NCBI GenBank assembly: GCA_963780185.1
Contig: CAWABA010000011.1
Span: forward strand, 32,001 to 96,000
DNA: 64,000 nucleotides
From: Candidatus Bathyarchaeota archaeon
GTDB taxonomy: Archaea > Thermoproteota > Bathyarchaeia > Bathyarchaeales > Bathycorpusculaceae
Direction of reading: 5' to 3'
The first letter of the stretch is position 1. The number at the start of each line of letters is the position of its first letter. The translations under genes were made by a program, and so were the position numbers. Positions 1-64,000 of this stretch are shown here, one piece after another. Under the pieces are notes generated by a model. The model worked only from the letters and a program-made list of their open reading frames with translations, did no database searches and was not told where the DNA came from.

Positions 1-2
1 CA

Positions 3-158
3 AATCTGTCGGTGCAATGCGAAAAGTTGACTACGATGGCCAAGAACAAGGATTGGAAGCCGCTTTTAGCTTCGGCGGAGAAACGATCCGAAAAAGTTTC
101 AGCTACACTTGAAAAGCTGAACAAAAAGACGATGGAAGCAAGACAAAAACAGAAGTAG
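3..158 (+). CDS. 3' end of an unknown protein (partial, runs off the window start)
   Basis: Open frame NLSVQCEKLTT...KKTMEARQKQK* ending TAG at 156-158, convergent with the next gene. Confidence 0.5.
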   Translation, partial: NLSVQCEKLTTMAKNKDWKPLLASAEKRSEKVSATLEKLNKKTMEARQKQK

Positions 159-167
159 TCTTCTTCC

Positions 168-1028
168 CTAGCAGTTTTCTTCGTAGCCCCTTAGTAAACT
201 GTCAATGTCTAAACCGACTTTTTCGCCCATGTACCCGCCTTCCAAAACAAAAAAGGCAGGCTTCTTAATGTTTGCAATTCTTTTGCCGATTTCCCAGTAG
301 TCACTGTCAACCAAACCTAAAGAAGCTAAATCCCCGAAATGCGTGTCAAAACCGCATGAAACCGCAACCGCCTCAAATTTGCCGAAATCAACCAAACCCA
401 AGGCTTTATCCAACGTCTCCAAATACAAATCTCCTTTGACGTTGAGCGGCAAAAAGAAGTTGATGCAGTTTCCCTCGGTATGAGAGCCTGTTCCCGGGTA
501 ATTTGGCGATTGATGCACGGAAACGTACGTGACCTTCTCGTTGCCTTGAAAAATCTCTTGGGTCCCATTCCCATGATGCCCGTCAACGTCCAAAATCAAC
601 GTTTTTTTAGCCTGTTTTTCAACTGCTATCGCAATGTTGTTGAGATAGCAGAATCCACGCGTATGAACACCTAACGCAGCGCCGCTTCGACCTACATGAT
701 GGCCTGGGGGACGCATAAGAGAGAAACCGCCAATTTGACTAGCCAAAATTGCGCCGCCAGCCGAAAGCCTCGCGTACTCGTAGATTTTGTCGTATGCAGG
801 CGTGTCGGCATCCTCCACTAACCCCTTCTTCAGTTTCCAGAGGTATTCGGCGTCATGAACCGCAAGCAAGTCGTCTTCGCTTGCTGGCTGTGGCTCCAAA
901 AAATCGTAACCTTTCGCTTTCAAAATTTCCGATGCAACCTTAACTCTTTGCGGTCCCTCGACGTGCCACGTTCCATAGCCTAAACATTTTTCAGAATAAA
1001 CTATCTTGGTTTTCATCGGCAACTGCAT
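168..1028 (-). CDS. Histone deacetylase / acetylpolyamine aminohydrolase family protein
   Basis: RPPGHH, GFCYLNN, LDVDGHHGNGTQ, GFD and LEGGY motifs. Confidence 0.95.
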   Translation of the reverse strand: MQLPMKTKIVYSEKCLGYGTWHVEGPQRVKVASEILKAKGYDFLEPQPASEDDLLAVHDAEYLWKLKKGLVEDADTPAYDKIYEYARLSAGGAILASQIGGFSLMRPPGHHVGRSGAALGVHTRGFCYLNNIAIAVEKQAKKTLILDVDGHHGNGTQEIFQGNEKVTYVSVHQSPNYPGTGSHTEGNCINFFLPLNVKGDLYLETLDKALGLVDFGKFEAVAVSCGFDTHFGDLASLGLVDSDYWEIGKRIANIKKPAFFVLEGGYMGEKVGLDIDSLLRGYEENC

Positions 1029-1112
1029 CCATTACACAGATAAGTAACGACTTAACTTTAAAAGATAACGAAGCAAGTTTGCCGATCCTAATCAAACGGA
1101 GTAAAGCAAATA

Positions 1113-3062
1113 ATGATTTCAGAAAACCCTTTCGAACAGTTCCGCATTGAATGCCAAACCGTGTTAGCGGACGCCCTAAAGAGAGCCCTGCCAGAAATAA
1201 ACATGCCCAACATCACGTTGAGCAAAACCCCTAACATCGAGTACGGTCAGTTGGCTTCATCACTTTGTTTCGAGCTTGCCAAGAAACTGAATCAGAAGCC
1301 GCTTGCCGTAGCAGAACACCTTGCCGCCGCGATTGACGCGTCAAGCTTCAACTTGATTGAGAAAGTTTCCTGCGCAGGCGCTGGCTACATCAATTTTCAC
1401 CTCAACTTCGCAAAGTTTTCAGCCCTAACGCTGGAGTCCATTAAGACGCTAAAGTTTGAGTACGGATTCGTCAAGATCTCTAAGCCGACCAAAATCATCG
1501 TTGAGCACACCAGCGTTAACCCCCTTCACCCAATCCATATCGGGCAAGCTAGGAACCCGATGCTGGGCGATGCCTTGGCGCGTATTTTGGAGTGCAGGGG
1601 ACACAAAGTCTCAACGCACTACTACATCGATGACGTCGGCAGACAATCATCCGTCATCGCCTACGGGTATGACAAACTGGGCAGACCAAAACCCAACGAG
1701 AAACCAGACCTTTTCGTCGGCAAAATCTACACAGTAACCAGTTGCCTCGTTGAAATTAACCGTTTGAAGCGGGTGTGTGAGCTTGCCGCGGCTGTTAATT
1801 CTTTGGATGATTTGGCAAAGGCGAACAGGGAAATCGATGAGTGGATGTCGATTGCTGCGGAGCTCAAAGAGAAGTATCCCGAGCTGTTTGAGGCTTTGAC
1901 GGATAAAATCGGGATGGATGAGAATCCAGAGGAAGAAATCAACAGGCTCAACCGCGCATATGAAGACGGCGAACCCCACGCGAAGCAGCTTATCCGCGAA
2001 GTCAGCGACTTATGCCTTGAAGGCTTCAGGGAAACCATGAAGCGCGTCGGTGTCACATACGACAGTTGGGATTGGGAAAGCGACTTTGTATGGAGCACCC
2101 AAGTCAGCGAGGTTATGCAGAAGCTGAAGACGTCGCCGTTTTTGTTCAGCGAAAAAGGCGTGATGCAGTTTGACGCTGAAAAGGTCACGCAGGTGCTTGG
2201 ATTGAGGGGTAAGCTGGGGTTGAGCGAGAACAATGAGGTTCCGCCGTTGACGCTTATGCGGGCTGACGGCACCACTCTCTACACGACCCGCGACATCGCA
2301 TACACCCTGTGGAAGTTCAAGCACGCGCAGAAAGTCATCAACGTCATCGGCATGGAGCAGTCGCTGGCGCAACTTCAACTTAAATTGGCATTATACGCGT
2401 TGGGCTACGGCGAATACGCCGACAACCTGGTTCACTTCGCCTACAATCTGGTTACTTTGCCTGGCTACAAGATGAGCAGCCGCAGAGGACACTACATCAC
2501 TTTCGACGCGGTTCTCGACGAAGCAGTCCAACGAGCTTACGAAGAAGTTTCGAAGCGTTCTCCTATGCTTTCGGAGGAGGAGAAACGTAAAATCGCCAAC
2601 TTCGTCGGGTTAGGCGCTGTTCGCTACGCCCTTGTCGACGTTGACTCATCCAAGCCTGTCGTCTTCACCTGGGAACGTGTGCTCAACTTCGAAACCAACA
2701 GCGCACCCTACGTCCAATACACTCATGCAAGAGCCTGCAGCATCCTACGCAAAGCCGAACGGGAACCAGAAAAGCCAGCGTACAACCTGCTTGTTGAGAA
2801 GCTTGAACGCGAATTAGTCGTGAACCTTGCAGGTTTCCCAGACGCCTTCATCGAAGCCACAGAATACCTAAAACCCAACCTAATCGCCGACTACGCAAAC
2901 GCGTTAGCAGACAAATTCAACACGTTCTACAACGCCTTACCTGTGCTGAAAGCGGATTCAGAAGGATTAATCGACGCACGCCTAACACTGACGCAAGCTA
3001 TAGAAATCGTGATGCACAACGCCCTAACACTTATCGGAGTTGTCGCACCCGACAAAATGTAA
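1113..3062 (+). CDS. argS: Arginine--tRNA ligase
   Basis: EHTSVNP..HIGQARN (HIGH-like), KMSSRRG, APYVQYTHARACSIL. Confidence 0.98.
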   Translation: MISENPFEQFRIECQTVLADALKRALPEINMPNITLSKTPNIEYGQLASSLCFELAKKLNQKPLAVAEHLAAAIDASSFNLIEKVSCAGAGYINFHLNFAKFSALTLESIKTLKFEYGFVKISKPTKIIVEHTSVNPLHPIHIGQARNPMLGDALARILECRGHKVSTHYYIDDVGRQSSVIAYGYDKLGRPKPNEKPDLFVGKIYTVTSCLVEINRLKRVCELAAAVNSLDDLAKANREIDEWMSIAAELKEKYPELFEALTDKIGMDENPEEEINRLNRAYEDGEPHAKQLIREVSDLCLEGFRETMKRVGVTYDSWDWESDFVWSTQVSEVMQKLKTSPFLFSEKGVMQFDAEKVTQVLGLRGKLGLSENNEVPPLTLMRADGTTLYTTRDIAYTLWKFKHAQKVINVIGMEQSLAQLQLKLALYALGYGEYADNLVHFAYNLVTLPGYKMSSRRGHYITFDAVLDEAVQRAYEEVSKRSPMLSEEEKRKIANFVGLGAVRYALVDVDSSKPVVFTWERVLNFETNSAPYVQYTHARACSILRKAEREPEKPAYNLLVEKLERELVVNLAGFPDAFIEATEYLKPNLIADYANALADKFNTFYNALPVLKADSEGLIDARLTLTQAIEIVMHNALTLIGVVAPDKM

Positions 3063-3093
3063 TCCTGCCCTTTTTTTCAAGCTTCTTTCTACG

Positions 3094-3338
3094 TCATTTT
3101 TGTGGTGGTTTTTGGTCACAAATACTAAACCCCCTCCCTCGGTCTTTGAAACCATCTTTACCTTGAAATTTTGATGTAAAAATGGGGTACCCCTCTCAGA
3201 TGCTCCATCTCTCTCACAGTCTACCCTCCCGGTCTACTAGATGAACTAAATATGGCCCAAACACGATTCAACATGCTTCAACATAGACGCGGAGCGCGTG
3301 GAATTGTATGTAGAAACGCTCCTTTTCAACATAGACGC
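3094..3338. repeat. Dispersed intergenic repeat modules (copy 1) plus a 14-bp direct repeat
   Basis: Reverse complement matches 44759-44876 and 30361-30401; TTCAACATAGACGC at 3277 and 3325; CTTCAACATAGAC also at 9901-9913 on the minus strand. Confidence 0.7.
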
Positions 3339-3367
3339 ACGTAAAATCCATTAACAAAAAAGTCAGC

Positions 3368-3679
3368 TCACCTTTGTTTTCTTGATTCACTGGGTGATTT
3401 CTCGCTAAAGGTTTCCAGGAAACCCTGCATTCTCCAGTAAGTATCCAAAAACTCCAAACCTCGAGGTGACGCAAAATAGTAGGTGCCCTCATCGTCACTG
3501 AGCCTTCTCATTAGCCCAAGGGAGCAAAGGTTCTCAACCATGCTTCGCAGCCTATCCACAGGGACGCCGACGCCATAGGACAACCGAGTAATTTTAACCC
3601 CTTCAGGGTAACCAATCAGCACTTCCAAGATAGCGGCGTAAAGCTGCGTCTTTGACCGCTTAGACTCATTTCGAGGCAT
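3368..3679 (-). CDS. Winged helix-turn-helix protein
   Basis: ITRLSYGVGVPVDRLRSMVENLCSLGLM...YFASPRGLEFL, typical archaeal wHTH pattern. Confidence 0.8.
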   Translation of the reverse strand: MPRNESKRSKTQLYAAILEVLIGYPEGVKITRLSYGVGVPVDRLRSMVENLCSLGLMRRLSDDEGTYYFASPRGLEFLDTYWRMQGFLETFSEKSPSESRKQR

Positions 3680-3715
3680 TGCAAACTATCTCCCTGGGGC
3701 AGTCATAGCTGTTCC

Positions 3716-4948
3716 TCAAAAAGGCGGAGGCGGCAATTTTTCTACTTTTCGAGGAGGCTGGCTGATTGATACGCCGAAGTTCGCCTTTAATTCTTGCGTG
3801 TAAATTACTTGTTCAGCTGCGCTGCCTTGTTCCATAGCCACGGTTTCGCCAAATATGCGTTCGACCCTGCACATGGGGCCAATAACGACTTCTTTACCGT
3901 AAATGTCATCAACTCTTGCCATTCCACCCGCCATCGCCCAAGTTGTTGCCCAATTCGTGCTCCAGCCGCCAAAGCTTACGTCTGCGCTCTTGCCAACCTC
4001 AACACGCTCACCAATCAAGAATCCTTCAACTCGGCTACCGCTGCGGACAGTCACCTGTTTAGCCTTAAGCCCTTGATCGGTCTCTGTTTTGCCGCTGATA
4101 TCGGCTTCTTCACGGATAATTATTTTGTTTGCCTCTAGCTTGCCGCTGATTCTAAGGGTGCCGCTTTCTAAGGTGCCTTCTATTTCTGTGTTCCCGTAAC
4201 CTTCAACCTTTTCTGAAAACAGGGATCCAGCAACTTCGAGTTTACCTCCGACTTCTACGCGTTGCGCATGGCAATTGCCTTTTACTTCGATGGCGCCGCC
4301 CACTTCAATGAAGTCGCAGGTTAAGTCTCCGTCTACTTCCAATTTGCCATAGGTTGAGACTCGATGTCCCTTGCAACCTGCAGGTAAAAAGCCCCTGCCA
4401 TAAACGAGCAGTTCACCGAATTCAAGCGGGCATTTGCTGCTGAATTTTCCGCCGACTCTTATGCTACCTGAGATGGAGCCGCCTCCAACCTCAGCTTCGC
4501 CGCCAACGTGCAAGTCGCCTAGTTTGACTGTGCCCAAGGCGCTTACTTTGCCGCCTACGTCAACGCTAGATGCTTCAAACGTGTTCTGGATATCGGCTCG
4601 TCCGCCCACCCTTATTCTACTGCAGCTAAGGGCGCCTGCAAAGATTTTTCCGCCTACATCAATGTCTTGTGCTTTGATTGTTCCTGTTGTTTCTATTGAG
4701 TGCCCCACGTCGAGTCGTTTATGCACTGTAAGGTTGCCGTTCACTGCAAGTCTTCCGCTGCGGCACTCCAGCGAGTCACATTCCAAGTCACCATCCACTT
4801 GGGCGCTTCCTTCAAAGACAGCGGCTTGCGTAACAACTACTGTTTTACCATTGAGAGCTTGAATTATTGCGTGGTTCCCTGCCCTGAGTTCGCCTTCCAC
4901 CCTGTCAAGAGTCGCGGTTTGTCCGCGTGGAATATTTAAATCTGGCAT
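3716..4948 (-). CDS. Bactofilin-like (polymer-forming, beta-solenoid) repeat protein
   Basis: Many ~16-17 aa repeats of the VGG-x-x-E-V-x-G-x-L type across the whole length. Confidence 0.7.
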   Translation of the reverse strand: MPDLNIPRGQTATLDRVEGELRAGNHAIIQALNGKTVVVTQAAVFEGSAQVDGDLECDSLECRSGRLAVNGNLTVHKRLDVGHSIETTGTIKAQDIDVGGKIFAGALSCSRIRVGGRADIQNTFEASSVDVGGKVSALGTVKLGDLHVGGEAEVGGGSISGSIRVGGKFSSKCPLEFGELLVYGRGFLPAGCKGHRVSTYGKLEVDGDLTCDFIEVGGAIEVKGNCHAQRVEVGGKLEVAGSLFSEKVEGYGNTEIEGTLESGTLRISGKLEANKIIIREEADISGKTETDQGLKAKQVTVRSGSRVEGFLIGERVEVGKSADVSFGGWSTNWATTWAMAGGMARVDDIYGKEVVIGPMCRVERIFGETVAMEQGSAAEQVIYTQELKANFGVSISQPPRKVEKLPPPPF

Positions 4949-5023
4949 GGCTTTTAGTACACTTCTTGTACTTTTAAGGGTGATTCACTTTGCGTTAGTG
5001 CCACCATTTTCGGTTGCCTCAGT

Positions 5024-5884
5024 TTATTCAGCCTTCAACGCTCTGCGGGCGATCAAGTATCCGATTAGTCCCAACACAACTGCGAAAACGACGAGGTAGA
5101 GCATGTTTCCAGCTAAAGTCGACATTTGTGCTGCGTTCAGGTTCCCGTTCACTATGAGGAGCCGAGCGGTCTCGGAAGCCTTGGTTACTGGGTTTACTTG
5201 GGCTATTTCTTTGAGCCATGATGGAAATGTTGTGAGGGGAAACATGGCGCTGCTCATGAACACCAAGGGAAACGCTAAGAAGTTTATGATGGCGATAAGC
5301 GAGTCGACTTGTCTTACGGAGAAGGCGACTGCGGTGAAGAGACAGCCGAACCCAAACGTCAACAGCCCAAAAGCCACGAAGACTCCTAAGAGGTTAAGCA
5401 CGCTAAAGCCCGCGCCAAATGTCAACCCGTTTGGAAGAAGAATCGCCACAATGAACGCCAGCACCGCTAGGAACATGGCTTTAATAACGTTCTGCATTGT
5501 ACCCGAGAAGAATATGGATGCTCTGGAAATGGGTGCGCTGAGCAGCGAGTTTAGGTAGCCTAGTTGCCTGTCGAGGACTATGTCGATTCCGCCGTACGCC
5601 ATGTTGATTATCACTATGAACGCGATGACGCCTGCCGTGAGGAATGTTATGTAGTTGGCTGCGCCGCCGAAAACCTGAGACATTGCAGATTTAATTTGAT
5701 CTACCAAAACGGGGGACAGCGGAGTGCCTCCGATTTGGGTGGGAACGAGGTTAACTGGGTTAAATGAGCTGCCGAAAAGGGCTAGCCAAAAGACTGCGGT
5801 GAAAAGTCCCGGCATGATGGCGGCTGTGTTGCGGATCCATTTTTTGAGTGACCGCGCCGTTAAGGCTAAAGTGTCGGTGAACAT
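5024..5884 (-). CDS. ABC-2 type exporter permease (DrrB-like)
   Basis: Multiple TM segments; FMSSAMFP..FPSWL..IAQVNPVT motif; follows the ABC ATPase. Confidence 0.92.
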   Translation of the reverse strand: MFTDTLALTARSLKKWIRNTAAIMPGLFTAVFWLALFGSSFNPVNLVPTQIGGTPLSPVLVDQIKSAMSQVFGGAANYITFLTAGVIAFIVIINMAYGGIDIVLDRQLGYLNSLLSAPISRASIFFSGTMQNVIKAMFLAVLAFIVAILLPNGLTFGAGFSVLNLLGVFVAFGLLTFGFGCLFTAVAFSVRQVDSLIAIINFLAFPLVFMSSAMFPLTTFPSWLKEIAQVNPVTKASETARLLIVNGNLNAAQMSTLAGNMLYLVVFAVVLGLIGYLIARRALKAE

Positions 5885-6877
5885 TTACTTCAACCTCTCA
5901 AGTAGGACTCGTTGACCGAAGGAATCGCCGTTTGCTGCTCCGTCCCGCATGGTGTTGCCTGTGATTTGCAGAAAAACTTGGTCAAGTGTCGGCTTAGTCA
6001 AATTTATGTCGGAGATTTTGAGCCCGCTTTTAGTTACTGCTTCAATTACTGTCGGGAGTGCATCGGTTCTGCCGAGTTTGATGCTGTAAACTCCGCCTTC
6101 CTTCTTAACTTCCGCCACGTCTTGAATGGCGCGCAGCCTTGTAGATATGTCAGCCCCCGCCGTAAGCTGAAGCGTTAGTATGGTTCCACCGAGTTTGCCC
6201 TTCAATTCGGAGGGACAACCCGACACTTTGATGACGCCACTGTCGATTATTGCAATTCTGTCGCATAAAGAGTCAGCTTCCTCCAAATAATGTGTCGTCA
6301 TAAACACTGTTATGCCGTTTTCACGGTTAAGCTGCCGAATGTAAGCCCACATTTTCTGCCTTGTCTGAATATCCAGCCCCAACGTCGGCTCATCCAAAAA
6401 CAGAATTTTCGGCTCATGAATAAGCCCCATCGCCAACTGCAACCGCCTACGCATCCCGCCAGAATAAGTTTTAACCTGCCTCTGCGCGGCTGCTTCAAGT
6501 TCCAGAAGAGACAGCAAATCCTGCGCCTTCTTGCGTGCGCTGACGTTTGGGACGTGGTGAAGTTTAGCTGAGAGAAGCAGGTTCTCTATGCCTTTTAGCT
6601 CGTCGTCGGCGGTGAGTTCCTGAGGCACCATCCCTATGGCTTTTCGCACTGCCGACGGATTTTTTGCGACGTCGTAGCCTGCAACAGTGGCTTTTCCCGA
6701 TGTTATGGTTGCCAGGGTGGTCAGCATTTTGATGGTTGTGGTTTTTCCTGCGCCGTTTGGACCTAGGAAACCGAAGATTTCTCCCTCTTCAACCGAGAAA
6801 GAGATGTGGTCAACCGCCTTAACTGATTTCTTGTAGATTTTTGTGAGGTCTTCAGCCTCGATTATTTTATTTTTCAT
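5885..6877 (-). CDS. ABC exporter ATP-binding subunit (DrrA-like)
   Basis: GPNGAGKTT, YSGGMRRR, LFLDEPT; start taken at ATG 6877 (MKNKIIE). Confidence 0.95.
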   Translation of the reverse strand: MKNKIIEAEDLTKIYKKSVKAVDHISFSVEEGEIFGFLGPNGAGKTTTIKMLTTLATITSGKATVAGYDVAKNPSAVRKAIGMVPQELTADDELKGIENLLLSAKLHHVPNVSARKKAQDLLSLLELEAAAQRQVKTYSGGMRRRLQLAMGLIHEPKILFLDEPTLGLDIQTRQKMWAYIRQLNRENGITVFMTTHYLEEADSLCDRIAIIDSGVIKVSGCPSELKGKLGGTILTLQLTAGADISTRLRAIQDVAEVKKEGGVYSIKLGRTDALPTVIEAVTKSGLKISDINLTKPTLDQVFLQITGNTMRDGAANGDSFGQRVLLERLK

Positions 6878-7051
6878 CCGATTCACTTCTGTCTGGCTAA
6901 GTCGGCGAATCTCAATAAATAGGCAGTTCACAACGGGTAAACACAAAAAGTACACACAATAAGTTACCCATATCAATTCAATTATTCAAATCAAACGTTT
7001 TAAAATGCGCTAGTGAAACCAATTAAAGGCACTTGTAAAACAAACGAAAAG

Positions 7052-7387
7052 TCAGAACTTTTCAAGGTATTCTTCGAATTGTTTTCTATCTCTGAGGCAC
7101 TGCGGGCAGACGCAGCTTAGCGGGAGGTTTTTGGTGGTGCATAACTCGAGGTATTTGCAGTCGTCGCATGCGAAGTCTTTGCCGCATCTGGTGCAACTTT
7201 GAAGAAAAGCCACCTCAGTGCCCAGGATCCCCGCGATTGTGTCCATCAGTTTCTCGATGTTGTTGCAGTCCTTTATCGAGAAGATTCCTCGCTCACGGTC
7301 GTAATCAAGACCAAGATTCATTAAAAGGATGAATTTTTCTCGCTCCACCCTCGGAAGCTTGAAACCCTTCGGACTTAAAACAGTCAC
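7052..7387 (-). CDS. Hypothetical Cys-rich (putative Zn-binding) protein
   Basis: CTRC, CDDC and CVCPQC clusters; directly downstream of rfcL. Confidence 0.7.
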   Translation of the reverse strand: MTVLSPKGFKLPRVEREKFILLMNLGLDYDRERGIFSIKDCNNIEKLMDTIAGILGTEVAFLQSCTRCGKDFACDDCKYLELCTTKNLPLSCVCPQCLRDRKQFEEYLEKF

Positions 7388-7399
7388 CCGCGAGTCCTC

Positions 7400-8641
7400 C
7401 TAGTACCTGTTCATTTTAACGAGGAAATCTACCTCTTCGGGCGTGAACTTAAACCAGGAAGTCAGCGGGCTCGATTTCTGCTGCTGAAGCAACATTTTGA
7501 TGTAGGGTACGAAGTCGCGTTTGGCTTTCTCATGGGAAACGTGGCATTGAACGCCTATTTTGCCGCAGATGGCGTCAAGCATTGACCTTTTGCCTTTGGT
7601 CCAGAACAGGGTTATGATGCGTATCGGCGGCGTGATGAATTCAAAGGGCTGGTAGGACTCGGGGCAAACTGAAGCAGCTTGGGACATGGAGTTGAAGAAG
7701 TATCTTAGAAGATGCCAGTTTTCTGTGCCTACTCTTCCGCGGAAAACGTCGGCTTGCGAGACGAAAGCGTAGGCGGCGGCAAGTTCATCTGGATTCGTGT
7801 AGCGTTTAGGCAGGTTATCGCCCACAGACATCAAGAACTCGTCGTAGTCAACGTTTGAGCGGCTCAGCAAGGTTGAGGCTTCAAGGAGGTTTTTAGCGGA
7901 AAAGTACCCTCGGAGTGTTTCGTCCATGCTCATGTCCTTGTTTCTTGAAGTAAGCGCCATGGTGTCTTGAAGTGTTAAGACATGGTTTTCTTCGCTGACG
8001 CTTTGCAAATCGTTTATGGCTGAGCGAACATCTCCTCGGCTGTTCTGCGCGATGTGTTCAAGTGCTTCAAACTCGGCTTTGAGGTGTTCCAGCAGGCAGA
8101 TTTTCTGAAGCAAAGAGATGAGAAGCGGAATTCTTATCTGCTGAAAACGGATAAGCAAACAAACTTTCTTTAGCGGTCTTAGCTTGCTCAGGTCAGGGTC
8201 GTTTGCCGCCATAATAACGGGCACTTGGGATTTCTCAACGATATCTATAATGGCGCTAACTCCGCCCCTATCTTCGTTGCCAGCTATGCCGTCTACTTCG
8301 TCGAGGAAGAGGATGTTGCCTTTGCCCGGCGTTTTCGTTGAGAAGGTGTCTAAGGCGACGTAGGAAGTGGCGGGTTTGGCGACGGCGTTTATGGCTTTTT
8401 CCGACCGCGTATCGCTGGCGTTCATTTCAATGATGGTAAAGCCAAACTCTTTCGCAGCGGCATTAACCAACGCAGTTTTCCCGACTCCCGGCGGCCCATA
8501 AAGCAGCACGGCTTTCCTAGTTTTGCTTTTACGTTTACCTTTAATCCACTCGACAAACGTGGCTTTCGCTTCTTCGTTGCCTACAATGTCCTCTATTTTT
8601 TGGGGGCGGTATTTTTCAACCCACAAAATGTCATTTTTCAT
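7400..8641 (-). CDS. rfcL: Replication factor C large subunit
   Basis: WVEKYRP, GPPGVGKT, EMNASD, FLDEVD, GDVRSAINDLQ; start at ATG 8641. Confidence 0.96.
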   Translation of the reverse strand: MKNDILWVEKYRPQKIEDIVGNEEAKATFVEWIKGKRKSKTRKAVLLYGPPGVGKTALVNAAAKEFGFTIIEMNASDTRSEKAINAVAKPATSYVALDTFSTKTPGKGNILFLDEVDGIAGNEDRGGVSAIIDIVEKSQVPVIMAANDPDLSKLRPLKKVCLLIRFQQIRIPLLISLLQKICLLEHLKAEFEALEHIAQNSRGDVRSAINDLQSVSEENHVLTLQDTMALTSRNKDMSMDETLRGYFSAKNLLEASTLLSRSNVDYDEFLMSVGDNLPKRYTNPDELAAAYAFVSQADVFRGRVGTENWHLLRYFFNSMSQAASVCPESYQPFEFITPPIRIITLFWTKGKRSMLDAICGKIGVQCHVSHEKAKRDFVPYIKMLLQQQKSSPLTSWFKFTPEEVDFLVKMNRY

Positions 8642-9647
8642 AGGTTTCCATGATGCCTCTGCCAAATTTAGCGAATTGTGCAAGCAACGCGCTCAACTGT
8701 ATGTCGCTGTTGGCGCCCTGCGTTAAGCGATAATCGTATTCGCCGATCAAGTTGGAGATTTCTGCTTTCTGTTCAGGCGTCAAATCTGACATCTTGAAGA
8801 TTTCCCGTTGCACCTGACGTATTATTTCGGAGCCTGAGAACCCGTAAGAACCCATTATGTCATACATTTTTTTCCGAGCTTCCATGAAGTCGCCGAACAA
8901 AGCTTTCCTAATCATCTGCTGAACCTGCGCTGGACTGGCTTCCCCAATGACCAAAGACACAGTTTTTTCATCCACCAACCCATCCCTGTAGGATGAAGCG
9001 GTCTGCAACACGTTTATGGCGTGTCTGAGGTCGCCTTCGGAGAAATCAACGATTCTGTCAGCTGCTTCTGGAGACAGGTTAACTTTTTCGTTTTTGGCTA
9101 TGCATAAAAGTTGTCCTTTCATCGCTTGCTTGTCAAGTCTTGAAAAACGGAAGATGGCGCATCGGCTCTGTATGGGCTCAATTATCTTGCTTGATTGGTT
9201 ACAAATTAGAATGAACCTGGATGTGCGGGAACCTGTCTCCATTATTCTTCTCAAAGCCGTCTGGGCTGGACCCGTCATCTGGTCGCATTCATCGAGGATA
9301 ATCAGGGAGAACGGAACGTTTTCGAAGCCTGAGCGGCTGTAACGCGAGAAATCTTTTATTCGTTCACGTACGGTGTCGATGCCTCTTTCGTCAGAGGCGT
9401 TAAGCTCCAGCGTGAAGCTTTTCCAGTTCGGACCGAAGAGCTCATGTGCGATGCAGAGCGCTAGGGTGGTTTTGCCTGTGCCGGGTATGCCTGCGAACAT
9501 TAGGTGGGGCATGGTTTTGGGGTTTTTCATGAAGGATTTGAGGCTTTCAACGATGTCGCATAAGTCTACGACTTCGCTGAGGTTTTTGGGTCGGTACTTT
9601 TCGACCCACATGAGTGCTTCTTCGTTAGCTGCCATTAAGTTAAACAC
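8631..9647 (-). CDS. rfcS: Replication factor C small subunit (no intein)
   Basis: WVEKYRP, GTGKTT, ELNASDERG, IQSRC. Confidence 0.97.
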   Translation of the reverse strand: MFNLMAANEEALMWVEKYRPKNLSEVVDLCDIVESLKSFMKNPKTMPHLMFAGIPGTGKTTLALCIAHELFGPNWKSFTLELNASDERGIDTVRERIKDFSRYSRSGFENVPFSLIILDECDQMTGPAQTALRRIMETGSRTSRFILICNQSSKIIEPIQSRCAIFRFSRLDKQAMKGQLLCIAKNEKVNLSPEAADRIVDFSEGDLRHAINVLQTASSYRDGLVDEKTVSLVIGEASPAQVQQMIRKALFGDFMEARKKMYDIMGSYGFSGSEIIRQVQREIFKMSDLTPEQKAEISNLIGEYDYRLTQGANSDIQLSALLAQFAKFGRGIMETYEK

Positions 9648-9753
9648 CTTTCACTACAAATTATTACAATAACGAGTTGGAATATGCCCATTTAAGTTTT
9701 CCCCACTCGGTTTTGTCTACGGTTTTGTTTGGTTATCTTTCGGGGTTTTGTTT

Positions 9754-9933
9754 ATTTTTTAAGTTGAGACTTTTGGTTTGGTGAAAGTTGCGACTTTCCG
9801 CCTCAGGTTTTTGTGTTTTGGGTTGCTTTGCTGTTTTAGGCTTGGCTTCTGCTTGAACAATGCGACTTTGGGATGGGCAGGTTGCGACTTTGTATGTTGA
9901 GTCTATGTTGAAGTTATTGTCGGTTATGGGCGG
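9754..9933. repeat. ~180-bp dispersed non-coding repeat (copy A)
   Basis: Colinear with 48439-48616; 32 bp identical (9902-9933 vs 48585-48616); palindrome GAAAGT-TGCG-ACTTTC at 9783-9798. Confidence 0.9.
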
Positions 9934-9934
9934 G

Positions 9935-10267
9935 TTACCCGATTTTGCTGCCTTCAACAATGTCTTTCTCAGGCATAAGCACAGAAACATGGTCTTCGCT
10001 GTCTTCAGCCGCCAAAATCATGCATTGCGATTCGACGCCTGCCAAAACGCGTCTCTGAAGGTTTAGAAGGAAAACGCATTTTTTGCCGACCAACTGCTCA
10101 GGCAGGTAATACTTTAGCAACCCTGCAACAGCCTGCCGCTTCTCGGAGCCGAAGTCAACGGTCAATTTGATGAGTTTTTTTGAGTTAGGAATCTGTTCCG
10201 CTTCAATTATCTTTCCCACTCGAAGATCAAGTTTCTGGAACTCAGCGAATGAAACTTCTTCAGCCAA
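9935..10267 (-). CDS. tRNA-binding OB-fold protein (CsaA / MetRS C-terminal-like)
   Basis: FQKLDLRVGKI..SKKLIKLTVDFG..GVESQCMIL. Confidence 0.92.
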   Translation of the reverse strand: MAEEVSFAEFQKLDLRVGKIIEAEQIPNSKKLIKLTVDFGSEKRQAVAGLLKYYLPEQLVGKKCVFLLNLQRRVLAGVESQCMILAAEDSEDHVSVLMPEKDIVEGSKIG

Positions 10268-10291
10268 ACCCTGTCACGCTCACACGATAAT

Positions 10292-10960
10292 TTACGTTTC
10301 AGCGATGTTTATTTTGTTTTCTGAAGTCAGCCTGTTTCTTTCCCTGGTCGCTAACGTGTGAGCTTGCAAGGTTGGCTCGGGGATTCGGGTTTTGGAGCAG
10401 CGGCAAACGATTTTAACTGCTGTTTGGAGAGAAACCATGTGGCCGACGCTTACGAAAATCGGTTTTGTCCCATCTTTGGTGCAGACTACCGCGCCGATGA
10501 CTTCTTCCTTGTCTACCAAAAATGTTTGCCCATGCATCTCCACTGGCTTGCCGAGTAAGCGGCTTTTTGCGGCGCCGATAGTGGGTTTTCCGAGGGCGAG
10601 TCCAAGGTGGCTGGCGAATCCGCATCTGTACGGATGGGCGTATCCCTGCGCGTCGACGAGGAAGACGTCGGGTTCGAGCCTGAGTTTCTTAATTGCCGCC
10701 AAGGCAGGCGGGATTTCTCTGAAGGAAAGCAAGGTAGGGATGTACGGCATCTTAGCGGGGCAGCAGGAGACTTGGGCTTCCAAGAGCTGGAGCGATTCGT
10801 AATCCAAAACTGCCACGGCTCCAACGGCGACGTCCCCGACGTATGAAACGTCAACGCCCGCGACCGTTTTGATTTGCCGCGGCAGCCTGTCTTCCAAAAT
10901 CAACTTTTTAGAAAGGCAAAGCTGGGTTCTATGTGCCTTTTGAACGGAGAAATTCTTCAT
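10292..10960 (-). CDS. nfi: Endonuclease V
   Basis: AGVDVSY, PYIPTLLSFRE, VDAQGYAHP..GFASHLG, GAAK, RIPEP..AH. Confidence 0.96.
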   Translation of the reverse strand: MKNFSVQKAHRTQLCLSKKLILEDRLPRQIKTVAGVDVSYVGDVAVGAVAVLDYESLQLLEAQVSCCPAKMPYIPTLLSFREIPPALAAIKKLRLEPDVFLVDAQGYAHPYRCGFASHLGLALGKPTIGAAKSRLLGKPVEMHGQTFLVDKEEVIGAVVCTKDGTKPIFVSVGHMVSLQTAVKIVCRCSKTRIPEPTLQAHTLATRERNRLTSENKINIAET

Positions 10961-10977
10961 TAACCCTCGTTGGTTAT

Positions 10978-11649
10978 TCAAGTTTTAGCCTTTCGTGGCT
11001 TGCGTTTGGCTGCTGGCTTGGGCAGCTCCAGCTTTTTTAAGTAGTCTTCAAGGGATTTTCTGCGAACTTCAAGCGTTATGTCGCCTCTGGTTGTCTCGAT
11101 TATTCTTCTCGCAATGTCAGATTTATGCCGAAGCCCAGGAACAAGCATGTAAGCCTCGTCAAGTGCTAAGAGCTGGATGAAGACTTGGTCCATGATTTCG
11201 AGGCATTCCTCACCCTTTTTGACTTCGCCTTCCCGCAAGTTATCAAGCGCCAAACGCCTGTACTCGCCGATAACATCCGCCAACCCAAGCACGTAATCAG
11301 TCGAAGGCACATTAATCTCTGCAGGGGTAACGAAGCGGGACTCCTTAACTAAAACCAGGAAAATGCGTGCTTCCGAATATTCTTGGAGCGCCGCGCTGAA
11401 CATGCCGCCATAAATTATTTCGGGGCAATCCTCTGAGAGGGTTTGAAGGGTTGAAATTTTTTCTTTTGCTTCCGCGATGAATTTTTCGGCTTCTACGTAT
11501 TTTTTTTGGTGTATTAGCAGTATTGCTTGTTTGGAGAGGCTTGTTGCTTTTCGCATGCTTTCGTGGGTTTCTTCGCGTATTTTGTTTTTTTGCATGAGTT
11601 CGGTTTTTACTTCTTGAAGAACACTTTCTAAAGTGGACAAACGCATCAT
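10978..11649 (-). CDS. Translin/TRAX (C3PO) family RNase
   Basis: ALQEYSEA and DYVLGLADVIGEYRR motifs. Confidence 0.9.
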   Translation of the reverse strand: MMRLSTLESVLQEVKTELMQKNKIREETHESMRKATSLSKQAILLIHQKKYVEAEKFIAEAKEKISTLQTLSEDCPEIIYGGMFSAALQEYSEARIFLVLVKESRFVTPAEINVPSTDYVLGLADVIGEYRRLALDNLREGEVKKGEECLEIMDQVFIQLLALDEAYMLVPGLRHKSDIARRIIETTRGDITLEVRRKSLEDYLKKLELPKPAAKRKPRKAKT

Positions 11650-11707
11650 CTGAATAGTTGAATTGTTTCGGGGTTTATTTCAATTTCTTTAAAAAACCGT
11701 CTGGCGC

Positions 11708-11890
11708 TTAGGCGTCGGGCCATTTCTCGATTAGAACTTTGGTGTCGCCTAATGTGAAGCTTACTTTGACGAATCTTGAGGCGGTTACTTTGAATGGGAA
11801 CATGCTGTCTTCCGCTAGGTCTTTGGGCAAGTACACCATGTATTTGCCGTCTTTTCTTTTGAACAGGCGTCCCTTTCCTTCGCTAACCAT
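11708..11890 (-). CDS. Small hypothetical protein, possible AbrB-like fold
   Basis: GKYMVYLPKDLA motif; ATG at 11890. Confidence 0.55.
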   Translation of the reverse strand: MVSEGKGRLFKRKDGKYMVYLPKDLAEDSMFPFKVTASRFVKVSFTLGDTKVLIEKWPDA

Positions 11891-11977
11891 ACATACAACC
11901 GCTTGGCAGTTAACCAATAGGCAAAAAATAACTATTTAAGCCTTATCTGACAAAGTCAGCCCGAAACAACGGCGGTT

Positions 11978-12949
11978 TTAGCTGGCTCCCACTTGAACGG
12001 GTTTTTTTAGCTTGCTCAGCAGCACAACTCTGCTTTCGGGCGCCTCGTTAATAATCATGTAACCCGTCTTTTCCGCGAGTTGCTGGGCAAAATCTTTGAC
12101 TTCGCCGTGCATCGGCATGCGTTCGAACCCTAAGCGCAGATTTGAGAAGCCGATGTGCATGTAGGCTTTTGCTTCGATGTAAGTGGGGTTAGCCTTCTCG
12201 ACGAGTTTAGCGTACTCATCTACACAGTTCATGTTCAACCCCTTCACCAGGGTTGTTCGCAAAACCGTTGGGCAACGAAAACTCTGCAGCAAGCCCAGCG
12301 TTTCATTCAGTTTTGTCCAGGCATCTGGGAACTCTGGTCGGCAAACCCGCTTGTACACCTCCTCGTTTGGTGCGCATACGGAAACGTAGAGTTGGGTGGG
12401 TTCTTGGCTGAGTTTTGAAAGCTTAGCCGGAAGGGTGCCGTTGGTGACCAAAAAAGTTGTTAAGCCCTTCTGGTGGAAAGCTGCAATTAGCTCTCCGAGG
12501 GGTTCGTAGAGCGTTGGTTCCCCAGTTAAGCTTATGGCAACCTGTTTAGGCGTTAGTGCTTCTTGGAATTTGCGCCAGTTCGCTTTGGTGTTGCCCTTGT
12601 ACCCAGTCAAAATCCGTTCCTGCGCCTTGAAGCATCCTTCGACAATTGATTCAGGAGAATCGACTTTGGGGATTTTAGTTTCGTCCCAAGTAACCTGTAA
12701 ATCGCCGCTTTGGGCTCTCCAGCAGAACAGGCATTGCTGGGTGCAGTAGTAGAGGCTGGGCGTCATCTGGATGCATCTGTGTGATTTGATGCCGTAGAAC
12801 TTCTGTTTATAGCAGGGTCTATCGTTGACTATGGATTCGTAGAGCCACTTGCACCGTTTAACCGCTGAGTGGGCACCGACTAAATGGTATTTTTGCTTCT
12901 TGAGGGCGCTTGAAAGCGTGGCTTCAGTGCTTTTTTCCAATTCTTCCAC
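11978..12949 (-). CDS. taw1: 4-demethylwyosine synthase (Taw1/TYW1 radical SAM)
   Basis: HSAVKRCKW, CYKQKFYGIKSHRCIQMTP, CTQQCLFCWR, SLTGEPT. Confidence 0.97.
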   Translation of the reverse strand: MEELEKSTEATLSSALKKQKYHLVGAHSAVKRCKWLYESIVNDRPCYKQKFYGIKSHRCIQMTPSLYYCTQQCLFCWRAQSGDLQVTWDETKIPKVDSPESIVEGCFKAQERILTGYKGNTKANWRKFQEALTPKQVAISLTGEPTLYEPLGELIAAFHQKGLTTFLVTNGTLPAKLSKLSQEPTQLYVSVCAPNEEVYKRVCRPEFPDAWTKLNETLGLLQSFRCPTVLRTTLVKGLNMNCVDEYAKLVEKANPTYIEAKAYMHIGFSNLRLGFERMPMHGEVKDFAQQLAEKTGYMIINEAPESRVVLLSKLKKPVQVGAS

Positions 12950-13107
12950 CGAAATTTAGGTACAATTAGAAGGTTCGTTCTTTTAAGAATCCCGTTGCGG
13001 GGGGTCATTTTTGACGTTGGAGGCTCCGTGCATAATCCTGTTTAGGCGATATGGGTCTTTATTTGGCGAGTTTATGGGCAAAGTTTAAAATCCTCTCTTA
13101 ATTAATC

Positions 13108-15288
13108 ATGAGAGCAACTATAGAAGTGAGTATCTACCTTTCGGGAGAGCAAAGTGGTTTGAACAGAAAGATTATTGCAATTACCGTCCTAGTTTTCATG
13201 TCACTAGCAGCTGCAATTACACCCTTCGCCATTGTGCTTGGTCAGGGCAGCCAACTTGGCGTAAGCATCATACAAGTCGTCCCCGCAGCCTATGCAAACA
13301 CTACAACGCAGATAAACAGCGTTTACAACGGGTCGGCTGGTCAACTCTATAACGTTAAAGGGACCATTTACACCAGCAATGGCACCTACAACGTCATTAT
13401 GGAAAACACAATTGTTGCATCCGGCAAAGCCAGTGGATTCTACGTTAACACCAACTTTACGGTTCCCCAGCTTCCAGGCGGCGACCACAACTTCCTAATT
13501 GAAGATGTGCAGCAAGGAAACTTGAACTCCACCGGCTCAACCCCTGAACAATTCAAAATTACACCTGCCTACACGGTAACCCCAGCCAACGCCTACAATC
13601 AGGAAGGCGCCAACGTAGCCTTGACTGTTGGGCTCACGGGAGGCAACTCAGGCTTAACCTACGCAGCCAACATTACGGTTGTGCTGCCCAGCCCGCTTAA
13701 CGGGAACTTTTCAGATGTAATCTCGTTGACTGCTAACGCCGTTGGATCCGCGTCTGAGCAAATTACTTTCCCAAGCACCAACTTCGTATCAGGTGACTCA
13801 CTGGGTATAACGCCCACAACAGTTTACGCAGGCAACTACACATTATACTTCAACATGACCCAAGTCTTGGGGGAAAACCAGTTTAGCGTCGGTTTCCTCG
13901 ATGCCTCAACATACCACAGAGGTCAAACAGCAACTATAACCGCGCAAGGGTACAGCGCTGGGCAAACTGCAACATTGAGTGTGGTAAACGTTGCAACAGG
14001 TTCAAGCTTCCCCGCGGTTCCAGTAACCGCCGACGCAAATGGCCAAATAAGCACAACATGGCTTGTTCCAGATACCGCTGCAGTCGGCAGCTACAAAGCA
14101 TCAATCACCACCACCAGCGGCAACGCGAAACTGCTGCAGGACGCGCAAACTTTCTTTGTTGTTGGATACTCCGTCACCGTAACAACGTTAAACCTTGCTG
14201 GCCAAACAGTGCCTAGCATACTTGTTGTAGTTCACGACTCGTCTGCCAATACATCTTACAATGCGACAAGCGGCGTCAACGGTGTGGCAAGCTTCAAGCT
14301 GGAAGCTGGCGCCTACGATTTGGCTGCTTCCTATAAAGGCGTTAACATTGGGAACACCAACATTACAGTCACTGGCGCAGGCAACTTCAACTTCATGTGC
14401 CAGTTAACTGACCTTGTAGTTAAGGTGCAAAACGAAAATGGAACTGCACTACCCTCCGTGAATTTAGTCATATCGTCTTCTCTAACCGGGAGCGTTTCGG
14501 GTCAAACGGGGCCTTCGGGAACTTACACCTTGAATTCAACTTTAAGCGGAATAAGCTACACCATTAATGCTACAATGTATGATAAACAATTCAACGCAAA
14601 CAATGAAACCCTCAGCAACCTTCCAGCACAAGCAAGCTACCAATTTGTGGTAACTTGCCCAACGGAAACGCAAACAATCAACGTCATCGGCTACAACAAC
14701 GAGGCAATCTCAGGTGCAAGCCTAAGACTCGTAGAGTTGACAAACGGCTTATTCTACACAGCCACAACGGACAGTTCAGGCTCAGCCACTGCACCATTAA
14801 CCTTCGGAGAGTATAAGCTCCAAATATACCAAAACAATTTCCTCCTCAACGAGACAACCCTAAAAGCCTTCAGCCCAAGTGAAACGACAATACGGTGCAC
14901 TCTTTACGGCATTCAAGTAGAAGTGTCAGTTGTCGATTACTTCGGGTCGCCAATTTCAAACGCCAACGTCACAGTCAATGGACCAGCATCGGAACACTTC
15001 TCCGCGATGACTCCAGGAAACGGAAAAGCCACTTTCAGCAACGTAGTCGGCGGAAACCTGCAGATAATCGCCTTCGCCAAAGGCGCCCAAAGCAGCTACC
15101 AATCGATATCCCTAACAGCTAACCAGCCGACTTCAGTCCAGATAAAAATGGGCGGATACGTTGCCCTCGGAGGACTCCTGATACCCACAACCGCACTAAT
15201 TACACTGATATTCATAATAGTAGCCATTGTCCTGGTAATCGTCGTTGAAATGTTCCTGCGACAAAGACGCCGTGCTAACCAAGCTTAA
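13108..15288 (+). CDS. Large secreted, C-terminally anchored surface glycoprotein with tandem beta-sandwich (carboxypeptidase-regulatory-like) domains
   Basis: Signal-like hydrophobic N-terminus, T/S/N/G-rich repeats (TTDSSGSA-type), many NxT/S sites, C-terminal TM plus RQRRR. Confidence 0.85.
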   Translation: MRATIEVSIYLSGEQSGLNRKIIAITVLVFMSLAAAITPFAIVLGQGSQLGVSIIQVVPAAYANTTTQINSVYNGSAGQLYNVKGTIYTSNGTYNVIMENTIVASGKASGFYVNTNFTVPQLPGGDHNFLIEDVQQGNLNSTGSTPEQFKITPAYTVTPANAYNQEGANVALTVGLTGGNSGLTYAANITVVLPSPLNGNFSDVISLTANAVGSASEQITFPSTNFVSGDSLGITPTTVYAGNYTLYFNMTQVLGENQFSVGFLDASTYHRGQTATITAQGYSAGQTATLSVVNVATGSSFPAVPVTADANGQISTTWLVPDTAAVGSYKASITTTSGNAKLLQDAQTFFVVGYSVTVTTLNLAGQTVPSILVVVHDSSANTSYNATSGVNGVASFKLEAGAYDLAASYKGVNIGNTNITVTGAGNFNFMCQLTDLVVKVQNENGTALPSVNLVISSSLTGSVSGQTGPSGTYTLNSTLSGISYTINATMYDKQFNANNETLSNLPAQASYQFVVTCPTETQTINVIGYNNEAISGASLRLVELTNGLFYTATTDSSGSATAPLTFGEYKLQIYQNNFLLNETTLKAFSPSETTIRCTLYGIQVEVSVVDYFGSPISNANVTVNGPASEHFSAMTPGNGKATFSNVVGGNLQIIAFAKGAQSSYQSISLTANQPTSVQIKMGGYVALGGLLIPTTALITLIFIIVAIVLVIVVEMFLRQRRRANQA

Positions 15289-15393
15289 GGATCAATTTCC
15301 CCCTTGATTAGAAAAAAGTTTATATCTTTTCCAAATAACATAAAAGAAACAGGACAAAACAACAGCGAAATACAATTTTGATTTGACGTTGAG

Positions 15394-15693
15394 GTGTATC
15401 TATTGGCTCAATCAAAAGCTTGTTCTCCAACATGCAGCGCTTTTAAATGTGGCAAAAACTCGGTTTTTTTCCAGCGAAACGCCGTTTGGTGTAGAGAGAC
15501 CGAAGAACTATGCAATGTCGGAGGCTGCACATACTCCATGTGTGCGAAAAGGCGTTTGCTGCCGATGGGTGTTTGCGGTGAAACCGTCAAAAGGCAGACC
15601 GTTGAAAAAGACCTAGACGACCCGTTCTTCAGTGACTCGATAAGGATTAAGGGAAAAGCCCTGCGTAAACTTGGGGACAAAGAAATATACTAA
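15394..15693 (+). CDS. Hypothetical Cys-rich protein
   Basis: Eight Cys in the N-terminal two thirds; preceded by a TATA-like TTTATAT. Confidence 0.65.
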   Translation: MYLLAQSKACSPTCSAFKCGKNSVFFQRNAVWCRETEELCNVGGCTYSMCAKRRLLPMGVCGETVKRQTVEKDLDDPFFSDSIRIKGKALRKLGDKEIY

Positions 15694-15718
15694 GAAGCTA
15701 AAAAAAACAAAATTGAGT

Positions 15719-15740
15719 TACTCGTGTTAAAGCACGAGTA
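15719..15740. terminator. Hairpin between convergent genes
   Basis: TACTCGTG-ttaaag-CACGAGTA. Confidence 0.5.
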
Positions 15741-15747
15741 TTCCCTT

Positions 15748-15909
15748 CTATTTTGACTGAACACGTTTAACTACAGGCGGCTTAATTTTCTTGAGAATCC
15801 TGTAACCGCAAATTATGCATTTTGTTTCTCCGCCTCTTAGTTCTAATTCTTCAGATGGTACTCTCGCTCCGCATCTCATGCATTCGTAAACAATACCTGA
15901 TTTTTCCAT
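15748..15909 (-). CDS. rpo12: RNA polymerase subunit Rpo12 (P); absent from the ORF track
   Basis: Manual translation MEKSGIVYECMRCGARV...KCIICGYRILKKIKPPVVKRVQSK*. Confidence 0.95.
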   Translation of the reverse strand: MEKSGIVYECMRCGARVPSEELELRGGETKCIICGYRILKKIKPPVVKRVQSK

Positions 15910-15988
15910 TGGAAACGCCTGTCCTACAAAGAAAAGTATTTTGCTTTTAAAGGTTTTCTAAGTAAACTCGCCTTAAGAGGATAACTAG

Positions 15989-16855
15989 TTGAAACGTCGC
16001 CCAAAAGAGAAATTATCAGTGAGCGCCCCATCAGAAACGTTGAAGCCGCTCAACTATTCCTTCGACATCATAGGTGACATCGCAATCCTCAAAATCGCAA
16101 ACGACAACCTCGCCGACGCACAAGCTGCAGCCGAACAAACAATGGCGGTCCATAAAAGCGTGAAAACGGTTTTTCTGCAAACCAGTCCTGTCTTGGGCGA
16201 TTTCAGAGTTCGAGAGCTCAAGCTGCTGGCGGGCGAAGACAAAACAACCACCAAGTACAGGGAGTCGGGCTGCGTTTTTGCCGTTGACGTTGAGAATTGT
16301 TATTTTTCTCCCAGACTTTCACACGAGAGGATACGGATTGCGAGGCTTGTTAAAAGCGGCGAGAATGTGGTTAACATGTTTGCTGGAGTGGGCTGTTTCA
16401 GCATCATAATCGCGAAAACCGTGACTCAGAGTAAAGTGTTTTCAATCGATGTTAACCCCGCGGCATTCGACTGCATGGTGGATAACGTTAGAATCAACCG
16501 GGTTTTCGGCAAAGTTACTCCGTTGCTCGGCGACTCAAAAGAAGTAATCAAAGCCCAACTGCAGGGCAAAGCTGACCGCGTCCTGATGCCGCTTCCTGAA
16601 AAAGCCCTCGAGTACCTGCCCTACGCGGTTTTGGCGCTCAAGCCGTCTGGCGGCTGGATACACGTCTATGACTTCCAGCATGCAGCGGGAAAAGAAAAAC
16701 CTGAAGAAAAAACCAAGGCGAATGTTGCCCAAAAACTCGGCAGCTTAGGCGTTAGCTACAGCTTTGAATTTTCCCGCGTAGTTCGAAGCACGGGTCCTAA
16801 CTGGTACCAAACTGTACTGGATATCAAAGTCAATGGAGCGCCAAGCAAGTTTTAA
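15989..16855 (+). CDS. trm5: Trm5/Taw2-family tRNA G37 SAM-dependent transferase
   Basis: DIIGDIAI, YFSPRLSHER, NMFAGVG, DRVLMPLP. Confidence 0.9.
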   Translation: MKRRPKEKLSVSAPSETLKPLNYSFDIIGDIAILKIANDNLADAQAAAEQTMAVHKSVKTVFLQTSPVLGDFRVRELKLLAGEDKTTTKYRESGCVFAVDVENCYFSPRLSHERIRIARLVKSGENVVNMFAGVGCFSIIIAKTVTQSKVFSIDVNPAAFDCMVDNVRINRVFGKVTPLLGDSKEVIKAQLQGKADRVLMPLPEKALEYLPYAVLALKPSGGWIHVYDFQHAAGKEKPEEKTKANVAQKLGSLGVSYSFEFSRVVRSTGPNWYQTVLDIKVNGAPSKF

Positions 16856-16891
16856 TAGCTTAGACATCAACTATTTGTTTTGTGATTAACC

Positions 16892-17161
16892 TTGAAGCGT
16901 AAACTTATGGATATTTTGGCTTGCCCGATAGACAAGTATCATCCTCTTGAACTTCACGTTTTCGAGGAAAAAGACGAAATCGTGGAAGGCCTCATCGTTT
17001 GCCCGAAATGCCTCCGCTGGTACCCGATCCGAGACGAAATTCCAGAAATGCTTCCTGACGAACTTCGCAAAGAAACTGAAGATTTGCCATTCATGAAAAA
17101 GTGGAAGGCAAAAATTCCTGAGAAAATAGTCGCCGAAGGAAAACCCTTCAGCCTAAAATAA
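16892..17161 (+). CDS. trm112: Trm112-family methyltransferase activator
   Basis: LMDILACPIDK..CPKCLRWYPIRDEIPEMLP. Confidence 0.93.
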   Translation: MKRKLMDILACPIDKYHPLELHVFEEKDEIVEGLIVCPKCLRWYPIRDEIPEMLPDELRKETEDLPFMKKWKAKIPEKIVAEGKPFSLK

Positions 17162-17221
17162 TTCCTATTCTTTTCAATTATGCATTCGGCTGATTGCCCG
17201 CAAATCAATTGTCCTAGTTCT

Positions 17222-18559
17222 TTATCCTGTTCCTCTTCCTAATCCGCGGTACGTGAAGCCTTCTGCTTCAACTGATTCGCGTTCGAAGGCGCCTGCCAAA
17301 TCCACCATAATTGACGGCGTCTTAGTCATTGCTTTTATCTTTCTCAGGTTCAGGTGCTTAAACTGTTCTTCAGCCGTAAGTATAACTATGCAGTCAACGC
17401 CTTCTACAGCCTCGTTTAAGGTGGTTTTCACTGCCCCTAAATCTGACACGTCTCCTTTTGAAACGGGGTCATACAGGGTGGCTTTGGCGCCTTTTTGCAG
17501 CAACAACTTGACAAAAGCCGCGGAAGCCGTGCTTGGACTGATGGAGCCTAAAACCGCGATTTTCGCTCTTCTCAAGGTTTTGTTGCAGCTCCGCAAAGCA
17601 TCCTGCGTAAGATAGACCGCGTGTTTAACCATTTCCTCGTTTATCTGCCTAGCTAAATTCGGCAGCTTAAGTTTGACGTTAAGGTTTTCCGCGCCTTCAA
17701 GCAGCAGATAGGCTTCGTTCTTGTTTTCTTCGTCGTTAGTTGTTGGCCAAAAGTTCGGGTCATCGAACTCGGACAGCTTCAAAACCTTGAAGTAATCGAT
17801 GTTTGCGCTTTCGCAGAAAACAGCTAATTCGCTTGCTAAAGCCGCGTTCGCATCCTGTCTTGCGGCTGCAAAAAGCGTCACAATCTCAGCGGTCTTCACA
17901 TCGAATATAGGCTTCACGTTTTTCACGGCTGCTTTCACGAAGGCAACAACGGCGTCTTGCCCTGCTTTCCCAGCAACGGCAACCTTCAACTCCAAATCTG
18001 CGATGGGTTCAATGAACTGTTTAACCTGTGTGTTACGGATCGGAATGTATGCCAAAATGAAGTCCTGACCCGCCTTCAACCCCGATGTGTTCTCCAACGT
18101 TTCCTTCATAACGCCTTCAACGAACCCTAAACCTGCAACTTCACCGTAAATAACCAGCATACCCGAGTGCAGTGCCTCGCCGACTTGCTTGAGAGCGCTT
18201 AGCACTTCTGAAGAATCAATTTTTTTCTTGTCATCCACCTTCGCAGGAACAGCAACGATAACTGCGTCGCTTCGAGAAACGGCTTTTTTCAATTCGCTCG
18301 TGACGCTTAATTGTCCAGAGTTGATTAGGCTTTTAATTTTGCCTTCGATTTCTGGCTGCCTAAAAGGGGTTTTTGCTTTCGCAAATTTCTTTACCACACT
18401 TGGATCGGCGTCTGAACAGGACACTTGGAAGCCAGCTTGAGCAAAAGCATAAGCATAAAGAATCCCCTTCCGCCCGCATCCGACAACGCTAACCAAAAGC
18501 TTTGAACGCTTTTCGTTCGTGTCGATCTCGTCTGGTTTTAGGTTTAGAACATTGAGCAT
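17222..18559 (-). CDS. UDP-glucose/GDP-mannose dehydrogenase-like protein with a degenerate active site
   Basis: Three-domain layout recognisable (VSVVGCG, AELAVFCE-type helix, KIAVLG..YDP..DCIVILT) but catalytic K/N/C motifs absent. Confidence 0.8.
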   Translation of the reverse strand: MLNVLNLKPDEIDTNEKRSKLLVSVVGCGRKGILYAYAFAQAGFQVSCSDADPSVVKKFAKAKTPFRQPEIEGKIKSLINSGQLSVTSELKKAVSRSDAVIVAVPAKVDDKKKIDSSEVLSALKQVGEALHSGMLVIYGEVAGLGFVEGVMKETLENTSGLKAGQDFILAYIPIRNTQVKQFIEPIADLELKVAVAGKAGQDAVVAFVKAAVKNVKPIFDVKTAEIVTLFAAARQDANAALASELAVFCESANIDYFKVLKLSEFDDPNFWPTTNDEENKNEAYLLLEGAENLNVKLKLPNLARQINEEMVKHAVYLTQDALRSCNKTLRRAKIAVLGSISPSTASAAFVKLLLQKGAKATLYDPVSKGDVSDLGAVKTTLNEAVEGVDCIVILTAEEQFKHLNLRKIKAMTKTPSIMVDLAGAFERESVEAEGFTYRGLGRGTG

Positions 18560-18590
18560 CGAAGGGTTTTCTCCGGGGAATTCAGGCTTG

Positions 18591-19958
18591 CTAGAGCGTT
18601 TTTAGGGTCTTTTCAAGCTTTGAGGTGTAGTCTTTAACTAGCTTTAATGCTTTTTCTTGGTTTTTCGCCTCAGCGTAAAGCCTAAAAACGGGTTCTGTCC
18701 CGCTTGGTCTGATGAGGATGGCGCTGCTGTCGCTGAACCAAATCTTGATTCCGTCAATGGTGCTTATGTTTTCGCCTTTCACTTGCTCAAGCATTTTCTT
18801 TAAAAGACCCTGTTTCTTTTCGTCTGGGCACTCAATTTTCCCTTTCTCTATGAAGTATTGCGGTTGCTCAGCTACCAACTCAGAGAGCTTCTTTCCTGTT
18901 TGAGCCATAGTATCAAGCAACAGAGCAGTTGTCATTGCCCCGTCCCGCACGGCTTGGTGTGGACCATAAAAGATTCCACCGTTTTCTTCTCCGCCCAGCT
19001 TAGCATGGAGTTCTTTCATTTTCTGCGAAACCGTGACGCTTCCAACTTTGGTCCAGACCAACTCGCCCTTGTAGGCTTCGACTGTTTCCTTAATCAGGGT
19101 TGATGAGCTTACAGGTGTGACGATTTTTGCGCCTGGATTCTTGATGAGAAATTGTTTTGCAACTATCGCGAAGGTTTTGTCTCCCATGTAAATTGTCCCG
19201 TTCTCGTCGACAAAGATTGAGCGGTCAGCGTCGCCGTCGAAAGCCACGCCCATGTCTGCGCCGATAGCTTTTACCGTGGCTGATAGGTCGGTTAGGTTTT
19301 CGGGTCGTGGTTCAGGCATTCTTCCTGGAAAGGTGCCGTCGATGTTGGCGTTGATGCTGGTTACTTTGCAGCTAAGTTCCCTAAGCAGCTGCGGCCCAGT
19401 TAAGCCTCCGACACTGTTAGCAGCGTCGACCACGACATGGAAGTGTTTTTGCGCAATTTTCTGCAGATTAACGTGTTTTTTTATGGCTTGCACGTACTCG
19501 TCGTTGATTCCAGGCAGGTCCTGCACCGTGCCCAGCTTATCCCACTCGGCAAAAACAATCTTGTTGTCAAAATAAATGTTCTCTATTTCGACTTCTTGCT
19601 CATGGGAAGTTTCGATGCCGTCGCTCCAAATAACCTTGATGCCGTTATATTCAGGCGGGTTATGCGAAGCCGTAATTATCACGCCGCCGTCCATCTTGTG
19701 GTTCTTCACGGCGAATTGCAGAGAGGGAGTTGGCGCCATACCCGCGAAGAGCACATGGCAACCCGTGGAGGTTAAACCTGAAATCACCGCTTTAGCAAAC
19801 ATGCTGCCGCTTGTCCGTGCATCATAGCCGAGAAGCAGGTTTTTTCTTCCGAAAAAAGTTCCGATTGCGCAACCGACTTTAATCGCCATTTCAGGCGTCA
19901 ACTCGACGTTGACTAGGCCGCGGATGCCGTTGGTTCCGAAAAGCTTTCTTTCGCTCAT
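18591..19958 (-). CDS. glmM: Phosphoglucosamine mutase / phosphohexomutase
   Basis: LFGTNGIRG, ITASHNP, FDGDADR, GGEENGG, RPSGTEP. Confidence 0.93.
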   Translation of the reverse strand: MSERKLFGTNGIRGLVNVELTPEMAIKVGCAIGTFFGRKNLLLGYDARTSGSMFAKAVISGLTSTGCHVLFAGMAPTPSLQFAVKNHKMDGGVIITASHNPPEYNGIKVIWSDGIETSHEQEVEIENIYFDNKIVFAEWDKLGTVQDLPGINDEYVQAIKKHVNLQKIAQKHFHVVVDAANSVGGLTGPQLLRELSCKVTSINANIDGTFPGRMPEPRPENLTDLSATVKAIGADMGVAFDGDADRSIFVDENGTIYMGDKTFAIVAKQFLIKNPGAKIVTPVSSSTLIKETVEAYKGELVWTKVGSVTVSQKMKELHAKLGGEENGGIFYGPHQAVRDGAMTTALLLDTMAQTGKKLSELVAEQPQYFIEKGKIECPDEKKQGLLKKMLEQVKGENISTIDGIKIWFSDSSAILIRPSGTEPVFRLYAEAKNQEKALKLVKDYTSKLEKTLKTL

Positions 19959-19991
19959 AAATTTCACTTCATTTTTCAGTTAATAGTTAAC

Positions 19992-21068
19992 TTAGGGTTT
20001 TATAATGTTTTCAGCCACTTCCTTAGCGGGGCAAACTGAAGAAGCTTCTGAAATATGCAGGTTATCTCTAATTTTTGCGTGGTCACCGATTATGCAGCCG
20101 CTGCTCAGCGTAACCTGTTTGCCGATGCGGGCTCCTTCCCCAATCAGCGCCCCGTCAATTTTGGTGAAATCGCCGATGGATGCGTGTGGAAAAACAACCG
20201 AGTTGCTTATGTGCACGTTTTTGCCGACGGTGACGTTTTCTCCGAGGATTGCGTAGGGGCCAATAACGGATTTTTCATCCACAAAGACTCCTTTGTCAAG
20301 GGCAACAGGATTTTTTAGCTCAAAGTTTTTTGGTTTTTTCTGTCTTTTGCCTTTGGTCAAGGTGTCAAGTATCATTTTGTTGGTTTGCAGGTACTCTTCG
20401 GGTTTACCTATATCAATCCACAAGCCGTCTACAAAGTGACCGAACAGTTTCCCCTCTTCAGCTAGTTTTGGAAAGACCTCGCGCTCCACGGAAACGGCTC
20501 TTCCAGAAGGAATGTAATCGAAAACTTCGGGGCTAAGCACGTAGACTCCTGCGTTTATGAGGTTGCTTGGCGCTTTGCCTTTCGGCGGCTTTTCAATAAA
20601 CCGTTTTATGCGACCTTCATCGCCCATTTCGGCAACCCCGTACCTAGACGGGTCGTCCACTTTGCAGAGAGCAATTGTAGCGTATCCACCCGCCTTCACG
20701 TGGGCGTCGTAGAGTTCCCTGTAACTTAAATCAGCAAAGATGTCCCCGTTCAAAACGATAAATGGATTATCAAGTCCCAAGAGCCGTTCCGCTTTTTTTA
20801 CTGGTCCACCTGTTCCCAAAGGCATCCTGGGTGGGTCAACAGAGAAGCGCACCTTCAAGCCATGCCTCCGCGGGCGCTGCTGTTTAATGTAGAATTGGGT
20901 TAATGCGTTGACTCCCATCACGGCTTCTTCGCAGCCGTCTTTCGCCAAATTCTCGAAAATCCACTCGAGCAACGGTTTGTTAACGATTGGGAAAAGGGTT
21001 TTTGGTCTGGAGCAGCTTAACGGGCGCAGTCTCGTCGCGAAGCCGCCTGCTAGGATCAATGCTTTCAT
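19992..21068 (-). CDS. NDP-sugar pyrophosphorylase with C-terminal hexapeptide repeats
   Basis: ILAGGFATRLRPL..PK, LNGD, FIEKP, WIDIG. Confidence 0.93.
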   Translation of the reverse strand: MKALILAGGFATRLRPLSCSRPKTLFPIVNKPLLEWIFENLAKDGCEEAVMGVNALTQFYIKQQRPRRHGLKVRFSVDPPRMPLGTGGPVKKAERLLGLDNPFIVLNGDIFADLSYRELYDAHVKAGGYATIALCKVDDPSRYGVAEMGDEGRIKRFIEKPPKGKAPSNLINAGVYVLSPEVFDYIPSGRAVSVEREVFPKLAEEGKLFGHFVDGLWIDIGKPEEYLQTNKMILDTLTKGKRQKKPKNFELKNPVALDKGVFVDEKSVIGPYAILGENVTVGKNVHISNSVVFPHASIGDFTKIDGALIGEGARIGKQVTLSSGCIIGDHAKIRDNLHISEASSVCPAKEVAENIIKP

Positions 21069-21128
21069 GGAGTCACCTTGTGTAGGTAGTGTATTGGCTG
21101 TTTTTAATATAAACCGTTTTGCGTGTCT

Positions 21129-22679
21129 TTATTCCCACTCAATGGTTGCTGGCGGTTTGTGGGTGATGTCGTAGACTATGCGGGTGACCTGCGGAATCTC
21201 GTTTGAAATCCGCGTGGAAATCTTCTCAAGCACGGCATACGGGAGTTGGGCGAAGTTGGCGGTCATGGCTTCTTGGCTTTCCATTGCTCTCACAGCAACC
21301 ACGTACCCGTAGGCTCTGGAATCGCCTTTCACACCTGTCGCTTTCGTGTCAGTTAACACGGCAAAGTACTGCCACAAGTTTCCAGCCAAGTTGTTTTTCT
21401 CGATTTCTTGGCGCACGATAGCGTCAGCTTTCTTGGTTATGGCAACTTTTTCAGGCGTCAACTCGCCTATTATGCGGACGGCTAAGCCGGGTCCCGGGAA
21501 CGGTTGACGGTTAACCAGCTCCTTGGGCAGCCCGAGCATTTTGGCTACTTTACGCACCTCATCCTTGTAGAGGTCACGGAGTGGCTCAACAATCTTTTTG
21601 AATTTGATGTTTTTCGGGATTCCAGCGACGTTGTGATGAGTTTTTATCAGATCCGAGTTTTTGCGGCAGCCTGACTCGATTCTGTCAGGGTAAATGGTTC
21701 CTTGAAGCAGGTACTGGGCGCCTGATTTTTCAGCGTATTCCTCAAAAACCCTGATAAATTCTTCCCCGATGGCTCTGCGTTTCAACTCGGGGTCAACTAC
21801 GCCTTTGAGTTTTTTCATGAAGCGGTCCTGCGCGTTCGCCATGACAAAGTTGATCGGCAACTTCCCAAACGCCGCGCATACGGCTTCAGGTTCCCCTTCA
21901 CGCATGAACCCGTGATCAACAAAAACCGCAGTCAACTTGTCTCCCAACGCCTGCGCCGCAAGCGCGGTGGCGACGCCTGAATCTATGCCTCCGCTGAGTC
22001 CGATTATGGCTTTGTTGTCGCCGATTTCAGATTTGATTTCCGCCACCATTTTGCCGATTAGGTCTTCCATTTGCCAGTTGGGTTGGCATTTGCAGACGTT
22101 GAAGATGAAGTTTTGTAGCATGCGCGCGCCGTGTTCAGTGTGGATGACTTCAGGGTGCCACTGTAAACCGTAAATAGGCTTATTTTTATGCCTAAACGCC
22201 GCTACAGGGCAGCTGTCGGTGTGCGCCAACTCCTCAAACTCCGAAGGCAACGAAAAAACCGTGTCGCCGTGGCTCATCCAAACCTTTTCTTTACCGCTAA
22301 GCCCCTCCAACACGCCTACGGGCTTGTCAATGTCTACCTGCGCGGTTCCGTATTCTTTGCATGTTGCAGGCTCCACTCTGCCATGAGCCACCTGGGCTAA
22401 AAGCTGGTGCCCATAGCACAAGCCCAAAATCGGAAGGTCCAAATCTAAAATGCGTGGGTCAATTTTAGGCGCGTTTTTGTCGTAGACGCTTGATGGTCCA
22501 CCGGAGAGGATTAAGCCTTTGACGTTGAATTTTTCGTTGAGCGCCGTCACTTCTTCAGGCGATATGTCGTAAGCAACAATTTCTGAGTAGACACCGTTTT
22601 CCCTGATTCTTCTGCCTATAAGATGGCAGTATTGCCCTCCGAAATCCAGAACTAGGATGGTGTCGTATTTTGGCTGCAT
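21129..22679 (-). CDS. guaA: GMP synthase (glutamine-hydrolysing), fused GATase and synthetase
   Basis: GLCYGHQ, QWHPEV, LSGGIDS, KTHHNV, KPPATIEWE. Confidence 0.98.
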   Translation of the reverse strand: MQPKYDTILVLDFGGQYCHLIGRRIRENGVYSEIVAYDISPEEVTALNEKFNVKGLILSGGPSSVYDKNAPKIDPRILDLDLPILGLCYGHQLLAQVAHGRVEPATCKEYGTAQVDIDKPVGVLEGLSGKEKVWMSHGDTVFSLPSEFEELAHTDSCPVAAFRHKNKPIYGLQWHPEVIHTEHGARMLQNFIFNVCKCQPNWQMEDLIGKMVAEIKSEIGDNKAIIGLSGGIDSGVATALAAQALGDKLTAVFVDHGFMREGEPEAVCAAFGKLPINFVMANAQDRFMKKLKGVVDPELKRRAIGEEFIRVFEEYAEKSGAQYLLQGTIYPDRIESGCRKNSDLIKTHHNVAGIPKNIKFKKIVEPLRDLYKDEVRKVAKMLGLPKELVNRQPFPGPGLAVRIIGELTPEKVAITKKADAIVRQEIEKNNLAGNLWQYFAVLTDTKATGVKGDSRAYGYVVAVRAMESQEAMTANFAQLPYAVLEKISTRISNEIPQVTRIVYDITHKPPATIEWE

Positions 22680-22906
22680 TTTGGCGAGTCAAACTATTGG
22701 GGTTTACGCTAGTAATTTAACATTGCTGTCTATTTCCCGTCAAAACCAAAATCGAATCAACCTTTCCAAAACGGCATTTTCGCCTTAAGGATTCATTCAT
22801 TGTCGGGGGCGAGAAACTAAACTTTTATTAACATAATCGTATGATAATCAAAATGTTGTTTCAAAAACAGGGGTTTAATTGAAAAAACGTGCAGAATGGT
22901 GTCACC

Positions 22907-23350
22907 ATGGAACTGAATGAAACTGACCAGAAAATTCTGAAAAGCCTACTTGAAGATGCAAGGTTCTCCAGCAGGCAAATAGCCAAAAACGTAGGCGTAT
23001 CAGTCGGAACCGTTCTTTCAAGAATCAAAAAGATGGAAGACGACGGCCTCATCAGAGGCTACTCCGTCATCATCGACCATGAAAAACTGGGTTACCAGTT
23101 GACGGTGGTAACTGAAATCACCGTTTCCAAAGGCAAACTTGTCGAAACAGAAAACGAAATAGCGAAGATTCCAAACGTATGCGGCGTTTACGACGTCACA
23201 GGTTTAACCGACGCCATAATCGTTGCCAAGTTCAAAAGCCGAGAAGACCTCGGGCACTTCACCAAGAAACTGCTTGCGCTGCCCTTCATAGAGCGAACAA
23301 ACACACATGTAGTTTTAGCCACGGTTAAAGAAAACTTCCGCCTGCTCTAA
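22907..23350 (+). CDS. Lrp/AsnC family transcriptional regulator
   Basis: DQKILKSLLEDARFSSRQIAKNVGVS..RIKKMEDDGLIRGY, YDVTG. Confidence 0.95.
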   Translation: MELNETDQKILKSLLEDARFSSRQIAKNVGVSVGTVLSRIKKMEDDGLIRGYSVIIDHEKLGYQLTVVTEITVSKGKLVETENEIAKIPNVCGVYDVTGLTDAIIVAKFKSREDLGHFTKKLLALPFIERTNTHVVLATVKENFRLL

Positions 23351-23475
23351 CTACCCAATTTTTTAAGCATTTTCGCGTTTCCAGAGCGAATAGCCTTCAC
23401 CGCAAAGTAAAGCCTTTAAATGTCAAAGCAGATTCTATATTCCGCACTAGCCTCAAACAGCAACAAAACGTGCAT

Positions 23476-23563
23476 GCGGAGGTCGCCCAGCATGGCCAAA
23501 GGCGTAGGACTGAGGCTCCTATCCCGCAGGGGTTCGTGGGTTCAAATCCCACCCTCCGCACCA
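23476..23563 (+). tRNA. tRNA-Leu(GAG), CCA encoded
   Basis: Acceptor GCGGAGG/CCTCCGC, anticodon arm TAGGA-CTGAGGC-TCCTA, long variable arm, GGTTCAAATCC. Confidence 0.96.
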
Positions 23564-23590
23564 AAAATTCTGAAAACGTGATAGCAGATT

Positions 23591-24073
23591 TTAACGGTGA
23601 TTTAATTCTTTTAGTAGAACTTTGGCTTCCAGCGGCAGCTGTGGTCTGTTTCTTCGGTCAACAGTTAAGAACACTGATCCTACAACGATTAGGGCTGCTC
23701 CGAAGAATGTCACGCTTAATATGGGAACAAGCTTCAGTTCAAGCCCGAGAGTGAAAGCGATTATTCCGACTCCGATAAGAATCATTACCGAGTTGCTTCT
23801 TGCCGCTGTCGAATGCAGCGCGAACTCTTTTTTTCCGTCTTCAGTCACGTAGTAGAAGCCTTGTTTTTCCTCTATCATGCCAGCGGTCAACAGGTAGTTC
23901 CAGTCATAGTGGAAATGGCCGTCGGACTTGTAGCCCAACGCGGAGCTTATGCTTGATTTGACTCCGGGTTCAGCCTTGATTCGGTTGTTTGGCGCGGAGT
24001 AGATGAAGTACAGCAGCTTTGTTCTTGGCGACTGAATATCAGCGCTTATTCCACGTGGCTTAGACACTAACAC
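23591..24073 (-). CDS. Putative membrane-anchored winged-helix protein
   Basis: N-terminal wHTH-like (YLLTAGMIEEKQGFYYVTEDGK) followed by two TM helices. Confidence 0.65.
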   Translation of the reverse strand: MLVSKPRGISADIQSPRTKLLYFIYSAPNNRIKAEPGVKSSISSALGYKSDGHFHYDWNYLLTAGMIEEKQGFYYVTEDGKKEFALHSTAARSNSVMILIGVGIIAFTLGLELKLVPILSVTFFGAALIVVGSVFLTVDRRNRPQLPLEAKVLLKELNHR

Positions 24074-24170
24074 CCACGGCTCCAGCTAAGCATACACGGC
24101 AAGATAAAGCAAGCTCTGCAACCAAATTTTCTTTCCATGATTTGACTATATTCTGCGGGTTTGCTTATGA

Positions 24171-24228
24171 CTCTAACCCTTAGAGCCGTGGCTCCAACCG
24201 TTAGGGCTGGAAATCTAAATGTTAGGGC
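24171..24228. promoter_or_regulatory. Three phased palindromic sites, consensus CTCTAA-N3-TTAGRG
   Basis: CTCTAAcccTTAGAG (24171), CTCCAAccgTTAGGG (24192), ATCTAAatgTTAGGG (24213); exact 21-bp period. Confidence 0.7.
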
Positions 24229-24289
24229 TATAACCAACAGTCCCCTTGTATGCTTTTCAGAAAACAAAAAAATTGGAGGAAAAAACAAA

Positions 24290-24988
24290 ATGGGTACAAG
24301 TTTCGAATACAGCAAAACATTGTGCGGCGAAGGATCAATCCTGCTGGTACTGGGTTTAGTTCCTTACGTCGGCTGGGTATTGGGAATCATCGGTGTAATC
24401 CTACTTCTCAGGGGACTCAAAGAAATTGCCCTTTACTATCAAGACAACGAAATCTACGAGAACGCGTTGACAGGCGTCAAATTCTACATAATCGCCTTGA
24501 TAGCAGCGGCAGTAGCCATTACGGGAATAGTTGTCGGCATCGGAACTGCAACAGGATTCAAATTTAATTCAAGCTTCACACTCACAGCAGGCTTCGGAAT
24601 CGGATTAGCAACTTTCCTAGGCGGAATCATCATCGCGTTTATATTCTACGTACTTGCGGCAATGCACCTAAAACAAACATTCAACACGCTCGCGCAGAAA
24701 ACAGGAGAACACTCGTTTGCAACAGCCGCATCGCTGCTTTGGTGGGGATCCATACTGACGATAATCGGCGTTGGCTTTATCCTGATATTCATCGCTTGGA
24801 TATTTGCAGTAGTCGGCTTCTTCACCATGAAATCACCGCAACGACAATCCGACGCTCCGCCACAATACAGCTACACTGCACCGCCCACCACATCACCGCC
24901 AACTCAAACCTCGCGATACTGCTCCTACTGCGGCGCACAAATAAAGCCAGATGCAGCCTTCTGCCCCAATTGCGGAAAACAACAATAA
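24290..24988 (+). CDS. DUF996-like membrane protein with C-terminal zinc ribbon
   Basis: GEGSILLVLGLVPYVGWVLGIIG, four TM regions, CSYCG..CPNCG; GGAGG RBS before ATG 24290. Confidence 0.85.
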   Translation: MGTSFEYSKTLCGEGSILLVLGLVPYVGWVLGIIGVILLLRGLKEIALYYQDNEIYENALTGVKFYIIALIAAAVAITGIVVGIGTATGFKFNSSFTLTAGFGIGLATFLGGIIIAFIFYVLAAMHLKQTFNTLAQKTGEHSFATAASLLWWGSILTIIGVGFILIFIAWIFAVVGFFTMKSPQRQSDAPPQYSYTAPPTTSPPTQTSRYCSYCGAQIKPDAAFCPNCGKQQ

Positions 24989-25142
24989 GCCAAAAAGAAT
25001 CCTCTCCTTTCAAGCCCAAAGCTTGCTGAGGAGAATTCTTCCATAAAACCTTTTTTTTATTGATTACATTTTAAAGGTAATTATTAGCGCCAGCGGTCGT
25101 GGGGTTAGACACAAAATATTAAGGAAGCTGCTAATTCAGTAG

Positions 25143-25616
25143 TTGGCGACCGCTATGCCGTTACCTGTCAGATACCATTTTAGTCAGCGTTTCGCTGTTT
25201 CCGCACAGAAAGCCTTCGAATGGTGCACCAGCTTTGACCCGCAGGACCACGCCTTAATGGGTGAAAAAGGTGCGAAGCGACAAGTGACCCTAGTCACCAA
25301 AGGCACGATAATCCTACTGGACGCTTTTCCATCAAAAACGGGCAAGGTTGAAAAACAGAAGCTTGTTCAACTCTACCCAGAAAACCTTTCATGGGTATCC
25401 ACGCATTTGACGGGACCAAACCAATACTCGCAGTTTCTGTACCAGATTTCAACCAGAGGCAAATCGGCTTCGGTTTTAGAGTTTACAGGTTTGCATTTGG
25501 ATTATGAGGGCAAAGAAGACAGTCGGGCACTTGCAACTAGATTGCGCAGGGAAGATGCAGCGGCGTGGAAGCTTTTGGCAAAAGCGATGAAGCGGGAGCT
25601 TGGCAAGAAAAAGTGA
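25143..25616 (+). CDS. Hypothetical protein (possible SRPBCC/START-like fold)
   Basis: 157-aa ORF; VSAQKAFEWCTSF and a C-terminal W-containing helix. Confidence 0.65.
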   Translation: MATAMPLPVRYHFSQRFAVSAQKAFEWCTSFDPQDHALMGEKGAKRQVTLVTKGTIILLDAFPSKTGKVEKQKLVQLYPENLSWVSTHLTGPNQYSQFLYQISTRGKSASVLEFTGLHLDYEGKEDSRALATRLRREDAAAWKLLAKAMKRELGKKK

Positions 25617-25653
25617 AATGGTTTTTGGTCGTCCCGCTTTAGCGATTGGATAG

Positions 25654-26848
25654 TTATCCGTTGACTGTTTTAGTGTTGCCGTAGCGACTTTGCAAGTTGG
25701 AGTGTTGGATGGGGTTTACGCCAGGTGGAAGGTGAACCACGATGTTGCCAAAAGTTACGGTGCTTGTCAAATTAACCTTGAAGTTCTGATTCACCGTAAT
25801 GTCAATGTTGTTTGAGAAAGTCCAAGCGCTAATACCCACAAACCCGTTTTCGATTCCATAACTATACGTGTTGTTCGGCTCTTGCGGTTCACCTTCATTG
25901 CCGCCGAATCGTGGATAATAATTGACGCCTCCGTTTCGGGGGACTGGACCGTATTGTTGAAGGAACACGGTGTGGCTGACTTGCGAGTTGTTGTTTGTGA
26001 AGTAAATGTTGATGTCTCCGTCAACGCTGCCTACAGCCAAATTCAAGGTAGTAATGTTGTTGGGAACTTGAGCGCTGTTTATGTAATGGCTTTCAGTTGC
26101 AACATAACTTGTCGTGTACGTTCCAGCCAAAGCAGAGCCAAAAAACAATATCGAAATAAGAAGCACCACAAGAGCAACCGAAGTAACTGCAAAACGCCGT
26201 AAGCCTTTGAGAACCAGAACACCCATCACCAGAAAAGCCGCGGAAATACTATACTCAAAAAATGTTCCAGACAAGGCAACCAAATAACTTAAGAAAATTA
26301 TGGCGGCTGAAACGCAATAGGGCAAAAACTGCTTCCTCCATAGAGATGGGTTAACCCTGATTTCTTTTTGATTCTTTGAGGACCAAAGCAAAAACCCCAA
26401 GAACTATCAATAAGCCAATTGCTAATGGCAAAATTCCTTGCACACTGAATAATGATACAGTAAACAGCGCGGGGAAGCCGAAAATGGCGTCGCCTGCCCC
26501 GTTTAAGAAGACAAAGAGAACGCCTAAGGCAACGAATAGTACCCCGAAGGCGATTCTGGGTCTGACCACAAAATTGTACTTGTAGAAAAAATATGCAAAC
26601 ACAATTAGGGCGGTTGAGCTGGCAAAGTAAATGATGGACATTGTGTATTGCCGCGTGGACAGATTGGTGACTCCTAAGAAAACACCCAGTAGGATAGAAA
26701 GTATCAGGGCAGTCAAGCGAGCCCCCTTGTCTTTCGGCGGCTTAGCCTTCGGCTTCTCAGAAGTGTCGCCCGTGGATCTTTTGGGTAGCGTTGGTTCTTT
26801 CGGAAGCCAGCCCCGAATGCGCGATTCCAAACTTTTCTTGACGTTCAT
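25654..26848 (-). CDS. IRGW-leader membrane protein 4 (~397 aa; one +1 indel near 26375 joins ORFs 26351-26848 and 25654-26400)
   Basis: Starts MNVKKSLESRIRGWLPKEPTLP; several TMs then an extracellular beta-rich domain; span is 3n+1. Confidence 0.75.
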
Positions 26849-28347
26849 GTTTTCAACTCTGTGGACGACGTGGGTGCGCTTTGCTTTTGCCTCGTTATCC
26901 AGGCTCCCAGCGCTTGCTGGGCTGGAATGGCAACGCTAAGCGCCAAAAGCGCCAATGATCCCGCCACCGCCGGAGTCGTGAATTGACTAAGAATCGGGTT
27001 GGACACTCTTGTCGGCACCGTCTCGTTTGTTCCCCAGGAGTACCATATTGAGATGTCCATTTGGTCGGGCACCACATAGTCGTAGTGCAGCCTGAAGTAG
27101 TAGGTCCCATTTTGCCACGGATGCCAAGACCTTGAAGCCCAATTTGTGACGTTATTTACGTAGAAGAAGATGTAAGGCGATGTCGGTGCTGAGGCAGACT
27201 GGTTCATTACTTGGACGCTGAAGCCTGACGCCTCGGTTTGATGAGGGCCTAGCTGGCGACAATTATCTCGAAGTCAACGTGGTCCGCCGTCGTCAGGTTC
27301 TGTACAACTTCAGAATCAGGTATGGGATGGCTGAGAGTGAAGCCATCCTGCGCTATGATTGCGCTATGGCCGATCGGGCGTCAACTTGGCTTCCACATGA
27401 TAGACAAAAGCCATCGAAAAGACAAGCATAACTATGCCAGACACCGCGAATATCACCCTCAGCGTTCTGTGCACATCAACGTTTGCCTCTTGTGAAAGTC
27501 TTCCTGTGAATGCATAAAACGTGGTGAAAACTGAAACCCCCATCATTGAGGTTTCAAAGTAGCCGACGGGATTGATGATTCTCAGCCACAGAAGTGTGCC
27601 AGCTGCAGCGACTACCGAACCCGACAGCGCCAGCAGAAGTATTCTGTAATTGTCGTTGAGCGCATGACGCTTTCTAAGCTCACGTACCCCTATCCCAAAA
27701 TACAGGCCCATCTGCGTCAAGAAAATCCCTGCGAGAGCGGGATTCACGCTGCTATTCCATGCGGCAAGGAAAACGAAAACTGAAGATAGGATGGGCCAAT
27801 ACACAAAATAGCCTATGCACGTCCAAAAATTCGCTGGAATACCTGCGAAACCCCTTCCACCCGGAGGTGGGGAAGGCTTCAGTGCCGGTGGATATTTTGC
27901 CAATTCCATTGCGCCGCTCGCAACCATCAAAAAAAATGGCAAGACTCCTAAAAGTCTGCAGGCTAAAATCGTCATTATGCTTGCGATAATCAGCAAGATG
28001 CCGCCTTGCCTGTTTTTTCTTGAGACCCCAACAAAAGCGATTATCGATGCCGCCCCGCCAACACCGGCGAAAACAAAGTATTGAATACCTGCGAGCTGAG
28101 GAAGGAGGTTGACAATTTCGTAATTGTTCAGAAACCTAAACGCGCCTAAGAAAAGCACGAAGAAAATCTGCCATGCAACTATCAGAACCGCAGATATTGC
28201 GCCAACTAAACCAAGAACATAACTTCTTTCCATTCTTGGCTTAGGCTCCTGTTTCTGGAAATCTATCTTGACTGGAGCCTCAGGAAGCTTCGGCTGTTGC
28301 GGGAACCAGCCTCTGATTTTTTGCTGCAAGGTTTTTTTTGCGTTCAT
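26845..28347 (-). CDS. IRGW-leader membrane protein 3 (~500 aa; compensating +1/-1 indels near 27375 and 27255)
   Basis: Starts MNAKKTLQQKIRGWFPQQPKLP; ORFs 27364-28347 and 26845-27207 are in frame and bridged by an open shifted frame (PIGHSAIIAQDGFTLSHPIPDSEVV...). Confidence 0.72.
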
Positions 28348-28377
28348 GTTTTCAACTCCGTATAGATTCAGAGAAAA

Positions 28378-29041
28378 TCATGCAGGCGCTCCTTGAACCT
28401 TCGTTAGTGACTTACGAGATTTGAGGTAAAGATATCCGATCCATAGAGTGCCCGAGCTAACGAGCATTGCTCCAGCGGTTCCAAATCCAATTGAGAAAAA
28501 AGGTGCAGAAGTCGATGCCAATGGATAAGAATACAAAACCGCGTTTGACACTGAACCCATAACGGCAAATGCCCCACCATTTAAGAAGCCAATTGCCAAG
28601 GCAAAACTGGTTTTCTTGTATCTTGTAAGATTCCGAATAGTTGGATTCATTAGATTAACTGAAGTAAGAATGAGCAGAAAGCTAGAAATAAACTACTGCG
28701 GCGGCACAGAAGGAAATGTCAAATACTGTACCATCGAGTAGATATTCGATCTCGTTCGCTTTCCATCCTGACATAATTAGGGTGTTTCTTTGGCTCCAAT
28801 AAGTTGAGTTTAAAGATGACCACAGCAACAACCCAATAAGAAGAACGGCTAGGCTGCCTCCAATCATGATGCCATTCAAAAGATTGCTTGAAGACCAAAT
28901 TAGAAAATTTTTGTTCTCCAGAGGCTTTTCATTAAAGACCGCTGTTCGTCTAGAACTTGGTGCTGATGGCTGTTTGGGCAGGTTTGGTGTTTTGGGAAGC
29001 CAGCCTCGAATGCGGTTTTCTAAGGTTTTTTTGACGTCCAT
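28378..29041 (-). CDS. IRGW-leader membrane protein 2 (~220 aa; +1 indel near 28690)
   Basis: Starts MDVKKTLENRIRGWLPKTPNLP; the shifted frame reads ISSFLLILTSVNL into MNPTIRNL. Confidence 0.75.
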
Positions 29042-29045
29042 GTTT

Positions 29046-29669
29046 TCAGCCCTGTAAACGGTTGATTTCATTCGTTCTTATGTCCATTAGTCGAGCGGCT
29101 ATTTGCTTGGGAATCAAATAGTGATACACAAGAAAGGTAGCCATCAATACTCCTATCCCTGTTATGTACAGGTCAAATCCTAGAGCCGAATATGGATGCC
29201 ATGAATAAAAGTCAGGTACACTTTTCGAAAGAGGATATGATATATAAAAAGAAGCAACGAAGACTCCTATGCTCATGAGAGCGAATCCAATTGAATTAGG
29301 AATTATTTCAAAAAACTTTAGTCTTCCTTTAAAACTAATTGTATCTCTGTACATTCTCAGATCTAAAGTCCCGAAAATTATTAAAAATGAGCAAAACCCA
29401 AAAATGGCAGCTAACAACGCCGTGTTTTGGACAACATCCAAATAAAAATAACTGTCGTTAAGTGCAAAAGTCCACAGTGTTCCTAAAACCAAGAAAACAC
29501 CAAGGTTAATCAAGACTATCGATTTTTCGATTTCTTTTACATCTTGTTTGTTCAAAGGTTTCGGGTTGGTTTTTGTCAGAGGAGCAGTATGTTGTATGGC
29601 GATGTCTAATTTCGGTTCTTGCGGGAACCATCCCCTAATTTTGTTCTCCAACTTTTGGGTGTATTTCAT
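29046..29669 (-). CDS. IRGW-leader membrane protein 1 (4 TM)
   Basis: Starts MKYTQKLENKIRGWFPQEPKL; ATGA overlap with the upstream HTH gene. Confidence 0.85.
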   Translation of the reverse strand: MKYTQKLENKIRGWFPQEPKLDIAIQHTAPLTKTNPKPLNKQDVKEIEKSIVLINLGVFLVLGTLWTFALNDSYFYLDVVQNTALLAAIFGFCSFLIIFGTLDLRMYRDTISFKGRLKFFEIIPNSIGFALMSIGVFVASFYISYPLSKSVPDFYSWHPYSALGFDLYITGIGVLMATFLVYHYLIPKQIAARLMDIRTNEINRLQG

Positions 29670-30157
29670 GCGCCCAACTCTGGAATAAGTTGGGTGAAAA
29701 TCATGTGTGCTAGTTTGGCTGGGTGGAGTTTCCCATGCATTCGATGGTCTATGCCTCTTTCTTTGGCGATGTCCAAGAGGTATTGCCGTGTTTGGGCGAG
29801 GAAGGCTGTGTCGGTTACTTCTTCGGGGTTGTCGTGCCAGTACCAGACTTTTAGGCCGTGGCTGGTGGTGTAGGTTATGATGGCTTTGAGTTTTAGGGTG
29901 GGGTGGTAGCCGAGGAGTATGGCTTGTTTGGGGTAGAGTTTGGTGACTTGGAGGTCGTTGACGGCTGCGACTTCGAGTAGGGTGCTGGAGAGTTTGGCTT
30001 CGGCGGTGAGGCGGGTTTGGTTGACGTATTGGCGGGTGGTTTTGAGTTTTTCTGCGATGTTGGTTACGGTGAGGCCTGTGCTGATTAGTTGCCAGATGAG
30101 TTTTTGACGTTCGCTCAGAGGCGAGGATACGGAGCAGTTTAGGGGCATAACGCTCAC
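29666..30157 (-). CDS. HTH regulator (LuxR / sigma-70 region 4-like N-terminus) with an unknown C-terminal domain
   Basis: LSERQKLIWQLISTGLTVTNIAEKLKTTRQYVNQT. Confidence 0.85.
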   Translation of the reverse strand: MSVMPLNCSVSSPLSERQKLIWQLISTGLTVTNIAEKLKTTRQYVNQTRLTAEAKLSSTLLEVAAVNDLQVTKLYPKQAILLGYHPTLKLKAIITYTTSHGLKVWYWHDNPEEVTDTAFLAQTRQYLLDIAKERGIDHRMHGKLHPAKLAHMIFTQLIPELGA

Positions 30158-30158
30158 G

Positions 30159-30190
30159 TGTAAATACGTATCTATTTACAAATATTTAAG
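30159..30190 (-). promoter_or_regulatory. TATA-like box plus perfect 8-6-8 inverted repeat (putative operator)
   Basis: TGTAAATA-cgtatc-TATTTACA at 30159-30180, between the minus-strand TTAAATA and the HTH start. Confidence 0.7.
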
Positions 30191-30300
30191 GTTTAAGCTT
30201 ACCTGCATGCTCACCAGGCACCAACACATGGGAATATTCCAAAAACTCAAAGCAAAAACCACACCACCCCCACACCGCCCCAGCTAAAAAATGCAGAAGA

Positions 30301-30401
30301 TTCAAGCCCCAAAGCAAAAAAGCAACCCAAAACAAGCACCTCGAAAAACACCCTACCTAAGAAGGGGTCTACTATTTACAACAAAAAACAACCACAAAAA
30401 T
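30301..30401. repeat. Dispersed intergenic repeat modules (partial copy)
   Basis: AGGGGTCTACTATTTACAACAAAAAACAACCACAAA resembles 44765-44800; AAAGCAACCCAAAACA matches the 9.8-kb repeat on the minus strand. Confidence 0.6.
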
Positions 30402-30416
30402 GGAGCGAAAACTTGG

Positions 30417-31647
30417 TTATCGGAAAAGTCTCAAAGCAAAGAAGGCGATTAAGAAGACAACGGCTGTAATGATGAACATTGGAACGTAGTTCAGATGGAA
30501 TGCTAGATAGGGTCCGAGGAAGGCGCCCAAAGCTGCTCCTAAACTGACCATTCCGTCGAAAAGCCCTGCTTTTCCCTGAGGAATAACCTCCATCGAAAGG
30601 GAAATCATCATGATGTAGTACATGGCGTAGGCAAACCCGATGAAAATCAACAGGATACCCGTCATTATTTTAGGCTGAAAAGAAAACAAGATTACCCCGA
30701 CAAGAGAAAAAATAAGCACGCTTCGAAATAGGACATAACGCGGCATCTGTTTTCTTATATCCATCAAATGTGCTTGGCGACCAACCAGGAAATAACCTGT
30801 TGTTCCCCCAACCGAATTTAAAATGTAGGCGACGTAAACCCAGCTCGTTGACAAATGTAAACCGTCCCTGAGAAAGATGGGCAGGGGCGTGAAGAAGAGG
30901 CTGGTTGCAAGGGCAAACAAAACTATCGCTAGCGCGAACCCGGCGAAGCTTGTCTCCTTAAGTGAACCGTCCCAACGCAGCCCATCCATCAACTTGCCTG
31001 AACCTTCAAAGCCGCGGTTAGCGAAATCCATTTTTCTCTCGATGCCGACCAGACGCCGCTCAAAAATCATCAAAGGGTCAGCAATCAGAAGCACCGCCAG
31101 AACCAAAGCCAACACACTAAGACCGCTGCAGAGATAAAGCGTGTAAGTTGACAGGGCAGAGAAGCTAAGTGAAGATGCGAACAGAATTATCCCCATCGCT
31201 AAACCTACGATGGTGCCGATTTCGGTGATGCCTTCATAGAACCCGAAGGTTCTCTCCCAGTTGCTGCGGCTATAATGCTCGGTGACAAGCACGTTCTTAG
31301 GCGATTCATGCGCGACATGAAGCATCTGCATAGCCACATACAAACCGACAAACACAATCAGGTTCTGCGCAAAAGGAAGCGTCATCAGGAAAAGAATCGT
31401 TGCGATCGACGCAAATGAAAGAAGAATAAAGATTTTGTAGTGACGGGTGGCATCGCAGAGATACCCCCAAAGAAACGAGGCGGGAATCGAGCAGAAAATC
31501 GCGATGGAAGTCATGACGCCTAAAGCAAGTAAGCGGTCCGCCCAAGATGCTGGTATTCTTAAACGCCACGACATAGAGCGGTATGAAGACAGTTAGCAAT
31601 CCAAAAGCCATATCATGGAAGAAGAACCCTAACCGCCACATAGCCAA
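30417..31647 (-). CDS. MFS transporter (+1 indel near 31530)
   Basis: LWGYLCDATRHYK motif A-like, about 12 TMs when ORFs 31306-31647 and 30417-31574 are joined. Confidence 0.85.
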
Positions 31648-31790
31648 AACTGCACTCCTATGTTGGATTAAAGCTTTTGCCTACCCAACACTGAGACATT
31701 TAAAAAAGCTGCCATAGAGACGTTTCCCTCATAAATGCTTAATAGAGAGATAGCTCAAATTCATACTCCGCTGGAGAGTAAAATCAGCAA

Positions 31791-32183
31791 ATGGCAAAAT
31801 TCAAGATTATAGTTTCAGATCCCGAGGCAGGAACATCAAAAGTGGTAGAGCTAGAAGAAGCACGGGCAGCACCCTTCATCGGCAGAAGAGTCGGAGAAAC
31901 AATGGACGGCTCAATAGTTGACCTGCCAGCTCACAAAGTCCTAATAACAGGCGGCTCAGACAAAGACGGCGTTCCAATCAGAGGAAACGTCCACGGCGGA
32001 GTCCGAAGACGAGTAGTACTTAGCGGAGGAGCAGGCTTCACCCAGAATAAAAAGGGAGAAAGAAAACGCAAAACAGTCCGCGGCAGCACAATAACCGACG
32101 AAATCGCCCAAATCAACATGAAAATCGTCGAAAAACCAGGCGCAAAAGCCTCCGAAGCCAAGCCTAAACAACCCGCAAAATAA
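31791..32183 (+). CDS. rps6e: 30S ribosomal protein S6e
   Basis: FKIIVSDP, ITGGSDKDG, GERKRKTVRG, QINMKI. Confidence 0.97.
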   Translation: MAKFKIIVSDPEAGTSKVVELEEARAAPFIGRRVGETMDGSIVDLPAHKVLITGGSDKDGVPIRGNVHGGVRRRVVLSGGAGFTQNKKGERKRKTVRGSTITDEIAQINMKIVEKPGAKASEAKPKQPAK

Positions 32184-32273
32184 GCCGCAGTTTAGTAGAC
32201 TGCCATGCTTAAACCTTATAAACTTCCATAGTTCTTTCATAATTCATTAAATTTATTTAGAGAAGAGAAAAAC

Positions 32274-33527
32274 ATGAGTGAAGCGACAAAAGCCCTGCCT
32301 AAACAGCCAGAAGTCAACGTTGGCACAATAGGCCATGTAGACCACGGCAAAACAACTTTGGTGCAAGCGTTAACAGGCACATGGGCTTCCAGACACAGCG
32401 AAGAACTCAAAAGAGGCATCACCATCAAACTCGGCTACGCAGACATGCCGATCTACAAATGCCCCAAATGCGAACCGCCCAACAACTACACCCACAAACC
32501 TTACTGCGAAAAATGCAATTCACCTGCAGAATTTGTCCGAGCCATAAGTTTTGTTGATGCACCCGGACACGAAGCGTTGATGGCTACCATGCTCAGCGGC
32601 GCAGCCATAATGGATGGCGCAATCCTCGTGATCGCAGCTGACGAACCCTGCCCTCAACCACAGACAAGGGAGCATCTTGCAGCCGCGGAAGTCAGCGGAA
32701 TCAAAAACCTGATTATTGTACAGAACAAAATTGACATTGTAGACCAGAAAAGAGCAATGGAAAGCTACAATGAAATCAAAAACTTCATCAAAGGCACCGT
32801 CGCTGAAAAAGCACCCATCATCCCGATCTCAGCTCAAAGAGGCATAAACATCGATGTACTGCTTAACGCCATTGAAACAATAATACCCACGCCTAAAAGA
32901 GACGAAACCAAACCGCCGCTCATGTACATTATTCGCTCCTTCGACATTAACAAGCCTGGAACAACCATCGACGGCTTAGAAGGCGGCATCATCGGCGGAA
33001 CAATAGCTCAAGGAAAATTCGTTGTTGGAGAAGAAATAGAAATCCGCCCCGGCATCAGCGTTGAAAGAGAAGGCAAAACCTTCTATGACCCGCTTATCAG
33101 CGAAATAGTTAGCCTGCATGCGGGTGACCAAACCGTGAAGGAAGCTACATGTGGAGGACTGGTCGGGGTAGGAACTTTGCTTGACCCATCTTACTCAAAA
33201 GCGGACGGCTTAACAGGAAGCATCGCGGGAAAAGTTGGATTGCTTCCGCCGACGCTAACAGAGCTCACCTTAGAAACCCATGTGTTGGAGCGGGCAGTGG
33301 GAACAAAAGAGCTGTTGAAGGTTGAGAAGTTCAATCCTGACGAGCAACTTTTGCTTCACATCGGAGCCGCAGTGAACGTTGGCAAAATCATCTCCATAAA
33401 ACAAAACGTGATAAAAGTAAAGCTGACGAGACCGATCTGTGCATTGCCAGGTTCACGAGTTGCCATAAGCAGAAAAATCACGTCGCGTTGGAGACTTATT
33501 GGACACGGTCTAATAGTTGCGAAGTAG
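32274..33527 (+). CDS. eif2g: Translation initiation factor aIF2 gamma
   Basis: GHVDHGKTT, RGITIKLGY, DAPGHE, QPQTREHL, NKID, WRLIG. Confidence 0.98.
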   Translation: MSEATKALPKQPEVNVGTIGHVDHGKTTLVQALTGTWASRHSEELKRGITIKLGYADMPIYKCPKCEPPNNYTHKPYCEKCNSPAEFVRAISFVDAPGHEALMATMLSGAAIMDGAILVIAADEPCPQPQTREHLAAAEVSGIKNLIIVQNKIDIVDQKRAMESYNEIKNFIKGTVAEKAPIIPISAQRGINIDVLLNAIETIIPTPKRDETKPPLMYIIRSFDINKPGTTIDGLEGGIIGGTIAQGKFVVGEEIEIRPGISVEREGKTFYDPLISEIVSLHAGDQTVKEATCGGLVGVGTLLDPSYSKADGLTGSIAGKVGLLPPTLTELTLETHVLERAVGTKELLKVEKFNPDEQLLLHIGAAVNVGKIISIKQNVIKVKLTRPICALPGSRVAISRKITSRWRLIGHGLIVAK

Positions 33528-33532
33528 ACGCA

Positions 33533-33970
33533 TTATTCTACTGGTTTTATTATTCCTTTTTTCTTGATGAAATCATGCGCCTTTTGCAGCACGTCTTTAG
33601 AGTTCTTGAAACTTAACTTCTCCAAGGCATGCGCGTAATCAAGCCAAATGTAACCCACATGTTCAAAAGACAACTCTACCTTATCGGTGAAAGCCTCCAT
33701 AACAAAGAAAACAACCTCTTTATGGATAGTTAAGCCCTGACGCCTATAGAAGTAAGCGATAGCTTCCCTGAAGTCATCTATGAACTGCGCTCCAGTTATG
33801 CTTGTTTCTTCTTGCAGTTCACGCACAACCGTCTGTTTCTCGTTTTCGTTAGCTTCCATGTTGCCTTTAACGAAATCCCAATGCCCAGCGGCATAATTCA
33901 AAAGCAGATATTTTGTGGCATCATCTTTCCTTATGAACACCACTGCGCCACAGGATTTCTCGCGAAGCAT
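33533..33970 (-). CDS. Nudix hydrolase (Ap4A hydrolase-like)
   Basis: SCGAVVF, GHWDFVKG..E..RELQEET, LSFEH. Confidence 0.93.
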   Translation of the reverse strand: MLREKSCGAVVFIRKDDATKYLLLNYAAGHWDFVKGNMEANENEKQTVVRELQEETSITGAQFIDDFREAIAYFYRRQGLTIHKEVVFFVMEAFTDKVELSFEHVGYIWLDYAHALEKLSFKNSKDVLQKAHDFIKKKGIIKPVE

Positions 33971-34128
33971 GCATTCACCTAACCGCTGGTCAATTCACCT
34001 GTTCAAGGTATTTAAGTTAATTGTTAATTCAGGAGCATGTTAAGCAAACCCGATCAAAGCAAGCCAAGTGAACACAATGTTTTAAGCAGGCAAAAAGCAA
34101 TCTTTTCAGGAGCCGGGAGCTGCGCCAT

Positions 34129-34551
34129 TTGTCAAATTCACCCAAATCAAAAGAACCGTTGAAGGTTATTTTAGATTCAAACGCGCTTTTTGTCCAACTC
34201 GAATTGAAAATAGACGTCTTTGAGGAAACAAAACGCCTGCTAAACAGAAATCTTGATTTTATTCTGCTCTCGCCCGTGAAACAGGAGCTTGAGCTGCTTG
34301 CAGCCAAGGATTCGCCTAAAACACGTAGGGAAGCCATTTACGCTTTGAAGCTTGCCGAGAAATGCAGGTATGTTACGGTGGAAAACTCTGAAAAATTGTC
34401 GATTGACGATGTTATTGTTAAAGTTTCTAAAGCTTGGAATTCACCTGTGTTTACCAATGATAGGCAGCTGCGGAAGAGGCTAAAAGATATAAGTGTGCCA
34501 GTGATTTATGTGAGACAAAAATCGCGCCTAGATATTGACGGATTGATATAA
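34129..34551 (+). CDS. PIN-domain protein (Utp24/Fcf1-like)
   Basis: VILDSNAL, VKQEL, IDD, FTNDRQLRKR; conserved position before rpo7. Confidence 0.9.
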   Translation: MSNSPKSKEPLKVILDSNALFVQLELKIDVFEETKRLLNRNLDFILLSPVKQELELLAAKDSPKTRREAIYALKLAEKCRYVTVENSEKLSIDDVIVKVSKAWNSPVFTNDRQLRKRLKDISVPVIYVRQKSRLDIDGLI

Positions 34552-34555
34552 AACT

Positions 34556-35143
34556 ATGTTTAAGCTCATAACTCTTCAGGACACTATCCGCATTCCTCCA
34601 GAAACCTTCGGCAACCCACTGGAAAAGGTAGGCCGTGAACAGGTAAAACAGAAGTATGAAGGCGTCGTCGACGAGGAATTAGGATACGTCATTGCAGTCA
34701 CAAGCATTGAAGTGAGCCCTATAGGAAAAATAATCCCAGGCGACGGAGCAACCTACCACAAAGTATCATTCTCCTTACTAACATTCTACCCAGTTATTCA
34801 GGAAATCGTGGAAGGCGACGTAGTAGAAATCGCAGATTTCGGAGCTTTCCTACGCATAGGACCAGTAGATGCCCTACTGCACGTGTCACAACTCATGGAT
34901 GACTACATCTCCTACGACGAAAAACAAGGAGTGCTACTGGGAAAAGAAAGCAAAAGAAAGCTAACCTCAGGCGACCAAGTCAGGGTAAGAATAACTGCGG
35001 TTTCGCTTGGACGCGCTGGAAGCTCAGGAAAGATCGGTGTTACAGCCAGGCAACCATTCTTAGGTAAGCTTGATTGGTTAAAGGAGCCACTTGGGCTGCC
35101 TGCGGAAAAGAAACCAGCGGAACCCAAAGAAAAAGCAGATTAA
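34556..35143 (+). CDS. rpo7: RNA polymerase subunit Rpo7 (E')
   Basis: IRIPP, IIPGDGATY, FGAFLRIGPVDALLHVSQ, RQPFLGK. Confidence 0.97.
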   Translation: MFKLITLQDTIRIPPETFGNPLEKVGREQVKQKYEGVVDEELGYVIAVTSIEVSPIGKIIPGDGATYHKVSFSLLTFYPVIQEIVEGDVVEIADFGAFLRIGPVDALLHVSQLMDDYISYDEKQGVLLGKESKRKLTSGDQVRVRITAVSLGRAGSSGKIGVTARQPFLGKLDWLKEPLGLPAEKKPAEPKEKAD

Positions 35144-35153
35144 ACAGGAGTGA

Positions 35154-35345
35154 TTGGGATTGAGTGAGAAAGCTTGCGCTAACTGTCATTTTATAACCAA
35201 AGAAAACGTCTGCCCAAAATGCAGGTCTACAAGTTTCAGCGAGGATTACAGCGGCTTAGTCGTTATGTTTGACCCAGATACCTCAGCTATCGCCAAAGCC
35301 ATGAACATTAAAGAAAAAGGCAGATACGCGTTAAAAGTACGCTAA
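35154..35345 (+). CDS. spt4: Transcription elongation factor Spt4 (RpoE'')
   Basis: ACANC..CPKC..SAIAK..GRYALKVR. Confidence 0.95.
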   Translation: MGLSEKACANCHFITKENVCPKCRSTSFSEDYSGLVVMFDPDTSAIAKAMNIKEKGRYALKVR

Positions 35346-35409
35346 ACAATTTTATGGTAGCACGCTAAACGGCTTAAGAGACCCCAATTCTTTGGGTCAC
35401 AAGGTTGAA

Positions 35410-35962
35410 ATGATGACTACAGAGTACACCATAACACCTGAGCTCAGAATCAAACTCAAAGAACCATTCGGCACCCTGATTCAAGGCACATTCGACGAAA
35501 CCATGAACCAAATGAAGAAGCTAGTTGAAAAAGAGAAGCCGCCAAAAATAATTTCTGTGGGAGACGTAGTTTCCCTCAACCTTCATGAACACAACATTCA
35601 TCCGCAGCTTACAATTATCGACAACAAATCCCTCAGAAACCAAACAATGCCGGAAAGGGCAAAGGTCGAAAAAACTGTCTGTGTCATTAACCCTCAGGGA
35701 ACGATAACTAAAGAAGCAGCTGCGGCAGTCAAGGAAGCCATAGATGCAAACGAGCACACGCATATCGTTGTTGACGGCGAAGAAGATTTGCTTACGCTAA
35801 TCGCTGTTTTGTATGCACCAGAAAAAACGTTAGTGGTTTACGGACAACCTTACAAGGGCATTGTTGTCGTTAAGGTTACAGCGGAGAAAAAGGCCGCACG
35901 TTGAAAAACTCTTAAAATCCATGGAACCCTTAGAAAAGCTAAATAGGAAGAAAACTGTTTGA
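35410..35962 (+). CDS. GTP-dependent dephospho-CoA kinase (DUF359); probable +1 indel near 35895
   Basis: LKEPFG, SVGDVV, NPQGTIT, VDGEEDLL, YGQP; the shifted frame gives a C-terminal helix HVEKLLKSM. Confidence 0.88.
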
Positions 35963-35986
35963 ACTAACCGCTTCAAGTGAACATTT

Positions 35987-36298
35987 ATGCAGATAAAAGT
36001 AGAAACAACCAAGGATAACCCGCTTCTGAAGCGAAGAGAAGTAGGCTTCACCATAATTCAGGGTCCAAAAGAGAAGACTCCGCCGAGGCTTCAAGTCAAG
36101 ACAGCTCTAGCCATGGAGATGAGAATTGGGGACGACGTGGTCTTCATCAAGAGGATGCATACAAAAACTGGAACAAACATCACAGTGGGAGACGCAAACG
36201 TTTACCAAAAAGCTGAACAGGCTAAACTAGTTGAGCCTGAATACATCCGCAAACGTAACAGTCCACCTGAGAAACCCAAAGAAGAGGCGACAGCATAA
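35987..36298 (+). CDS. rps24e: 30S ribosomal protein S24e
   Basis: NPLLKRREV, TPPR, EPEYIRKRN. Confidence 0.95.
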   Translation: MQIKVETTKDNPLLKRREVGFTIIQGPKEKTPPRLQVKTALAMEMRIGDDVVFIKRMHTKTGTNITVGDANVYQKAEQAKLVEPEYIRKRNSPPEKPKEEATA

Positions 36299-36583
36299 TG
36301 TCCAAGAAACCGCCAGTAGCAAAGAAGGAAGAGGCGCCTAAGACAGCAGCAGCCAGCCGCAGAAGCAGCCGCGCCAGCGCCGGCAAAAAAGGCTGAGAAA
36401 GGAAAGCGGGAAAAGAAGCATAAAGAGGAAAAAGGCGTCAAAGCAATGTACAAAGTCGAAGGCGACAAAGTTTCCAGAGCACGCCCGACTTGCGAGCGGT
36501 GTGGACCAGGATACTTCATGGCAGACCACCATGACAGGTACACATGCGGTCACTGCGGCTTCACAAGGTACAAGCAGAAATAA
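36298..36583 (+). CDS. rps27ae: 30S ribosomal protein S27ae with a low-complexity N-terminal extension (+1 indel near 36343); absent from the ORF track
   Basis: Core from 36446: MYKVEGDKVSRARPTCERCGPGYFMADHHDRYTCGHCGFT. Confidence 0.93.
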
Positions 36584-36632
36584 GCAGTTTTAAATCCTGC
36601 TTGAACAATTAGGTTCCTTCTGATGACCCCTA

Positions 36633-37061
36633 ATGCTTAGAGTAAACGTTGTCATAACAAGCATTTCTGCTGAACGCTTCTGGGATATGAGGAAGCCTAT
36701 TCCGCCCATTCAAATCAACACCAACATCAATGTTGTCGGCATGGAAAAGAAGCAGGATGAATCTTTAGAAGTCCCGTTTGTTCTTTCAATCACCTTTAAC
36801 CCCTCAATCGCTCAAATGAGCCTGAAAGGAAACGCCTACGTCGCAGGCGAAAAAACCGAAGTCGACAAAGTCCTCAAAGACTACGACCAGAAGAAACCGC
36901 CAGCCCAAATAATAATCCAATCAATATCAAACGTCGTCTTCATCGAATCAGTACTCATATCAAGAATACTGAACATCCCGCCGCCAATCCCCCTACCTCA
37001 GATAGCTGAAACTGGGAAACCGCCAAGCTCCAAACCAGAAGGAAGAGACTACAGCGCATAG
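36633..37061 (+). CDS. Conserved-looking archaeal hypothetical protein (beta-rich, Pro-rich tail)
   Basis: 142-aa ORF; ITSISAER...LNIPPPIPLP. Confidence 0.8.
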   Translation: MLRVNVVITSISAERFWDMRKPIPPIQINTNINVVGMEKKQDESLEVPFVLSITFNPSIAQMSLKGNAYVAGEKTEVDKVLKDYDQKKPPAQIIIQSISNVVFIESVLISRILNIPPPIPLPQIAETGKPPSSKPEGRDYSA

Positions 37062-37233
37062 CAGCTTTCCGGGATAGTTATTTTTATTTTTTTCACCCCT
37101 TTCTAGCAACCTTGTTGTATCTCACCCTCCTTCGCGTGGCGTAGCATTCGGCTAATCGGGTTGAGCCTTGGTAGAGTCAAGATGGCGGCTAGATTTATCA
37201 GGAAGTATGTATACATTATGTATGGTGTTGGAA

Positions 37234-37461
37234 ATGGCAAGGCAGATTTCAGTCTCAAACGAAGTCTACGAACTACTCTTGGAAAGAAAAGGCAAGAAGA
37301 GCTTTTCAGAGGTAATCAAAGAGAGCCTCAGCCCAAAAGAAAAACGCGGAGACATCATGAAGTTAGCGGGCATCCTGAAAGAAGACAAAGAAGATCTTGA
37401 ACAGCTAAAAAAACAGATAGAAGCCGAAAGAGAAGCAAATTACGGAAGGAAATTTGAGTGA
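37234..37461 (+). CDS. vapB: VapB-type antitoxin (DUF217-like), copy 1
   Basis: RQISVSNEVYELL..KKSFSEVI; GTGA overlap with the PIN toxin. Confidence 0.88.
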   Translation: MARQISVSNEVYELLLERKGKKSFSEVIKESLSPKEKRGDIMKLAGILKEDKEDLEQLKKQIEAEREANYGRKFE

Positions 37462-37832
37462 CGCTTCTCGATACAAGCGTCATAATAGATTACTTAGCAG
37501 GCGACCAAAAAATTGTCGCTTTAGTAAAAGAAATCTTGACTAAAGAAGATGCCAAGACTACAACCATAACCGAATATGAGTTGCTCAGGCACAAGTCAAG
37601 AATAAGGAAACAAGCCGCTGAACGATTTCTATCCAGCGCGACAGTCTACGTATTTGACAGAGCAGCCGCCAAAGAGTCAGCAACTCTCTTTCAAGAACTG
37701 CAAGATTCGGGCAAAATGATAAATGAAAATGACATACTTATCGCTGGCATCGCCCTGGCTTATGGCGAAGTGTTGCTGACAAGAGACCGAAAACTCGCCA
37801 GCATAGGAAAAGCCAACATAAAAATCATCTAA
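37458..37832 (+). CDS. vapC: VapC PIN-domain toxin
   Basis: LLDTSVIIDYL, ITEYEL, NDILIAGIA, LLTRD. Confidence 0.95.
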   Translation: MTLLDTSVIIDYLAGDQKIVALVKEILTKEDAKTTTITEYELLRHKSRIRKQAAERFLSSATVYVFDRAAAKESATLFQELQDSGKMINENDILIAGIALAYGEVLLTRDRKLASIGKANIKII

Positions 37833-37881
37833 TTACCAGCCGCATCGTTTGGGAGGCTGGTGTGTGGGTTGTAACCCGCCT

Positions 37882-38002
37882 TTACAGGAACCCTTGAATC
37901 TTTTGGCAACAGCATCCGCAATTTTTAGTTCCACGGAAAAAGAAAACCGCCGACCCCCAAACCAGAAGGAAGAGACTACAGCCAATAGCTGCCCTTTTAG
38001 AT
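37882..38002. repeat. Duplication junction: diverged copy of the radical SAM 3' end (minus) fused to a copy of the 36633-37061 3' end (plus)
   Basis: 37882-37946 encodes FSFSVELKIADAVAKRF.GFL* (cf. FSFPIELKLADAVARRSKGFL* at 43106-43172); 37957-37982 identical to 37030-37055. Confidence 0.88.
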
Positions 38003-38146
38003 AGCAATTTCTTTCGTTTTTTTTTCACTTACATTAACCACTATTTTACAGCCTTGTTGCCATTTTAGGGTTAATTTTTTGGGGAAATATAAAAAAGCGG
38101 GCTAGATTTTATCTGGAACGCACGTATACATTACGTATGATTATAG

Positions 38147-38380
38147 ATGACACGACAGATTTCAGTCTCAAACGAAGTCTACGAACTACTCCTAAAACGA
38201 AAAGGCAAAAAAAGCTTCTCCCAAGTCATAAAAGAAAGCCTCACCTCAACCGAAAAGAAAACCAACATAATGAAATTCGCCGGAATCATGAAGGACGAAA
38301 AAGAAAAACTTGAACAACTAAAATTGCAAATTGCCGCTGAAAGAGAAGATAATTACGGCAGACCATTTGAAGAGGAATAG
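38147..38380 (+). CDS. vapB: VapB-type antitoxin, copy 2
   Basis: Close paralog of 37234-37461. Confidence 0.88.
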   Translation: MTRQISVSNEVYELLLKRKGKKSFSQVIKESLTSTEKKTNIMKFAGIMKDEKEKLEQLKLQIAAEREDNYGRPFEEE

Positions 38381-38384
38381 CCCG

Positions 38385-38465
38385 TTAATAGATACAAGTG
38401 TTATAATCAATTTCATCGCAGGAGACGAAAAGCTTGTTTCATCAGTAGAAGAACTCTCCAGCTAA
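38385..38465 (+). pseudogene. vapC: Truncated vapC remnant
   Basis: LIDTSVIINFIAGDEKLVSSVEELSS*, no start codon, remainder deleted. Confidence 0.8.
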
Positions 38466-38625
38466 ATCGTTGGAAAGGTTTTCTGTTGAGTTGTAACTCC
38501 TTAGGGCTTAGTAAATTTACTTGTTCATTTTGTTCAATTAGTCTCACTGTTTATAATTGATCTGGCGTAATTAAGCGTCGAAAAAAATCTCTTGAAGTTT
38601 AGCGATCAACTATTTGTCTGCGAGT

Positions 38626-39612
38626 TTACAAACTTTCTACTTTTTTGAAGTCATGTTCTTTTTCTAAAGTGCCTTCATCGAAAAACCGAAACATTGAGCT
38701 TTCCAGATAGCAGCTTTCCAACTCGATACTTAGCCATTGGCGATTCCATTTTTCGGCGGCTTCTCCGGTTACATTGCTACCGGCAAATGGGTCTAAAACT
38801 ACATCACCTTGGTCTGTCAAAAAATTAATAAAAAATTCAGGCAGTTGAATAGGAAAACGAGCTGGATGAGGTTTCACTCCGTATTGCCTACATAGCTTTG
38901 AGTATTTACTATTCGATTCTGTATTGGAGTATTGTAGGAGATTATCTGGTTCCTCAACGTTTGAAAAATCTAAGAGATTGGCAGGAATAGAGCCACCCTG
39001 CCCATTGTAAAAATTGTCAGAAATTTTGTATCCCGATGGTCTCAAAGCATTTGGCTTGTAATAGTTTTTATCGCCCAAAAGCATTTGCATTGATTTACTA
39101 TACTGCCTTAGCACTCGCCTATTATCTGCTTTGGGATTGGGTGTTTTTGATAGCCAAAAAATTTGGTCAACTGCATCCTTCAATCTCAATCCTTTAACGG
39201 TAACATATTGAACAGGTGACGGCAACTTCGCTTTATTAAACCAGTAAATATCTTGGTCAAGATAAAATCCTAGCTCAGAGCACATGCGTAATAAAAGCTC
39301 GTATTGGTACAAGTTTTTTGTCGGGGTGCCCTTAGTCCAACTACCGCCTATATCTATTACAATGCTTCCGTCATCTTTAATGATTCTTTTGAATTCCTTG
39401 GCGAAGGGCATAAACCATTCAACATATTCATCAGGCGCCTTGTTACCATATTCTTTTTTCTTCTGCAGGGCAAAAGGGGGGGAGGTCATAATTAATTGAA
39501 TGCTATCAGATTCAAGGTCTTTCATAAGGTCTAAGGAGTTACCAACGAATGCGGCACCCAGTTCAGTACTGTAAAGAGGTGTAGAAGCGCCTATTTTTTT
39601 GAGAATGCTCAT
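38626..39612 (-). CDS. Beta-class N4/N6 DNA methyltransferase, M.PvuII-like
   Basis: TSPPFALQKKKEYGN, WFN.AKLPSP, HPARFP, VLDPFAGS. Confidence 0.93.
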   Translation of the reverse strand: MSILKKIGASTPLYSTELGAAFVGNSLDLMKDLESDSIQLIMTSPPFALQKKKEYGNKAPDEYVEWFMPFAKEFKRIIKDDGSIVIDIGGSWTKGTPTKNLYQYELLLRMCSELGFYLDQDIYWFNKAKLPSPVQYVTVKGLRLKDAVDQIFWLSKTPNPKADNRRVLRQYSKSMQMLLGDKNYYKPNALRPSGYKISDNFYNGQGGSIPANLLDFSNVEEPDNLLQYSNTESNSKYSKLCRQYGVKPHPARFPIQLPEFFINFLTDQGDVVLDPFAGSNVTGEAAEKWNRQWLSIELESCYLESSMFRFFDEGTLEKEHDFKKVESL

Positions 39613-40376
39613 TATTGACCTGCCGTTGGGTTAAGTTCAGATGCATTCCGTTTGATTAAACGCGATGTTACTTTGTCGATATGGCAAGATAACAAACCTT
39701 TTCTTAAAACCTCCGAAACGCACTTTTCTAATTTATCGTGTGACCATTCTTTGGAAAGGTCGCCATATTTACCAGGCAACTTGAGATAGGAACAAAACTC
39801 ATCGAAGTGTTCACTTATTTCTGCCAAACGCACCGCTTCAAAACTCGAAATACAGCCAAAAGAAATCCCGAAAAAAGATGCTAACATATGTGCAGATGCC
39901 AGCAAGTCTCCGTCGTCACTTAAAATGAACGGTTCATAGTGAGTCTTCAAGCGAATCCAATAAGCGTTTGCTAAAAGATTTATGTCAGTAGTTGAAATTC
40001 CAGAATCCAATTTCTTTAAAACTTTAGTCAGAGTTTCTGATTCTGTCTCAATTTCTGACAACGCTACATTCAGCCCGTCTGAGAACTTTTTTAGAAAAGC
40101 GTGATAAACATCATTATCAAGGTCAATTTTTGCTTTCCAAGCCATTAATGCAGCCGTGTCCAATTTTCTGTTTCTATTTAGCTTTGATTTGATGTTTTCC
40201 GATACCATATCTGTGGCGAGGAACACTCCGATTTTAGTTCCAATCTGCTCAAGCGCACCTACATCAATTTTAAGCTTTATCCACATCTCATATACGGTTT
40301 CGTCTGAGATAATTACGACTGTCCGCTTAAGTTTTTCAGGATTAGTATAACTTGATTGCTGGGCTATTTTTTTCAC
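39612..40376 (-). CDS. Hypothetical protein with PIN-like acidic motifs
   Basis: VIISDETVYE, ISTTDINLLANA, FILSDDGDL; translationally coupled to both neighbours. Confidence 0.65.
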   Translation of the reverse strand: MKKIAQQSSYTNPEKLKRTVVIISDETVYEMWIKLKIDVGALEQIGTKIGVFLATDMVSENIKSKLNRNRKLDTAALMAWKAKIDLDNDVYHAFLKKFSDGLNVALSEIETESETLTKVLKKLDSGISTTDINLLANAYWIRLKTHYEPFILSDDGDLLASAHMLASFFGISFGCISSFEAVRLAEISEHFDEFCSYLKLPGKYGDLSKEWSHDKLEKCVSEVLRKGLLSCHIDKVTSRLIKRNASELNPTAGQ

Positions 40377-41557
40377 CTATTTACCGAGCTTTTCGGTAAG
40401 CTGTTTCATGACTTCATCGGAATACAGCGTGTTATTCTGTTTTTTATATATTGTCGAATCAATTACCAGTCTTTCAGGTTGTTTAGCTACCGCATAAGAA
40501 TCAACGAATATCTTCATCATTTCGCTGTTAATCATTCTAAATGTGAGACTGCTTCCTAAAAGTGGTGATCAGTGAGTCGGCGATACCAGAAATAACTTCT
40601 TGAGTTAGCACTGTATAGGGATCAACCTTACATCGCTTTGAGATACACTCGTAGATATATTCTCTAACTACTTCGGCGGTCTTGACATAGGAAAATTCGA
40701 TCTTGTCCTTGATTCTCGTCAGAAAAGCTTCTTGTAGCAGATCTTCTACGTTTGCGAATGAAGCAAGAGTAAATATCAAGAACATTGTCCAATCATTAGG
40801 AATCTTTTCATGCATTTTTCTCAGAAAATCGCTTATCATAAATCGCTCTGTGGCAGTAGCGCGGGAGAGATTTTCAAGCTCATCAATTGAAATAACAACC
40901 CTTGAGAATCTCTTGGCAAGAATAATGACAAGAATTCTCATAATCTCGACCATGTCGTCAGTATCGCTTAGTTTTCCAATTTTACTCTTGCCTTGAGTTA
41001 AGAAATTGTATCCATCTATGTCCTCAAGAGGAGCAATCAGTAATTCACCACCGATCGAGGGATGAATGTTGCTCTTAATATCGCGAAAAGCTTTCCTGAT
41101 GTTGCCTTCGCCCAAATCTTTCTGAGCACATAATATCTTCAATAGCAGCTGGTCTTTTTTAATTTCTGCAAAACAAGATTCGACCATTTTTCTATGCAAA
41201 GAAAGTGTTAATTCTCCCGTTCTTCGAGGCACTATAGCTGTAATACGAAAATTAAATGTTTCAATTTGTGGTTTGTCTAGCACATTAAAAATTGTTTTTT
41301 GTACGTCCGAATTGGCCAAATATTGTATAGCGAATGTTTTCCCAACCCCTGCGGGACCATATAATACATAAATAAAGGGTGAAGCAAACATTACAGAATC
41401 CAATTGTACTCTAACCATTTTTTCCCAAACTGCATGGTTATCTGCCCAATAATCCACTGAAACTGGTGGGTCTAGCGGAAACGGATCTTTATCCCTTAGG
41501 TAACCCCAAAGCATTCAAGGCATGGTTATATTTTTCCCTTTGTTGCTCATCAGACAT
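40377..41557 (-). CDS. P-loop (AAA+-like) ATPase, ~392 aa (two +1 indels near 41505 and 40560)
   Basis: Walker A GPAGVGKT, Walker B VVISIDELE, AFLTRI; the repaired frame exactly fills the gap between the stop at 41558 and the GTG at 40376. Confidence 0.85.
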
Positions 41558-42487
41558 TTATTTCATACTTCCAACTTTTATGTAACCCGAATTTGCCAGA
41601 TTATCCCAATTAAACGATGAGTCATAATTGTTCGCTATCTCTTTTAACTTTTTTACTAAATCCGGAACAGTCACGACTATATTATGCTCCATTACCAACT
41701 GGATTTGTATTTCAAGAACTAACGGGTATGCTGAGAACAAGTAATTGTCTACTTCGCTTCTTGCATTTCGCCCAAGTTTATTTATCGCTTGTTTCATCAG
41801 CGACCAAAGACTGTCATCGGAAATGTCAAGACGAGTAGAAATATTCGTTGACAGAAGCAGTTGAACGTATTTTCCGTTAATAGCTTCATTTTGGTTAAGC
41901 GCTTCCCGCATTTGATAGCCAATGCTCGTAAGGGTGAAAGAACCGAAACAAGTCTTTTTAGGTCTTAGTATTCCGAGATCAACCAACCATTCAAAATAAG
42001 ACTCAACAAAATGTTCTGAAAGGTGTAATTCGCTTACATAATCCTTAATGTAATTATTTATTCTCAAATGACAGATTAGTTCCCGAAAATCCTTTAAGTT
42101 AATTAATCTTAAAAAGAAAGAAATCTTTTCCTTCTTTGTTAGAAAAAAACTTTGCTTATCATCAATGTTCGCCAGGAAAACAGTATATCCATTAGGTATT
42201 ACAATTCTACCTTCTATTCTCAGAAAATCGAGCCAGTCTGCAAATCGAAGGTAATTTCTTGCCACCGCTCTTGACCTTAAAACGCCTGTGTTTCTGATAT
42301 ATTTTAATAATTCTGGATTAATCAATTCGGATGCTTTCAAGAGCTTCTCTATAAAAAGATCCATGTCGATGGAAGGCGACTCAAGAAGTTTAGAAGAGAT
42401 CAGCACAAAATATCTTAGCCGCCTGGCTTCTCCAAGTGGGGAACGCTTAGTATCTACAACCTGTGGCTCAATTCCGTCCATTAACAA
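41558..42487 (-). CDS. Hypothetical protein, possible tandem winged-helix domains
   Basis: ARNYLRFADWLDFL and YFEWLVDLGIL..FTLTSIG segments. Confidence 0.75.
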   Translation of the reverse strand: MLMDGIEPQVVDTKRSPLGEARRLRYFVLISSKLLESPSIDMDLFIEKLLKASELINPELLKYIRNTGVLRSRAVARNYLRFADWLDFLRIEGRIVIPNGYTVFLANIDDKQSFFLTKKEKISFFLRLINLKDFRELICHLRINNYIKDYVSELHLSEHFVESYFEWLVDLGILRPKKTCFGSFTLTSIGYQMREALNQNEAINGKYVQLLLSTNISTRLDISDDSLWSLMKQAINKLGRNARSEVDNYLFSAYPLVLEIQIQLVMEHNIVVTVPDLVKKLKEIANNYDSSFNWDNLANSGYIKVGSMK

Positions 42488-42551
42488 GTGACCCTTTTTA
42501 TTTAAGTAGACTCAATAAGAATTTAAATCCTACCGTTAGTTGAATCCGTTT

Positions 42552-43044
42552 ATGCAAGTTAAAATCGGTAATGTCTCATTTGAGGTTCCACTTCTTCCGT
42601 TTCGTTTAGAGGGAAATGATGAATACATATTACTCGATACCAGCTGCTTGTTAGATATACTTCCAAAAACTAAACCCTTCTTTTTTACTAGTGAAGAAAA
42701 GAAATCTAAAGATAGCTATCCTCGAAAAAACTATTCGCGAGGTTGAAGAGCACTTGACAAAGTCACTTATAACTCGCCAAGAAGAAAATGCCTCAACTTT
42801 CGGTATTGAAAGCGCCGGCAATTGCCTTAGAAAAATACTAATGGATACCAGAATAAAGAAGATATCCAATCCAACGACCACCGACAAAAAACTAGCAAGT
42901 TATGAGAAATTTGCTGAAGATAAAATACTGGCTTACGCATTATTTGAAGGGAAATTCAAGGCAATTTCGACAAAGGGGGACACAGCTTTTTCAAATCGCC
43001 TAAAAGATAAACATATTTCAGTTGATAAGATTCTTAAACCCTGA
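42552..43044 (+). CDS. PIN-like protein (+1 indel in the T-run near 42685)
   Basis: ILLDTSCLL, TIREVE, TTTDKKL, STKGDTAF after joining ORFs 42540-42746 and 42691-43044. Confidence 0.65.
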
Positions 43045-43105
43045 TACGATAGCGTCTTATTCCAACGCTTTGCATAGGACTCGGTGTGTGGGCGCAACGC
43101 TCCCT

Positions 43106-44665
43106 TTATAGGAACCCTTTGGATCTTCTGGCAACTGCGTCTGCAAGTTTCAGTTCAATTGGGAACGAGAAGGATCTGTGTTTCCATCGGTACTTCTCAA
43201 TTTTGTTCATCATTGTGTAAGCTGTTTTGAAGGCGAAGTCGCGTTCTTTTATTCTTGCTTCTGGGAGAAACGCCAGACGGGTAACGGCTGAAATCGTGTG
43301 GAGTTTTGCAATTTGTTTTTTGCTGTGCCAAGGCGGGTCAAAATGGAAAACTTGGATGCTTCCCCACGCCTCAAGCGACTGAGGCGGAACAAAACCCGAT
43401 GGCAAAACATTGGCTAGCGGGCTCGGGAACGGGGTGTAGACGAATATGCCGTAGTGCTGGGTTTTCGGGTTGACTTCGGACATTTTATCCATCAAGTCAA
43501 AGGTTTGGTTTAGGTCTTGGTCTGTTTCGCCTGGTAAGCCGCTCATCCATGAAACGTAGGGCTCGATGGATGGCGCCCAAGCCTTGAGGTTTGCAACGGA
43601 TTGGAGCATTTGGTCCGCTGTCACGTCTTTGCAGATGAGTTCCTGCAGACGCGGGGACCCTGATTCGCCTCCGAAATCAAGCTCAACGCAGCCCGCCCGC
43701 TCCAAAAGCCCGAGAAATTCCCTGTCGTATGTTGATAGGTAATCGAATCGGCAGTTAGCCCGCCACTGAACATGTATTTTCCTGTCGATGATACCTTGGC
43801 AGATGTCTCTAACGCGCTGTTGATCCACAAAAACGTTGTCGTCGATGGGGTCGATTATTTTGACGTTTGGAAATTTTTTGAGGATGTATTCTATTTCGTC
43901 GAGGACGCGGCTTGCGCTTTTGCCTCGCCACCTTTTTTTGTTGAACAGGGTGTTGTAGCAGAAACCGCATCTGTGGGGGCAGCCTCTGCTGGTTTGGATG
44001 TGGAACCTGCCTGATTTTACGGATGGGTAGCGGTCCATTTGGAGGAGGTCGTATGGCAGGTCGATGGGTGTTGCGTCTAAGTCGATTATTTTGCCGTCAG
44101 GGTTGCTCTTCACTGCGCCGCCAACGCGGTAGGTTATGCCTGCAACGCCCTCAAGCGGCTGAGCTGACGCAAGAGCATTCGCCAAGTCCTTGACTATTAG
44201 TTCCCCTTCTCCGCGGACAACCACGTCCACGAGTGGGTGGCTTGCGGTTTGTTCAGGCAGAAGCGTTGGGTGTACGCCGCCCCAGACCAGCGGGCAGGAC
44301 GGGTTTTGCGTTTTCACGTAATGGGCGAGTTCCAACGCGTACTTGATTTGTAGGCCGCTCATGCAGCTTATGCCCACGAAGAGGGGGTCGCCGACGTTGA
44401 AGCTGCGGTAGTCTTCGAGACGCATGTCGAGGACGCGGACACAAAAGCCTTCCTGACGGAGAGACGCGGCTATGTAGAGGAGGGCGAGGGGGACTTGGGG
44501 GTCGGGTGCCTTGAATTTTCCTGGGAAAACAAGCAGGACCTCTTTTTTGCCTTCGGCGGGGGCGTTGTTAAGGGGGGAGGATGGAGTCTGGGTTGAAACC
44601 ACGCTTGCAAAACCTCTATAAGAGGTAATTGAACATGTGTTTTTAATTGTTTCTGAAACAGCCAA
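43106..44665 (-). CDS. B12-binding radical SAM protein
   Basis: PLALLYIAA, VWGGVHPT, VRGEGE, TSRGCPHRCGFC, GGESGS; true start probably further downstream. Confidence 0.93.
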   Translation of the reverse strand: MAVSETIKNTCSITSYRGFASVVSTQTPSSPLNNAPAEGKKEVLLVFPGKFKAPDPQVPLALLYIAASLRQEGFCVRVLDMRLEDYRSFNVGDPLFVGISCMSGLQIKYALELAHYVKTQNPSCPLVWGGVHPTLLPEQTASHPLVDVVVRGEGELIVKDLANALASAQPLEGVAGITYRVGGAVKSNPDGKIIDLDATPIDLPYDLLQMDRYPSVKSGRFHIQTSRGCPHRCGFCYNTLFNKKRWRGKSASRVLDEIEYILKKFPNVKIIDPIDDNVFVDQQRVRDICQGIIDRKIHVQWRANCRFDYLSTYDREFLGLLERAGCVELDFGGESGSPRLQELICKDVTADQMLQSVANLKAWAPSIEPYVSWMSGLPGETDQDLNQTFDLMDKMSEVNPKTQHYGIFVYTPFPSPLANVLPSGFVPPQSLEAWGSIQVFHFDPPWHSKKQIAKLHTISAVTRLAFLPEARIKERDFAFKTAYTMMNKIEKYRWKHRSFSFPIELKLADAVARRSKGFL

Positions 44666-44758
44666 AACAGTCTGCTATCTCTAACGCATATTCAAAGGCA
44701 GATTGTGTCTCTAAACCAAAAAAGCAGCTTGAGGCAAGCCCTTCGCGGTAGGGCCATC

Positions 44759-44876
44759 GGGGGAGGGGGTCTAGTATTTACATCAAAAATCAACCACAAA
44801 TACTAGTCAACCCTGAAAACCAAAATGGGCCCCTACCCCCATTTTTACATCAAAAACCCATTGTAAAAATGGTTTC
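44759..44876. repeat. Dispersed intergenic repeat modules (copy 2, module order swapped relative to 3.1 kb)
   Basis: GGGAGGGGGTCTAGTATTT..AACCACAAA then CCCCATTTTTACATCAAAA..ATGGTTTC. Confidence 0.72.
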
Positions 44877-44950
44877 CCATGGACTGAAGAAATAACCCTA
44901 AACTTTTAAGAAAAACAGAAAACAAAAAGGCAGGATGAAGAAAAGGAAAG

Positions 44951-45355
44951 TTACTTCAGCGGCACATACATTGAAGATCTTGACGCGCCGATACCTGGAG
45001 TTCCATGACGGACAGGCTTGTTCGTTATCGCGAACTCGCCGAGGTAGTGCCCAATCATTTCAGGCTTCATTTCAACCGCAACGAATTCTTTGCCGTTGTG
45101 TATCTGGATTTTTACTCCAACCATTTCCGGCAGGATAATCAGGTCGCGGACGTGAGTTTTAAGGTTGACTTCTTTTCCCTGTTTTTGTGCCTCTTTAGCT
45201 TCACGCAGTTTCTCTAGCAGTATGCGTTGTTCCGCGGTTAAGCCGCGTTGAAGGCTTCTTCTCTGTCTCGAAGGAAGCAAATTGATGAATTCATCCATAG
45301 ACATCCCTGTTAAACTGACCAAGCTGTGTCCGCGGTAACTAAATTCTTTCGGCAT
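44951..45355 (-). CDS. rps19: 30S ribosomal protein S19
   Basis: [35 protein letters not shown]. Confidence 0.98.
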
Positions 45356-45409
45356 TTTTCATCTTCACCTTAAACTCTTCTTAAACGCTATAAACCTTCT
45401 GCCCTACTC

Positions 45410-46150
45410 TTAGCGGATTGCCCGCTTCTTCTTTTGTCCCGGTCCTCTTGCAGCAATCAAACCGACTTTCTGTCCTGGAGGAGCGCCATGCGAAGTTGTT
45501 GTGCATCTGCGAGAGCTTCGTTTGCTGCTTCCATAGGGGTGAACTGCTGGAACCATTTTGCGTCCGCTAGTTCTCGGGTACTTGTGACCTTTAGCTTTCA
45601 TCCAATGAAACATCTCGCCTGCCTTAAGGAACGGCTTCTCGATTCTTCCAGAAGCGGAAACTACGCCGACGGTTGCTAAGCAGTAGTCGTCGACGTACCT
45701 TGTTCTTCCGGAGGGCAGCCGTATCATTGTGCCTTGCGGAGTGTGACCGACAACGGTTGCGTAAGCGCCTGAAGACTTCGCCATTTTGCCGCCGTCGCCT
45801 GGACGGAGCTCTATGCCGCAGACGATGGTTCCTTCAGGGATCTTCCCCAGTGAAACGATGTTGCCTATTTCGGCAGGTGCTTTTCCACCGTAGGTGATTT
45901 GTTGCCCCATAAAGACGCCTTCGGGAACAATCGAGTAGAATGACAATCCGTTCTCGAATTTGATGAGTGAAAGGGGTGAGCCTCGACCTGGATCATGCAT
46001 TAGTTCTTGCACTGTGCCGCATAGTGAGGCGTCAAAGGATTCTTTCGGTGTTATCGCAGGGTACTTTGCTGGAGCAACTCGTTTATGAGTGGAAGCTCGC
46101 CAGTTTCGACCGCCGCGACCGCGTCTCTGAACACGTATACGTTTTCCCAT
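45410..46150 (-). CDS. rpl2: 50S ribosomal protein L2
   Basis: MGKRIRVQRRGRG, HDPGR, PPGQKVGLIAAR. Confidence 0.98.
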   Translation of the reverse strand: MGKRIRVQRRGRGGRNWRASTHKRVAPAKYPAITPKESFDASLCGTVQELMHDPGRGSPLSLIKFENGLSFYSIVPEGVFMGQQITYGGKAPAEIGNIVSLGKIPEGTIVCGIELRPGDGGKMAKSSGAYATVVGHTPQGTMIRLPSGRTRYVDDYCLATVGVVSASGRIEKPFLKAGEMFHWMKAKGHKYPRTSGRKMVPAVHPYGSSKRSSRRCTTTSHGAPPGQKVGLIAARGPGQKKKRAIR

Positions 46151-46170
46151 AAGTCATGCATCCAATTAGT

Positions 46171-46431
46171 TTATAGTATTCCTAGTTTGATTGCGACGTC
46201 TGAAGCCTTGAATTCGGGGGTTAGCTTCACGAAGGCTTTTTTCACGCCTTGCGGAGTGATAAGCAAGTTTACTTTGTTTACTTTAACTTCGTAAAGTTCT
46301 TCAACGGCTTTTTTTATGTCGCTTTTTCCTGCCTTGATGTTAACGACAAAGAGCAGTTTGTTATCTTTCTCAACCATTACGCTTGCGGATTCCGTCATTA
46401 ACGGGTAACGTATTACATCATTGTTATCCAT
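46171..46431 (-). CDS. rpl23: 50S ribosomal protein L23
   Basis: YPLMTE, IKKAVEELYEVKV, KKAFVKL. Confidence 0.97.
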   Translation of the reverse strand: MDNNDVIRYPLMTESASVMVEKDNKLLFVVNIKAGKSDIKKAVEELYEVKVNKVNLLITPQGVKKAFVKLTPEFKASDVAIKLGIL

Positions 46432-47224
46432 TATTCTGTTTCCCCTTTGCTGTAAAGTTTATCTAGACTTTCAATTGCGCCGTTGGTCCAAACCGTTAAT
46501 CGACCGGGATGAGTTCCTGGCGCTAACATTTCAGTGTTAAGATTCTTAACCGTGGTTACCTGGACACCTGGAACGTTGCTTGCAGCGTTAGTTAACCCCT
46601 TACCGTCAACAACTACAATTAGCGGCCCTACGGCTTGCTTCATTTTTCTGCCTCTGTGTTTGCCTTTGCCTGCGCGGATTTTTCGGCTGTTTCGAACTCG
46701 AGTAATGTCGCTTAGGACACCGAGTTTTGTGAGGGCTTCCTCGACTTCTTGAGCCTTTGTTAAGCTCTCGATTGCGTTATCAACAATTAACGGTATGTCG
46801 ACAACCGCTTCGATTTTGTGTCCTCGTAAAGCTACCGTTTCTTTTTGCGCTGTTGCCGCGATCGCTGAAAACAACGCTAATTTAGCCTCTTTCTTCGGGA
46901 TGCTTTTGAGGATTTTCTTTTCGGCTCTCGGAGGGTGAGGCTGTCTTCCTTTAACTGTGCTTGGAGCAAAAGCTGCTCTTCCACTGCCGCCTTTTATGCG
47001 AGGAATTCTTGCGGTTCCGCTGCCTGTTCCACGTGACTCTGCGCTCGTTCGTTTCCCAGCCATTGGGTCTCTGCCTTGCGGCTGCAACCTGCTTGACTGT
47101 ATGGCTAGACTGCACGTTTTATCACGTCAGGCCGAAGAGGTGTGGAGAATACTGATGGAAGGGCAATGTTGCCTGTTGATTCGCCTTGTAAATCGAAAAT
47201 TTTCGCGGTTTTTTGCTGTGGCAT
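46431..47224 (-). CDS. rpl4: 50S ribosomal protein L4 (one base missing near 47108)
   Basis: [22 protein letters not shown] then shifted [18 protein letters not shown]; [19 protein letters not shown]. Confidence 0.95.
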
Positions 47225-47236
47225 AACTTTTCAACC

Positions 47237-48250
47237 TTACTTCCCTTGTGGTGATTCCAGCGACACATATGTTACTTGTGGTGGGGCTTCCGGTATTTCT
47301 CTTGGTGGACGTGCTGGAACGCGTAGGCGAATTTGGCGTTTTTCTGTTCCTGGGATGCTGCCTTCCATGAGGATGTATGGTCCTTTTACTTCGCCGTATC
47401 GGATATATCCGCCTTTGACGGTTACTTCTTTGCCGTCTTTGCCGATTTTGAGTATGCGTTTGTTGAATTCTATGCGTTGGTGATATCCCATTTGTCCTGC
47501 TCGCGGAATTGAGTACATGAGGTGGTGGGGGTTCCATGGTCCCAAGGTTGCGATGCCTCGTTTGGTTTTGCGGCCTTTATGCTGCAGCTTGGTTACTCCC
47601 CAACGTTTTACTGGTCCTTGGAAGCCTTTTCCGACTGTGACTCCTGCGACGTCTATGTATTGTCCGTCTTTGAAGACTTCTTCAGGCGTCACTGTTTTGC
47701 CTAAGAGTTGTTTGGCGTAATCGAGTTGCTGGGCGATTGTGCCTCCGCCGATTTGAACTTCACATGCGTCAGGCTTCTTCTTTGAGAGGCTTGTTTGGGT
47801 GGGTTGAGTTACCGTGATGACTCTGACGGCTGTTGTATCCTCTAGGTGCTGCTGGACTTTTTCAAGCATTTCTTCAGTGTTAAAGGTCTCTGGGAGAACC
47901 ATCAGCCTGTCGAGGATTGCTGGTGGATCTTTCATCCATGCCTCGCTGATGTTTTGTAGCCCATAGGGTGTTTTGGTATAAGTTCGAATGCCGCAGATAA
48001 GAATCGGCGGTGTTTCCAGTATGGTGGCTGCATGCATGACTTCTTTGCCGAAGTTTGGTGAACGTTTTCGGTCTTCGATGGCAAAAACATATGTCATGCC
48101 TGCCTTGTACGCTGAAAAGGCCAGCAGTTTTGGAGAATCAGAATTTATTTTTGGCCAATATCGGATTCGCGCAACTGGACTTTTAGCGCGTTTCCTAGGT
48201 AAATAAGCAAGTGAACCATGCTTAGGAGCGTGAGTTTTACGATGTCCCAT
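47237..48250 (-). CDS. rpl3: 50S ribosomal protein L3
   Basis: PKHGSLAYLPRKRA, YKAGMT, GKGFQGPVKRWG, RAGQMGYHQR. Confidence 0.98.
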   Translation of the reverse strand: MGHRKTHAPKHGSLAYLPRKRAKSPVARIRYWPKINSDSPKLLAFSAYKAGMTYVFAIEDRKRSPNFGKEVMHAATILETPPILICGIRTYTKTPYGLQNISEAWMKDPPAILDRLMVLPETFNTEEMLEKVQQHLEDTTAVRVITVTQPTQTSLSKKKPDACEVQIGGGTIAQQLDYAKQLLGKTVTPEEVFKDGQYIDVAGVTVGKGFQGPVKRWGVTKLQHKGRKTKRGIATLGPWNPHHLMYSIPRAGQMGYHQRIEFNKRILKIGKDGKEVTVKGGYIRYGEVKGPYILMEGSIPGTEKRQIRLRVPARPPREIPEAPPQVTYVSLESPQGK

Positions 48251-48400
48251 AGATTATCCGCTTCGCGCCATTAGCAAATATAAAGAGAGGTTATAAACAT
48301 TACCGTCAAAAACATCAAAGTGACCGCCGATATGGACTTTTGTGTCTTTCTCGTATAGACGCTTTGTTTCGTTTGATTATGGTATGGTTGTTGGGTTATT

Positions 48401-48616
48401 TCATTTTTGTGGTTGGTTTTTGGTTGATTTAGGTGTATATTTTTAAGTTGAGACTTTTGTTTTGGTGAAAGTTGAGACTTTCCACCGTGGCTTTTGATGT
48501 TTTGGGTTGTTTTTTTGGTTTGGGTTGCAGGGCTACGTTTGTTGTGCCCATTTGGGATGGGCGGATGCGACTTTCCATGTTGACTCTATGTTGAAGTTAT
48601 TGTCGGTTATGGGCGG
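48401..48616. repeat. ~180-bp dispersed repeat (copy B) plus an adjoining module shared with 3094-3118
   Basis: 48439-48616 colinear with 9754-9933; GAAAGT-TGAG-ACTTTC at 48467-48482; TCATTTTTGTGGT(T)GGTTTTTGGT at 48401. Confidence 0.9.
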
Positions 48617-48837
48617 AGCGGGGCGGCAGGTTCAGGTTTGCTTTGGCTTATTTTCCAATTTGGGAAACTTGAAGGCTTTGCCAGACGGCGACTTCCGCCA
48701 ATGGTCGGCTGGATAGAAATTGCTGTTCGAGTTGAGTGGCTTTATGCCGGGGTTCACCACCACATTACTGCACCCTCGCAGCCGACAGCTTTGGTTAGAA
48801 AACGTTTTTACATGCCAGACACAAATCCTATACCTGC

Positions 48838-48961
48838 GCCGGGGTGGCGGAGTGGTTAACGCGCCAGCCTCGAGATCTAACAAAAAAGAGGGCTAAGCCA
48901 AAAGGCAAGTTAGCTGGTGGGCTTCGCGCCCGCAGGGGTTCGAATCCCTTCCCCGGCGCCA
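48838..48961 (+). tRNA. tRNA-Ser(CGA) with a 37-nt intron at 37/38 (48875-48911)
   Basis: Acceptor GCCGGGG/CCCCGGC, G discriminator, CCA; CCAGC-CTCGAG[intron]A-GCTGG; long variable arm; GGTTCGAATCC. Confidence 0.9.
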
Positions 48962-49171
48962 ACTAACATGGGACATGTGGATAAGGGGGTGCTTGTCAAT
49001 GAAGAAATTTGAAAGTATTTCTTTTGTCCATTAAATTAGGCAATAAAAGCGCGTTAAATTATTTTCGTCTTTTAGTACATTTTTAAAAGGTCTAAAAAGA
49101 AAAGAGAATGGATTGAATCCACTCAGATTTAATTATAAATACTAAGAGAGGGTTATTAGGGATTACAAGAA

Positions 49172-49609
49172 GTGTTAACGTTGGAATCTTTAGAAGTTAC
49201 AATAGTTTGTTCGCAAGAACAATCCCTGAAAATTCCGAAAATTCTTGATGAAGTTAAGAAGGAACACGAAGGCATTTCCTATGCGATTGAAGACTCTTTC
49301 TCTTTTGCCCCGGTTTTCAACGAAAATTCGATAAAAATCGTTCTTTCAGCAATCCAAATCTCCGGCATTGCAGTCCCTGTTCTTACATCTTTAATGGAAA
49401 AGCTTCACAAGAATGATATGCGAACTGATTATAATGACCGCTATAAACTGGCACTCAGAACTCTTAAAGACAAAGCCCCTTTAATATGCGATCAGTTGGA
49501 AGATACTCCGTTTTTTAGTCAGTATAAATTTACTACAAAGTATGGGAAATATGTCTGGACATATAATAAAGGGAAGATTTCAATGAACCAAATTAAGGAG
49601 AAAGAATGA
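49172..49609 (+). CDS. Hypothetical protein coupled to dcd
   Basis: 145-aa ORF whose stop abuts the dcd start. Confidence 0.7.
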   Translation: MLTLESLEVTIVCSQEQSLKIPKILDEVKKEHEGISYAIEDSFSFAPVFNENSIKIVLSAIQISGIAVPVLTSLMEKLHKNDMRTDYNDRYKLALRTLKDKAPLICDQLEDTPFFSQYKFTTKYGKYVWTYNKGKISMNQIKEKE

Positions 49610-50206
49610 TTGACCGTTCTTTCCGACCAAGAACTGAAAGAACTTATTCGCAAAAAGGATGTAGTCGTCCACCCCATTTTATCTGAAAAGCAAATTCAGT
49701 GTGCCAAGATTGACTTGAGACTAAGTAACGTAATTTACATGATAAAGTATTTTGAACATGCTTGTTATGATCCAAGAAAGGAAAATATTGACTACGGTGA
49801 AGAAAGAAAAATTGATTTCAATGAAGCTTTCATACTTCATCCAGGAGACTTTGCGATGGCACCACTCTTTGAAAGAGTAAAGCTTCCCGCGAATATAGTA
49901 GGTCGTTTAGATGGTCGAAGCTCCTTTGGCAGATTGGGCATAATAATTCACGCGACTGCTGGAGGCATAGACCCAGGTTATTGCGGGAAAATTACTTGCG
50001 AACTTTCTAATCTAGGGAAAGTTCCTGTTGAACTTTATCCTTTGACACGAATCGCGTCACTAACATTGGAGAGACTTGACAAACCTTGCGAGAAAGCTTA
50101 TTGTAACAAACCCGATAGAAAATATAAGTCCGTTATGTCGACAATGCTGTCTGATGATTATGAATTTAAGGATAAATTGTTTGAAAAGCTAGCAAGCCGT
50201 TTATAA
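49610..50206 (+). CDS. dcd: dCTP deaminase (trimeric dUTPase superfamily)
   Basis: LSD, IDLRL, LHPGDF, GRSSFGRLG..HATAG.IDPGY.GKITCELSN. Confidence 0.93.
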   Translation: MTVLSDQELKELIRKKDVVVHPILSEKQIQCAKIDLRLSNVIYMIKYFEHACYDPRKENIDYGEERKIDFNEAFILHPGDFAMAPLFERVKLPANIVGRLDGRSSFGRLGIIIHATAGGIDPGYCGKITCELSNLGKVPVELYPLTRIASLTLERLDKPCEKAYCNKPDRKYKSVMSTMLSDDYEFKDKLFEKLASRL

Positions 50207-50207
50207 T

Positions 50208-51539
50208 TTAAGAGACTTCGAAAAGACCATTCCATTCTTTCTTAATTTTCCATTTTAGAATGCTATCGCATATAACCTCAAAATGTCTATCAGAAGAATA
50301 TCTTTGATTTTGAGCCATTACGACGTTCAACAAAATCCTTGTGTCCAAAGCCAAAGAAACTTCACTATCAAAAAAGAGATCAGCAATATCAATAAAGGGA
50401 TAAATTGGGTCAGTAAATATTTTTTCGTTTTTCGCCGAACTGGTTTGGAGTTGATACTGTTTTAAGGCAATTCGAAAGGAGCATATTTTTGACTTATCAA
50501 ACCAATCGGAAATAACCGCATATATTTTAATAATTTTGTCATCTGTCTCATTCGAGAATTTATCAGCTTCAAGCAAATCTTTAATTTTATCGCCAATCAT
50601 TGCAGAGCCACACGACTTACATTTGTCAAAAATATCTGTATATGATATATCGGCATCATTCACATACTGTTGTACAGCTCTAAGGCGGATTGCCATTTCA
50701 GGATGATCAAGGGTTTTATGGTAAGGCAATCTCTCGTAATAATTTACAAGTGATAATAGATACATTGGACCAAAGTACTTAGCCGAGAATATGTCCATGA
50801 ATATTTCTGTAATCCATTTTGAGTTGGTTGCTTTATCTTCACTGAGTGTTGGCAATTCAGGGTTAGCATAAAATAAACTCTTAACAAGGTTCTTTTCCCT
50901 GTCCAAAATATGGAATAACTCATGTATCAAAATTGGCCATAGAAGAACGTTTTTGAATTCCCCCCGAATGTACGATATAACATATCCATGCGAAATTTTG
51001 TATCCCTCAAAAATATCCGAAACATCAATCTGAGCCAAGCTACCTGGTTGTGTTATACCTGCTCCAAGCTCTAATCCTACAGAAAGAGGTTCAATAATAG
51101 TTTCCTTAAATGAGTGATTAATAAATTGATTACTTGCTTCTATTATTATTTTTACATCCAAATTTAAATCATCTAAAATCGATTGAACCCAATAATAGAT
51201 TTCAAAAGGTACCATATCTGTTGTTTGATTATTAAAATTCAAGTTGAACCTTTCAACAAGGTTGTAATATTCAACAACTTGCTTAGTCCAGTATTTTCTA
51301 ATAACATCTTCAATGCTAATTTTGCCTCCTCTCTTTTCGATAGTTTCTTGAATATTTGTCGCGGGTTTGATGACAGTTTTCGTTAAAATATTCTTAATAA
51401 TTTTTAGGCCATTTTTGTGGTTATTGGCAGATAAAATTAGATTATTTCTCGCTTGAGGATAAACTACCTCAGCGCTCTTCCATTCATCAATTTCTTTTAT
51501 AATAGAGTCTATGTGATCGCGAAGCGAATCGAGCGGCAT
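50208..51539 (-). CDS. HExxH zinc-metallopeptidase-like protein
   Basis: LWPILIHELFH, WITEIFMDIFSAKYFGPMY, HPEMAIRL. Confidence 0.75.
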   Translation of the reverse strand: MPLDSLRDHIDSIIKEIDEWKSAEVVYPQARNNLILSANNHKNGLKIIKNILTKTVIKPATNIQETIEKRGGKISIEDVIRKYWTKQVVEYYNLVERFNLNFNNQTTDMVPFEIYYWVQSILDDLNLDVKIIIEASNQFINHSFKETIIEPLSVGLELGAGITQPGSLAQIDVSDIFEGYKISHGYVISYIRGEFKNVLLWPILIHELFHILDREKNLVKSLFYANPELPTLSEDKATNSKWITEIFMDIFSAKYFGPMYLLSLVNYYERLPYHKTLDHPEMAIRLRAVQQYVNDADISYTDIFDKCKSCGSAMIGDKIKDLLEADKFSNETDDKIIKIYAVISDWFDKSKICSFRIALKQYQLQTSSAKNEKIFTDPIYPFIDIADLFFDSEVSLALDTRILLNVVMAQNQRYSSDRHFEVICDSILKWKIKKEWNGLFEVS

Positions 51540-51551
51540 CTTAGTTCGGTC

Positions 51552-52076
51552 CTAAAAAGGAACCGCTACGGCTTTGGAAACATCATAGACTTTGCCAATC
51601 AAATCATGAAGGTCGGTTAATTCCATAATTATCTTATCAGTTTTTTCTTTAGTATTGTTTTTGGAGTCGAAGTGCGCCATTTTTTCCATTATTTTTGTAT
51701 ACGATTCCCTAATACGATCATTATCCCTTTGCGTTAAAGCCGAAGGGCCCATAGCGCTTACTGACAAGTCATGCGGTTCTTTGCAAAAGTTTATGAAATA
51801 TTGTAATTCTGTCGATTGAATTTCATAATCATTTAAAAGTTCCAATCCAGTGATTCCTGTTGACAGTGTGAATAGGAATCTCTCTAATTTGGGTAAAGAT
51901 GCCATAGACTCATCATCCTCGATAGTTACTAATAGTTTATTTTCGGTATACACCGTTAAACCAATTATTAAAGGGTGCACTTGGGATATAACAATTGCTA
52001 TGACTCTTTTACGGACAAAATTAAACAGATAAGAAATCCTAATAGCAATTTTTTTGCTAATCTTATCATAAGTCAA
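51552..52076 (-). CDS. Hypothetical protein (start uncertain)
   Basis: 174-aa ORF ending 12 bp upstream of the HExxH gene. Confidence 0.65.
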   Translation of the reverse strand: MTYDKISKKIAIRISYLFNFVRKRVIAIVISQVHPLIIGLTVYTENKLLVTIEDDESMASLPKLERFLFTLSTGITGLELLNDYEIQSTELQYFINFCKEPHDLSVSAMGPSALTQRDNDRIRESYTKIMEKMAHFDSKNNTKEKTDKIIMELTDLHDLIGKVYDVSKAVAVPF

Positions 52077-52185
52077 AAATTACCAATCTTTAATTAAATA
52101 GAGAATAATGTTAATTTAGCGAATTATGTTTGCCTCATGTTATGACGGAATGCGGGAAAGAGTCTTATGTAGCAATTTCAAGAAT

Positions 52186-52230
52186 CTGGTGGATCGTGCT
52201 TGCAGGGGTTCGAATCCCTTCCCGGCGCCA
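52186..52230 (+). repeat. att-like duplicate of the tRNA-Ser 3' half
   Basis: GCAGGGGTTCGAATCCCTTCCC-GGCGCCA (52202-52230) vs 48932-48961, one C fewer; degenerate match extends back to CTGGTGG. Confidence 0.92.
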
Positions 52231-52283
52231 ATCGCTATTTCCACTGTTTCTAGTTTGAATCGACTTTGAGACCGTAGATTCTG

Positions 52284-52604
52284 TTAAGACTGTGGCGTGA
52301 GGGATTCTGCCCATTCTCGGATTGTGTTGAAAACGGGGAGAAATGCTTTTCCGTGCGGGGTCAATGCGTATTCGACTCTGGGCGGCACTTCGGGGTACAC
52401 TGTGCGGGTTATGATTTTGTTTTCTTCAAGGTCTCTCAGATGTTTGGTTATGGTTTTTGAGTTGACGTCGCCCATTCTTCTTTGGAGTTCAGAAAACCTG
52501 AGTTTACCGTCTTTGAGGCTCCAAATGATGAATAGGTTCCACTTGCTGCCTATGATTTCCAGTACTTTGTTGAAGTGTAAATGTGCCTTGTTTTCTGATT
52601 CCAC
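52284..52604 (-). CDS. HxlR family transcriptional regulator
   Basis: IIGSKW, LRFSEL, YPEVPPRVEYALT..G. Confidence 0.95.
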   Translation of the reverse strand: MESENKAHLHFNKVLEIIGSKWNLFIIWSLKDGKLRFSELQRRMGDVNSKTITKHLRDLEENKIITRTVYPEVPPRVEYALTPHGKAFLPVFNTIREWAESLTPQS

Positions 52605-52831
52605 TTGATTTTCTCCTTTAGTTACTTATTGGAAACAGCATTACAAATTGCCTACTATGTTACTATTTCACGTCTGGGGTACTTAAGTATTCCCAAGGTC
52701 CATGAAAGTAGCTGGCTAAGCAAAGGTGCCAAAATGATTGTACTAAACAAAAAACCCAGAATTCAACCAACCTACCCCAAGAAAAGTCAACGTCAACCAA
52801 CGACACAATCATTGACAAGAAGGCACCTCAT

Positions 52832-53680
52832 ATGACAGTTGACATATACTATTTTTCAGGAACAGGCAATTCGCTAGCTGTCGCCAGAGACATTGCAGAA
52901 AAAACCCATGGAAACCTGATATCCATACCCTCAGTCATGAATAAAGACAAGATAAGAACCGATGCTGAGGTCGTCGGAGTTGTTTTTCCCGTTCACGGAA
53001 TTTTCCGCATTCCTTCAATAGTTGAAAGATTTGTTGGGAAGCTGGACGGCGTCGGTTCAAAGTACATTTTTGCGGTCACCACGTATGGGAACATGGCTGG
53101 CGGGGTCATCAAGAGTTTTCGTAAAGTGGTTGAATCTTGCGGCGGCAAGCTTTCAGCCGGGTTCGCGGTGCATATGCCCATGAACAACATCACCATTCCC
53201 TTCTACAGCGGGATGGTTGGAGATAAAGAACAAAAGTTATTCACAAACTGGCGGGAAAAAAGCGGTTTCATCTTTGAATATGTGAACGCTCGGAAAGAAG
53301 GCAGGTTTGAAGCCACCAACAAGCTGCTTGTTTCCTTGTTTTATCCTCTTGACAAAGTATTTGCCCGGTGGTTAATTGAAAGCAAATACAACAAACTTAC
53401 AAACTCGCATCTAACCAAAGATGAGCTCTGGCCTATGATGGATGTCAGCTTCCACTCTGACGAGAAATGCGACGGCTGCGGCGTATGCTCAAGAATCTGC
53501 CCTGTGAAAAACATAAAAATGGTTGACGAAACACCCGTGTGGCAACGTCACTGCGAACGGTGCATGGCATGTTTACAATGGTGCCCGAAGGAAGCTATAG
53601 AATTTGATAAGGATTCTGTTGGCAGGGAAAGGTATCATCATCCAGACGTAGGGCTCTCCGACATGCTGCAGGATACTTAA
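52832..53680 (+). CDS. EFR1-type flavodoxin / 4Fe-4S fusion
   Basis: YYFSGTGNS; CDGCGVC..CP and CERCMAC..CP. Confidence 0.93.
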   Translation: MTVDIYYFSGTGNSLAVARDIAEKTHGNLISIPSVMNKDKIRTDAEVVGVVFPVHGIFRIPSIVERFVGKLDGVGSKYIFAVTTYGNMAGGVIKSFRKVVESCGGKLSAGFAVHMPMNNITIPFYSGMVGDKEQKLFTNWREKSGFIFEYVNARKEGRFEATNKLLVSLFYPLDKVFARWLIESKYNKLTNSHLTKDELWPMMDVSFHSDEKCDGCGVCSRICPVKNIKMVDETPVWQRHCERCMACLQWCPKEAIEFDKDSVGRERYHHPDVGLSDMLQDT

Positions 53681-53788
53681 TGTCACCTCACTATTTTTGA
53701 AGCGCATTCTTGCCGTGAACCAACTTGAATTATGGTTAATTTTATATCTAAATTGAATATTATTTTTATTATGAGCGGGCTAGGCAAG

Positions 53789-53977
53789 ATGGAAAAGATT
53801 GCTGAAGGCGTCAGTGACTTTGGTGATTTTAAGGCTGCTTTGTTTAGGACATCTGACGGCCGCTATTTTGTACGTTTTGAGCCTTTGAACAGCTCGGAAA
53901 AAGCGCATGTTGAGTGGTTGCCCGGCGACGAATATTTGGAGTGGCTCAGATGCTGGGGCGAATGCGCCGCAACATGA
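53789..53977 (+). CDS. Small hypothetical protein
   Basis: MEKIAEG..ALFRTSDGRYF..; TATA-like sequence upstream. Confidence 0.55.
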   Translation: MEKIAEGVSDFGDFKAALFRTSDGRYFVRFEPLNSSEKAHVEWLPGDEYLEWLRCWGECAAT

Positions 53978-54046
53978 AAAACTGAAAAAGTAAGTTGGCT
54001 CGAAAAAAGCCGAGCGCTGCAAGAAGCTTGGTTTGAGTCGTAGATG

Positions 54047-55901
54047 TTATTCTGTCATGTATGTGATGTCGTCCCATGGGTGCCTGTAGAGTCCTTGTTT
54101 TAGCCGTTTCTGGTCCAAGTAGTGCCCTGTCATGCCGATGGTTCTGCCCACCACGAACAAGCCGTTGAGGGCGCCCATCTTGATGTATTCGTCGGCTTCC
54201 TGCTTGGGCATCTCGTTCCGTAGCATGTCGACAAAGCAGATTCCGATGCATCCGTCAACGTTTAGGATGAGGTTGTCTTTCTTGGCTGGTGGTGATCTTC
54301 TCGACTTCAAGTGCGTAATCCAGAAGCGGGGTAGCCTTGAAATGTTTCTTGGCGTACTCCTTCATGATGGTCACGCGCATGTCAGGGTTATTTATGCTCT
54401 TTATGAGGTGCCCGATGCCTTGGATGTTTTCGCCCTTCCGCTTCATCTCCTCAACGAAGTCGGCTGGACTTAAACCCCTGTCGTATGCGTCTGAGAAGCT
54501 TTGGGCTGCTCCGTCGATGGCTCCTCCGAACCTTGGGCCGATGGTAAGCATGCCGCTTGCAACTGAAGAAATCAGGTCCTTGCCTGCCCTCGCTGCAACT
54601 ATTGTGTTGTGGGCGCCTGAAACTGCGGGTCCATGGTCAGCCGTAACCATTATCGCCATCTCGATGAACTTGGTTGCGTAAGCTGGAAGCTGACGTTTGA
54701 ACCATAGGATGCTTAGTACGCCGCCGATTCCAATGTCTTTTTTGAAGACCTCGGAGATAGGCATGTTGCCGTAAAGCAGTTCTTCGCCTCGGTCGTCGGA
54801 TATGGTGCAGATAAAGTTAGAGGGCTTCCTGATTACGCCTTCCTTTAGCGCCTTCGCGTAATCCATGGGGATTCTGGGCGCGGGCGGTTCAGACTTTGGC
54901 GTTATAACGCCTTCCCGAACAAGCCTTTGGTACGTTTCTTTTATCTTTTGGTCGTAGTCGTCGTATGAGTCGGGAACTATTGCGCCTGCCTTCTTAAGAG
55001 CTGCATTTTTTGCGTCAGCAGTTTCTGACTCGCAGCCTGCTTTCGCGCCGGCGTGTCCGAATTGAACTTCGGTTTTGAATGCTTTGGAGCAGGTTCCTGT
55101 AACCCAAATCACCAGCGGCTTTGTTATCTTCTTTGTTTTGAGAGCCTCGGCAATCTCGTATTCGCCGCTGCCGCCCACTTCGCCTAGGCACACAAGCATC
55201 TTGATTTCGGGGATGCTTTCGAACCTGAGAAGGTGATCAAGCAAGGTGGAACCGGGGTAGGTGTCGCCGCCGATTGCGATGCCTTCGTATAAGCCGTCCG
55301 TGTTTCTGGCAATGATGTTGTATGCCTCATTGCTCAAGCCGCCTGATTTGGAAACGAACCCCACGGAGCCTGGCCTGTGAAGTTTGGATTCAACGATGTT
55401 TTCAAGGGTGCCGCCTGCGTTCCCGATTTTGAAGCAGCCAGCTTTTACTCCTCCGACAGTCGCAGGTCCAATGATGACTTTTCCAAGAGCTTTAGCCTTG
55501 GCGGTAAGCAGTTTCATCCGCCGCTCTGGGACGCCTTCGGCGATTATCACGACGGTTCGGATCTGCGGTATGGCTAAGGCTTCCTCAGTTGAGGGCGCGG
55601 CTGACCTAAAAGACGCAAAATTTATCATCACGTCAACTTTTGGGTGCATCTGCGCCGCTTTCTCAATGGTTTTGTACATTGGTATTAGGATTTCCCGTTT
55701 GCCGAAGAAGAATTTTGAGTAGCTGTCTGCGCCAGTGGGGTTGATTATTGCGGCGACGGATGGTTTTGCGCGTCCTGACGCGTAGTCAAAGTCCAGCATT
55801 CTCTGTGTTGCCGCGGCTTGATTATTGTAGATGAATGATTGGGTTTCTTTGTCGAATAGTTCGTTGGGGTTTGTTTTTTTGGCTGGGTCTGTTTTGGGCA
55901 T
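54047..55901 (-). CDS. aclA: ATP citrate lyase alpha subunit (+1 indel near 54285)
   Basis: [43 protein letters not shown], then [15 protein letters not shown] in the shifted frame. Confidence 0.95.
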
Positions 55902-55902
55902 T

Positions 55903-57222
55903 TCATTTTGCTCCTTTCAGCGCCATCGAAACGATTTTGGTCATGTGGGTTTCTGGCCCATAAACTTCAATGGGCACTCCGAGTTTTTCGCCGAGTTCCC
56001 TCATCTGGCATAGACCCTCTTGGTAGTTGGGTCCGCCTCTGCGCACGTAAATCTTAACCTTGTTCTCCTGCAGGTTCTTCTGGAACTCTTTGAGGGCTTT
56101 GATTATGCCTTTGAACGTGGCGGCGACGTCGGTGAAATTCGCTATTCCTCCGCCTATAAGCAGGAACTTGCCCTTCGGATGCGGCTTTCGGGTCATGAGG
56201 TCAAGGATTGTTTTCGCATAAAGATACGTGAATTCCTCGCTTGGGTCCCCTGAGTACTCGCCGTAATTAGCCAATTCATTCATGAAGCCAAGGTCGGTGA
56301 TGGTGTCGGCGTAGATGACTGAGGCGCCGCCGCCTGCAACCATTGTCCAGACTCTTCCTTCGGGGTTGAGAACTGTCAATTTGAGGGAAGCCCCCGTTTT
56401 TGAGTCCAAGTCTTCGATGAAGGCTTCTTCTTTGCTTAAGGCTCTGCCGAAAGGTGCTGGAAACTCGATGTTGCCCCATTTTGAGCCGCTTTCAAACTCT
56501 GCTGTGCTGTCCAACTTTGCGGCAAGGTCCAAGGGGACGATTGCATTCTTTGTTACTACAAACGGGTTAATCTCTAGGTAAGTGAAGTTTAGGTCCGCGT
56601 AGAATTTGAAAAGCGCTTCGATGAAGCCCGCAAGGTGATTTTTGCAGTTGGCGGATACTTTTTCTAGGAGTTTTTTCTGGATTTCCGCGGAGCTTGGATA
56701 TGTGCCGATTGGTACTTCTAGGCGCGATGCCTTGCTGTCCACGTCTCCGACGTTTACTCCGCCTTCATGGTAGAACAAGATGGTGTCGCCGTTCTTGTTG
56801 GCGGTGATGGCAAGGTAGCATTCATCTGAATCTTTATGCGGCGTCATCGGCTCGATGATGAAGTGTGTCAGTTGCCCCACGGTTCCTTTGCCCACGGGTT
56901 TGCCGTCGGAGTCAAAGCTGCCGTAGACAGTTATCGGTTCTTTGGATTTTTCTTCTATCCACTCTTTGGCTTGGTTGAAGTCTGCGTTGATAAGGATAAG
57001 CTTGTTTTTTCCTCGGCGTTTTATCAGCTGGTCGGGTTTAACAACCAGCTTTTCAGTGTTCAGCCACCCATATTGCTTGGGCAGCTTAGCCAAATCCGTG
57101 CTGGGTCCTACACTGATTATTTTGTCTGAGACCGAGTATTTTCCTTCAGAGTAATCTTTGAGCAGACGTGCAAGCATGCATTTTCCGTCAGCCTCTCGGA
57201 TTGCTTTATGAGCCATTCCCAT
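55903..57222 (-). CDS. aclB: ATP citrate lyase beta subunit
   Basis: LVVKPDQLIKRRGK, YLEINP, WTMVAGGGASV, NYGEYSG, GGGIANFTDV, RRGGPNY. Confidence 0.96.
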   Translation of the reverse strand: MGMAHKAIREADGKCMLARLLKDYSEGKYSVSDKIISVGPSTDLAKLPKQYGWLNTEKLVVKPDQLIKRRGKNKLILINADFNQAKEWIEEKSKEPITVYGSFDSDGKPVGKGTVGQLTHFIIEPMTPHKDSDECYLAITANKNGDTILFYHEGGVNVGDVDSKASRLEVPIGTYPSSAEIQKKLLEKVSANCKNHLAGFIEALFKFYADLNFTYLEINPFVVTKNAIVPLDLAAKLDSTAEFESGSKWGNIEFPAPFGRALSKEEAFIEDLDSKTGASLKLTVLNPEGRVWTMVAGGGASVIYADTITDLGFMNELANYGEYSGDPSEEFTYLYAKTILDLMTRKPHPKGKFLLIGGGIANFTDVAATFKGIIKALKEFQKNLQENKVKIYVRRGGPNYQEGLCQMRELGEKLGVPIEVYGPETHMTKIVSMALKGAK

Positions 57223-57229
57223 CTCCCCT

Positions 57230-58444
57230 TCATTGAAGCTTCTTTAGTCTTTTGGCAACCTCAGCTATAAACTCCTCTGTGTACACCTGACGGTTACTCG
57301 GATTGGGTATGACAACCTGCATCAAATCGCCAGTTAAAACCCCGCTTTCAACCGTCTGCAAAGCAGCTTTCTCAAGTTTCTCCGCGAACGCAACAACTTC
57401 GGGCGTCTTGTCAAGTTCGCCTCGCTTTCTTAGGCATCCGCTCCAAGCGAATATCAGCGCCATGGGGTTGCTTGATGTTTTTTCGCCTTTAAGGTACTTG
57501 TAATAGTGTTTCTGGACGGTGCCGTGGGAGGCTTCAAACTCGTAGTATCCCTGTGGGCTAACGAGGACTGAGGTCATCATTGCCAGGCTGCCGTAGGCTG
57601 AGCCTAACATGTCGCTCATGACGTCGCCGTCGTAGTTTTTGCATGCCCAAAGGAGTCCGCCTTCAGACTTCATTATTCGGGCAACTGCGTCGTCGATCAA
57701 CGTGAAGAAGTACTGCAGCCCCGCCGCTTCAAACTTGCTCTTCCAGCTCTTCTGGTACTCGTCCTCGAATATTTTGCGGAACTCCCCGTCGTAAGTCTTG
57801 GAAATCGTGTCTTTGGCGCCAAACCACAAATGAAGCTTCTGGTCGTATGCGTAGGTGAAGCATGCTTTGGCGAAGCTTTCGATGGATTTGTCGGTGTTGT
57901 GAATGCCCTGAATCACGCCTGGACCCTTGAAGTCCTGGATTGTTCCACGGAACAGCTCCTTGCCCGCCGCGTTTGTGAACGTCAATTCGGCTTTTCCTAC
58001 TTCTGGAACCCGAAACTCAAGGTTCTTGTACACGTCGCCGTAGGCGTGTCTGCCGATATGGATGGGTTTTTTCCATGAGCGAACCGCAGGCGGAATGGTG
58101 CTGACAAGGATTGGCGCCCGAAAAACCGTGCCGTCCAAGGCGGCTCTGATTGTGCCGTTGGGGCTGCTCCACTCTTTTTTGAGGTTGTATTCTTTTACGC
58201 GGTCTTTGTTCGGGGTGATGGTGGCGCATTTGACGCCGACACCGTACTTCTTTATGGCTTCTGCCGCTTCAAGGGTTATTTTGTCGTCTGTTTCGTCTCT
58301 AACTTTGAGTTGCAGGTCGTAGTACACGAGGTTCATGTCTAGGTACGGTTGAAGAAGTTGATCTTTGACCATTTTCCACATTACGCGGGTCATTTCGTCT
58401 CCGTCTATTTCGACGATCGGTGTCTTCACTTTTATTTTGGCCAT
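57230..58444 (-). CDS. icd: NADP-dependent isocitrate dehydrogenase (IDH1-like subfamily)
   Basis: [45 protein letters not shown]. Confidence 0.96.
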
Positions 58445-58459
58445 TTTAACTGTTCTCCT

Positions 58460-60398
58460 TTAGTTTTGCTTGACTGTGTATGGGAGCAAGCCGCCCGCGA
58501 AAAGAATGTCCTTCTGTCGCTGGGAAAGGCTGTAGGCAAGCGGAATTTTCAAGTTCTTGGTTTTGTCAACTAGAACCATGGGTTCGCTGTTTTGGAGTTT
58601 CTTTTTGAGGTCTGGAATTTCAATTTCGTCGCCTTGACTCAGCTTGTTGTAGTCAGCCATGTCTTTGAAAGATAGAGGGATTATGCCGAAGTTCACTAGG
58701 TTTGCCGCGTGTATGCGCTCGATTGATTGGGCTATGATTGCTTTGACGCCGAGGTACATTGGGCACAGTGCAGCGTGTTCTCTGGAGCTTCCTTGACCGT
58801 ATGATTCGCCGGCAACTATGACGGTGTGGAGCCCCTTCTTTTTTGCTTCCATGGCTCTTTTGGGGAACGCTGGGTCGATCGGTTCAAAGACGTACTCTGA
58901 ATATTTGGGCACGTTGGATCGGTACTTTAGTCTGGCTCCTGCAGGCATTATGTGGTCAGTTGTGATTTTGTCCCCGACTTTTATGCCGACGACGCCTTTG
59001 ATTTGATCGGGCATTTCGTCGTTAGTTGGAGGTGCGCCGATGTTTGGTCCCCTTGCGATTTCGACGTTTTTGTCGGCGTCTTTTGGGAAGATAAACATGG
59101 AGTCGTCAACGAGGAATTTGCTTGGCATGTTAACTTTGGGGTAGTCGATGCCTGCCGTTCTTGGGTCAGTGAACTTACCTGTGATTGCCGCGACAGCTGC
59201 CACTTCAGGGCTTACAAGGTAAACCTGCGCGTCCGCTGTGCCGCTTCTGCCTTCAAAGTTTCTGTTGCTTGTCCTCAGAGAAACGCCCGTTGACTGGGGG
59301 CTTTGGCTGTTGCCGATGCAGAAACCGCACGCTGCCTCAAGCAGTCTAGCGCCGGAATCCAGCAGGTCAACGATGTAGCCGTCCCTTGCCGCCATCTGCA
59401 GGACCTGACGTGAGCCTGGCGCGACGCCGAAAGAAACGTCTGGGTGAACTTTTCTGCCTTTCATAATCTTGGCGACAGTGGCTATTTCTTTGTAAGAGGA
59501 GTTGGTGCATGAACCAAGCATGACTTGGTCGACTTTGACGTCTTTCATGTCGCTGACGCGAACCACGTTTCCCGGGCTGTGCGGCGCTGCAGCTAAGAGG
59601 CTCCAACTCACCAAGGTCAAGGTCCACGACCCTGTCGTATTGTGCGTCATCGTCGGCTTTGAGTTCAACCCAATCGGCTTCTCTGCCCTGCGCTTTGAGG
59701 AACTTTTTCGTCTCCTCATCCGAGGGAAAGATAGAGGTGGTGACGCCCATTTCTGCACCCATGTTTGTGATTGTGGCTCTCTCGGGAACCGTGAGGCTCT
59801 TAACTCCGGGTCCAGCGTACTCCATGACGACGCCGACGTTGCCTTTTACCGTGAATATTTCAAGCATTTTTAGGACGACGTCTTTGGCGGTGACCCATGG
59901 TTTGAGGTTGCCCTTCAGGTTTATCTTGTAGACTTTTGGGCAGGTCAGGTAGAATTCGCCTCCGCCCATCGCAACCGCAACGTCTAATCCGCCTGCTCCA
60001 ATCGCCATCATGCCGATGCCTCCGCCTGTGGTTGTGTGGCTGTCAGAGCCGAGAAGGGTTTTTCCAGGCTTACCGAACCGTTCCAAGTGGACTTGGTGAC
60101 ATATTCCGTTTCCAGCCTTTGAATAAATGATGCCGTATTTGGCCGCTACAGTTTGCAGGTACTTGTGGTCGTCGGCGTTCTCGAAGCCTACTTGAATGGT
60201 GTTGTGGTCGACGTAGCTTACGGAAAGCTCGGTTTTGACCTGTTTTAAACCCATTGCTTCGAACTGCAGGTAAGCCATTGTCCCAGTGGCATCCTGTGTG
60301 AGGGTTTGATCAATTTTTATCCCTATTTCGTTTCCCGGAACGTACTCGCCTACTACGAGGTGCTTTTCAAGTATTTTTCTAGTAAGGGACTTACCCAT
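58460..60398 (-). CDS. acn: Aconitate hydratase (+1 indel near 59595)
   Basis: QDATG, DHN, GICHQ, GSDSHT, GSCTNSS, ACGFCIG, ITTDHIMPAG, YGQGSSREHAA. Confidence 0.95.
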
Positions 60399-60656
60399 AG
60401 ATGACTCGTCCTATGGAAAGGTTTGTTTTTCTTATGTGTATATAAAGGTTGTCAATTTATGGGAGATCAGCATTCGCGTATTTACTTAAACCGAAATTCC
60501 CCGCATTAATCGCGACTTAAAAAACGCCGACCCGAAAAACGAGCTGAACCAGCGTTCAGGACTTTTCTTAAGGTTCGGAGGCGCCCATTGGACGGCTCCT
60601 CAGCAAAAACTAAATTGTAAGGATGCGATTATGTCACAGACATCTTGGTGAAATGG

Positions 60657-61835
60657 ATGAAAGTTCTGCTGAACGACGGGATGGATGAAGAAGGAGTAAA
60701 ACTCTTCAGAAACGCAGGAATCGAGACAGACAACCGTAAGCGCGACCCTAAAGCTCTTGTTGAGCAAATCGGGGAATTCGACGCTTTAGTGGTGCGAAGC
60801 GCAACAGTGGTGACAAGAGAGGTTATTGAAGCCGGCGTCAAAGGCAATTTGAAGGTCATCGGCAGAGCTGGAGTCGGCACAGACAACATAGACATCAAAG
60901 CGGCGGTGGAAAACGGTGTGATTGTGAAGTCAGCGCCGTTTGGGAACACCAACGCCACGGCGGAACTGGCTCTTGCCTTGATGTTAAGCGCTTCAAGAAG
61001 GGTGGCGCAGGGACATTACTCTCTGAAAAGGGGCGTTTGGAGAAAGAAGTGTTTTGAAGGCACCGAGCTTTCCGGCAAAACCTTAGGCATCATCGGCTGC
61101 GGAAGAATCGGGCAAAAACTAAGCGAGCTCGCAGTCGGGTTCAACATGGAAACAATAGGGTACGACCCTGTTGTCAAGGTCAGTTCAAGGATAAAACTTG
61201 TCTCGAAAGAAGAGGTTCTTTCACAGGCTGATTACGTAAGCATCCATGTGAACGGCAACGTAAATGTGATAGGTGAAAAAGAATTGTGGCTCATGAAGCC
61301 CACAGCATACTTAATCAACACTGCCCGCGGACACAACGTCGATGCGAAGGCACTGTATAAGGCGCTAAAAAGCGGCGGCATAGCTGGGGCAGCTCTGGAT
61401 GTTTTTGAGGATGAACCCGCACAGGAAGATGCCGAGTTTAGAAGTGTGCTGCGGCGGCTGGATAACATTGTTTTTACTCCTCATTTGGGGGCGTCCACGG
61501 TGGAGGCTCAGATGAAAACGTCGGTGGAAATGGCAACTGTCGTCATGGATTACCTGCTGCGGGGGGATTTCTCAAACGCGGTGAACGTTGGTGAAAGCAT
61601 CGAGTTCGAGGAAAAGCCATTCTACCCATTGTTTGTTTTTCACGTTGATAAACCAGGCATGTTCGCCAAGATCGACAAGGTGCTTGCCGACAACGGAGTA
61701 AACATCAGGGAGAACCCTTCTAGGCAAATCGGGGAGGGATGCGCCATCGCCATCTACCTCGTGCATCAGAGAGTGGGGCAAGCCGTCATAGACGAATTAA
61801 ACAAGCTTGAAGGCGTCATCAGAGCCCAAAGCTAA
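60657..61835 (+). CDS. serA: D-3-phosphoglycerate dehydrogenase with C-terminal ACT domain
   Basis: GRAGVGTDNID, GCGRIG, INTARG, TPHLGAST, HVDKPG. Confidence 0.9.
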   Translation: MKVLLNDGMDEEGVKLFRNAGIETDNRKRDPKALVEQIGEFDALVVRSATVVTREVIEAGVKGNLKVIGRAGVGTDNIDIKAAVENGVIVKSAPFGNTNATAELALALMLSASRRVAQGHYSLKRGVWRKKCFEGTELSGKTLGIIGCGRIGQKLSELAVGFNMETIGYDPVVKVSSRIKLVSKEEVLSQADYVSIHVNGNVNVIGEKELWLMKPTAYLINTARGHNVDAKALYKALKSGGIAGAALDVFEDEPAQEDAEFRSVLRRLDNIVFTPHLGASTVEAQMKTSVEMATVVMDYLLRGDFSNAVNVGESIEFEEKPFYPLFVFHVDKPGMFAKIDKVLADNGVNIRENPSRQIGEGCAIAIYLVHQRVGQAVIDELNKLEGVIRAQS

Positions 61836-62295
61836 AGAAAAAGCTTCGAAACCCAGCCTAATTCGCCCTACCTGAACACTCTGACCCCGCCCAACCTCTA
61901 TTTTTGTTGTTACCGCCAGATACCACAAAGAAATATTAGCGGTTCCGAGAGTTTTTTCTTGTAGAAACCCATAAAGCCAGAACGTTTCCCGATTTCGAAT
62001 TTTTGTTGACACATTTACTGGCTTGGTGGGCGTGAGCACCATTGACGCAGATTAAAATTGCGGTTAAACAAATTTTCGACAATGTTGATTCAATCATATT
62101 TGATGCAGCTTTAACCCTGAACGCTATCGAAACTCGAGACAAACAGAAGGAATATGTAACCTAACCTGCATCAGAAATCGGGCGGAGTCTTTATTCTCAA
62201 ATCACTAAATGTATATTAGCTACTTGGTTTCCTCTGCTTATCAAAATTCAATGTTCTAACTTGGATAACTCTTTCCAAAAGAGGGGGCACGAAAT

Positions 62296-62835
62296 TTGGG
62301 ATGGAATTCAGAGCAAGAAAATAACGCTATTTGGGTAAGCAGAGAGTTTTCAAAATGCAGCGGCTGCCGAAAATGCGAAATCGCGTGCTCGCTTGAAAAA
62401 GAAAACAAGATTTGGCCTGAGGCTTCTAGGGTTCGCGTTTTCATGTTGGTTCCAGGCGCCGAGTTTCCTCATCTTTGTACTCAATGTGAAGATTACCCTT
62501 GCGTTGGAGCCTGCCCGTTTAAGGCTCTGGGCGTGAACAAGGATACCAGCGCCGTCACGGTTGATGCTGAAAAGTGCGTCGGCTGCGGAAAATGCATAGA
62601 CGCTTGCTCTGGGAAAGTCCCGCATATTCATCCCAAAACCAAGAAGATTTTGATTTGCGACCTCTGCGGCGGCGACCCAAAATGCGCCAAAATCTGCCAA
62701 GAAGGTGGCTGGAGCTGCCTGAAAGTGATTAAACGAGGAGACCGTGAGTTCAAGCTTTATTCCCGAACTCCTGAAGAAACTTCCAGAAACCTTGCGACAA
62801 AAATGTACGGCGAGAAAGCGGAGGAATTCACTTAA
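62296..62835 (+). CDS. 4Fe-4S cluster protein (AOR-associated)
   Basis: CSGCRKCEIAC, CTQC..C..CP, CVGCGKC, CDLCGGDPKC. Confidence 0.93.
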   Translation: MGWNSEQENNAIWVSREFSKCSGCRKCEIACSLEKENKIWPEASRVRVFMLVPGAEFPHLCTQCEDYPCVGACPFKALGVNKDTSAVTVDAEKCVGCGKCIDACSGKVPHIHPKTKKILICDLCGGDPKCAKICQEGGWSCLKVIKRGDREFKLYSRTPEETSRNLATKMYGEKAEEFT

Positions 62836-64000
62836 TGCTGGGTTACGCTGGAAAATTCCTAGAAGTTGACCTTTCAAACTCAAGCTTCAAAGACACAGTG
62901 CTTCCTGAAGAATGGCTAAGGGACTACATGGGCGGCAGAGCGCTTGCAGCAAAAATTTTAAGCGAAAGACTGATTCATAATTGGGAAAAAGTGGATCCTT
63001 TAGGCTCTGAAAACCTGCTGTTTTTCATGACAGGCCCCTTCCAAGGTTATTTTCCAGGCGGCAGAACATGCGTCACGGGTAAGTCGCCTCAAAGCAACGG
63101 TATGGTGGGGTCAACGGTCGGCGGCGAGTTCGCGGTGGAGCTTCGATGCGCAGGCTACGACGGCATAATCGTGTCGGGCAAATCTGAGAAACCTGTTTAT
63201 CTTTTCATTAAAGACTCAGATGTTGAGCTTAGGGACGCCGGCGGCGTTTGGGGCAAAGACTGTAAGCATACGGATGCGTTGTTGAACCGTGAATGCCGAC
63301 AGCTGCTAGCTGAACGTTACCCGCATGTTGGTGTTTGGAAGCAGCCAGCTAAACTCTACATTGGACCAGCCGGAGAAAAGATGGTTAGGCCATCGGCGGT
63401 CATAGCCAAATGGACTCATGCAGCAGGATACGGCGGCTACGGCGCGGTGATGGGGTCAAAAAATCTCAAGGCGGTCGCGGTTAAAGGGACAGGCCCGCTT
63501 CCTGAAGTGGCTGATTTGGAGAAGGTCAAGCAGATGATTGATGACGTCTGCAGAGGCTGCTACGGAAACGTGATGTGGCGCAGGTACGGCACAGGCGGAG
63601 GAGGCTACAGCTTCGGGGCAGAAACCAGTTCTGAGCCTATCCGCAACTGGCAGGAAGAGTGGCATGATCAGAGAAGCTACGGTGTGGACCAGTTTGAGAA
63701 TAAGGTTTGGGTTAAGCCAGCATGGAGCGATTTCGGTTGCCCGACTAACTGCTTGAAAATCAGCTGTATACGCGCAGGCAAATACAAAGGCGCCATAAGT
63801 GACAATCCTGACTATGAACTGCAGGCTTTTTTGGGTCCCAACTTAGGTTTGTTTACCCCTGAAGAAAATGTGTATCTTTCTTCGCTTATCGAGGACTTAG
63901 GAATGTGCGGCATCCAAGGCGGCAGCGTCTTAGGCTTCGCCGCTGAACTTTACCAAAGAGGCATCCTAACCACGAAGGATCTTGACGGCCTCGAGTTGAA
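62835..64000 (+). CDS. aor: Aldehyde:ferredoxin oxidoreductase family protein (partial, runs off the window end)
   Basis: MLGYAGKFLEVDLS..YMGGR..DPLG..KSP..AGYDG..IGPAGE..GAVMGSKNLKAV. Confidence 0.93.
   Translation, partial: MLGYAGKFLEVDLSNSSFKDTVLPEEWLRDYMGGRALAAKILSERLIHNWEKVDPLGSENLLFFMTGPFQGYFPGGRTCVTGKSPQSNGMVGSTVGGEFAVELRCAGYDGIIVSGKSEKPVYLFIKDSDVELRDAGGVWGKDCKHTDALLNRECRQLLAERYPHVGVWKQPAKLYIGPAGEKMVRPSAVIAKWTHAAGYGGYGAVMGSKNLKAVAVKGTGPLPEVADLEKVKQMIDDVCRGCYGNVMWRRYGTGGGGYSFGAETSSEPIRNWQEEWHDQRSYGVDQFENKVWVKPAWSDFGCPTNCLKISCIRAGKYKGAISDNPDYELQAFLGPNLGLFTPEENVYLSSLIEDLGMCGIQGGSVLGFAAELYQRGILTTKDLDGLEL

Follow-up and report, generated by a model that had tools for sequence, protein, structure and literature searches.

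The ECF sigma factors carry an HTH of the sigma-70-region-4 type, are co-transcribed with a membrane anti-sigma factor and are autoregulated. The anti-sigma contact is a helical domain of approximately 80–90 residues, and there is one dedicated partner. To our knowledge, archaea have no sigma factors. Type III secretion chaperones recognize N-terminal chaperone-binding regions on unrelated effectors and, in addition, act as transcription co-regulators. The LytTR regulatory systems (HdrRM, BrsRM) are described (PMC6193735) as widespread and uncharacterised, with some in archaea; a small transcription factor gene comes first, a transmembrane inhibitor gene follows, and autoregulation acts via repeats at their own promoter. 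EnfR, a Tfx-family regulator of Thermococcus onnurineus (PDB 8hno), is an archaeal protein of approximately 150 aa in which an N-terminal HTH is followed by a long 'stem' helix and a small alpha/beta head. According to the EnfR paper (PMC10570040), it binds as a dimer to a pseudo-palindrome in the promoter, and Tfx-family regulators are argued to lack an effector domain, the authors postulating an unknown protein anti-repressor.

The Bathyarchaeia DNA analyzed here, a stretch of 64,000 nt referred to as the window, carries on its minus strand a gene for a 160-aa HTH protein followed by four membrane-protein genes (g1 to g4), and a start peptide of 21 residues (the tag) is common to all four products. 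The features are as follows.

30183..30189, minus strand: TATA-like box TTAAATA, the putative operon promoter, directly upstream of the palindrome
30159..30180, no strand: inverted repeat TGTAAATA-N6-TATTTACA, putative operator of the HTH protein, between TATA box and start codon
29666..30148, minus strand: HTH regulator gene, 160 aa from ATG, with a LuxR/sigma-70-region-4/Tfx-like HTH and an alpha/beta C-terminal domain
29046..29669, minus strand: g1, membrane protein of 207 aa with tag and about 4 TM; ATGA overlap between its start and the HTH stop
28378..29041, minus strand: g2, membrane protein with tag, approximately 209 aa when its one indel is bridged (119-aa and 90-aa frames)
26845..28347, minus strand: g3, membrane protein with tag, approximately 500 aa when its two indels are bridged
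25654..26848, minus strand: g4, membrane protein with tag, approximately 400 aa when its one-base insertion is bridged; its start overlaps the g3 stop (ATGA)
29607..29669, minus strand: tag of g1, 21 codons
28979..29041, minus strand: tag of g2, 21 codons
28285..28347, minus strand: tag of g3, 21 codons
26786..26848, minus strand: tag of g4, 21 codons
29042..29052, minus strand: 11-nt element GGGCTGAAAAC, directly before the g2 ATG, one of three genome matches to a 14-nt motif
28348..28358, minus strand: 11-nt element GAGTTGAAAAC, immediately upstream of the g3 ATG, where it is non-coding
26849..26859, minus strand: 11-nt element GAGTTGAAAAC, directly before the g4 ATG, encoding the last residues of g3

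The layout of one HTH gene and four tagged membrane-protein genes agrees with an earlier note on this DNA, including all four N-termini as quoted there, and the tight packing that it described was recovered, with ATGA overlaps at some junctions and gaps of 4 nt and 30 nt at others. The HTH gene that the note had placed at 29666–30157 is likewise present, but its GTG start at 30157 was not retained; the ATG at 30148 is most likely the start codon, since the resulting 160 aa correspond to the length of the database homologs. The g3 product has approximately 7 TM, an outer domain rich in N-glycosylation sequons and a C-terminal TM, and the g4 product approximately 9 TM and a beta-rich outer domain. 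No Pfam or NCBIfam family above cut-off was found for g1, and residues 44–127 of g3 gave a weak match to DUF4064 (E=2.7e-4, below cut-off).

The HTH of the regulator spans residues ~13–66 (numbering of the 163-aa GTG ORF). Its family matches are weak, confined to the HTH part and below cut-off (GerE, E=0.0014; TIGR00721 tfx, E=0.0012), and the best PDB sequence match is EnfR (8hno, E=0.003, residues 8–60 only). The AlphaFold model (pLDDT 88.3, pTM 0.81) gave no Foldseek match at E<=0.001, either as the whole regulator or as residues 42–163, and Foldseek TM values to 8hno were 0.31–0.36. Searches of Pfam, NCBIfam, PDB and the literature returned nothing for the C-terminal domain. Among 1488 regulator homologs, the few with an organism name are all from Bathyarchaeia/Bathyarchaeota. 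The regulator resembles EnfR in size, in an N-terminal HTH that continues as a long helix ahead of a small alpha/beta head, and in its putative binding to a palindrome at a promoter as a dimer. It differs from the Tfx family in that there was no TFX_C match, and TIGR00721 scored 18.8 bits against a cut-off of 60.25. The head is beta-alpha-alpha-beta-beta in EnfR and predicted to be beta4-alpha2 here. Seven canonical TFX_C genes were found in 151 Thermoproteota genomes, and none of the seven is followed by a tagged membrane gene.

The locus resembles the ECF/anti-sigma pairs in that a small DNA-directed regulator is co-encoded with membrane protein(s) in what would be an autoregulated unit, with a proposed N-terminal cytoplasmic contact. 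It differs from them in that the regulator joins a single HTH to an alpha/beta domain of unrelated kind, contact is proposed to be made by a linear peptide of ~21 residues, one regulator is followed by 1 to ~10 unrelated membrane proteins, and the only visible target is the operon itself. The gene order of the LytTR systems is similar, whereas the DNA-binding family is LytTR there and a Tfx/LuxR-like HTH here. In the LytTR systems, direct repeats upstream of the -35 element mediate positive feedback, and there is a single membrane partner with no common portable tag; in the window, the palindrome is located downstream of the TATA box, which is a repressor position. The type III secretion chaperones are alike in logic, with one small cytoplasmic protein, a short N-terminal region common to unrelated proteins and a free pool that sets transcription. 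They belong, however, to another domain of life and to other protein families, the clients here are integral membrane proteins rather than secreted effectors, and clustering of the ORFs from 77 loci revealed no secretion apparatus encoded near the tagged loci.

The tag of all four window genes follows the consensus M-x5-L-x3-I-R-G-W-[FL]-P-x2-P-x-L. M1, L7, I11, R12, G13, W14, P16, P19 and L21 are invariant in the alignment of the four products, and almost nothing is conserved beyond residue 56. The tag is far beyond chance: a six-frame regex search of the whole genome yielded 13 matches, only five of which were both N-terminal and tag-like, and all five are located behind an HTH paralog. In the database, G-W occupies residues 13–14 in 112 of the best 120 matches to the tag, and these matches are spread over 29 body clusters. 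This fixed register on many unrelated bodies supports a portable tag, as the earlier note had proposed for its leader peptide. The note knew of no named family for the motif, and we found no Pfam, NCBIfam or PDB match and no paper on it either.

Genomic linkage was assessed in the 66 related loci whose sequence extends for 200 nt or more past the end of the HTH gene. A tagged ORF starts between -40 and +120 nt from the HTH stop in 57 of these loci and within 6 kb in 61; most of the loci missed in the count have variant tags. The tag was matched 101 times in 350 kb downstream of HTH genes, as compared to 29 loose regex matches in 1929 kb elsewhere. All five G-W-x-P tags and all three WCPQPP tags in this genome are found behind HTH paralogs, and in five other genomes 17 of the 19 matches to the tag profile immediately follow an HTH gene of the same strand. 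When 1445 ORFs from the 77 loci were clustered, the HTH family formed the largest cluster and, beyond the clusters of tagged proteins, nothing recurred broadly in both locus types; the next cluster was a generic ABC ATPase at 15 loci. Thus, the tag is tied genomically to the HTH family and to no other conserved neighbour, an association that the earlier note had left to be examined.

Tag type follows regulator type. HTH proteins without Cys occur with G-W-[FL]-P tags that have a hydrophobic residue after the W (type I, 38 loci), and HTH proteins with three Cys occur with W-C-P tags that have Cys after W/Y (type II, 30 loci); no mixed loci were observed, although this match rests on few independent events: the two types are two clades, and their co-variation in Cys amounts to little more than one evolutionary change. 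Both types coexist in this genome. Two body families bear either tag type, depending on the neighbouring HTH type (a NosD-like pair, E=3e-19, and a PQQ-propeller pair, E=7e-48), which indicates that tags were exchanged without their bodies. A third clade of HTH proteins with three Cys has a partner with a different, Cys-free N-terminus, and two HTH clades have no tagged neighbour.

The clade-specific palindrome TGTAAATA-N6-TATTTACA is present upstream of the HTH gene, with at most two mismatches, in 42 of 44 type I loci and represents the putative operator of the HTH protein. TTAAATA-like boxes precede it in type I relatives, and with the loose regex T[TA]AAA[TA]N a box was found at most 14 nt from the palindrome in 32 of these 42 type I loci. 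Type II paralogs carry another palindrome, GCTTAC-N3-GTAAGC, at the same place (18 of 23 loci). The type I palindrome has a single match in the whole genome at up to one mismatch, and the only visible target is therefore the operon itself. The idea of the earlier note that many membrane sensors feed one regulator is not supported insofar as it implies targets outside the operon. If this is the only operator, there is no visible output of the circuit beyond the tagged proteins, a point against the docking model described below.

The anatomy of the operon, the linkage, its exclusivity, the co-variation of tag, regulator and operator, and selection on the tag at the protein level are established. 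Taken together, the data point to a pattern, recurring across Bathyarchaeia, in which membrane proteins may be coupled to a gene switch by a route that is so far undescribed. We consider it slightly better than even (probability about 0.55) that the tag docks the operon's own autorepressor, in a pairing like that of anti-sigma factors or LytTR inhibitors, but via a portable peptide. The operon would then be a self-contained regulatory module of the class Bathyarchaeia. Its first gene would encode a small dimer-type protein with a Tfx/LuxR-like HTH and a C-terminal domain of its own kind, which may bind the palindrome between the TATA box and its own gene start and repress the operon. Each later gene encodes a membrane protein whose first ~21 residues, presumably located in the cytoplasm, may serve as a short linear docking peptide, in which G-W-[FL]-P-x-x-P comes after a stretch that is basic and amphipathic. 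Reading of this peptide by the operon's own regulator, to which a predicted complex lends weak support, could tie the regulator to the membrane or change its DNA binding, and transcription of the operon would depend on how much of the tagged membrane proteins is present, or on their state. The protein anti-repressor postulated for Tfx-family regulators in the EnfR paper is in line with this reading. The tag is a portable element that has been placed on many unrelated bodies, with a chemistry matched to the regulator paralog.

Binding of the leader to the HTH protein, for which the earlier note had tentatively named the C-terminal domain as the site, was addressed by one complex prediction of the HTH protein with a 45-aa tag peptide, which gave a median of 0.57 (0.00 for the best of three controls) and was graded 'weak support'. 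By its own calibration, a prediction of this grade is likelier to be false than true, except where the pairing was already probable. Contact agreement among the runs was at least 81% and partner pLDDT at least 48. The calibration set had 80 solved complexes, 58 of which reached the mark, and 110 mismatched pairs, two of which did so; only seven of the 80 solved complexes, but both passing mismatches, reached it with a score of 0.60 or under.

Given the weak support for the predicted complex, the tag might instead be read by an unlinked cellular factor, such as a protease (with the tag as degron), a factor for targeting or membrane insertion, or an enzyme that modifies it, the HTH protein only controlling transcription of the operon without contact to the tag. 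The invariant W, the P-x-x-P and the basic N-terminus could fit many peptide-binding modules, and one tagged ORF (G127:C39) is an orphan: over the preceding 2.5 kb, its strand carries no ORF of 80 aa or longer, and hence no HTH gene. However, the clients of a general factor would be expected genome-wide, yet all eight tags in this genome are in HTH operons, and no second gene is broadly conserved in both locus types. Moreover, the tag chemistry switches with the HTH paralog inside one genome, so that an unlinked reader would need matching paralogs, and we regard this explanation as improbable. Similarly little credence is given to ordinary, fast-diverging tandem paralogs with a topogenic or structural N-terminus, for example a cytoplasmic amphipathic anchor that sets orientation, and no regulatory role. 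Membrane proteins diverge fast, and g1 and the C-terminal half of g3 both match the first tagged gene of locus L051 (tblastn, tag included). At least two members of one body cluster are present in 8 of 22 arrays, which suggests that part of the array growth is ordinary duplication. Against this explanation, the tag-less window bodies, which differ in TM count and length, show no mutual BLASTP match better than E=0.34 and fall into four different clusters of the 31 obtained from 94 tagged ORFs (the g1 body is a singleton); the four do not align as full-length paralogs, an alignment that the earlier note had named as refuting its reading. Profile HMMs of clusters 0, 1, 3, 4 and 5 did not reach other clusters, with one exception outside the window, and the Pfam folds among the 94 ORFs are unrelated (six PQQ propellers, three NosD beta-helices, no family for most). 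In addition, homologous bodies bear different tag types, and confinement to HTH operons would not be expected of a generic topogenic element.

The conserved unit could also be a nucleic acid, with the 11–14 nt before the ATG and the coding start acting as a translation-coupling or regulatory RNA/DNA element and peptide conservation being secondary. The shared upstream DNA reported by the earlier note for three genes is real: the 14-nt motif G[AG]G[TC]TGAAAACATG has three matches in the 2.75-Mb genome (both strands), all in the window operon. It is kept both where it is coding (before g4) and where it is intergenic (before g3), and resembles, with one change, the Shine-Dalgarno complement GAGGTGA of the 16S 3' end of this genome. 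In type I relatives, the 11 nt seen before the g3 ATG (GAGTTGAAAAC) constitute the junction of the HTH 3' end and the first tag. However, a GAGTTGA-like element is kept before only about one third of 32 listed internal type I tags in relatives (counted by eye), and the sites upstream of type II tags are ordinary ones of the GGTGA type. Pairs of window tags are alike at 11–16 of 21 residues, 5–7 of which use different codons, and Arg12 has a different codon in each of the four tags. The coding part is thus conserved as protein, the codon pattern indicating selection at the protein level, and action of the unit as a nucleic acid is very improbable. With the same codon differences, and with only 11–14 nt retained before the ATG, recent recombination of the shared 5' DNA is not supported as the way in which cassettes accumulated, as the earlier note had suggested they could.

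Four one-base indels split three of the four tagged genes. For g2 (29041..28682 and 28650..28378), one indel near 28681–28690 was seen in a three-frame junction reading against relatives of 203–204 aa (L015_10486, L016_11481; 35% identity, first half). For g3 (28347..27364, a linker and 27207..26845), indels are located near 27376–27380 and 27248–27257, and L007_9295 (369 aa), L051_10480 and L040_11968 have its C-terminal TM half, linker and outer domain in one frame. For g4 (26848..26351 and 26400..25654), a one-base insertion is located near 26371–26377; L017_12499 (402 aa) is a single open frame that shares 79% identity with the first part and 94% with the second, and the orthologs of L051 and L007 are also single frames. 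Because the relatives carry unbroken frames, the repair of the indels in the earlier note was justified. The window copy may lack function, since three of its four tagged genes are frame-broken and another copy of HTH gene plus tag, located on contig C5, is degraded. Decay of the module in this genome, with real indels and with g2, g3 and g4 as pseudogenes or truncated products, is compatible with any of the explanations above; we consider it unlikely, though a good deal less so than the alternatives to docking. Four frame breaks inside 4.5 kb, the in-frame stops and frame changes in the C5 copy, and the absence of the HTH family from 4 of 11 other same-genus genomes (94–98% completeness), which suggests that the module is dispensable, are in its favour. 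On the other hand, every displaced frame is still open over 90–248 codons and the g4 tail shares 94% identity with its L017 ortholog, which fits assembly indels or very recent events. A further frame split relative to L017 is present outside the operon, near 23459, and hints at indel noise in one assembly.

The operon lies on the minus strand between positions 30189 and 25654, where a TATA-like box and a palindrome of 22 bp (30159-30180) precede an HTH gene and four genes for membrane proteins (g1 to g4), all tightly packed. The source genome comprises 2.75 Mb in 13 contigs, and the named closest homologs of the window proteins belong to Candidatus Bathyarchaeia or Bathyarchaeota. The HTH reading frame was listed from a GTG codon at 30157, but the 160-aa homologs in the databases begin at the position of the ATG codon at 30148, which is taken as the start of the gene. 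The four membrane proteins share an N-terminal peptide of 21 residues, M-x5-L-x3-I-R-G-W-[FL]-P-x2-P-x-L, hereafter called the tag. Residues M1, L7, I11, R12, G13, W14, P16, P19 and L21 are invariant in the four-way alignment of the products, with little conserved beyond these.

Four one-base indels are found in the 4.5 kb of the operon, with break points at 28681-28690, 27376-27380, 27248-27257 and 26371-26377, and every displaced frame is still open. Their repair in the earlier note was borne out by the uninterrupted frames of relatives. The orthologs of g4, which are the first tagged genes of three related loci (L017, L051 and L007), run in a single frame through the segment that forms a separate 248-aa frame in the window, and the L017 protein shares 79% identity with the first part of g4 and 94% with the second. 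In L007, L051 and L040, the C-terminal membrane half of g3, the linker and the 120-aa outer domain are encoded in one frame; two compensating shifts are needed to read the same protein from the window. The two g2 pieces combined have the length and layout of relatives of 203–204 aa. A further gene in the window (23227-23563), which matches one ORF in L017, is split over two frames near 23459, showing that the two assemblies differ by indels also outside the operon. Since the displaced frames are open and a further split is located outside the operon, we lean towards assembly noise as the source of the four indels; that the window copy is instead decaying, a question separate from that of the mechanism, is possible but somewhat doubtful. 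One public DNA run, and no RNA run, was listed as sharing words with the stretch (0.06 share for the DNA run); its four short contig pieces cover 25654-25768 and 29778-30076, away from all the break points.

The bodies of the four membrane proteins, with about 4 to about 9 predicted transmembrane segments, appear to be unrelated, as the earlier note had claimed. When the first 30 residues were removed, no BLASTP match among the pieces was better than E=0.34. Tagged ORFs with a minimum length of 70 aa, 94 in total (four in the window and 90 in related loci), were grouped by single linkage (E<1e-4) into 31 clusters, with g1 to g4 in four different ones. Apart from one case outside the window, profile HMMs of clusters 0, 1, 3, 4 and 5 detected no members of other clusters. 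A relationship of g1 to the g3 family was suggested by a tblastn search that included the tag, and was rejected as neither tag-free BLASTP nor the cluster profile HMM supported it. A Pfam search of a second set, also of 94 sequences (five window frames and 89 locus ORFs of 100 aa or more), identified PQQ-type beta-propellers in six and NosD beta-helices in three, and no common family in the remaining sequences.

The tag is closely linked to the HTH gene, both within the source genome and in its relatives. A six-frame search of the source genome for R-G-W-x-P returned 13 matches, of which five were N-terminal and tag-like: four in the window and one on contig C5, directly after a degraded HTH paralog. 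Behind each of two further HTH paralogs on contig C6 (33–34% identity) lie membrane proteins with an N-terminal W-C-P-Q-P-P, a string that occurs three times in this genome, always after these two paralogs. Among 66 related loci, a tagged ORF starts between -40 and +120 nt from the HTH stop codon in 57 and within 6 kb in 61, which supports the genomic association with the HTH family proposed in the earlier note. These 66 were retained from 78 loci fetched with the HTH alignment because the HTH frame was found by a regular expression and at least 200 nt followed downstream; eleven were dropped since the expression failed and one since too little downstream sequence was available. The misses, inspected by eye, were mostly variant tags. 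In a whole-genome search of five other genomes with a tag profile, 17 of 19 matches came immediately after an HTH match of the same orientation, and one of these genomes contains an array of 10–11 tagged genes.

The largest array observed (L113, G157:C1:458000-465500) has one regulator and behind it, over 6.3 kb, 10–11 tagged genes of 100–394 aa interrupted by a single untagged ORF. The second type I copy in the source genome, at about 107500-108100 on C5, has its HTH paralog in three frames with TAA, TGA and TAG stops, and its tag ORF ends after 21 residues with two in-frame stops. No operator palindrome was found at this copy at up to two mismatches. It looks like a real pseudogene.

Tags and regulators fall into two matching types. 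Regulators more than 60% identical to that of the window have no cysteine after a conserved W-Y-x-H, and in their tags F, L, I, V or Y comes after G-W (type I, 38 loci). Regulators of the group with 31–38% identity have C-x2-C-x6-C at the same place, and their tags have a cysteine after W or Y (type II, 30 loci). There were no mixed loci, and 20 loci had no tag by the regular expression. The two types represent two clades, and the locus counts thus do not correspond to as many independent events. More telling are two body families found under both tag types, each tag agreeing with the adjacent regulator: a NosD-like pair with E=3e-19 and a PQQ-propeller pair with E=7e-48. Both C6 regulators (56561-56995 and 880339-880773; L003 and L004) are intact three-cysteine forms with their own palindromes. 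The first has one W-C-P-Q-P-P-tagged membrane protein behind it and the second has two, and one of these proteins has a NosD-like beta-helix region. Since these type II copies coexist with type I, a single cell would harbor two orthogonal tag systems. Further HTH clades display more W-C-x-x-P tag variants, and two clades have no tagged neighbour.

The interval from the TATA box to the start codon is the region in which archaeal repressors act. The palindrome TGTAAAYA-N6-TRTTTACA is present immediately after the TATA-like box upstream of the HTH gene in 42 of 44 type I loci, and GCTTAC-N3-GTAAGC occurs at the same place in 18 of 23 type II loci, with one subclade having its own variant. The type I palindrome has no second copy in the source genome at up to one mismatch, and the two extra matches at two mismatches are chance-like. 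The operon therefore appears to be the only target of its regulator. The type II form is found at the two C6 promoters and at C3:5324, inside a coding region, and a regulon beyond the operon was rejected on these grounds. The suggestion in the earlier note that many membrane sensors feed one regulator, if taken to include targets outside the operon, was not upheld, as no further operator site was found in the genome at up to one mismatch. A scan of the operon with bacterial promoter and terminator consensus sequences returned 8 promoter and 7 terminator sites, where 5.4 and 6.2 were expected; it was discarded since such a scan is unsuited to archaea.

The family matches of the regulator were weak and confined to the HTH part, with GerE, sigma-70 region 4 and Tfx all below the cut-off. 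For Tfx (TIGR00721) the score was 18.8 bits (E=0.0012, residues 12-50 only; 23.5–24.5 bits for the C6 paralogs) against a curated cut-off of 60.25 bits; for the Pfam GerE family it was 18.6 against 23.5 bits, and for the region-4-like TIGR02937 it was 16.8 against 42.9 bits. No match to TFX_C (PF14601) was obtained in the regulator at E<=0.1, or in a six-frame search of the entire source genome, in which 10 candidates were scored. Canonical TFX_C genes were identified in seven of 151 Thermoproteota genomes, and a tagged gene is located behind none of the seven. The nearest ESM Atlas clusters consist of unnamed Bathyarchaeota proteins; Tfx clusters scored 0.87–0.88, which is a lead rather than evidence. 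In the confident AlphaFold model (pLDDT 88.3, pTM 0.81), two short helices and one of 25 residues are followed by four strands and two further helices. Foldseek aligned the HTH to GerE-type domains with a probability of 0.98–1.00 (for instance 7vim_A, TM 0.84 normalised by target). At E<=0.001, nothing in the PDB matched the whole model or its residues 42-163 (best TM about 0.3).

The module was also compared with known systems in which a membrane partner controls a regulator. No sigma-70 region 2 was found in the regulator, and neither an anti-sigma domain (ASD/ZAS) nor any other family matched the tagged N-termini, which separates the module from ECF sigma/anti-sigma pairs. PadR/HAAS pairs consist of a PadR-type winged HTH regulator and a HAAS-domain membrane partner; searches of Pfam and NCBIfam with the regulator identified neither PadR nor a LytTR domain. 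For all 8 ORFs, PADLOC (E<=0.01) returned no anti-phage defence family. By sequence, the closest PDB entry was EnfR (8hno; E=0.003, residues 8-60), a Tfx-family regulator of Thermococcus onnurineus. The EnfR paper describes an 'eighth-note' fold composed of an HTH flag, a long stem helix and an alpha/beta head (PMC10570040). With its HTH, stem helix of 25 residues and alpha/beta head, our model recalls this layout, but its strands and helices are arranged in another order, and the Foldseek comparison with 8hno gave a TM of 0.31–0.36 at a probability of 0.63.

We propose, with a probability of roughly 0.55, that the HTH protein acts at the palindrome as a repressor of its own operon, that the membrane proteins encoded downstream each dock onto it through their N-terminal peptide, and that expression of the operon would thereby be set by the amount or state of the tagged membrane proteins. 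A complex prediction from the HTH alignment and a 45-aa tag alignment was graded as weak support, with a median score of 0.57; three controls scored 0.00 at best. At least 81% of contacts were common to the runs, and the partner had a pLDDT of 48 or more. When the method was calibrated, 58 of 80 solved complexes and 2 of 110 mismatches passed the mark, seven of the former and both of the latter at 0.60 or below. Such a mechanism would resemble the working of an anti-sigma factor or of the membrane inhibitor in LytTR systems (PMC6193735), but the module belongs to neither family. The mechanism fits the proposal of the EnfR authors that an unknown protein partner controls Tfx-like regulators (PMC10570040).

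Three other explanations of the tag were weighed against docking onto the HTH protein. That the conserved element is a nucleic acid is very improbable. A common upstream DNA had been noted before three of the genes, and the genome-wide search recovered this 11-nt element, directly before the start codon, at the following positions of the minus-strand operon.
26849-26859, minus strand, 11-nt element directly before a start codon
28348-28358, minus strand, 11-nt element directly before a start codon
29042-29052, minus strand, 11-nt element directly before a start codon
Together with the ATG, it forms a 14-mer that occurs nowhere else in the genome; in relatives, the same 14-mer joins the 3' end of the HTH gene to the first tag. 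The element is retained in coding and intergenic settings alike, and is more strongly conserved than the synonymous sites of the tag. It is possibly a Shine-Dalgarno variant (one mismatch), a coupling element or a recombination scar. For the tag itself, pairs within the window are identical at 11–16 of 21 residues, 5–7 of which are encoded by different codons, and Arg12 is encoded by four different codons in the four tags. This difference in codons at shared residues shows that selection acts on the peptide.

A plain paralog family with a topogenic N-terminus is also unlikely. Two members of the same body cluster were found in 8 of 22 arrays, so duplication does occur; all members differ in the other 14. 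The tag has no Sec signal-peptide layout in the four window proteins, where the first hydrophobic segment begins at residues 45–54 after a Pro/Lys-rich linker, and no twin-arginine or pilin-type motif was seen in the tags inspected by eye. A tag-profile search of 5.8 billion proteins (7999 candidates scored, 194 with E<=10) gave G-W at residues 13–14 in 112 of the best 120 of the 194, and the bodies of these best 120 formed 29 clusters, none with a precomputed Pfam domain. The view of the leader as a portable module on unrelated bodies thus gained support, and its description as a motif outside any named family agreed with the Pfam and NCBIfam searches, which matched no family at the N-termini of the tagged proteins. 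We also consider it improbable that the tag is read by another factor. The remaining two of the 19 tag-profile matches in the five other genomes correspond to one ORF with no HTH gene in the 2.5 kb upstream. When 1445 ORFs of 77 loci were clustered, the HTH family was the only non-tagged family to recur broadly in both locus types, followed by a generic ABC ATPase in 15 loci.

Beyond docking at the operon, the regulator may exemplify a new archaeal signal or feedback class, a 'tag-reading' transcription factor, an extension that we regard as doubtful. Any membrane protein with the peptide would be enrolled under one small regulator by a transferable address that is kept orthogonal between paralogous systems of one cell. 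In the putative ancestral three-cysteine form, the invariant tag cysteine would complete a Zn or Fe-S site with C-x2-C-x6-C of the regulator, and this intermolecular metal clasp could be sensitive to redox state or metal supply. The cysteine-free type I of the window would have swapped the clasp for a hydrophobic W-[FL]-P contact. If true, this would supply the missing class of protein partners for Tfx-like regulators. If the tag is a docking peptide, it would provide a simple, testable rule for coupling a small archaeal repressor to many membrane proteins, a natural orthogonal peptide/reader pair usable as tools, and a candidate for the postulated partner of Tfx-type regulators. The question can be answered without culturing, since peptides, one 160-aa protein and a 22-bp DNA suffice.

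The HTH family was identified in 57 of 201 sampled Bathyarchaeia genomes, representing 16 of 87 genera; the maximum was 4 regulator matches in a genome and about 10 tagged genes in an array. The module is common in a globally abundant, uncultured class. Seven of 11 other genomes of the window's genus contain the family; the four without it are 94–98% complete. The open full-text literature, which excludes subscription journals and supplements, gave no description of the motif or of tagged membrane arrays beside Tfx-like regulators, and occurrences of the motif strings in four papers were chance matches, judged by titles. Nor was an archaeal membrane-partner device of the anti-sigma or LytTR-inhibitor kind found there, and we know of none apart from two-component and one-component systems.

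Several loci show variation in gene content. Two genes directly downstream of the window array (24167-25613) are located about 3.3 kb upstream of the HTH gene in L017, the closest relative (region compared, 23594-25616), and g4 is the only one of the four cassettes with a close ortholog there. Array content and position thus turn over between genomes with 86% identical regulators. Convergent to the window array, 24161-24988 on the plus strand encodes an untagged multi-pass membrane protein; its tail is rich in Pro, Thr and Ser, and its C-terminal end, C-x2-C...C-x2-C, is zinc-ribbon-like. Three type I loci (L022, L033 and L039) have a Zn/Mn-type ABC set (ATPase, permease and solute-binding protein) on the same strand after the array; a general link was rejected, as it was confined to these three and other members of that ABC cluster were scattered. 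The HTH match in L053 (9926-11542) extends only to about residue 94, beyond which the frame runs on as a 539-aa open frame; this may be a fusion or a frame error. In a more distant three-cysteine HTH clade (L088 and L100-L104, from G174, G075, G151, G157, G098 and G144; E about 1e-17 to 1e-24 to the profile), the partner is always one conserved membrane protein of about 250 aa, with a cysteine-free N-terminal motif rich in K, P and S.
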